Below are positions 1-32,569 of a stretch of DNA of 32,569 nt, one piece after another (position 1 is the stretch's first letter; every line of letters begins with the position of its first letter). The notes under the pieces were generated by a model. That model did no database searches, was not told where the DNA came from, and saw only the letters and a program-made list of their open reading frames with translations. The stretch covers positions 1-32,569 of the IMG/VR virus record IMGVR_UViG_3300032884_000029; one strand, given 5' to 3'. A program made the position numbers and the translations under genes. Source of the DNA: a virus (lineage: Duplodnaviria; Caudoviricetes).

Positions 1-127
1 ACGGGCGCACGGGCGCACGGGCGGGCGGGCGCGCGCACGGGCGCAGGCGCGCGCGCGCGCGCGAGGCCACGCCACCCGCGCCACGCCAGCCAGCCACCCG
101 CCCCCACCCCCCCCGCGCGCGCCCGCG
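1..127. repeat. Extremely GC-rich low-complexity tract upstream of the terminase
   Basis: ACGGGCGC repeats (1-16, 37-44), 17-nt alternating GC run (47-63), C-runs at 97-114, and a 12-bp inverted repeat 25-36/115-126. Confidence 0.85.
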
Positions 128-185
128 CAGTACTAAGAAAATACACCCTCCCTCATCACAGTACTCCCAGGAATTAAAGATACCA

Positions 186-1904
186 ATGTCCAACATTAGC
201 ATAATCAGAAGCAAGTTCCTCGACGCAACTTCGACAGATGAGCAGGCCCGCGCTGACTTTAGATCCGCATTTTCAGAGGACTTTTCCCTATGGGTCCGCG
301 TCACAGGTTGGACTTACGCGCCCAAGGAGGTAGACCCCAGTGGTCGCGAAGTACCGTCTATGAAGCCGAATCGACCCTATGTCCTCTGGGATTGTCAGGA
401 TCGCGCATCGACGGAGATCATCACAGGCATAACGCAGGGTCGTGACGTGGTGATCCGCAAGAGCCGTGACATGGGCGCATCGTGGCTTTTGGCGGCGATC
501 TCCTGCTGGGGTTGGCTGTTCAAGGGTTGGCAAACGCTGTTGGTCAGCCGTGTGGAGGATGGTGTTGACCGACCTGGGGACCCTGACAGTCTATTTTGGA
601 AGGTGGATTACCTTCTGCAGTCGCAACCGTCATGGCTTTTGCCGCAGGACGCCTCGACTTTGTTGAAGCGTGGTGGCGACACTCGTCAGCACATGATGCT
701 TCGGAACCCTGTTTCTGGGGCGACGATCACGGGTCAGGCGAGTACTGCCCATGTTGGCCGTGGCGGTCGTCGCACGATGATTTTGTTTGACGAGTTTGCG
801 TCGATGGGGGATGCGGAGGCTGCTTGGCGGTCTGCTGCGGACGCGACGTCATGTCGAATTGCGGTAAGTACCCCCCTTGGAAGTGGTACTCACTATTCGA
901 CGCTTGTGCGTATGTCCCGTGTGCAGGGTGATCCGACGCTGGTGGAACTGTTGTACATGGATCACCCGTTGAAGGGTGCCAATGCAGAGACTCGCACGGA
1001 CGTGGACGGTCGGATTACGGGGGTATCGGGGTCGGAGTACATCTGGACTCCGTGGTTAGGAGAGCAGTCGAAGCGCCGCGACACTGTTGACATGGCTGAG
1101 AACGTGTTTGCTACGGAGGTTGGCTCTGGTTCCAACTTCTTCGTCCCATCGGTCGTGACATCTCACATGAATGAGTATGCAATGCCTGGAGAAAGGTGTT
1201 CTCTTCTCCGTGGCAAGTTCATTTCCGATGCGAACGGGCGTTGGCGGGTGTTCAGGCATGGCGACATCAACAGCGAGTACGTGATCTTTGCGGATCCATC
1301 TTACGGTACTGGCAGTGCGAATTCGGCTATTTGCGTAATGGACGCTGTCCGACGCGAGGTGGTGGCAGAATTTGCTGATCCGAACATTCCGCCTTACGAA
1401 TTGGCGAATGAGATGGTGGATTGTGCGATGACGGTGTACAGGGGGAGGCGAATTCCGTTGATTGGGTGGGAGGTAAACGGCCCTGGGGCGGCGATGCACC
1501 ATGATTTCATCCGAATTGGGTACACGGAGTTGTACCGCCAGCGGATGGTGGGTACTACGACGGAGCGGATGACGGTTCGGTACGGCTGGAACTCGAATCG
1601 CAGGTCAAAGCGGACGATTTTGTCGGTTCTTTCCCGTAGTTTGTCTCAGGGCGAGGTGTTTATCCCTAGCGAGGACACTTTGCGGGAGATGATGGACTAT
1701 GTGATCTTGGACGACGGGTCGATTGAGGCTGGTTCGGTACGAGATATTTCAAGCGGAGCGCGAGAATCTCACGGAGATCGTGTTATCGCCGTGGCTGGAG
1801 CGCTTATGCTGTGCGAAGAGGGAGTTGGCCCAGACCGTCTGGAGCCTTCTCTTCCGCAATCTGCTTTGGGCGTTGTCCTTAAGCATGGAGAGGTCATCAA
1901 ATGA
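186..1904 (+). CDS. terL: Terminase large subunit
   Basis: 572 aa. Terminase-type Walker A KSRDMGASW, Walker B MILFDEF, coupling motif STP, and RNase H-like nuclease motifs IFADPS, GWEVNG and HGDRV. Confidence 0.93.
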   Translation: MSNISIIRSKFLDATSTDEQARADFRSAFSEDFSLWVRVTGWTYAPKEVDPSGREVPSMKPNRPYVLWDCQDRASTEIITGITQGRDVVIRKSRDMGASWLLAAISCWGWLFKGWQTLLVSRVEDGVDRPGDPDSLFWKVDYLLQSQPSWLLPQDASTLLKRGGDTRQHMMLRNPVSGATITGQASTAHVGRGGRRTMILFDEFASMGDAEAAWRSAADATSCRIAVSTPLGSGTHYSTLVRMSRVQGDPTLVELLYMDHPLKGANAETRTDVDGRITGVSGSEYIWTPWLGEQSKRRDTVDMAENVFATEVGSGSNFFVPSVVTSHMNEYAMPGERCSLLRGKFISDANGRWRVFRHGDINSEYVIFADPSYGTGSANSAICVMDAVRREVVAEFADPNIPPYELANEMVDCAMTVYRGRRIPLIGWEVNGPGAAMHHDFIRIGYTELYRQRMVGTTTERMTVRYGWNSNRRSKRTILSVLSRSLSQGEVFIPSEDTLREMMDYVILDDGSIEAGSVRDISSGARESHGDRVIAVAGALMLCEEGVGPDRLEPSLPQSALGVVLKHGEVIK

Positions 1905-2014
1905 AGAAGAAGCCCACAAAGAAGCCTGCTGCCAAGAAGGCAATGAAGAGCGTGAATCCATTTGCCAATGCGAAGAAGGGCCAGAACCCGTTCGCAAAGA
2001 AGGGTGGCTGCTGA
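1901..2014 (+). CDS. Small Lys-rich peptide, 37 aa (MKKKPTKKPAAKKAMKSVNPFANAKKGQNPFAKKGGC)
   Basis: Translated by hand; not in the ORF track. ATGA overlap with the terL stop, GGAGAGG Shine-Dalgarno (SD) upstream, internal NPFA repeat. Confidence 0.7.
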   Translation: MKKKPTKKPAAKKAMKSVNPFANAKKGQNPFAKKGGC

Positions 2015-2067
2015 TGAAGTGCAAGAAATGCGGCAAGTCGAAGTGCAAGTGCAAGGGCAAGTGCTGA
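2014..2067 (+). CDS. 17-aa Cys/Lys peptide (MKCKKCGKSKCKCKGKC), metallothionein-like
   Basis: TGATG overlap with the previous small ORF; stops 8 nt before the HNH start; 5 Cys and 8 Lys. Confidence 0.55.
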   Translation: MKCKKCGKSKCKCKGKC

Positions 2068-2075
2068 GATAACTT

Positions 2076-2297
2076 ATGCCGCGTAACTACAAAAAAGAAT
2101 ACGCCAAGTTCCAGTCTTCGGATTCTTCCAAGAAGGACCGTGCATCTCGCAACAAGGCGAATCGACTCGCCAAGAGCGAGGGCCGTATTTCTAAGGGCGA
2201 CGGTAATGATGTGGACCATCGCAACGGCAACCCTCGCGACAATCGCAAGTCGAACACCCGTGTTGTGAGCAGGTCCACCAACAGGGCAAAGCATTGA
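2076..2297 (+). CDS. Small HNH endonuclease-like protein
   Basis: 73 aa with DVDHRNGNPRDNRKSNTR...NR, an HNH (HNN) signature, and a basic N-terminus. Confidence 0.8.
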   Translation: MPRNYKKEYAKFQSSDSSKKDRASRNKANRLAKSEGRISKGDGNDVDHRNGNPRDNRKSNTRVVSRSTNRAKH

Positions 2298-2488
2298 CCA
2301 AGAAGAAGACATGCACACTTCGCGTAGACATTGAATCTCACCGTCAGGTGAAGGTACTGTCCGAAGTTTTCTCAAACAAATTCGGTACCTACATATCGAT
2401 GGCCGATGTGCTTCGCATGGGCATATCGGTCTTACATATGCGTTTACAATCAAGTGTTGCAGAACAAGCAACGGGAGACAAGCAATGA
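2294..2488 (+). CDS. Ribbon-helix-helix DNA-binding protein (putative)
   Basis: TTG start overlapping the HNH stop. Alternating strand TCTLRV, helix DIESHRQVKVLSE, second helix ISMADVLRMGI. Confidence 0.55.
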   Translation: MTKKKTCTLRVDIESHRQVKVLSEVFSNKFGTYISMADVLRMGISVLHMRLQSSVAEQATGDKQ

Positions 2489-3198
2489 CGATGTTCACTA
2501 CCTTCACTGGCATGAATTCAATGCCTGATGTCTGTCTGTTCTCAGACTTCATCACTTCTACTGCGCCGTTTAATACAGCAGTAAGTTCTGCTCTTGGAGC
2601 CGCAACCGTAGACAACTCAAACTCCACTAACGTGCTAGGCAAAGCGCAGATTTCCATCGCAAGTGCAACGTCTGCTGGCGTGTTCCAATACGCTGGAATC
2701 TATATGGCTCCCGCTCAAACGGCTGCGGGAGCAGCACTGACGCGCAACTTTCGTCTGGGTAAAGGCGAAGTAGACATTTACGGATCGGGGATAACACTAG
2801 GCACCAGCGCTGCTGCTGGTCACATGACTTCATTCGGAGTTTCGACTGGAGATTATTCCACAGCGACAGTCCCTGCCACAGACTTTGCTGGATTCTTCGT
2901 GACTGGACCAAAGACCAATTGGTGTTACGGAGTGGTAATCAACTCAGTACTTACTTCGTTTGACACCACTCTTCCGAAAGTTCAACCGCAAAGTTTTCAG
3001 GTCATCATTTCCAAAAATGCAAGTAAAACCTCCTTCATTGCCAATGGAAAGGATCTTGGGTCAATAGACGCGCAGTTGCGCACAAGCGCCGCCGTTCTTC
3101 CCGCATTCGAGGTCAAAGACATTGTGTCTGGAGGATCAGGGTCTGCATTACCTTGTTCCATCGATCAACTGACCGTGCGCTTGAGGATTGAGCGATGA
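2485..3198 (+). CDS. Free-standing ConA/LamG-like beta-sandwich protein (putative virion appendage or receptor-binding domain)
   Basis: 237 aa, rich in Thr/Ser/Gly/Ala beta strands. FSDF at the start, SFQVII...TSFIANG, terminal CSIDQL; resembles the C-terminal domain of 9413..11248. Confidence 0.55.
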   Translation: MTMFTTFTGMNSMPDVCLFSDFITSTAPFNTAVSSALGAATVDNSNSTNVLGKAQISIASATSAGVFQYAGIYMAPAQTAAGAALTRNFRLGKGEVDIYGSGITLGTSAAAGHMTSFGVSTGDYSTATVPATDFAGFFVTGPKTNWCYGVVINSVLTSFDTTLPKVQPQSFQVIISKNASKTSFIANGKDLGSIDAQLRTSAAVLPAFEVKDIVSGGSGSALPCSIDQLTVRLRIER

Positions 3199-3980
3199 CT
3201 TCGTTCCACTCTCCTGTTGGCCCGCTGACATACGAGAACAGAATTGTCTATTCAGACTTCATCACTGATCTCGATGAGTGGGGTTGGATTTACAGCATTA
3301 ATCCAACAAACGCGCTTATGACCATAAGCAATACTTCGGTTGACGCACTTGGAGTTGTGACTATTGGATGCCTAGCAGCATCAACGGTCACATACGGAAG
3401 GTCTGGAATTTATTTAGCCCGAACTGCCCCTACTTCAATCGATAGGAATTATCTAAGTGCTAATAGTCCTATCAAAAAGAGGAACGTATTTCAGTGCAGG
3501 GTTAAATCAAATACCACATCACTTGGAGCAGAAGTTGTTCAGTATTGTGGTATGGGTCTTGTCCATAATGGAAAGACTCTCTACGACGGTAAAATCGCTA
3601 GGTTCGATAAGGGAATTGGGTTCCACAATAGAGGCGACGAACCATTTTGGGTATGCGCTATCTGGTGGGCAGGCGCTCCTCTGTTTGAACTGACGACAAC
3701 TATTCCAAAAAGTAATTGGAACACCTTGCGCTTAGAGTGGACTTGGCTAAATGAGACTCGCTCGCGTGTTCAAGTGGACTTTTTCATAAACCATTCTGAA
3801 GTAGCCAGCATCACTGTTGAGGCTCCAGAAGACTTTGCAACCATGATGCATAGCATAGAGGTAAGAGACAAGACTGGTTCTTCTGCCGCTTCTTCTGGTA
3901 GCGGTCGAACAGATCAAACAATTGACATTGACTACATGTACGCGGAAATTCCGTCGTACCGAAATGCGGCGCGCCCGTAG
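3195..3980 (+). CDS. Second free-standing ConA/LamG-like protein (paralog)
   Basis: 261 aa. YSDFIT at the start, WNTLRLEW...VDFFIN...VASI, terminal IDIDYM. ATGA coupling. Locally AT-rich (22/60 GC at 3421-3480). Confidence 0.55.
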   Translation: MTSFHSPVGPLTYENRIVYSDFITDLDEWGWIYSINPTNALMTISNTSVDALGVVTIGCLAASTVTYGRSGIYLARTAPTSIDRNYLSANSPIKKRNVFQCRVKSNTTSLGAEVVQYCGMGLVHNGKTLYDGKIARFDKGIGFHNRGDEPFWVCAIWWAGAPLFELTTTIPKSNWNTLRLEWTWLNETRSRVQVDFFINHSEVASITVEAPEDFATMMHSIEVRDKTGSSAASSGSGRTDQTIDIDYMYAEIPSYRNAARP

Positions 3981-4021
3981 GAAACACCATTCTGTAAGTC
4001 AAAATTTCTGAAAGATCAAAC

Positions 4022-4096
4022 ATGAAAAAGAAAACCGCCGTGGTGATGAAAGTCGATGTTGAATGGTGTCAATACCGTCATTACATGGAGCGTTGA
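4022..4096 (+). CDS. Putative 24-aa peptide (MKKKTAVVMKVDVEWCQYRHYMER)
   Basis: Translated by hand. Same GATCAAACATG start context as the 4302 gene; its stop abuts the ATG at 4097. Confidence 0.35.
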   Translation: MKKKTAVVMKVDVEWCQYRHYMER

Positions 4097-4312
4097 ATGC
4101 TGATTCCGATTTCAGAACAAGTATTTATCCCCATTCACTGTGTTGAGCGCATCTCCTTCTTCGGAAGTGGCGCCCTAGTGAAGTTGGTCGGATCTCGCGA
4201 CATCGAAAAGATTGGCGAAGAGGACGCAAAGCGGCTCAAGGATTTCATCACAAAGCAGTTTGCCACAACGGCTCCACTGCAAAACACAACGAGGATCAAA
4301 CATGCAGACTAG
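4097..4312 (+). CDS. Hypothetical protein, 71 aa
   Basis: GGAG SD upstream; beta-rich N-terminus followed by a helix; fits operon spacing. Confidence 0.65.
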   Translation: MLIPISEQVFIPIHCVERISFFGSGALVKLVGSRDIEKIGEEDAKRLKDFITKQFATTAPLQNTTRIKHAD

Positions 4313-4517
4313 CAACCAAGGTGGCGGTAAGGCCAGCAACCGATGGGGCGCGGGCGGAGGCAAGGACGGTGCTAAAGGCGGTGGATTTGGTGGCGCCCGT
4401 GGAGGAGGAAAGAAGTCTGGCGCTGGTGTTACTTCTGGCGCTCACGCAGGTGGCGCAAAGGGTGGCGCCAAGAGTGGTGGCAGCGGTGGTGGTTACGGTG
4501 GCGGCTTTCACAAGTGA
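4302..4517 (+). CDS. Gly/Lys-rich low-complexity protein, 71 aa
   Basis: Start reassigned to ATG 4302 (GAGGA SD); MQTSNQGGGKASNRWGAGGGK...GGGYGGGFHK. Confidence 0.7.
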   Translation: MQTSNQGGGKASNRWGAGGGKDGAKGGGFGGARGGGKKSGAGVTSGAHAGGAKGGAKSGGSGGGYGGGFHK

Positions 4518-4529
4518 CCAAGGATCAAT

Positions 4530-6305
4530 ATGCTCGATCTAACGTTCGATAAACTTCGCAGGGAAGTTGAAAGCGCGGAGAAGTTCCGTGATGTTCACCT
4601 TTCCAATCTTCGGAACATGATTGAGCGTTATCACGGTCCTGGATACCGTGAAGATCGAACCGATCCGTTTCTTGACGATCCAGAGAACTTCCACCATGAG
4701 TATCTGTCGCTGGTACTTCCTAGGATCATTCATGATTCTCCGAAGTTTCGTATCACCTGTGCAGATGCAATGATGGATATGGTGGTCGGTAAGCGAATGC
4801 AGATCGCGGTGAACCGATGGTGTCGAATCACCAAACTTCGGACAACGCTAGAGCGCATCGCTACCGACATGATCCTTTCGTATGGTGTTGCGTTGACGGT
4901 CAGCGAGCCTCGACCAGAGGCTCGCGAGATAGATGGGCGTGAGCCTTATCTTCCTCGTACCTATCGCATCTCCCCTGAACGGTTCTTCATTGATCCTGCT
5001 GCCAGCCATGTGGAGGACGCTCGTTATCTTGGACACTGCTATGCAGTAGACAAGAGCGATCTCCTGTTCAAGGCTGAAACAGACAGTTCATGGGACGTCG
5101 ATGCGATCATGGATATCCCTCCAGAAACCGACATGGACGAAGTCCGTGACGACCGTGGTCGGTTTATTGAGGACCGCCAAGAGATGTGCGTCTACGAAAT
5201 CTGGGTTCCAGAGATCGATGACGAGATCGCTGAGATCGTTGATCAGGTGTACGGCCAAGGCATGGTCAACGGAACCATCTACACGATGGTCAAGGGCAGG
5301 TCCAAATCGACCAAATACGATGGGTTTATCCGACGACCCATCCCATTCTTTGGCCCTCGAAATGGACCCTACACCGTGTTCGGCGTCTATACGGTGCCAG
5401 ATGACCCGTACCCGTTGTCACCACTTGTCGCTATCCAGTCGCAGATTGATGACCTCAACATGCACCTGTCAAGCGTCCGTATGAGCGCAGCCGCCTACAA
5501 GCGTCTCGTACTGGTAGACAGCCGAAACCACAAACTTGCCCAAGACATCAAGGACAAGCCTCACGATTTCATCGTGCTTTCCGAAAGTCTAGACAAAGAC
5601 AAGGTCATCAACCTAGAAATCGGCGGCATCACCCAGCAGCAGGTTCAGTATTCATCGATGGCCCAAGACCGACTTGATCGGGTTTCGGGTATCCATGACG
5701 CTATGCGCGGGAACATTTCTGGAGATGCGACTGCGACGGAGGTTGCGGTAGCCGAAAGTAGCGCTTCCATGCGAATGGCCCACCTCAAGCGCCAGTTCCA
5801 GGAAAGCGTTGACAACCTTGGGCGTTCGGTGGCGTGGTACATGTGGCACGACGACCGTGTCGTTATCCCTCTTGGCAAGGAGGGTGTAATCACCCTTCTT
5901 GAATCCAATCCAGTGTTTACTGGTGGCGTAGGTATGCCAGGATGGGAAGATCTTGAGGTTTCCGTCGATTCCTACAGCATGGAACGGGTGTCTGAAGTCA
6001 TGGTCCAGCGTCGGGCTATGGAACTCCTTCAGATCACCTCCAATGTCGCTCAGGGCATGGTTTCGATGCCTCACGTCAAGTGGAAGGAAATCCTTTCTAT
6101 TGTCGGAGACGCTTTGAACGTCCCCAATCTGTCAGAAATGATCGATTATGGAATGTTGCAACAGCAACAACAGCCCCAGCAACAGGGTGGACAGCAGCAA
6201 ATCCAAGACATGCCTTCTCAATCAAGGACCAACGCGATGGGTGAACCATCGCCAATCCCGTCTAGTTCCCGTTCGGGAATCAAGGGAGCAGTCAGTCAAC
6301 AATGA
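4530..6305 (+). CDS. Portal protein
   Basis: 591 aa between terminase and scaffold/capsid. RISPERFFIDP, VYEIW and TATEV motifs typical of podoviral portals; Gln-rich tail. Confidence 0.88.
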   Translation: MLDLTFDKLRREVESAEKFRDVHLSNLRNMIERYHGPGYREDRTDPFLDDPENFHHEYLSLVLPRIIHDSPKFRITCADAMMDMVVGKRMQIAVNRWCRITKLRTTLERIATDMILSYGVALTVSEPRPEAREIDGREPYLPRTYRISPERFFIDPAASHVEDARYLGHCYAVDKSDLLFKAETDSSWDVDAIMDIPPETDMDEVRDDRGRFIEDRQEMCVYEIWVPEIDDEIAEIVDQVYGQGMVNGTIYTMVKGRSKSTKYDGFIRRPIPFFGPRNGPYTVFGVYTVPDDPYPLSPLVAIQSQIDDLNMHLSSVRMSAAAYKRLVLVDSRNHKLAQDIKDKPHDFIVLSESLDKDKVINLEIGGITQQQVQYSSMAQDRLDRVSGIHDAMRGNISGDATATEVAVAESSASMRMAHLKRQFQESVDNLGRSVAWYMWHDDRVVIPLGKEGVITLLESNPVFTGGVGMPGWEDLEVSVDSYSMERVSEVMVQRRAMELLQITSNVAQGMVSMPHVKWKEILSIVGDALNVPNLSEMIDYGMLQQQQQPQQQGGQQQIQDMPSQSRTNAMGEPSPIPSSSRSGIKGAVSQQ

Positions 6306-6592
6306 TTTACGAATTTAAAGACGAATTAGATAATGTTGTCGAAATCAATATGCCGATGGCATCGGTTCCGTCAATTGGCTCTATTATCACACACAACGGT
6401 ATTCGTCTGACCCGCATATTCTCGAATGTGCAAATCGACGTAGCGTTAAACCGATCCCAGTACCCTTATGTCAGCAACTCGCTGCCTAGGAATCTGGAAG
6501 GTTGCAAGTCAACAGCGATTGGAAAGCCAATCGTTATGTCTAAGAAACATGAGCGCAACATCATGTCTCAGCATGGATTTGAGAAGGACTGA
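6302..6592 (+). CDS. Hypothetical protein, FmdB-like N-terminus without the zinc-binding Cys
   Basis: MIYEFKD...VEINMPM...LTRIFS follows the MPxYEYxC...RxxS pattern; ATGA overlap with portal. Confidence 0.5.
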   Translation: MIYEFKDELDNVVEINMPMASVPSIGSIITHNGIRLTRIFSNVQIDVALNRSQYPYVSNSLPRNLEGCKSTAIGKPIVMSKKHERNIMSQHGFEKD

Positions 6593-6593
6593 T

Positions 6594-7454
6594 ATGACAG
6601 AACCCGACATCAATCCACCACAGGCCGAAGAACTTATTCCGTTCAATCCTATAACGAAGGAATCGCTGAACAACAGCGGTAACCCATCAAACGAGGACGA
6701 GGTACTCGATAGGTTGTTTGGTAAGGACGAACCCGAATACGTTCGGGACGTTGAAGAAATTCCATCAGCACCAGACCTTGACCTAACAAAGGCCATCAAG
6801 GCGCTCAAGCGAGATGGGGTTCCATCGGATGTCATTGACGGAATGGCTTCTAATCCTTCCAAGTTGAAGGAATGGGGCCTCAAGTCCGCCAAACGACAAG
6901 CCGATGTTGATTCGTACAGCGAGAAGTTGAAGGCAGTCGATCCAAAGAAGCCAAACAAGTCTGATAACAATAAGACTGAAGATGGCGAAGACGATGACGG
7001 AGACGATGGTGATAAAGATCCATTGGCCTCGTTTGAGGAAATCTTTGGAGGAGATGCGGCAAAGCCGCTTCGCACACTGGCTGATCAACTTCGGGCTGAG
7101 TTCTCTGACCGTTCTCGAATCATGGAAGTGAAATACGAGACTCAGGGCGCCTATCTCAAATACGCGAATCAGTACGGGAAATCTGCACCTTCACTTGACG
7201 AGATCACTGAAGTTGCCGCGACTATCGGGCGCGAAAACCCTGGTAAGTTCAGTTCCGTAGAAGAGGTTGTCGCAGAAGCGTTCCTTCAGCGTGTAGGACA
7301 TCCAGTCAAGATCGACCCGCGTAATGCGGCTCGTCCGACTGTTGGCAAGGCTGCTCCTCGCGTGGTGCAAACCCGTGATCGAGAAGACGTTGTACTTGAT
7401 ATCCTGCTGTCTGGTGGAAGCAAATCCGACGCCCTCAAGGCCCTTTCACGCTAA
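6594..7454 (+). CDS. Capsid scaffolding protein (putative)
   Basis: Start reassigned to ATG 6594 (AAGGA SD). 286 aa, acidic and helical, with an EDGEDDDGDDGD tract; immediately before the capsid gene. Confidence 0.7.
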   Translation: MTEPDINPPQAEELIPFNPITKESLNNSGNPSNEDEVLDRLFGKDEPEYVRDVEEIPSAPDLDLTKAIKALKRDGVPSDVIDGMASNPSKLKEWGLKSAKRQADVDSYSEKLKAVDPKKPNKSDNNKTEDGEDDDGDDGDKDPLASFEEIFGGDAAKPLRTLADQLRAEFSDRSRIMEVKYETQGAYLKYANQYGKSAPSLDEITEVAATIGRENPGKFSSVEEVVAEAFLQRVGHPVKIDPRNAARPTVGKAAPRVVQTRDREDVVLDILLSGGSKSDALKALSR

Positions 7455-7474
7455 CAACATAAGGATGGCATCCC

Positions 7475-8818
7475 ATGCCCTCAATTCAGACCTTCAATGA
7501 CTTCATGACCTCTACTGGTCCTTCCTATCTCACGAGCGCGGATAGCGTTATCAACGAGGCAGTGAAGAACACCTACGCATTTAGCCGTCTTCTCAAGGGT
7601 AAGACCACTGAGCAGACTGTTCAGGGTGGCAACGAAATCCGCGACGTCATCATGTTTGATGACTCGCGCACGTTCGACCACTACCAGCCGAACGACACGT
7701 TCACTTGGCGTAACCCCCAGGTTTCGGATTACATCCGTTGCCCTTGGCGTTTCTCGTTGGACCACATGTCGTGGACCGATGCTGAGATTGAGTTGAACAC
7801 TGGCGAAACCAGTGGTTCGACTAAGGTTGCTTACAAGCGCCTTAAGCGACTCAAGGAGCAGCGAATGTGGACCTCGATGCTCAACGGCTTCGAGGAGGAT
7901 CTGTGGGCGCCTCCGTCTGTTGCACAGATGGAAGATGAGTCTGGCCGACTTCCCTATTCTCTTCCGTATTTCATCTCTGAAATCGGCAAGGACTTTGGTG
8001 GTTCGCTTGGCCGACGCGGTACGGCTCCGTTCACTGGTACTGATAACAGTGCTACTACGGTGATGCGAATCAATCCGTTCACTGAGAACCGTTGGTCCAA
8101 CGTTCTTGAGTTGTACGACTCGTTGAAGCAGAATCCCACTGCCACGTCTTGGGGTGATTCAACGGCTATTTCCTTGTCGTCCAACACGATTTACAGTCAG
8201 GGGTCTGCCTCTACTGCAAATGTTGGCAACATCTTTTCTGCCTTCGATCTGATGTTTATGCGCCTTCGCTACGAAGCGCCATCGACGCGTCAGCAGTACT
8301 TTGAGAATGACAACCTGAATCGCCAGATGATTCTGTCTAGCCGAAGCGGCGTCCAGCGTTATCGCAACGCTCTCCGTGCAAGCAACGACACTCTTGTCTC
8401 GTATCAGGATGCATCTTACTCGTCTCCACAATACGCTGGAATCGACGTAACTTACTGCTCAGATCTGGATACGGCTGCTCTCTATCCTGCTACCACCACT
8501 GCAGTTGGCGCTACTATGGCTCTTTATAACGGAGCAACTGCAACTAGTGCTGGTGGAACGGCATCTGCGACCACTTGGACCAACCTCGGTACCGAAGAGG
8601 CTGCTTTGACTGTTTGCCGTGCGCCTCGCTACTACTTTGTGAACGGAAACTACTTGACTCCGATCTTCCACGCGAAGCGGTATTTCAAGCAGCACGAAGT
8701 TCTTCGTCATCCAAATCAGCCATTCACTTACGTTCAGCCTGTCGATTGCTGGTCGAATCTGTTCTGCAACTCGCGTCAACGTCACGGAATCGTCTCACCA
8801 ATCCCTGCTAGCGCCTAA
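7475..8818 (+). CDS. Major capsid protein (HK97 fold)
   Basis: 447 aa, AAGGA SD. QGGNEIRDVI and C-terminal YYFVNGNYL...WSNLFCNSRQRHG match podoviral capsid patterns; position after scaffold. Confidence 0.88.
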   Translation: MPSIQTFNDFMTSTGPSYLTSADSVINEAVKNTYAFSRLLKGKTTEQTVQGGNEIRDVIMFDDSRTFDHYQPNDTFTWRNPQVSDYIRCPWRFSLDHMSWTDAEIELNTGETSGSTKVAYKRLKRLKEQRMWTSMLNGFEEDLWAPPSVAQMEDESGRLPYSLPYFISEIGKDFGGSLGRRGTAPFTGTDNSATTVMRINPFTENRWSNVLELYDSLKQNPTATSWGDSTAISLSSNTIYSQGSASTANVGNIFSAFDLMFMRLRYEAPSTRQQYFENDNLNRQMILSSRSGVQRYRNALRASNDTLVSYQDASYSSPQYAGIDVTYCSDLDTAALYPATTTAVGATMALYNGATATSAGGTASATTWTNLGTEEAALTVCRAPRYYFVNGNYLTPIFHAKRYFKQHEVLRHPNQPFTYVQPVDCWSNLFCNSRQRHGIVSPIPASA

Positions 8819-8831
8819 TCGGAGTAACCAC

Positions 8832-9362
8832 ATGATCCCTGGAATTATCTGTCCCACTGGAAATCTTGGTGGGCTTACCCCTCATCAAGTCCTTTGTTCT
8901 CCGATTGCTGCGGTAGACGTTGCCGTTGGTGATCTGGTGATGTTTGACCTTGCTGGTGTAAGCACCACCTATACCGACGTAACCAAGATTACCGACTTGG
9001 ACAACAAGAAGAACCCCTTCAATGTTGTCATCAAATCGGTTGCTGCGGCTGCGACAGGAGCAGGTCACGGCGGCGTATTTGCCGTTGTGACTACGGCTGC
9101 TGTCGCAGGACAGCGGTGCGTTGTTTGCGTCAACGGTTTGGTTGACGCAAAGGTCACCTGTACTGTAACGAGCAACATTACTGTGGCTGGCGTTACAGTT
9201 CTTACCAACTCCGTTGGCGTGTTGGTTCCCGCTCTCCAGACTCCTGCGGCTACGACAAATGGCGCAGCACTGGGTATTGGGTTTACTGCCAAGACCGATG
9301 CTGGAACGGTAATGATGAAGGTGCTGTTTAACGGCTACGCCTTCGCCATCGGCGGCGCGTGA
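8832..9362 (+). CDS. Capsid decoration/cement protein (putative)
   Basis: 176 aa, Ala/Val/Thr/Gly-rich, VAVGDLV motif, GGAG SD, directly after the capsid gene and before a strong hairpin. Confidence 0.6.
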   Translation: MIPGIICPTGNLGGLTPHQVLCSPIAAVDVAVGDLVMFDLAGVSTTYTDVTKITDLDNKKNPFNVVIKSVAAAATGAGHGGVFAVVTTAAVAGQRCVVCVNGLVDAKVTCTVTSNITVAGVTVLTNSVGVLVPALQTPAATTNGAALGIGFTAKTDAGTVMMKVLFNGYAFAIGGA

Positions 9363-9377
9363 TCTGACAACTACTAC

Positions 9378-9412
9378 CGTAGTGTTGCGGGGAACCGCAA
9401 CACTACGCTTCT
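9378..9412 (+). terminator. Perfect 13-bp hairpin with GGAA tetraloop (weak terminator, attenuator or mRNA stabiliser)
   Basis: CGTAGTGTTGCGG-GGAA-CCGCAACACTACG (9378-9407) followed only by CTTCT. Confidence 0.7.
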
Positions 9413-11248
9413 ATGCTGACTTACGGCGGACTCAAGCAACACATCGTTCTCGCTCTCGGAGGCCAGCCTTCGGTAGTGTCAGGTGTCAACCGCGATCAGC
9501 GGATTGCTGAGATCGTCAATCAGGCTGGCAACTATCTCTTCTCGAAGTCATGGCGTTTCCGCGAGAGGACTGCTCGTCCAATTTCAGTGGTTGCCCAACA
9601 GGACTACGCTCCGCTCCCAGGTGACGCCGAAGAGATTATCTCCCTGACTTGCAGGGCTGGACTGGGTTGGCGTGTGGAGATGACCAGCCCAGAGAACATG
9701 GAAATGATGAGGACCAGTGCGTTCCCATCTCTTTCCACAGGTTCTTACTACGCGGCAATGGCTCGCCCGTGGGCGCAAGCAGGAACAACAACTCCACTTG
9801 TCGATGGATCGGGAATGCCGTCCGTCCGATTGGAATTGTTTCCAACACCAAACGTAACTAGTTCGGATGCTTTGATCATCCGATATCGAGGATCGTGGGT
9901 TCCAGTCAGCGGCGAGACTTCGTCGATGACTGCCGATGTTTATCAAATTCCTGTCCCTGCATACGCCGAAGCGCTTCTCATTGCGTATGCACGGGCCTTT
10001 GGGCTAGCCTATGAAGACGAAGGTCTTTCGGCACGGCTCATCGAGATCGACCAAGGTCCGCTATTCAATGCGGCGGCGATCAAGGATGGAATACAGCAGC
10101 GAGACTATGGGAGGTTGCTGTCGAATCGTGTCAGCCCCTTTCGTCGAGAATCCTCAGCGGTATCGTCGGGGGTATGTGGAGTAGGAGCGCCAGCATCGTC
10201 CTTCAGCAACATTCGCTGGAGGGGTGTTTACAGCCCATCCGAAGCCTATGTTGTAGGTGACGTGGTTCGGTATGGAGGCCGATCCTACATCTGCGTTACA
10301 GACACGACGCTAGTGGACCCTCCTGCCTCGCAGTGGGAGGTGATGGCTGCTGATGGTGCCGATGGCAGTTCTGGATCAAACGGCGCTGCAGGGGCTACAG
10401 GAGCCACTGGTGCCACTGGTGCCACTGGACCGACTGGACCCGCTGGAACATCTGGCGCTCCTGTAGACGCTCAATATGTGGTCATGGCAGCGGACGGCAC
10501 TCTTTCAAATGAGAGTGTGCTGACGGCTGGTAACCATGTAACCGTTTCTGCTGGTAGTGGACTAGTGACCGTCGATGGCCGAATCAACAGGCGCAAGCGC
10601 TCTTCTTTGTTCTCCGACATGAACGCTGCTGGCGACTGGTCAAACTACTCAAGTGGAACTGGAGTATCAAACACCTTTTCCACCGCTAGTATTGCGGACG
10701 GAAACAGGGTTGGTATTTGCGTTCACGGAACTGGAACAACTTCCTCTGGACGTGCTGGAGTTGGTTCAATTGCTACAGATGCTGTTGGCTTTGGATTGTC
10801 TGAGCATCGGCTATACGCCTGTGTCAAGATTCCAGTCTTGTCTGTTGTGACCACCGCAGAGTTTATTGTTCACATCGGATTCAACGATAGCCAATCCGCT
10901 CTTGCGGCAGATGCTCTTGTGTTTCAATCTCCACGGGTTGGTCTTGGTGAAACAACGTGGCGGGCATGTTCTCAAAATAACTCAGCAGCAGCCAGTATTG
11001 ATACTGGTGTAACGCATGACACCAACTTCCACTCATTTGAAATCATAGTGAACGCTGCTGGAACATCGGCAACGTTCTATATCGACGGCGTCTTGGTAGC
11101 GACATTTGGAACAGGGCAGATACCAAAGATCACAACACTTCCTGCGCGAGCGCTTGGAGTGGTCTGTGGAATCATCAAACTCAACGGGACAACTGCGTCT
11201 CTCCTGTATACAGACGCTTTGGCTCTCGACATCGAATGCAGTAGATAA
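9413..11248 (+). CDS. Head-tail adaptor fused to CBM-like, collagen and ConA-like fibre domains
   Basis: N-terminal ~240 aa follow the podoviral adaptor pattern (TYxxLK..I, VNQA...W, YxxLPxD, LELFPTP, IIRY). Then WRGVYSPSEAYVVGDVVRYGGRSYIC (CBM5/12-like), 12 Gly-X-Y triplets, and a C-terminal lectin-like domain. Confidence 0.72.
   Translation: MLTYGGLKQHIVLALGGQPSVVSGVNRDQRIAEIVNQAGNYLFSKSWRFRERTARPISVVAQQDYAPLPGDAEEIISLTCRAGLGWRVEMTSPENMEMMRTSAFPSLSTGSYYAAMARPWAQAGTTTPLVDGSGMPSVRLELFPTPNVTSSDALIIRYRGSWVPVSGETSSMTADVYQIPVPAYAEALLIAYARAFGLAYEDEGLSARLIEIDQGPLFNAAAIKDGIQQRDYGRLLSNRVSPFRRESSAVSSGVCGVGAPASSFSNIRWRGVYSPSEAYVVGDVVRYGGRSYICVTDTTLVDPPASQWEVMAADGADGSSGSNGAAGATGATGATGATGPTGPAGTSGAPVDAQYVVMAADGTLSNESVLTAGNHVTVSAGSGLVTVDGRINRRKRSSLFSDMNAAGDWSNYSSGTGVSNTFSTASIADGNRVGICVHGTGTTSSGRAGVGSIATDAVGFGLSEHRLYACVKIPVLSVVTTAEFIVHIGFNDSQSALAADALVFQSPRVGLGETTWRACSQNNSAAASIDTGVTHDTNFHSFEIIVNAAGTSATFYIDGVLVATFGTGQIPKITTLPARALGVVCGIIKLNGTTASLLYTDALALDIECSR
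10355..10462 (+). repeat. Collagen-like (Gly-X-Y)12 coding repeat
   Basis: GAD GSS GSN GAA GAT GAT GAT GAT GPT GPA GTS GAP; tandem GCCACTGGT units in the DNA. Confidence 0.9.
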
Positions 11249-11351
11249 TCGATATAAGTTCTGTAGTTCTATAGAGTTCTATCGCGTTCTAGCCTGTGGC
11301 AGGTATATTCTCCATACTCCGATAAATAGAGAATTTCTACCTGAGAGCGCT
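11249..11351 (+). promoter_or_regulatory. AT-rich intergenic control region before the lysis cassette
   Basis: GTTCT at 11258, 11266, 11276 and 11286 (last three exactly 10 nt apart); interrupted stem CAGGTA/TACCTG plus ATTCTC/GAGAAT (11300-11343). Confidence 0.45.
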
Positions 11352-11516
11352 ATGACTACCGAACTTATGTTTGCTGTGCTAGGGATCATTGCAACCACAA
11401 TCACCACCACTGTGGTTGTGTATTCCAAGATCGTCGCTCTTGAAGTTGCCATCGCTCGGCTTCAGGTGCAGGTCAGTCACTACGACGAGCGAATCGCCAA
11501 ACTAGAAAAGGCTTAA
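11352..11516 (+). CDS. Small membrane protein with coiled coil (lysis-associated)
   Basis: Start reassigned to ATG 11352. 54 aa with one N-terminal transmembrane (TM) segment and a heptad tail IVALEVAIARLQVQV. Confidence 0.65.
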   Translation: MTTELMFAVLGIIATTITTTVVVYSKIVALEVAIARLQVQVSHYDERIAKLEKA

Positions 11517-11517
11517 A

Positions 11518-11715
11518 ATGTCGAGTTGGAAGACCACTCTTGTCGGAATCTTGGCTGCTGTCGCAATCATGGCTACCCAAATCGGGGCGATGCTTGACAA
11601 CGATCCTGCCACCACCTTCTCGTTGGAGGCGATCTTCAGCGCGCTGGCTGCGCTTGGGATCGGCCTGTTCGCCCGTGACAACACCGTAACCAGCGAGCAG
11701 GCTGGACTGAAGTGA
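11518..11715 (+). CDS. Holin (putative, two TM segments)
   Basis: 65 aa, SWKTTLVG start, two hydrophobic segments, charged ARD...K tail. Confidence 0.68.
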   Translation: MSSWKTTLVGILAAVAIMATQIGAMLDNDPATTFSLEAIFSALAALGIGLFARDNTVTSEQAGLK

Positions 11716-11719
11716 TGCC

Positions 11720-11953
11720 ATGCTCGACAAGTTTGTTGCCGCATTCGCCCTCGCTCTATTCGCTTACCTTGAGAAGCGTTTCGACCGTAGCAACACTGCT
11801 GTCGATGCTGATGTTGACCGCAAGACTTTGCGTCTTGCTTCTGTTCGCCTTCGTGCTTGGGTGCGGAAGCAGGACGATCTTCGTCCCCGAAAGCAGCCCA
11901 ATGCGGATAGCGGAACCGAACGGAGCGAGGATGAGGGTGTACCACCGCGTTGA
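11720..11953 (+). CDS. Inner-membrane spanin (Rz-like, putative)
   Basis: N-terminal hydrophobic anchor FVAAFALALFAYL followed by a charged helix; overlaps a lipoprotein gene in another frame. Confidence 0.5.
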   Translation: MLDKFVAAFALALFAYLEKRFDRSNTAVDADVDRKTLRLASVRLRAWVRKQDDLRPRKQPNADSGTERSEDEGVPPR

Positions 11954-12044
11954 TGGTGTATGGACACGGTCAGAGAATTCAATTGTTGTTCCAGAAGGCT
12001 GGTATTTACTACCACCGTCCTACATGACTGAGGAAACCCCATGA
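11805..12044 (+). CDS. Outer-membrane lipoprotein spanin (Rz1-like, putative)
   Basis: Start reassigned to ATG 11805 (or 11811). Signal MLMLTARLCVLLLFAF plus lipobox VLGC; Pro-containing mature part; ATGA coupled to the next gene. Confidence 0.6.
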   Translation: MLMLTARLCVLLLFAFVLGCGSRTIFVPESSPMRIAEPNGARMRVYHRVDGVWTRSENSIVVPEGWYLLPPSYMTEETP

Positions 12045-13144
12045 CTGCGAAGATCCAAATCCGACGCGACACCACTGCCAACTGGGGTACAGATCCAGTA
12101 TTGAACAGTGGTGAATTTGGACTTGATACAACTCTCAGCCAACTCAAGGTCGGTACTGGTGCTGTTTGGTCAGCAACCCCTTGGTTGACGGGTTCTCTTC
12201 CGTACTTCGGAAGTCCAAGTTCTTCTGATTTGAACGATGGAACAAATCGTGTTGCTGGCCGATACCGCTTTGTGAGCGCCACTGCTTCTCCAACAAATGG
12301 CCCTTTCACCTTTGCGGTGGACGACGGAATTGCAACGCTGCTTGTCACCGCATACGGAGACACCATTGCCCAATTCCTTTCTACTGAGGGTAATGGAACT
12401 ACATCATTCCCATCCAAGAACTACTTTCGCCTCTATGACGGCGGATCGGCTGCTTGGCGCGCATGGATGCCGCTAAGCAACTGGGCAACTGGAGCAGCCG
12501 TTGGCACTCCGATTGAATGCACGACCGTCAATGCCAAAGGCGTTGTCACTATTGCTGATGGAGTGGTAGGCGCTCCAGCAATTGCGTTTGCTAGCGACAC
12601 CGATACGGGTCTTTACTGGAAGGCTGCAAATCAACTTGGTATTGCGGTCGGCGGCACTCTAAGCGCGCATTTTACTGCCACTCAGTTGGTTACTAACAGC
12701 ATCAGTTGCACCACTACCAGTGTTTTGACTGGCAATTGCTCAATGGGAGGCACTCTTGGAGTCACTGGCTTAGCCACCTTCAGTGCTGGAGCAGCAATGA
12801 ATGGATTTAAAGTGACTGGAGTCGCAGATGCCACTTCCCTCACCGACGGGTTGAATCTGCAATCGCTGCTGGATCGCATTGCCATCATTGCTCCTGCAAG
12901 TTCAGTAGGTAATATCTACACAGCATCAAACGGGGCAAGTTGGACATTGACTGCGCTAAATCCAGTCACATGGACAGCGACCTCTCCTAGTGGCGGCAAT
13001 TATGACGGGATCATCATTGCTTTTGACGGCAACGGAGCATTACTGCCAGCATTCTGCAAGGTTTTCAACAACGATCCTTCCCCCATTGTGGCAAGTGCAG
13101 GCGCAGCAATATACGCAATATTGATTGCGATCAAGAGATCGTGA
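12041..13144 (+). CDS. Tail fibre with Mtd_N/hyaluronidase-type N-terminus
   Basis: KIQIRRDTTANW...PVLNSGEFGLDT...LKVGTG, then a knob-like segment (DLND...WRAW), APAIAFASDTDTGLY, and a YadA-neck-like KVTGVADATSLTDGLN. Confidence 0.8.
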   Translation: MTAKIQIRRDTTANWGTDPVLNSGEFGLDTTLSQLKVGTGAVWSATPWLTGSLPYFGSPSSSDLNDGTNRVAGRYRFVSATASPTNGPFTFAVDDGIATLLVTAYGDTIAQFLSTEGNGTTSFPSKNYFRLYDGGSAAWRAWMPLSNWATGAAVGTPIECTTVNAKGVVTIADGVVGAPAIAFASDTDTGLYWKAANQLGIAVGGTLSAHFTATQLVTNSISCTTTSVLTGNCSMGGTLGVTGLATFSAGAAMNGFKVTGVADATSLTDGLNLQSLLDRIAIIAPASSVGNIYTASNGASWTLTALNPVTWTATSPSGGNYDGIIIAFDGNGALLPAFCKVFNNDPSPIVASAGAAIYAILIAIKRS

Positions 13145-15444
13145 CCCACATCCCAGTTCAACTTCCGTTTGGCGGATTTACTGAGCAGACGCAGTTCAGT
13201 AATGCCATTCCTGGAATGACTCAATCATGTTTGAATGTGATGCCGTCCGACCCGTGGAACGGAAGAGCCAGAATCGGAACTAGGACTGGAACGCTGCAAT
13301 ACAACCTAGGCGCTGTCCAGTTTATGTCCACCTTCAGGGCATATCAGAGCGGCGTGTTGGTAGAGAAGATCATCTTTGTCCGTGCTGGAAAGGTGTATTT
13401 CGCTGACCCAAATGCGACCATCCCAGTGTCAAGCGGAACGATGACTTCGCAGGTATTTGCGAATCAAGGAACTGCTCTTCTCAACACAACTGGCCTTGTA
13501 GAGGGTGTTCAGTTCAACGAACACTTCTACTTTGTTGATGGCACCAATTATGTGTATGTGTCCCTTACTGGGACAACTGGTGCGTTTCAATGGGGTGCGC
13601 CTCACGCATCCCCTCACGGTCCTTGCCACACAGATCCTGCATCCACTACTGGTAATAGAGCAACCCTGATATGCAGGTGGGGCGCAAGACTGGTGCTTGC
13701 TGGATTCAAACTGACCCCCAATCTATGGTTTGCTTGCGCTCCCGACGAGCCATATCCAGATACATCTGGTGGTACGACTGATGGATGGGATGGAACCAAT
13801 TTTATCGGAGCAATTGCTGGCGGAACATTGCATGATTATGGATCACTTGGAAGTCCAATTGTTGCGATATTTCCGTTTGCACAGACGGGATTGATGTTTG
13901 GATGCACAGACTCGTTCTCGTTTCTTACATCGGACCCTGTGTTTGATCCCAATGCATCCATGGTGAATCTGACGAAAAGCATTGGAATTTCTGGTCAGCG
14001 AGCATTTTGCCAGAGCCAAGAAAAGGGAGCATTTGTACTAGGTAACGATGGACTCTATGCCCTAAACGCAAATGACTTCAACTTCAATCGCGGCAATCGA
14101 GTCAGTGCTGGGCGCCTAGATTCTTTCTTCCTCCGTTTGGACTTTGGAACGCCAGCAATTGGTGGATCGTCTCCGCTTGCTGGAGGAACGTTCAGGTCAC
14201 TGCAAACAGACATTGGAAGTACTGGCGCAACGAACTACACCAAACTCTCAGACGGTTCAATTACCGCTGACGCGCAGGACACAGACACAACGATCAACAC
14301 TAACGCTAGTGCTTTGATCGGCAACGTCGCATTTGGAGAAGTGTTCCCTTCTCTTTGCTATGACCCAGATCGAGAAGGAGTTTGGATATTCCTTGCTGTA
14401 AGCGGGTCTGACTCTGCAAGTCTTCATCTGTTTTACGACTTGAAGACCAACTCATTCTGGCCACAGCGATTCTCCGATCCGATGATGTATGACCCTACAT
14501 CGTCGTGTTATGTCGGTACAGCGCGAAGCCACAGCGGAAAGTTATTCTTTGGAAATGACATGTCTATTTCATTGATAGACAAGGACGTCAACTCGGGAAT
14601 TGACGGATATAATTCTGAGGGAATGACCGAAGTTGATCAGCGAGCAAAGTTTGTTAAAGCAAGCATGACGTTTGGTCCGTTTCTGGCGCCTCTTCCATAT
14701 CGGTATCAGTTGAACGAACTTCGCGTAGATCTGGCAGAAGATCGATACGAGTTGCCGATCACTGACTACAGCGTTGCGCCAGTTGTATCTGTGTCCTGTG
14801 GATCAACTGCCCAAGAAGCAATTGGTCTTCAAACCGACGTCATCTTTGTCACCAACCTGAACGCGCTAGTAATCGACTGTGGAGAGGCTAGTTCAACTGT
14901 GTTTGCTAGCACCTACGATGGTGGCGGATCTTCAGATACAGCGCCAGCCAACAACATCGATGGCCGTTTGGCAATTAGGCCGTTTGGAACCTACACCCAA
15001 ACTGACCTATTTGCCTCTGGCATTTCCAGGGAATACAACGGCCCTGGAGATTGGGTTGTTCGGTGGCAAGCCGCTAGTCCTACTCCATCAACTGCAAATC
15101 CGAATCGGTGGACTGTCGCGCGAAAGAATCCGACCAACTACGAAGTCGATTACGAGCAGATCGTGGCTGATGAAGGTTCTCCAGATGGAAGCATGATCAC
15201 AGTCAGGCAATTGCCTATTGCTCCAGATGCAAAAGACAATACCAACGTTTCTGCGGCGTCGTTTCCTAATTCGACTGTGACTGAAATTGGTCAACTCAAC
15301 GTTGGAAGAAACGAGGCCATGAAATGCAGGATCAGATCAGAGGCCATGTATATCACCATTGGTTCTAACGGCCATCCTTGGGCTGTTGAGCGTGTTTCAG
15401 GATCATTCTCTCAAGTAGGAAAGAGCAGAGGTTCAACACCATGA
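13141..15444 (+). CDS. Tail nozzle / DNA stabilisation protein (P22 gp10 / T7 gp12-like)
   Basis: 767 aa, beta-propeller-like composition, LPFGG...CLNVMP start, located just before the ejection proteins. Confidence 0.7.
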   Translation: MTHIPVQLPFGGFTEQTQFSNAIPGMTQSCLNVMPSDPWNGRARIGTRTGTLQYNLGAVQFMSTFRAYQSGVLVEKIIFVRAGKVYFADPNATIPVSSGTMTSQVFANQGTALLNTTGLVEGVQFNEHFYFVDGTNYVYVSLTGTTGAFQWGAPHASPHGPCHTDPASTTGNRATLICRWGARLVLAGFKLTPNLWFACAPDEPYPDTSGGTTDGWDGTNFIGAIAGGTLHDYGSLGSPIVAIFPFAQTGLMFGCTDSFSFLTSDPVFDPNASMVNLTKSIGISGQRAFCQSQEKGAFVLGNDGLYALNANDFNFNRGNRVSAGRLDSFFLRLDFGTPAIGGSSPLAGGTFRSLQTDIGSTGATNYTKLSDGSITADAQDTDTTINTNASALIGNVAFGEVFPSLCYDPDREGVWIFLAVSGSDSASLHLFYDLKTNSFWPQRFSDPMMYDPTSSCYVGTARSHSGKLFFGNDMSISLIDKDVNSGIDGYNSEGMTEVDQRAKFVKASMTFGPFLAPLPYRYQLNELRVDLAEDRYELPITDYSVAPVVSVSCGSTAQEAIGLQTDVIFVTNLNALVIDCGEASSTVFASTYDGGGSSDTAPANNIDGRLAIRPFGTYTQTDLFASGISREYNGPGDWVVRWQAASPTPSTANPNRWTVARKNPTNYEVDYEQIVADEGSPDGSMITVRQLPIAPDAKDNTNVSAASFPNSTVTEIGQLNVGRNEAMKCRIRSEAMYITIGSNGHPWAVERVSGSFSQVGKSRGSTP

Positions 15445-16361
15445 GTCAAATTTTTGGTGCCATCGCAATGGTTGGTGGAGGCATTTTAAGTGCGCAAGGC
15501 AATCAACAGCGTAAGCGCGCTATGCGCCGACAAGCCCAGGAGTACATGATCCAATACGGAAAGATGGCTGACGAATACAAGGGCGGGTATTCAGCAGTCA
15601 TCGATCAGTACTCAGCAGACCGTGAGCGCAACATGGGTTTGTATCGAAGTGAAATGGAAATCGCTCGAAGTGATTTCACCAAGTACTTTGACATCGCCAA
15701 GTCTGAGTACGCTTCTGGAATGGATCGATCTCTTGCAGAAGCCCGCGTTGGTCGCGAAAGCACCATCGCTGGCATCAAGCAAGCAACTGCAAAGTCCATG
15801 CAGTCTGCATCAGCCCGCAACGCCTTCTCTGGCATGGGTCAAACTTCGTTTGGCCAGGATCGGATTACGGCGATTGGTGGGCAGGGTGCAATGCAAGAGG
15901 GCATGGTGCGAGAGCAGTACTCGTCTCAGTTGTCACAACTTGAGGCTCAACGTGCGGCTGGAATGTCCAACCTGTCTACTCAGATGGGAAGTGGACTTAG
16001 CGCCATCAGCCAGAATCAAGCGACCAACCTGTCGAACATCTTCCAGTCCTATACCAATCAAGCGGCAAGCATGGGCATGTCTGGTTTGAACAACGAGTAC
16101 CAGATGCGCCAGCAGGGTTTGAATGGAATGCTTGGGATCAATACTGCAGTCAACCAGAACGTTGGTTCTGGTTTCCAACAGTGGGGAAACATGGCATCGT
16201 CTATTGGCGGAGCGTTGATGGGAAATATGGGATCGATGGGCGGAGGCGGAGGCGGAGGAATGTCTACTCCCAATACCTACAGCGGCCAATACACCAATCA
16301 GTCTGGTGGAGACATAAACGGCGGATATAACTCCAGCGGCGGCGCTGTAGGAGGAAGGTAA
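15441..16361 (+). CDS. Internal virion / ejection (pilot) protein
   Basis: 306 aa, GAIAMVGGGILSA N-terminus, Gln/Ser/Met/Gly-rich helices, Gly-rich tail. Confidence 0.65.
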   Translation: MSQIFGAIAMVGGGILSAQGNQQRKRAMRRQAQEYMIQYGKMADEYKGGYSAVIDQYSADRERNMGLYRSEMEIARSDFTKYFDIAKSEYASGMDRSLAEARVGRESTIAGIKQATAKSMQSASARNAFSGMGQTSFGQDRITAIGGQGAMQEGMVREQYSSQLSQLEAQRAAGMSNLSTQMGSGLSAISQNQATNLSNIFQSYTNQAASMGMSGLNNEYQMRQQGLNGMLGINTAVNQNVGSGFQQWGNMASSIGGALMGNMGSMGGGGGGGMSTPNTYSGQYTNQSGGDINGGYNSSGGAVGGR

Positions 16362-16362
16362 A

Positions 16363-16965
16363 ATGCCTAGTTCAGCAGACACATCGGCTTCGTACTCTCA
16401 GCGTGATTGGAAGAACTTGATGCTTGGAATCGGTGCGGGGCTTAAAGCCTACGACCCCAAGAACATGTTCGCTGGCGCGGGCGCTGCAATGCAGACGACT
16501 GCTGCTGCAGGTATTTCCGACATGAACGCTGAGGACCAAGATTTACGGCTAATGAGCGCTGAGCAACGCGCGCGTATGCGTCAGTTGGAAGATCAAGCCT
16601 ACAACAAGAAGGAAAAGGTTGCGGAGGAAGATCGACGCTACGAGCGGCTAAAGGAAACTGAAGGCCGTACCGACAAACGAAATCAGGCTAATGCCAGATT
16701 TTCGGCTGAACTTCCGTGGACGTTAGAGCGGGAGCGAAATGCCAAGTATCGAGGAGTTGAAAACGGTGTAACTAGCGCGGGAACAAAGGGGCCAGAAATG
16801 TCAGCGATGCTGAAAGGCATGTTGGACAACCTCATTGGAGGCCCAATTGATGCTTTGCCTCCAGCAGATCCATATGACGATAACCCTGCTCCTAGGCGAA
16901 GGTCTATGGCCGATATCCGTACAGACAACAAACGTTACGGACTTGACCGAAAGATTTACCGATGA
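16363..16965 (+). CDS. Putative ejection protein
   Basis: 200 aa, LMLGIGAGL...FAGAGAA segment followed by a charged coiled coil; AGGAGG SD. Confidence 0.55.
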   Translation: MPSSADTSASYSQRDWKNLMLGIGAGLKAYDPKNMFAGAGAAMQTTAAAGISDMNAEDQDLRLMSAEQRARMRQLEDQAYNKKEKVAEEDRRYERLKETEGRTDKRNQANARFSAELPWTLERERNAKYRGVENGVTSAGTKGPEMSAMLKGMLDNLIGGPIDALPPADPYDDNPAPRRRSMADIRTDNKRYGLDRKIYR

Positions 16966-18206
16966 TCAAAGATCAAGAACAAACAGACCCAGCGCTTGAC
17001 GATCCTATGGCTGAAGCCCCGCCTGCTATTTCCGATGCACCTGATATGGCAACGGATGCAGAGGGTGCCACTGATGAAGTTGGTGCTGCTGATGAGTATG
17101 ACCCAAGTCAAACGCCTACGCAGCCAAGCCAACAGTCGCTCATGGCCGCTGCTACGAAAGGCGAAGCGAGTCACATCAATGACTTTGACTTGACCTTGTC
17201 AGGAATTGTTGATGGAGATCCAGTGGGCCTAGAGACGTTTGATCTTGGCTACTTCAAGGATGGAACTCCGTCTATTTCCATCAACGGAGCGAACGTCCCT
17301 ATCCGAATGGATCAGTGGATGTCTCTGTTGACCATGCGCGAAAAGACAAGGGCTGAAGTTCGACAGAAGGTGGCCTTTGAAAAGAAGCGCAAAGACAGTG
17401 TCGATAAGGTTTCTAAACTTTTGAAGACCGTCCCGCTTGAGCCAGGATTGGCCGAACTATTTTCTGCCCAAGCGCAGATTGATCCTGCTCGCGCCATTGA
17501 AAACATGCAGCGTGTCTATGTAGCGCTTAAGACTAATGGAAGCAGGACATTGAAGAAGGACATGACTGGACAGTTGCAAGAGTCCAGGATCTTGCCAGAA
17601 CTTCAACGCATCATGACTAAGCGGGGCAAGAGGCAAACTACCGATGCGAATCTCAACACGGTTACCGTGGAGGTTCCTTCGCTTGTTCAGGAAAACGCGG
17701 AGCGATTGTTGTCGTCTGGCGATGATAATGATCAGTTTGCTGGGTTTGCGATTCAACAGGTTGCAAACATGTACCTCAGCCCAGAACTTAAAACCGCGCA
17801 TTCTGAAGAGCAGTTTGGGTTCTTTGACCGACTGGCAACTGATGGAGGCGCTCCATTCAGTCAAATGGGAATGTATGAGCGGATGCGCGCCATTACTTCT
17901 GTCCAAAATACCATCTGGCCCAATGGCGCCATGATTCCAAAGATGGATCCTCCTACGGACCCAGCAAAGATTCCAGAATTTAGGCAGTATCTAACTCGCC
18001 TAGACGAGTGGGCTGCTAACAACTTTGGGTATTCCATTTCTACCCCTGCGGCAATCAACAATGCGGCAGTTACTTTAATGGCGCGCGCAGCGGCCCAAAG
18101 TCCTCAAGCAGCACCTGCTGCTCGACCTACTCCTCCTGCCGCACCAGCCCCTGCTGCTGCCCCTGCTCCTGCCCCTGCCGCATATCCACCAGAGAATGAC
18201 ATCTAA
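16962..18206 (+). CDS. Putative ejection protein
   Basis: 414 aa, acidic N-terminus, helical core, Pro/Ala-rich C-terminus; coupled to both neighbours. Confidence 0.55.
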   Translation: MIKDQEQTDPALDDPMAEAPPAISDAPDMATDAEGATDEVGAADEYDPSQTPTQPSQQSLMAAATKGEASHINDFDLTLSGIVDGDPVGLETFDLGYFKDGTPSISINGANVPIRMDQWMSLLTMREKTRAEVRQKVAFEKKRKDSVDKVSKLLKTVPLEPGLAELFSAQAQIDPARAIENMQRVYVALKTNGSRTLKKDMTGQLQESRILPELQRIMTKRGKRQTTDANLNTVTVEVPSLVQENAERLLSSGDDNDQFAGFAIQQVANMYLSPELKTAHSEEQFGFFDRLATDGGAPFSQMGMYERMRAITSVQNTIWPNGAMIPKMDPPTDPAKIPEFRQYLTRLDEWAANNFGYSISTPAAINNAAVTLMARAAAQSPQAAPAARPTPPAAPAPAAAPAPAPAAYPPENDI

Positions 18207-21200
18207 TGAACGATTCTAAAAGTCGGACATTTGCTCGCGAGTTGTCCAAGAAACTGCAGCCGTTTAAGGCTAATCCTAAATGGCTAGAGCAAAGTTCTTC
18301 TGGTGATCTCTTTAGACAATCGTCTGTTGCAAGTGCGACAGACGATATTTTAAATGAGTTCGATGATGCTGCATATATGCAACTAGCCAAGTTGCCTATT
18401 GAGGGATCAATTCAAGCGGTCGCTCCAAAGGATCAGGAACAGGGTTTGATTCGGACTGAGGTGGCGGGAAGTACGGCGTCTCACCGATATGAATCAACTA
18501 ACCCGATGGTCAACCAATTCGTTGCCGCGCGTAGGTTGAACTACCAGAATGGGAAGCCGTCTCCAAAGTGGGATGATTTTTCCAAGAACTATCGTGGAAC
18601 GGCCATGACGATGGTTCAGGGTCTTATCTCCACGGCTACCACTGGCTTTGAAGGCATCATGGGAGGTATGGCTTCGGGCATCTTAGAGACTGAAAAAGCA
18701 GTCGGAGACGATGAATTTGAGTGGAAGGACTACCTTCCTAATTCCACGTTTTTTCCAAAGGCTGACAAGTATTCTCCTAGTGGAAACTACTTGGCTTCGA
18801 GCGAAAAGGGCCAGCAGGAGATTGCTTTGGCAAAGAGCGATCCAAATATGGCCAAACAGTTTGAGGAGAATCGCATTGAATTGCGGACGCTTGCTGGGCA
18901 ACAGGCCGCTAAGGCTGCCAAAGAGAATGCCCGTTCAGTAACGAACTTTCTCACCTTTGGATTTGCGTCAGATCTTGCTGGCCCTGATCCAAATAACCCA
19001 AGCCTCATCAATGAGCGACTTGGCCGTGGTTCAAGTCCAGCATTGGTCAAGACCGCAGAGATGCTTGGTTCTGCCATTGGAACTCTTCCAGTCGTAGTTC
19101 CTGGAATGTTGCTTGGGCGCGCAGACTTGGCTGTCGCATCCACTATTCCGTTCTACTGGAGTGGGTACAACCAATCTTGGGATAACCGATACAACGTCTG
19201 GAAGCAGCAGCGGCAGTTTGCAGAGGAAAACGGCATTGACATGCCTTTGCCTCCATCCATGTCTGACATGGAATCTGCTGCCACTATGCAGGGACTCATT
19301 GAGGTTGGATCTGAAGGAACGGGAAACCTGCTAACGCTAGGAGTTCTCAAGGCGCCTTCAGTCGGCAATTTCGTGCGTTCCAAGTTGGGAATGACCCCAA
19401 AGATTAAGCCTGCAATCATTGAACCGACTCTGTCCGAATTGGAGCGGCAATTTGCGCGCCCAAGGGGATGGAAGAAGGCAGTGAACACGGCAGAGAAGAT
19501 TGTGGTGGCAGGTTTGATCGAAGGCCCGCTTGAAGAGGGAGTCCCACAAGTAGGTCAAGTAATCCTGGACAAGTTTTACACGCCACGGGAATACCAATCG
19601 TCGTTCTTCACTGCTGAAACTGCGGAACAAATGACTGTTGGTGCTATGGCGGGAGGCATGTTTGCTGGCTACTCAGAGGCAAGCACTGGCCTCAAGGCTC
19701 GAAGTGCCGAAGCAAAACTTGCTGATGCCATCGAAAAAAATGACATGACGTCAATTGTTTCTGGCGAACTGATCAAGGCTCAGCAAGAGGCCAAGATCGA
19801 GATGCTGTCGCCAAAGGCTCCTGTTGGCAAGGAGGGCAAGACTAGGTTCTCCATCTCGACTAACGCTACGTCTGCTCGCGGTTCATCGATGGCGATGGCG
19901 CAGTTAGACGACATTGCTGCTGGAAAGCGCTCTGCGCTGTTTGTTGAGCCGAACGATGTTGCGGAAACGTTGACTACAGGAGTCAAGGCCCGCATGGATG
20001 CGTTGCAAATGACGCTCAATCCAATTGCGATGGTCGGTGGCAAACTTGTCTTTACGTCAAAGGCCAAGGTGCAAGAAGTTCTTGGCATGATTCAGAACGA
20101 CGATGCTGAGGGACTAACTGGCCACCCAGTTATGTGGACTCAAGAGTCTGGACTCGCCGTTGGCGCATTCGTATTCAGGGATTCTAAGAACGACATTGCC
20201 GATGTCGTTGTGTATTCCGATTCTGAACAGGCTAAGACACAAGTATCAATGATGGAGCATCGCGCTGGCCTGTCTGGCCAGACTGTTTCTGTAGTTGAAG
20301 GTGAAGAACTCGCATCGATTTCATCTACCGTCCAGAAGCAAGTGAACATGGATTCGCTTGCCAACGGAATGCCTACTCAGGCTCGACGTGGACCAAGCAA
20401 GAAGCAGAAGATCCGTGGGCGCATATCGGTAACGATGGCCGTAGAAGACGACGCTGCCCTGTCAAAGCAGTCAAAGGTTGATGATCAGGGGTATGTCCAT
20501 GAGCATGATCCCGAAGCGCCTTTCTCTTCCCCATACCTGTCTGTACAAGAGGTCGGTGGAGCAAAGAACAGCGACGTCACTGTAAAGGCGAACATCTCAG
20601 AGGTCCCTGACGCCAAACTCTCTGAAGGAGAGCGGAAACTCAAGGCCGCTGTTACATCTCCGATCATCTTGGAAGGCGACGTGACCTTCACCATCAAGAA
20701 CAAAGATGGTTCTAAGAGGGTGATCAGAAAGCCAACTCGCCAAAATGGAATGTTCTCCGAACAGGCCACCCCAGATGGGTTGTTTCTGTTTCGTGACAAC
20801 AAGGGGACCGCGTTCACTGCTCGCAATGCGTGGGCTATCGCGCTCCATGAGATCACTCACGGGATCGGTCGATCTACCAAGGCTGGCGCAGAATTCATCT
20901 CTAAACTAGTCCACCTTGACCCCGTGTTTGCTATGAGCGGAGGCGCTCGCTACATGTCAACGCTTGGTGGAGATCCACGAACCAGGGGCATGTCTGAGCC
21001 TCAAGTAATCTCGTATTACGCTGGTCTGTGGCGCGCCGCCACTGCAATCCTTGCCGACGAGAAGTCCACGCGCGTACAAAAGGAAGACGCGCGGGAGGGC
21101 CTTGCGCGAGTTAGATCCTTTGCAGAGGAATCGACCGCGACGGTCCATGACGTCCCATCAGATAACGTCACTGCACGGGCAATTGAATGGGAGACATCAA

Positions 21201-24200
21201 CTAAGAATTCCCATAACAGGAGTTGGAAGAATTTCGCTGACTGGCTTTCCGCTGTACTTGTTAACCACAACTACTCAGGCAAGGAAGCCAAGCAGGCGGT
21301 ATTCACGATCAAGCAGATCATGGAAGGCGCCAGCGCAAGCGAGATGAAGGTCCATTCCGACTTCTCAAAGAAGGTTGAGAGCAACTACCTCAATTCAATG
21401 GCTCGATACGGTCGTGCTGTAACTGCTGCTGGTGGACCAGAGGCAAAGCCTGCTGCTGCTACCGCTCAGACTTCTAACGCTGCTGCGCCACTTCCTTCGC
21501 TTCGTCCTACTGCAACTGAGGGCGTTGGCACGTTCATCAACGCAGACGCAGATCAGCGTAAGCGGTCCGCGCCCAAGTCAGACGCAATGAGTTCTTTGAA
21601 GCCCCGTGGAAGGGGGCCTATTGAAGACGCAAAGGCCGAAGTTGCTCGTCTTGGTCGAGAGTCGATTTCCGACAGCAATACCTTCTTCAAGCAGCGATGG
21701 GCAACTCTGCTTGCTGGAACTGGCAAACAGTTGGCGCTTGACCCGAAGAACTTCAATAAGGCTGCAAAACTTGCGATCAAGGACATCGCGGTGTTCCTTC
21801 GTGATAACCCGAAGTTTTCTGACTACTACAGGAAAGACTGGGAAGTAAGCCGATCAATCTTGTCAGACTACATTCAGCGCCCGATTACCGAAGACGAAAT
21901 GTTGTTCTTCAGGGTATTTGCTGGGTTGAACTCGCCCAACACCAAATTGCCTAGCAACATGGGTGATGCGGTGAATTTCCTTCTTCATTGGATCAAGGCT
22001 GGATCTTTCTCTCAGATCAGGCTTGGGCCAAAGCCAGGCACTGGGACGATCATTGTCGAAAGGTCGCCGTTCCCGATCAGCGGAACTACTGCAAATATCA
22101 AGAGCAGGTCGGTCAAGGCTGTAGAGAAACTGGTTCGGGAACTTGGTTCAGTAAAAGCCGCTGTTGAACATCTTCAAGAAGAAGTGCCTGTCAAGGAACT
22201 CCATGCCTTTAAGAAGAGCATGGGCTACAAGGGCGGCGTTGGCGGCATCGGGAACATCAAGACCCTGGTGATGGAAGCCACTGGACAGGACACGAACATC
22301 CCTAGGATGTTCATCTTTGGACAGAAGGTTGGCGCCTACACGCTCAATGCGGTCGGTGATGGTCGATACACGACCATTGACATCTGGGAATCCCGATTCA
22401 TCCGCAGTTACTTTGAGAAAATGTTTGAGAATAACACTGGTCTGCCCGTTGGCATGGCCGAACACGATGTGTTCACTGAGTTCAACAAGATCTTTAAGCA
22501 AGAGTTTGAGAAGCAATCTGGAACTGTGCTGGAAGCATCTGCTCTCCAAGCCATCCGCTGGTTCTACATCATCGATTCAGCCATGAAGGCTGGGTACAAC
22601 AAGGCGACCACCAATGAAACCATCAGTTTCTACACCGAACGAGCGCTCAAGCGCAAGCATGGATATGTCCCTTCAAAATCTGATAACGGCGGTGGGCGAC
22701 AAAGCGATGCTGATCGCGCAGCAGCGGGAGTCAGTCCGAAACCGCAGTATGCCGAAGGAAAATTTGGAAAGCGCGCCCCAGGGTACGGAGGAAGCCTCGC
22801 GCGTCTGAGGGACAAGAAGTTCTTGACGATGGCAAAGCGCGGGACGCTGGCAAGTCTTCGAGAAACGCTAGACGATCCGTCTAGCGGTCTTACCCCAACT
22901 CAAGTCACCTTCTTCTCCGCCTTGGGTCGCGGAATTGATGCCATCAGCACCGATGATAAATTCAAAGCCACTCCTGATAAGTGGCGCCAATACATCGGCA
23001 AAATGGTTAAGGACGGGAAGATCAAACAGACTGAGGTTGAGTGGTCTGGTGTTCTTGACTACATAAAGATGGTTGAGAACGAAGCGCTATATAGATTCTC
23101 ACAAGAAGTGAGAGATTTTGATGGAATAATTGGAGATGGACCAAAGTTAGATGACCAAGTAACCAAAGAGAACATTCTCCTAGTTCTTAACCAAAGCGCC
23201 GTTGCGAAGATTCTTGTGCTGAGGCAGGGTTACATACCTCCAGATATTACAAGCGAGCAAACGGATCCCTCTAGCCCCCAGTACCAGTTCACTAATACTG
23301 GAAACCGTGGTGATTACGGGCCGACATCTCGTTATGAAGGTCTTTCAACGCCCAATACCGAAGACTATGTCGAAGAGATTTTGAAGTTTGAAGAACCCAC
23401 TGGAGTTGCCCAAGACGAATTTAATTGGAGAAGCCCCCACTGGCGGTGGCAAGGCGTTATCGCACATGTCAGACGTGTTACCAGAATGCTTGGTGCCATC
23501 AAGGAAATGCTCGTTGATGAGGCGCAATCTGACCAAGGTCAGGCGGTTAACAAAGTAGTTGATGGCAAAAGAGTTGGAATGCTTGATCGGATTAACACGT
23601 TTCCACAAAGAGAGGAGCATCTTTCCCGCTTGGCTATGTATGCAAGGAATGATGCTGCGGAGTGGGCAGATCTTGCTGTATTGAATGAGGCTAATGAGTA
23701 TTTTGATTACACCGCTGACAGACTTTTATGGGCTTATTACTCTCCAAATTGGTTAAGAGATCATTACAGCGCTAACCAAGGGCTTCCGAATCATTCTTGG
23801 CTTGAGTCAGGGCAAAGAATGGATCTCGAAGAGAAATTCTTTAGAGGCTACATAGCCCCTCTAACGGTTGAAGATCCTGAAAACCCTGGTGTTATGACAT
23901 CGAATGAAGCCTTGTATGAAAGGCAATTCAAAGCCGTTAGGGAAGAAGGAAAGGCAAATGAAAAAAAGTTGCCAGCAGCGCCATTCTTTGAGGACACAAG
24001 TGCTTGGCTTAACCTTTTAATTCGTCACACCATTATGAGGGCGGTCAACGAGGGCTTTGACCAGATTGCAATCATTGATGGAGAAGCGGCGGTCCAGCGA
24101 TACAGAGATGCATTGACTGAGGCCGTTGGACTTGTGGTAATTAAACCGAATACCGAATTTGACGGCTTCTATGACTTTGAGGTTTACTCAGAGGTTGCAG

Positions 24201-27200
24201 ATCGCACTCCTGTTGCAACAAAGTCTAAGGTGAAAGAAATTGATATCGCTACTTACTTCGGTGAGGACGCGGCCAAGCAATTGGTTGAGGAAGCAAAGAA
24301 ATTTAAGGCGCCTGTAGAGGATCCTCAGATAAATGAAGAGGAGTTGACGGTCGGACAAAGATTCCAACGAGATCGAAAGCGACGAGGCGCACAAGTAAAG
24401 GGCGCTGATATTCGATTTGGCGGTCACGGAATGCGCGTTTTCTACGATCAACACTATCCAGCCGCGCTTGCTAAGCAAATCAGAATGCTGGGTGGAACTG
24501 GACTTGAAACAAGAGTCGAAGAACTCACTCAAGATGAAAAGGATTTGAACGAGGCAATCAACCAAGACGGTCCATTGCGAAATTTAATCCGAAGACAATT
24601 CTCTATCAACGACCCCGATTTCTGGATTCATTCCACAAACCTTACGGACGACGGCTCAAATTTTGGTGTACATAGAGGACTTGCGATTGGTGGAACAAGC
24701 AGTGCAACACCACAAGAACGTAATTACACGGCGGCTAATTACGATCCCTTGAGCGCTGTGCGAACCGCAATACAGGATGGAAAACGAGTTATTCTTGCTG
24801 TTGCAACGAAGCAGTATGAATTGTATTGGACTTCCCAAAATCGTTGGGATAGTAAAGATAGCCGTACTGTAATTTGTAGTACTGAAGCGCAATTAGATGC
24901 TCTCATCACAGCGCTTGCTGAACAAAGCGCTTCTAATCGCCCATATGGGCCAGTACAAGCGCGTTACAATCCTGACGACAATCCAGATCTCGCCCCCATA
25001 TTTACTTACTTGCCAATAGTTGCTTGGGCGAGACTTGATCAGCAGGGGTGGGGAAAGCCAACCAAAAATACGCCCGTAAAATTCGTAAAGGTCAACGACG
25101 CGGTAAGAAAAAACGTTCGGAGGCTTGGTGGCCTTTCAATGTTCTCTATGCGTATTGGCCCTGCGGGCGTCAGAGACGCCGCTGTTCAGCAGATCTTCGA
25201 TAAGTTCGATCCTCTGCTGCAGTACGCGCGCACTGCTGCTCCGCGACATCCTGGAGGCAACCTTCCCGACACACACAACCCATATCTGGGTGCCAGATTG
25301 TTGGATAGCCTCAACGGCGGCATGATGTTGGCCGCAAGGCGCCGAAATTCTGCGTTGCTTCGCTCTATGGCAAACAACGGCATTGAACTGGAGGTCATGG
25401 ACCAGTTCTTGTTGGCACAACATGCAGAATCCCGCAACGCGGTCATCGCAGCGCGTCATCCTGGAGATCCTGCTTGGGCTGACGGTGGATCTGGCATGAC
25501 CAATCAGGATGCTGCGGATCTTCTCAATGACGCGGCGATGACGGGCGCCTTGCCACAACTACAGGCTCACGCAGATCAGTGGCGAGCGATCTTGACTGAG
25601 GCGATGGACAACCGACAAGCGGAAGGTTTGATCACAGGCGACTACAGGCGCCGTCTTGATGCGATGTGGAAGAACTACGTTCCACTGCGCGGACAGCCTG
25701 TTGAACCGTTTGATGAGTTGTTCGAGAACTACGACAACATGATCGGCAAGTCGTTGTCTACGGAATCGCTTGGGCTTCCATCAGCCACTGGCCGCAGGTC
25801 TGTGGCAGAGGGAATCACGTCGCAGATTGCGTTCGTAGAGGAAGACACGATCAGGCGCATCAATCGAAATCAGATTGGTCGAGCGTTTCTAAATCTTGTT
25901 CTCGATACAAACGATATCGGGATGGCGCAGGTAATTACCCCAAATCCAACCGTGACCAGACTGGTCAACGGTGTTGCGCGTGTCATGCACGACAACAGGT
26001 GGATGCTTGAAGACCGAAACTTCGGCCTGTACACCAATCAGGACATGACCATCAACGGTCATGACTACCAAATTGGCGATCAGATCGTCATCCAAATCAA
26101 CAACCCTCGTTTGCTGACTGCTCTAAAGCAGCCAGGAGTTGACATCGGGTGGTTCGGCAGGGCGATTCAAACGGTGGGAAATGCTTGGCGGTTCATGACC
26201 ACAGGCATGGGAAATCCTGCGTTTGCCCCTGTCAACTTGTTTCGAGACGTTGGAATGGGCCTCATCACCAACTATTCGCAAAGAGGTGTGCGCGATACGT
26301 TGGGAATGCTTGGAAATTACGCGGGGTCATTCGCAAACGTTTGGGTGGACAACTACCTGAACAGAGGTCCAACTGGACATAACGCGGATTGGGTCGCGGC
26401 TGGTGGAGATCAGATCCGATCTAGCAAGCAAGATTTGCGGGAGAAGTCAGAAGAGTTTGACCGCCTGTATGCGATTGCGGCTCGACGAGATCCCAATGCC
26501 CAATCAGTGTTGCGAATGGCTGGCGGTTGGTATCCCGCATTCTTTGAGGCAAGTGAGAAGGCCACTCGATTGGCTACCTTCAGGCAGCGCATCGAGGCAG
26601 GAGATACAGCACCCCAAGCGGCACTTGCATCTAGGGATATCACTGTGGACTTTGAGAAGGGCGGCATCGTCAAGCCAATTCTCAACAACAGTTACATGTT
26701 TATGAACGCAGGTCTTCAAGGAACTGCAAACGTCCGTAGAGCGGTGTTTGAAACACTGACGTTGGCGCCGACGCTGTTTGCGTTTGGATTCATCATGTCC
26801 ACCCTTGCCCGATTCATGTCGGGTCGAGATGAAGAGAAGGACCAGTGGAACTACGACTCCCTGAGCGATTACGAGAAGTCTGCGTTCATGCACTTCTATT
26901 CGCCATCAGGTAGTGGTCGTTACATCGCCTTGCCGATGGCCTACGGCTACAACGTATTCACGTCGATGGGCGCTCGCGTCAGCGACGTTGTGTTCGGTCG
27001 CGGCAAGGCTGGCGATCTGGCAAGCGGGATGATTTCCGATGCCATGAATTCATTCCTGCCGTTTGGCGGAAGCGGCATTCGAGAGGGCGTCACGCCGTTT
27101 GCTAACTCGATGGCTCCAACTATGGTTCGCCCTGTGGCGGAACTGGCAACCAATACTGACTGGCAGAACAAGCCGATTTACCCCAAGGGCATGGGAAATA

Positions 27201-27790
27201 CTGGTCCCAATGCATACAAGGCTTGGGATCAAACGCCAGAGGTGTATATGGACATTGCCGACTGGGCTAACCGCATGTCGGGCGGAGACAAGTTCAAGTC
27301 TGGCACGTTTGATTTCAGCCCCAACCAGTTGCAGTATCTGGTCGGCTACTACTTCAGCGGAACTGGGAGAATCGTGGACAAAGTGGTTGGGATGTATCAA
27401 AAGGAAACACCCATTGAACCTCGCGATATACCAATTGTCCGCTCGTTTGTAGGAAACCACAGCAACGACAACCGCCGTCTGTCGCAGCAGTACTACGAGA
27501 TTTCCAAAGAGACTGATTCGGAAATGCTCAGGCTGCGGGTCCTCAAGTCAAAGGAAACAACGGCAGCAGAGAAGTTGGAAGCCAAGTCTGGTCAGAATCT
27601 GGGTATGGCCAAACTGGGAGTCGAGATTGGCAAGATCGACAAGATCCTCAAGAACATGAAAGAGATCAAGTCGTCGCCAAATGCAACCCCTGCTCAGTTG
27701 TACGCAATTGAACAAGCGCGGACGAGGCTCATGAATCGCGCAATAAAGATGAAGAACCAGTTGACAGACGAGGAGAACGGAGTACGCTAG
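18206..27790 (+). CDS. Giant polyvalent internal virion/ejection protein (zincin, HhH-glycosylase-like, GNAT-like and LPD38-type domains)
   Basis: 3194 aa uninterrupted. EGxxEE/GAxxGG membrane region, HEITH at 20846-20860, GQK...TIDIWESR...LQAIRW, DEAQSD/GMRVFYD module, and C-terminal NPAF..NLFRD, ITVDF, ELATNTDWQNKPI and SPNQLQYL (LPD38-type). Confidence 0.82.
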   Translation: MNDSKSRTFARELSKKLQPFKANPKWLEQSSSGDLFRQSSVASATDDILNEFDDAAYMQLAKLPIEGSIQAVAPKDQEQGLIRTEVAGSTASHRYESTNPMVNQFVAARRLNYQNGKPSPKWDDFSKNYRGTAMTMVQGLISTATTGFEGIMGGMASGILETEKAVGDDEFEWKDYLPNSTFFPKADKYSPSGNYLASSEKGQQEIALAKSDPNMAKQFEENRIELRTLAGQQAAKAAKENARSVTNFLTFGFASDLAGPDPNNPSLINERLGRGSSPALVKTAEMLGSAIGTLPVVVPGMLLGRADLAVASTIPFYWSGYNQSWDNRYNVWKQQRQFAEENGIDMPLPPSMSDMESAATMQGLIEVGSEGTGNLLTLGVLKAPSVGNFVRSKLGMTPKIKPAIIEPTLSELERQFARPRGWKKAVNTAEKIVVAGLIEGPLEEGVPQVGQVILDKFYTPREYQSSFFTAETAEQMTVGAMAGGMFAGYSEASTGLKARSAEAKLADAIEKNDMTSIVSGELIKAQQEAKIEMLSPKAPVGKEGKTRFSISTNATSARGSSMAMAQLDDIAAGKRSALFVEPNDVAETLTTGVKARMDALQMTLNPIAMVGGKLVFTSKAKVQEVLGMIQNDDAEGLTGHPVMWTQESGLAVGAFVFRDSKNDIADVVVYSDSEQAKTQVSMMEHRAGLSGQTVSVVEGEELASISSTVQKQVNMDSLANGMPTQARRGPSKKQKIRGRISVTMAVEDDAALSKQSKVDDQGYVHEHDPEAPFSSPYLSVQEVGGAKNSDVTVKANISEVPDAKLSEGERKLKAAVTSPIILEGDVTFTIKNKDGSKRVIRKPTRQNGMFSEQATPDGLFLFRDNKGTAFTARNAWAIALHEITHGIGRSTKAGAEFISKLVHLDPVFAMSGGARYMSTLGGDPRTRGMSEPQVISYYAGLWRAATAILADEKSTRVQKEDAREGLARVRSFAEESTATVHDVPSDNVTARAIEWETSTKNSHNRSWKNFADWLSAVLVNHNYSGKEAKQAVFTIKQIMEGASASEMKVHSDFSKKVESNYLNSMARYGRAVTAAGGPEAKPAAATAQTSNAAAPLPSLRPTATEGVGTFINADADQRKRSAPKSDAMSSLKPRGRGPIEDAKAEVARLGRESISDSNTFFKQRWATLLAGTGKQLALDPKNFNKAAKLAIKDIAVFLRDNPKFSDYYRKDWEVSRSILSDYIQRPITEDEMLFFRVFAGLNSPNTKLPSNMGDAVNFLLHWIKAGSFSQIRLGPKPGTGTIIVERSPFPISGTTANIKSRSVKAVEKLVRELGSVKAAVEHLQEEVPVKELHAFKKSMGYKGGVGGIGNIKTLVMEATGQDTNIPRMFIFGQKVGAYTLNAVGDGRYTTIDIWESRFIRSYFEKMFENNTGLPVGMAEHDVFTEFNKIFKQEFEKQSGTVLEASALQAIRWFYIIDSAMKAGYNKATTNETISFYTERALKRKHGYVPSKSDNGGGRQSDADRAAAGVSPKPQYAEGKFGKRAPGYGGSLARLRDKKFLTMAKRGTLASLRETLDDPSSGLTPTQVTFFSALGRGIDAISTDDKFKATPDKWRQYIGKMVKDGKIKQTEVEWSGVLDYIKMVENEALYRFSQEVRDFDGIIGDGPKLDDQVTKENILLVLNQSAVAKILVLRQGYIPPDITSEQTDPSSPQYQFTNTGNRGDYGPTSRYEGLSTPNTEDYVEEILKFEEPTGVAQDEFNWRSPHWRWQGVIAHVRRVTRMLGAIKEMLVDEAQSDQGQAVNKVVDGKRVGMLDRINTFPQREEHLSRLAMYARNDAAEWADLAVLNEANEYFDYTADRLLWAYYSPNWLRDHYSANQGLPNHSWLESGQRMDLEEKFFRGYIAPLTVEDPENPGVMTSNEALYERQFKAVREEGKANEKKLPAAPFFEDTSAWLNLLIRHTIMRAVNEGFDQIAIIDGEAAVQRYRDALTEAVGLVVIKPNTEFDGFYDFEVYSEVADRTPVATKSKVKEIDIATYFGEDAAKQLVEEAKKFKAPVEDPQINEEELTVGQRFQRDRKRRGAQVKGADIRFGGHGMRVFYDQHYPAALAKQIRMLGGTGLETRVEELTQDEKDLNEAINQDGPLRNLIRRQFSINDPDFWIHSTNLTDDGSNFGVHRGLAIGGTSSATPQERNYTAANYDPLSAVRTAIQDGKRVILAVATKQYELYWTSQNRWDSKDSRTVICSTEAQLDALITALAEQSASNRPYGPVQARYNPDDNPDLAPIFTYLPIVAWARLDQQGWGKPTKNTPVKFVKVNDAVRKNVRRLGGLSMFSMRIGPAGVRDAAVQQIFDKFDPLLQYARTAAPRHPGGNLPDTHNPYLGARLLDSLNGGMMLAARRRNSALLRSMANNGIELEVMDQFLLAQHAESRNAVIAARHPGDPAWADGGSGMTNQDAADLLNDAAMTGALPQLQAHADQWRAILTEAMDNRQAEGLITGDYRRRLDAMWKNYVPLRGQPVEPFDELFENYDNMIGKSLSTESLGLPSATGRRSVAEGITSQIAFVEEDTIRRINRNQIGRAFLNLVLDTNDIGMAQVITPNPTVTRLVNGVARVMHDNRWMLEDRNFGLYTNQDMTINGHDYQIGDQIVIQINNPRLLTALKQPGVDIGWFGRAIQTVGNAWRFMTTGMGNPAFAPVNLFRDVGMGLITNYSQRGVRDTLGMLGNYAGSFANVWVDNYLNRGPTGHNADWVAAGGDQIRSSKQDLREKSEEFDRLYAIAARRDPNAQSVLRMAGGWYPAFFEASEKATRLATFRQRIEAGDTAPQAALASRDITVDFEKGGIVKPILNNSYMFMNAGLQGTANVRRAVFETLTLAPTLFAFGFIMSTLARFMSGRDEEKDQWNYDSLSDYEKSAFMHFYSPSGSGRYIALPMAYGYNVFTSMGARVSDVVFGRGKAGDLASGMISDAMNSFLPFGGSGIREGVTPFANSMAPTMVRPVAELATNTDWQNKPIYPKGMGNTGPNAYKAWDQTPEVYMDIADWANRMSGGDKFKSGTFDFSPNQLQYLVGYYFSGTGRIVDKVVGMYQKETPIEPRDIPIVRSFVGNHSNDNRRLSQQYYEISKETDSEMLRLRVLKSKETTAAEKLEAKSGQNLGMAKLGVEIGKIDKILKNMKEIKSSPNATPAQLYAIEQARTRLMNRAIKMKNQLTDEENGVR

Positions 27791-27808
27791 TAGTATCTTT
27801 TCCCCAAG

Positions 27809-27845
27809 CGCCGCCCTGTCGCTACCGCGATGGGGCGGCGTTTTT
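27809..27845 (+). terminator. Intrinsic terminator ending the late operon
   Basis: CGCCGCCCTGTCGC-TACC-GCGATGGGGCGGCG (14 bp including two G-U pairs) followed by TTTTT; overlaps the 3' end of the converging rusA. Confidence 0.85.
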
Positions 27846-28283
27846 GTTGAAACTCAGCCACGCCGCGTTGTGGTCAACGGAAATTTCCGTTGAGAGCATG
27901 TCGAGCCGTTCGACCATGTCGGTTTCCTGTTCGCGCTCACAGGCGCACAAGATGATTCCGTTGGTCCATTCCTTCGAGTAGGCAAAGGATCGAATTGAGA
28001 TCCCCAGGATGGCGGAATCGTCCTCCCACCAGCCCGCATCGGTCAGCCCGTCCAAAGCCGCCTTGAGGCTCGCTAGGACATTGTCTAGATCGCGGCGCCT
28101 CCTAGTGGTTGAGACTGGAAGAATGCCTAGGACGGGACGCTGGAGGCATAGGCGTTGATGCTGCCCAGCAATCAGGCGCGTGGATGCGCGATAGTCCTTG
28201 GTCAGACGGTGTTTCGTCATGTGGTGGACTCTGGCGTTGGGGCCAAGCAATTTGCTAGGGAACGGCAGCATGATCGAATTCAC
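27822..28283 (-). CDS. rusA: RusA-family Holliday junction resolvase
   Basis: LPFP...N start, RRDLDN...KAALDGL..AG..EDD catalytic pattern; GTGA coupling to the upstream gene. Confidence 0.85.
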   Translation of the reverse strand: MNSIMLPFPSKLLGPNARVHHMTKHRLTKDYRASTRLIAGQHQRLCLQRPVLGILPVSTTRRRRDLDNVLASLKAALDGLTDAGWWEDDSAILGISIRSFAYSKEWTNGIILCACEREQETDMVERLDMLSTEISVDHNAAWLSFNKNAAPSR

Positions 28284-28849
28284 TTAGCGGCCTTGCTGAG
28301 TCGGTGTCGTGCGATGAACGCTTTGTTCGCGGCAGCGGTTTCGGTCGCAGGATCGGGGACATCCATGCGCGGCAAGCCACCCGCTTGCGGAGGTGGCGAT
28401 GCCTCGCGCGCGGTGGTCGTGGTAACCACACTTGACTCTCTTATATGGTTGTGGTTGTGGCATGTCATCGGTTTGCTATAGGCTGAGCCATTGGCTGAGC
28501 CATCCGCAGAACCTCGTTTCCAGCGCGTGGTGGCACCTTTTCGTCCAGATTCTGATCTTTCTTCGTGCTTAACCCAGCGACGAAATCGTTCAGATTCTAA
28601 TCGCGTTTGCGATAGACCTTCGGTTCCATCGTCCCGTTTGCAGGGACTAAATCGAGATGCGATCCGCTTCCAAACCCTGGCCTTGGTTCCTGCTATTCGG
28701 CAGATAACCCTTTCTTCCATCGGTAGCGGGCCTCGCGTCCAGATGTGGCACAACAGACGGATGTAGGCGCCCAGTTCCTCAGCGCTCATATCCGATGTCG
28801 ATCCAATCAGGTCGTCACAGTAAAGCGGCATCCAAGGGGTTCTTTTCAT
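28280..28849 (-). CDS. DUF1376/YdaU-family replication initiator
   Basis: Start reassigned to ATG 28849 (GGAGG SD). PWMPLYCDDLIGST..MSAEELGAYIRLL..W...LP, RLE.E, SGRKGA..RW. Confidence 0.82.
   Translation of the reverse strand: MKRTPWMPLYCDDLIGSTSDMSAEELGAYIRLLCHIWTRGPLPMEERVICRIAGTKARVWKRIASRFSPCKRDDGTEGLSQTRLESERFRRWVKHEERSESGRKGATTRWKRGSADGSANGSAYSKPMTCHNHNHIRESSVVTTTTAREASPPPQAGGLPRMDVPDPATETAAANKAFIARHRLSKAAK
28446..28513. repeat. Iteron-like repeats inside the replication gene (candidate origin)
   Basis: GGCTGAGCCAT at 28481 and 28493 (12-nt period, palindromic core GGCTnAGCC), a degenerate third copy, and TGGTTG repeats at 28446-28460. Confidence 0.45.
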
Positions 28850-29123
28850 ATCCCAACCTCCCATAAACCAGTTTCAGCCACGCATAGCGCTCATCCCATC
28901 GCATGGCGAACCAGTCGTCCTTTTGGTTTTTCACGCAGGTGTGCGATAGGCCAATGATGTCACCGATTTCAGCATTCGACGGAGCGACAATCGGTATTTC
29001 AAACGCGCAACCCGCAATCACAGCGTCACGGTGGCGCTTAGCGAATGGTCGGTCCCACTGCGGCTCAGGCCGTGGCATCAGTTCGTTTGCAACATCGATT
29101 ACAGATCGTGCAGAATGGTTCAC
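28815..29123 (-). CDS. HTH protein with DnaA C-terminal-like motif
   Basis: Start reassigned to GTG 29123 (GAGGAG SD, GTGA overlap). PSNAEIGDIIGLSHTCV resembles the SxxEIG...DHTTV motif. Confidence 0.55.
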   Translation of the reverse strand: MNHSARSVIDVANELMPRPEPQWDRPFAKRHRDAVIAGCAFEIPIVAPSNAEIGDIIGLSHTCVKNQKDDWFAMRWDERYAWLKLVYGRLGYEKNPLDAALL

Positions 29124-29308
29124 ACCGTCTCCTCGTAGCAATCCCACCCGCGATCCTCCGCCGTCCTTCTTGGATCGTCAAACGACATGGCGCACACCTC
29201 ACGTCGCGCCTCGTCGCGCTCGCGCCGCGCCTCGTCACGCTCCTTGATTATTGTTTCGGTGACCTCTAATAACTCGCCCAAACGGCGCATATAGTCGTGA
29301 ACATTCAT
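29120..29308 (-). CDS. Small hypothetical protein with a tandem ERDEARR repeat
   Basis: 62 aa, GAGGAG SD, ATGA coupling. Confidence 0.7.
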   Translation of the reverse strand: MNVHDYMRRLGELLEVTETIIKERDEARRERDEARREVCAMSFDDPRRTAEDRGWDCYEETV

Positions 29309-29661
29309 GGTGTCTCCTCCTCGTCCGTCTTTTCAAGCAGATGGCAAATGCGAACATAGTCGCTCCATGTTTTACAGGCATCGCATTTGTCGCAATAAGG
29401 GTCGTACTTAAACTCGCATCCGTGCGGAGGGGTCGGTTGGTGGCTGGGATGCGAAGGCCGACCGTGATGCACGAACTCTTCAACAACCTTTCGCAAAACA
29501 CGCCGCGCCTTGTCGCGCTCGCGCCGCACTTCCACAATTTCAACGAGGCAGCGAGTGTCATGTTCGCAGCCGCCGCAACATCGTGTAGCGGGTACTGCTC
29601 CTAGGCATCGACATTGATCAATGCGTTGACGGAGGATCGTCACGATGTCAGGATTCGTCAT
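29305..29661 (-). CDS. Cys-rich hypothetical protein (putative zinc-binding)
   Basis: Start reassigned to ATG 29661 (GAGGAGG SD). 118 aa with CRC, CCGGC, CDKCDAC and an ERDKARR segment. Confidence 0.65.
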   Translation of the reverse strand: MTNPDIVTILRQRIDQCRCLGAVPATRCCGGCEHDTRCLVEIVEVRRERDKARRVLRKVVEEFVHHGRPSHPSHQPTPPHGCEFKYDPYCDKCDACKTWSDYVRICHLLEKTDEEETP

Positions 29662-29770
29662 GCTTGTCCTCCTCAATGGTGACGATGGGCGCGAGCGCGC
29701 GGTACAGCGCGTACAGACACGCGCCAAGCGTACACGCCGAAGCGATTGCGCTCAGGATGTCGATGGTCAT
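29648..29770 (-). CDS. 40-aa single-pass membrane peptide (MTIDILSAIASACTLGACLYALYRALAPIVTIEEDKHDES)
   Basis: Translated by hand. ATGA overlap with the upstream stop; fills the gap between two genes. Confidence 0.6.
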   Translation of the reverse strand: MTIDILSAIASACTLGACLYALYRALAPIVTIEEDKHDES

Positions 29771-30153
29771 TTAACACCATCCAACACATCGCGCGCGAAG
29801 TCCGCGCAGTACGGCTCGTCTTTGAAGTTTGAGATTTCACGAAGCGCAGCCCGTAGCCGTTCCATTTCGTTCCTGGGAATCTTGGGCGCTTTTCGCTTAG
29901 GCGCCAGAGGAAGGAAGGTCATGATGAAAGGCGTGTTTTGCCCGACATATGCGTTGACGATGTTGAAGTTCATGTATTCAATCGCGTCATCTTCCTCCAT
30001 ATCCTTGCGTAGTTCCTTCAGGATTCCTTCCCTATCGTAGACGCAACAGACGCTACCGCATCGCTCAACTACTCCGATGATCGCGTTGTCCAAGCCTTCC
30101 CAAAGGATGACTTCATCAGCGATTTCAAGGATTGCTTTTCGTCTCCAGTTCAT
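29767..30153 (-). CDS. Conserved phage hypothetical protein
   Basis: Start reassigned to ATG 30153 (GAGG SD). GLDNAIIG...VYD...DAIEYMNFNI..AYVG..TP pattern, which I recognise from aquatic phages. Confidence 0.7.
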   Translation of the reverse strand: MNWRRKAILEIADEVILWEGLDNAIIGVVERCGSVCCVYDREGILKELRKDMEEDDAIEYMNFNIVNAYVGQNTPFIMTFLPLAPKRKAPKIPRNEMERLRAALREISNFKDEPYCADFARDVLDGVK

Positions 30154-30154
30154 G

Positions 30155-30322
30155 TCATTCCTCGTTTTGAAATTCTTCAGCCCACAGAGATTCGATCTCT
30201 GTTGCGATGATCGAAGCCATCGACTCGTCAAGTTTATCTGACAACTGAGTGAGCATTTCATGGTGTCGCGGAGTCAGTGCTACAGCATGTGTTTTACGGG
30301 AATTATTTTTCGTCGATGTCAT
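30155..30322 (-). CDS. Ribbon-helix-helix protein, 55 aa (MTSTKNNSRKTHAVALTPRHHEMLTQLSDKLDESMASIIATEIESLWAEEFQNEE)
   Basis: Translated by hand. GAGGA upstream; strand KTHAVAL plus two helices; stops 1 nt before the next ATG. Confidence 0.6.
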   Translation of the reverse strand: MTSTKNNSRKTHAVALTPRHHEMLTQLSDKLDESMASIIATEIESLWAEEFQNEE

Positions 30323-30437
30323 CGTATCCGTCCTCGCCTTTTTGAATGATGATGGGTGCCAGTGTGCAAATCAGCATGAAAATCGCCACGCTGAATATGA
30401 ACCCGAAAATGCAGATTTGCGTAACGATCTCAGCCAT
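30303..30437 (-). CDS. 44-aa single-pass membrane peptide (MAEIVTQICIFGFIFSVAIFMLICTLAPIIIQKGEDGYDDIDEK)
   Basis: Translated by hand. AAGGG SD; overlaps the upstream stop; clear TM segment and acidic tail. Confidence 0.65.
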   Translation of the reverse strand: MAEIVTQICIFGFIFSVAIFMLICTLAPIIIQKGEDGYDDIDEK

Positions 30438-30855
30438 AGTTTTTCCCTTCAAGCAAGTCGATCAATCGTTGTGGATCCAGTGTCCCAGCCCTGATCGCTC
30501 CAATGGTGAACTGGATTCGCGCTGCTAGTTCTGCGCGTGTAGGTTTGTCGGCGATTGGTACTGGTCGGTCTGAATATTGAAACCACACGACAGCATCGCG
30601 ACCTGCTCGCGTTTTTCGTGTGCAACCAAGGTCACGGATATGTCCTGTCCGCATCAGTTTGTTGATGGCTGCGCTAGCAGTCGAGTGCGACATTCCCATC
30701 GCCATGATCTCGTCACAGGTCAGCGGCCCCATATCTTGGATGGTTTTGAAGATCTTCGTCGCAGCGCCTTTCGGCGCTGCGACGAATGCGTCATCCGATG
30801 TTCTCCACCGTGTTGACAACCGTTCAGTTGCCCGCATTCGGTTGGTTGCTTTCAT
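30430..30855 (-). CDS. Winged-helix DNA-binding protein
   Basis: Start reassigned to ATG 30855 (ATGA overlap with the annealase). GPLTCDEI...SHSTASAAINKL...G.I...RKTRAGR.A.VW. Confidence 0.72.
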   Translation of the reverse strand: MKATNRMRATERLSTRWRTSDDAFVAAPKGAATKIFKTIQDMGPLTCDEIMAMGMSHSTASAAINKLMRTGHIRDLGCTRKTRAGRDAVVWFQYSDRPVPIADKPTRAELAARIQFTIGAIRAGTLDPQRLIDLLEGKNYG

Positions 30856-31655
30856 TGGATGTTGTCCGTTCCAATGATCAAGCGCTTGGCGCCAACCTTG
30901 CGCCATTCGATTTCGATTGGTCGCTTGGCAAGCATTGCGGCATTGAGTTCGCCAACCAGATAGTCGTCGCTACAGGCGTAGATGGCGCCATCCTCGCAGG
31001 TGACTTTCCACACCGTCCCACTGGAATTGGTGTGTTCCTCGATAGACCTGACTTGCACCTGCTCGAAGGTCTGATTGCTAGCGGTTGCCGTTGGCGCATC
31101 CTGCTTCTCAGGCTTGGCAATCGCAATCGCTTTCGTCTGAATGATCGCGTCCGACAGTCGCGGCTGCGCGGGTGTTGGAAACACCACCTGCGCTTCAGGG
31201 ATTGATCCGATTTCGCTTTCGTCCAGAATCCCCAGCCCGCACAGGCTGAGAGTGACGCGGCGCCGCGCCTTGGTTTCGGCCTTCATCAGCGCGTTCGCCT
31301 TGGCCTCTCCGCGCAATCCTGCGATGGATACGGCGCCGATGCTGCTATCGGTGCGGCCTGTCTTGTCGGCGGCCTCAGCCGTGACAACCATCAGGTCATC
31401 CATGACTGCGCGTTCCACGATTCGGATCGACACCGAATGGAGTTTGCGCAACTGGTCGGTGCAGTCCTTTTTTGCGTAGAGTTGCATTTTCCCATTGAGC
31501 GTGAGGTAATCGAACGGGCGCGTCAAGTGGTTCAGCCCAAGACTCTCGCACACGCGGCGGTAGTAGATATTCCGCTGCTCTGTGCTGAGTTTGGATAGGT
31601 CGCCACTGACGATGATCGATTCGATGATTTGGTGCTGCTCTTCAATCGTTGCCAT
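30852..31655 (-). CDS. ssDNA-annealing recombinase (RecT/Bet-like)
   Basis: GDLSKL...CESLGLN.L..PF...LYA and NALMKAETKARRRVTL..CGLG.LDE motifs; directly downstream of an exonuclease. Confidence 0.8.
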   Translation of the reverse strand: MATIEEQHQIIESIIVSGDLSKLSTEQRNIYYRRVCESLGLNHLTRPFDYLTLNGKMQLYAKKDCTDQLRKLHSVSIRIVERAVMDDLMVVTAEAADKTGRTDSSIGAVSIAGLRGEAKANALMKAETKARRRVTLSLCGLGILDESEIGSIPEAQVVFPTPAQPRLSDAIIQTKAIAIAKPEKQDAPTATASNQTFEQVQVRSIEEHTNSSGTVWKVTCEDGAIYACSDDYLVGELNAAMLAKRPIEIEWRKVGAKRLIIGTDNIQ

Positions 31656-32511
31656 GTGTGTTGCTTTCCTGTGAGATCCACCAGCGTGGTGGGGTTAGTT
31701 CTGTGATGGTCTGCGCGTAGCCCGTGCGGTCCCCTGCTTCGATGTCCCACCATCGACGCACTAGCGCGGGGATCTTGCGCGATGCGATTTCGATTGCCAT
31801 TTCGGGGTATGCGTATAGCGCTACCTGGTAGGGCGCCGTCTTTTCGATGGCGATGGTGACGAATTCCGCAACGGGTCTACCCATTGCTTCCTCCACCATT
31901 GCGCGATACCAAGCGGCCTGATGGAAGTACCCGAATTTTGCAGCGCTCGTCGCAAAGTCGGTCGGCGCTGCGGAAATCGTCGTTTTCAGGTCGATGACGA
32001 TCAGGCCATCAGGGCGGTCGATGATCGCATCGATTTTCGCCTTTGCGGGGCGCGCGCTCATCGTGCCGATGATAGTGATTTCGGTTGCGGTGATTGCGTC
32101 TATCAGCGCGGTTGCTGCAGGATGGCGCCGCACCGCGTCTACCATTTCACTGGCCTGTGCGAATTGTTCGTCGGTCACAATGCGCGCGCCTGAAAGCGCC
32201 GCGCGCTTCTGCAGTGTGTCGTGCGCTAATTTCCCCGCCGTTGTGCGGCGGTCGATGGCGGCGGTACGGATGAAATCCGTTTCGACCGCCTTCGGCGTGA
32301 GGATCATCGCGTGTACCAAGGCGCCGATGGCAAACGCATCGTTGTCGTCGTCCTCTTTGTTTTCGCGCTCCCAACCCGCTTGGCAGTTGGTTTGCGTCAA
32401 CAGACTTTTGGTCGTGCTGCTGCTTGGCAGGTTGATTGCAAAATAATCACGATCAGTGATTTGGTGCATACCTTTGTTGGGTATCATGTTATTCGTGTTC
32501 CTTTCCGCCAT
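31642..32511 (-). CDS. PD-(D/E)XK exonuclease (RecE/DUF3799-like)
   Basis: G..VHAMIL, KAKID...IDLKTT and GY..QAAWY motifs. The true start may be ATG 32487 (AAGGA SD). Confidence 0.85.
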   Translation of the reverse strand: MAERNTNNMIPNKGMHQITDRDYFAINLPSSSTTKSLLTQTNCQAGWERENKEDDDNDAFAIGALVHAMILTPKAVETDFIRTAAIDRRTTAGKLAHDTLQKRAALSGARIVTDEQFAQASEMVDAVRRHPAATALIDAITATEITIIGTMSARPAKAKIDAIIDRPDGLIVIDLKTTISAAPTDFATSAAKFGYFHQAAWYRAMVEEAMGRPVAEFVTIAIEKTAPYQVALYAYPEMAIEIASRKIPALVRRWWDIEAGDRTGYAQTITELTPPRWWISQESNTHGND

Positions 32512-32554
32512 CGGGCAGATCCGTCAAGGGTTTGTCCGATGGTGTTTTTGTTTT
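32508..32554 (+). terminator. Terminator-like hairpin antisense to the early operon
   Basis: CCATCGGGCAGATCC-GTCAA-GGGTTTGTCCGATGG (15 bp with three G-U pairs, complete only on +) followed by TGTTTTTGTTTT. Confidence 0.6.
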
Positions 32555-32569
32555 CCGTTTGAGTTGAAT

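Follow-up and report, generated by a model that had tools for sequence, protein, structure and literature searches.

The window analysed here is the whole of one virus record (IMGVR_UViG_3300032884_000029), a linear stretch of 32,569 nucleotides that is about 79 % complete. Its plus strand carries the terminase, portal, major head and SU10-type adaptor genes, the tail genes and finally an open reading frame of 3,194 aa, after which RusA, primosomal and exonuclease genes lie on the minus strand (features in Table 1). PHROG families 14770, 616 and 10691 match the C-terminal part of the 3,194-aa protein, which also contains an LPD38 domain. In the accessible text of the study describing it, LPD38 is reported solely from phage polyvalent proteins (PMC5512222). 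Being a large mosaic with an LPD domain among late genes, the protein falls within the definition of that class. A preliminary description had placed the domain studied below inside a virion ejection protein, and LPD38, the PHROG matches and the gene order agree that it belongs to a polyvalent protein whose gene closes the virion block.

Table 1. Features of the 3,194-aa protein and of its OGG-like domain (window coordinates)
Feature	Coordinates	Strand	Basis
Polyvalent (putative ejection) protein, 3,194 aa; last gene of the plus-strand virion block	18206..27790	+	ORF call, LPD38, PHROG matches
HExxH motif at aa 881	20846..20860	+	motif alone, no family match
Mobile HhH-GPD/OGG-like domain, aa ~1137-1490 (folded aa 1151-1490)	21614..22675	+	homology extent, model, structural matches
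Ser1243..Asn1251 motif	21932..21958	+	invariant 121/121; in register with DUF7178 LSP..N
Helix-hairpin-helix: Gly1372, predicted catalytic Lys1374 (22325-22327), Asn1381	22316..22348	+	model helices; Lys 75/75
Predicted catalytic Asp1392, then Trp1394, Glu1395, Arg1397	22379..22396	+	Asp caps helix 243-250 in the model; invariant
Gln1448-x3-Trp1452, predicted guanine-reading/stacking helix	22547..22561	+	conservation and structural-alignment end points
LPD38 domain, aa 2882-3078	26849..27439	+	Pfam PF18857, 135.5 bits, E 3e-39

Judging from its gene position and polyvalent class, the protein probably travels in the virion and enters the cell together with the genome. The HExxH motif may mark a peptidase of the zincin (MPTase-like) type, which could act in processing of the polyprotein, a role modelled on that proposed in part of the polyvalent-protein study (PMC5512222). 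Residues 1539-2298 gave no usable lead in the Atlas (0.84).

The preliminary description had drawn the domain at 21790..22580. A real domain does lie there, although homology extends it somewhat, to about 340-350 residues with large insertions relative to the standalone relatives described below. Neither Pfam (E 0.1) nor PHROGs (E 0.01) matched residues 1141-1500, none of the Pfam LPD models covers the OGG-like domain, and sequence searches of solved structures with the domain, its profile and the profile of the standalone relatives returned chance or repeat matches alone. Pfam Ogg-HhH is absent both from the matches of the domain and from the 25 families shown for 75 of its members. Searching with residues 1180-1490 among proteins of 1,756-5,590 aa, we obtained 175 matches, 120 of them listed, with 44-98 % identity. 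The domain is common to all 120 listed homologues, the flanks to about 5 of the 120 and the C-terminal region to about 30. Because the domain is widely shared but its flanks mostly are not, it is a cassette that passes among LPD38, LPD22 and other scaffolds; sequence comparison shows this mobility.

Scans of nucleotide collections, which share duplicates, located 64 viral, 88 metagenome (80 kept) and 8 genome loci. Re-alignment covered 141 viral and metagenome loci, with three distant loci below the tblastn cut-off; the domain sits within frames of at least 1,000 aa in 133 of the 141, is cut by contig ends in six and is split between frames in two. Length-limited searches yielded 11 and 58 short proteins, most on short contigs. 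The family size is a lower bound. Many loci come from aquatic samples, according to their record names, and Verrucomicrobiota lineage labels on four of the eight genome loci hint at hosts. Single-sequence viral scans gave no matches, and the sole tblastn match of the window's domain among cultured phages (E 0.8) is a chance one. Cultured carriers were reached via a distant locus (L061), whose clade is likewise embedded: it aligns with the domain at 98.5 % in hhalign, occurs in 346 viral contig stretches and is represented by gp45 of Limnohabitans DC33 and gp16 of Octadecabacter BD1, each of which also carries LPD22 and ART-PolyVal. A literature search for virion proteins of BD1 found nothing.

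Lys1374 and Asp1392 had been singled out in the preliminary description as a catalytic pair. Both codons (AAG at 22325 and GAC at 22379, 18 residues apart) lie in the giant frame as described, the peptide quoted there starts at aa 1371 (nt 22316), and the upstream Ser/Asn and downstream QAIRW motifs are present where it had put them. The precedent that it gave, K120/D138 of E. coli Nth, agrees with the fetched sequence. The conservation expected of such a pair was found, and chance does not explain it: K1374 and D1392, together with Y1208, S1243, N1251, K1299, N1381, W1394, R1397, Q1448 and W1452, are invariant in 121/121 sequences (the query plus the 120 listed of 175). Across non-redundant loci the pair is invariant in 75/75 with a spacing of 18 in 74, and two distant clades keep it in 35/35 and 11/11 with spacings of 17-23, so that the Lys is invariant in three clades.

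An AlphaFold model of the domain was built on the 75-sequence alignment (pLDDT 94.7, pTM 0.91). It contains a helix-Gly-helix unit (helices 217-221 and 223-232) in which Lys1374 opens the second HhH helix. The hairpin has one Gly, G1384 is invariant and no Pro is conserved, versus the two Gly and Gly/Pro-rich loop of the canonical form. When aligned by eye, Ser1243..Asn1251 occupies a position analogous to the Ser39-Ala-Gln41 loop of Nth.

We compared the model with 48,161 solved chains using VIA-align. HhH-type glycosylases or their fold relatives fill the first 22 rows (Z 6.4-10.3, 171-223 residues aligned), while the first unrelated row has a Z of 5.7 over 88 residues. Thermotoga TmOGG2 ranks first (rmsd 4.4 Å, 202 aligned) with a Z of 10.3, below the value of about 13 under which the tool advises caution with helical proteins; rmsd values range from 4.2 to 4.9 Å. 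Further rows are QNG1, which we take to group with the HhH-GPD superfamily (9.8 and 8.8, 218-220 aligned), NTHL1 (8.8), and MagIII and Nth (8.3), the Nth family spanning 8.3-8.8, followed by ROS1, MutY, the AADT PaMx11 gp46 (7.6), AGOG (7.1) and OGG1 (6.4-6.8). In Foldseek against the PDB the top row is Tga-AGOG at E 0.12, QNG1 is third and none reaches E 0.001. Eleven BFVD matches fall below E 0.001; each is a large protein or a piece of one (673-1,477 aa), and several carry the name polyvalent. Taken together, the model predicts an HhH-GPD-type fold, as anticipated in the preliminary description, nearest to OGG2, AGOG and OGG1.

A QNG1-like nucleotide N-glycosidase would hydrolyse a free guanine-type nucleotide, such as a queuosine nucleotide or an immune signal. 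The QNG1 rows are tied with OGG2, and the large insertions of the domain could close the DNA groove. Yet QNG1 is outside the best 50 rows shown for the model of a standalone relative, and the hairpin Gly-x-Lys, the Ser/Asn loop and Arg1397 mirror, by eye, DNA-contact positions of Nth. We consider this function improbable.

The AADT row, together with another in BFVD at E 0.065, would be consistent with an amino acid/amine:DNA transferase (Pplase/AADT) that modifies phage DNA. Catalytically inactive HhH sensors are also known from END nucleases, according to part of one report (PMC12191111), so the domain could be an idle DNA-binding sensor. Pplase2 requires a catalytic Cys, in the accessible text of its description (PMC13458397), but there are no cysteines in residues 1151-1490. 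A 5-hmdU kinase was found in none of the 25 proteins scanned in this window, whose record is about 79 % complete, and the invariant Lys and Asp favour catalysis over either role. Both are very unlikely; the domain is very probably an active HhH enzyme of glycosylase type, with a putative activity.

What base it would act on is suggested by the last helix. Gln1448-x3-Trp1452 is conserved in 74/75 loci, in 35 (Gln) and 34 (Trp) of 35 members of the distant embedded clade and in 11/11 standalone proteins. With model residue 308 aligned to hOGG1 325 and residue 312 to CacOGG1 292 at the ends of the structural alignments, and assuming a gap-free last helix, Q1448/W1452 are predicted to map onto Q315/F319 of hOGG1 and Q278/F282 of CacOGG1. 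Those are the residues that read and stack 8-oxoG, and their counterparts are Asp194/Trp198 in MjOGG2 and Asp218/Trp222 in AGOG, as given in the consulted part of a review (PMC3397491). This pocket match to OGG1 goes beyond the preliminary description and speaks for a substrate derived from guanine rather than for the analogy with Nth; with a pocket helix as in OGG1, a guanine derivative is a likelier substrate than thymine glycol or methylcytosine. We consider it probable that the base is guanine-derived.

The kinship claimed in the preliminary description is thereby divided. The likeness to archaeal-type 8-oxoG glycosylases stands, with OGG2, AGOG and OGG1 nearest, and the Nth analogy is the weaker one: without cysteine the domain cannot hold an Fe-S cluster, for which the fetched E. 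coli Nth bears a motif, and the pocket helix of Nth has two His in place of Q-x3-W. Profile comparison of E. coli Nth with the domain was not significant (0.1 %), and the residue at Asp+2 is Trp in the domain, but His in Nth and most DUF7178 proteins. A pyrimidine-dimer or oxidised-pyrimidine glycosylase, with a role like that of Nth or DenV, would fit the 18-residue Lys-Asp spacing, the Nth-family rows and the many loci named as aquatic; given that pocket helix, and OGG2 scoring above Nth in the models of both the domain and a standalone relative, such a role is scarcely credible. The register of Lys and Asp on OGG2 rests on motif order, because no OGG2 sequence was found to align: a search for one suited to residue-level alignment gave 0/5 genomes and one weak, Nth-like match out of 301.

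One element of OGG2 is absent. OGG2 separates 8-oxoG from G by the carboxylate of its C-terminal lysine, and removal of the C-terminal residue abolishes 8-oxoG excision while AP-lyase activity is kept, as stated in the part of the review available (PMC3397491). In the polyprotein 1,704 aa remain after the domain, which makes a sensor of the OGG2 type impossible unless the polyprotein is cut, and hence 8-oxoG specificity only putative. The truncated OGG2 resembles the embedded state and, with the invariant Lys, is in line with a pure AP lyase or an attack on host DNA, in which the domain would nick abasic sites, excise common bases or process abasic sites left by host defence glycosylases. A pure lyase, though, would not need an invariant base-reading pair, and toxicity data that would speak for host-DNA attack were not found among titles and abstract starts in a literature search. 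This possibility we regard as unlikely.

The top ESM Atlas clusters for the domain (0.96-0.97) are DUF7178. The query scores 13.2 bits against PF23802 (E 0.086), under the 27-bit cut-off, and at E up to 1 the model is matched by 45 of the 75 domain members, at best with 2.3e-7. Starting from one DUF7178 gene above the cut-off, we collected 54 records of cultured phages and aligned 11 standalone proteins; hhalign relates these to the domain at 90.2 % and 86.9 %, with all core motifs (Tyr, Ser..Asn, Lys, Gly-x-Lys, Asp, Gln-x3-Trp) in register and Lys, Asp, Gln and Trp present in 11/11. These alignments make the domain a remote relative of DUF7178 that bears insertions. The standalone family matches 538 viral stretches.

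The standalone model (pLDDT 90.8) finds AGOG, OGG2 and OGG1 in the first Foldseek ranks (best E 0.021, TM 0.55-0.58). After re-alignment of Foldseek's own top 1,000, four OGG2 structures lead with Z 10.9-12.1, versus 9.5 for Nth. Residue 192 of this model aligns with MjOGG2 203; in that register the Trp of the model coincides with W198 of MjOGG2 and its final residue with 207, the site of the C-terminal sensor. Among 80 loci examined, all close relatives, 75 of the 76 that bear the motif have nine residues beyond the Trp, the last being Ile, and 8 of the 11 diverse standalone proteins end 7-11 residues after it; the C-terminal residue of this clade is thus Ile, not the Lys of OGG2. NCBIfam gave nothing real for the 11 proteins, PADLOC, whose library predates Dag, matched none of six, and our literature search found no mention of DUF7178. 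At the level of annotation the glycosylase class is already known for standalone members: GenBank labels MK4 gp76 and Cece gp22 'glycosylase' and S-CRES3 gp63 an N-glycosylase/DNA lyase.

The position of the standalone gene was recorded in 34 records (50 rows shown of 54, minus 11 duplicates, four SIO1-like variants and one masked row). In 24 of the 34 it lies at most 7 % from a genome or record end; as the phages are related to one another, we rejected a p-value for this. The standalone gene is number 3 in ICBM2, A-4L and CRP-1, number 5 in S-CBP2 and third from the right end in MK4. S-CBP2 and P-SSP10 have it upstream of the RNA polymerase, whereas S-CRES3 and Tunturi_3 have it mid-record among small unknown genes. 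Such positions make early expression likely. Phages therefore likely deliver one class of enzyme at time zero, by injection or by early expression; either form suggests that the activity is required as soon as the DNA arrives, which fits repair and conflict alike.

The three functions suggested in the preliminary description all stay candidates, with repair placed first. Our first-ranked reading, which we hold tentatively, is that the substrate is oxidised guanine (8-oxoG/FapyG) on the phage's own genome; the substrate is its least certain step. By its gene position, the giant protein would be packaged and injected with the genome, and the domain perhaps released by the HExxH peptidase. From the chemistry of the family, a base would be flipped into the pocket, read by Gln1448 and stacked by Trp1452, and Lys1374, activated by Asp1392, would attack C1' to form a Schiff base and proceed to beta-elimination, as in a bifunctional glycosylase/AP lyase. 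Oxidised guanines acquired in the free virion would in this way be excised from the incoming DNA, and host base-excision repair would finish at the nick. Against repair, hosts usually have 8-oxoG repair of their own. Cargoes of polyvalent proteins are, moreover, mostly conflict domains in the accessible text of PMC5512222. Also counted against it were a Foldseek E not below 0.001, the rmsd of 4.2-4.9 Å, the modest Z, the tie of QNG1 with OGG2, the null Nth profile, the loss of the sensor and the Trp at Asp+2. A phage-borne repair glycosylase does have a precedent in T4 endonuclease V, as cited in part of a review (PMC7824862).

Alternatively the domain could be an offensive glycosylase/lyase directed at hypermodified guanine (7-deazaguanine types) in the DNA of a co-infecting phage or the host, mirroring Dag1/Dag2. 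Dag1 has an HhH fold, is apparently bifunctional and fragments 7-deazaguanine phage DNA, according to the portion of the preprint available (10.1101/2025.10.29.685425). A guanine-type pocket kept without the OGG2 sensor would suit such a target, and time-zero delivery suits conflict roles. QueC is in none of the 34 carrier records (0/22 at 90 % completeness or more), so QueC gives no argument from self-attack, though this absence is weak evidence, as most phages lack QueC anyway. The lack of PADLOC matches (library older than Dag) and the patchiness of modified-guanine targets versus the wide spread of the family count against an attack of this kind, which is unlikely but deserves consideration.

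A counter-defence role has also been weighed, in which the domain removes a base adduct installed by the host, for instance ADP-ribosylated guanine, or is the partner of an ART-PolyVal in the same polyprotein. By hand count, which covers carriers of the domain and not the background frequency in other proteins, ART-PolyVal occurs in about 20 of the 120 listed homologues, and in DC33 gp45 and BD1 gp16 it lies just upstream of the domain. The slot upstream of the RNA polymerase that the standalone gene takes in S-CBP2 and P-SSP10 is that of the T7 anti-restriction genes. The window's own protein, however, has no ART match, and a Gln reading the Watson-Crick edge would be expected to collide with an N2 adduct; we rate this role as unlikely, though still a serious rival.

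It is also conceivable, although we lean against it, that the family as a whole is a widespread weapon derived from OGG2, delivered at time zero within the ejection polyprotein or as one of the earliest genes. Having lost the 8-oxoG sensor, it would remove non-canonical guanines instead, whether 7-deazaguanines in the DNA of hosts or rival phages or adducts installed by defence systems, and so be a phage-side counterpart of the Dag and Brig defence glycosylases.

The analysis assigns a testable enzyme and substrate class to an unannotated domain present in hundreds of contigs of uncultured phages (64, 88, 346 and 538 matches in four scans) and to DUF7178. Base excision thereby joins the activities put forward for polyvalent proteins that are injected. 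No description of the domain was found in the literature, judged mostly from titles and abstract starts, and the jumbo-phage review names T4 endonuclease V as the sole such enzyme in its accessible part (PMC7824862). What is new is a known kind of enzyme in a new delivery context. If repair is true, virions are supplied with an enzyme that mends damage suffered outside the cell; if attack is true, this is a new tool of counter-defence or of phage against phage and might serve as a reagent for modified guanine. Cultured carriers bring tests within reach: DC33 and BD1 for the embedded form, ICBM2, A-4L and MK4 for the standalone form.

Among known systems, DUF7178 (PF23802) shares the core motifs in register and the predicted fold class. 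It differs in being 190-230 aa long versus about 340 aa with insertions, in standing alone near a genome end rather than embedded in a 2,000-4,000-aa protein of the virion block, and in having mostly His, not Trp, at Asp+2; the domain itself scores under the Pfam cut-off. OGG2 (Thermotoga Tm1821, MjOGG2, SsOGG2), AGOG and OGG1 have the same Lys/Asp pair and the acid/amide-x3-aromatic pocket helix, and OGG2 is the best structural match of the domain (Z 10.3) and of the standalone form (Z 12.1). At 8 % identity to OGG2 and an rmsd of 4.4 Å, the domain is phage-borne, has no free C-terminal lysine sensor and no Ogg-HhH Pfam match, and reads with Gln, of OGG1 type, where OGG2 has Asp. Endonuclease III (Nth, Z 8.3) has the Lys and Asp 18 apart, Asn at +7 and Arg at Asp+5 in common with the domain, but a four-cysteine Fe-S motif and another pocket helix. 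The queuosine-nucleotide hydrolase QNG1/DUF2419 is a fold relative (Z 9.8) whose substrate is a free nucleotide. Pplase2/AADT is a further one (Z 7.6), and the catalytic Cys and metal of Pplase2, as given in part of its description (PMC13458397), are absent from the domain.

The phage polyvalent proteins of Iyer et al. 2017 are alike in their LPD38, LPD22 and ART-PolyVal scaffolds, their late-gene neighbourhood and the proposed co-delivery with DNA, as far as the main text goes, in which the word 'glycosylase' occurs 0 times (PMC5512222). With Dag1/Dag2, likened here by their description in the available portion of the preprint (10.1101/2025.10.29.685425), the domain would share an HhH fold turned on modified guanine in phage-host conflict; Dag1/Dag2 are host defence genes, whereas the domain is a putative virion cargo.

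The sequence of the giant LPD38 polyvalent protein suggests that, besides its glycosylase-like domain, it carries a putative second cargo region that was likely acquired recently, since GC3 is lower there (0.36-0.46 across aa 1601-2300) than along the bulk of the gene (0.5-0.65), and few homologues have a counterpart. The region contains conserved-looking His/Arg and Glu-x-Gln-Ser-Asp motifs, and querying the ESM Atlas with aa 1539-2298 scored just 0.84, against unnamed clusters. Further upstream, aa ~100-1070 are common to about five homologues. This stretch includes an HExxH motif, a possible zincin peptidase site judging by its residues, which has no Pfam match and may have a role in polyprotein processing.

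Features in the window
Feature	Window position	Strand	Position in giant protein	Remark
Adaptor gene fused to carbohydrate-binding module and collagen repeat	9413-11248
Tail protein with Mtd_N domain	12041-13144
HExxH motif	20846-20860	+	aa 881	motif only
Second cargo region (putative)	22820-25100	+	aa ~1540-2300

Insertions in the glycosylase-like domain differ from clade to clade and may tune substrate access. A divergent copy (L060:9278-10690) has an insertion of ~100 aa separating the Ser/Asn motif from the Lys motif. The distant DC33-type copies carry a long insertion after the Asp helix. At two loci (L142:3-1840 and L144:9824-11322) the domain is divided over two reading frames, reflecting a frameshift, a decayed gene or an assembly error. 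In one carrier polyprotein (L056:6479-14281), aa 742-1135 form a C5 cytosine methyltransferase domain that immediately precedes the glycosylase-like one.

Carriers of the window-domain clade occur in Verrucomicrobiota-labelled single-cell and binned genomes (L230, L233, L234 and L235; three contigs of ~40 kb), and Verrucomicrobiota are a possible host group. Among the distantly related standalone DUF7178 genes, Tunturi_3 gp111 (L248:3965-4561) is annotated 'portal protein' and Madraxi gp106 'glycosyltransferase', both likely misannotations. Limnohabitans phage DC33 (L148, PQ492659.1) is filed in GenBank under Inoviridae; at odds with this filing, its 39 kb genome and 3,125-aa polyvalent protein make it look like a tailed podovirus.
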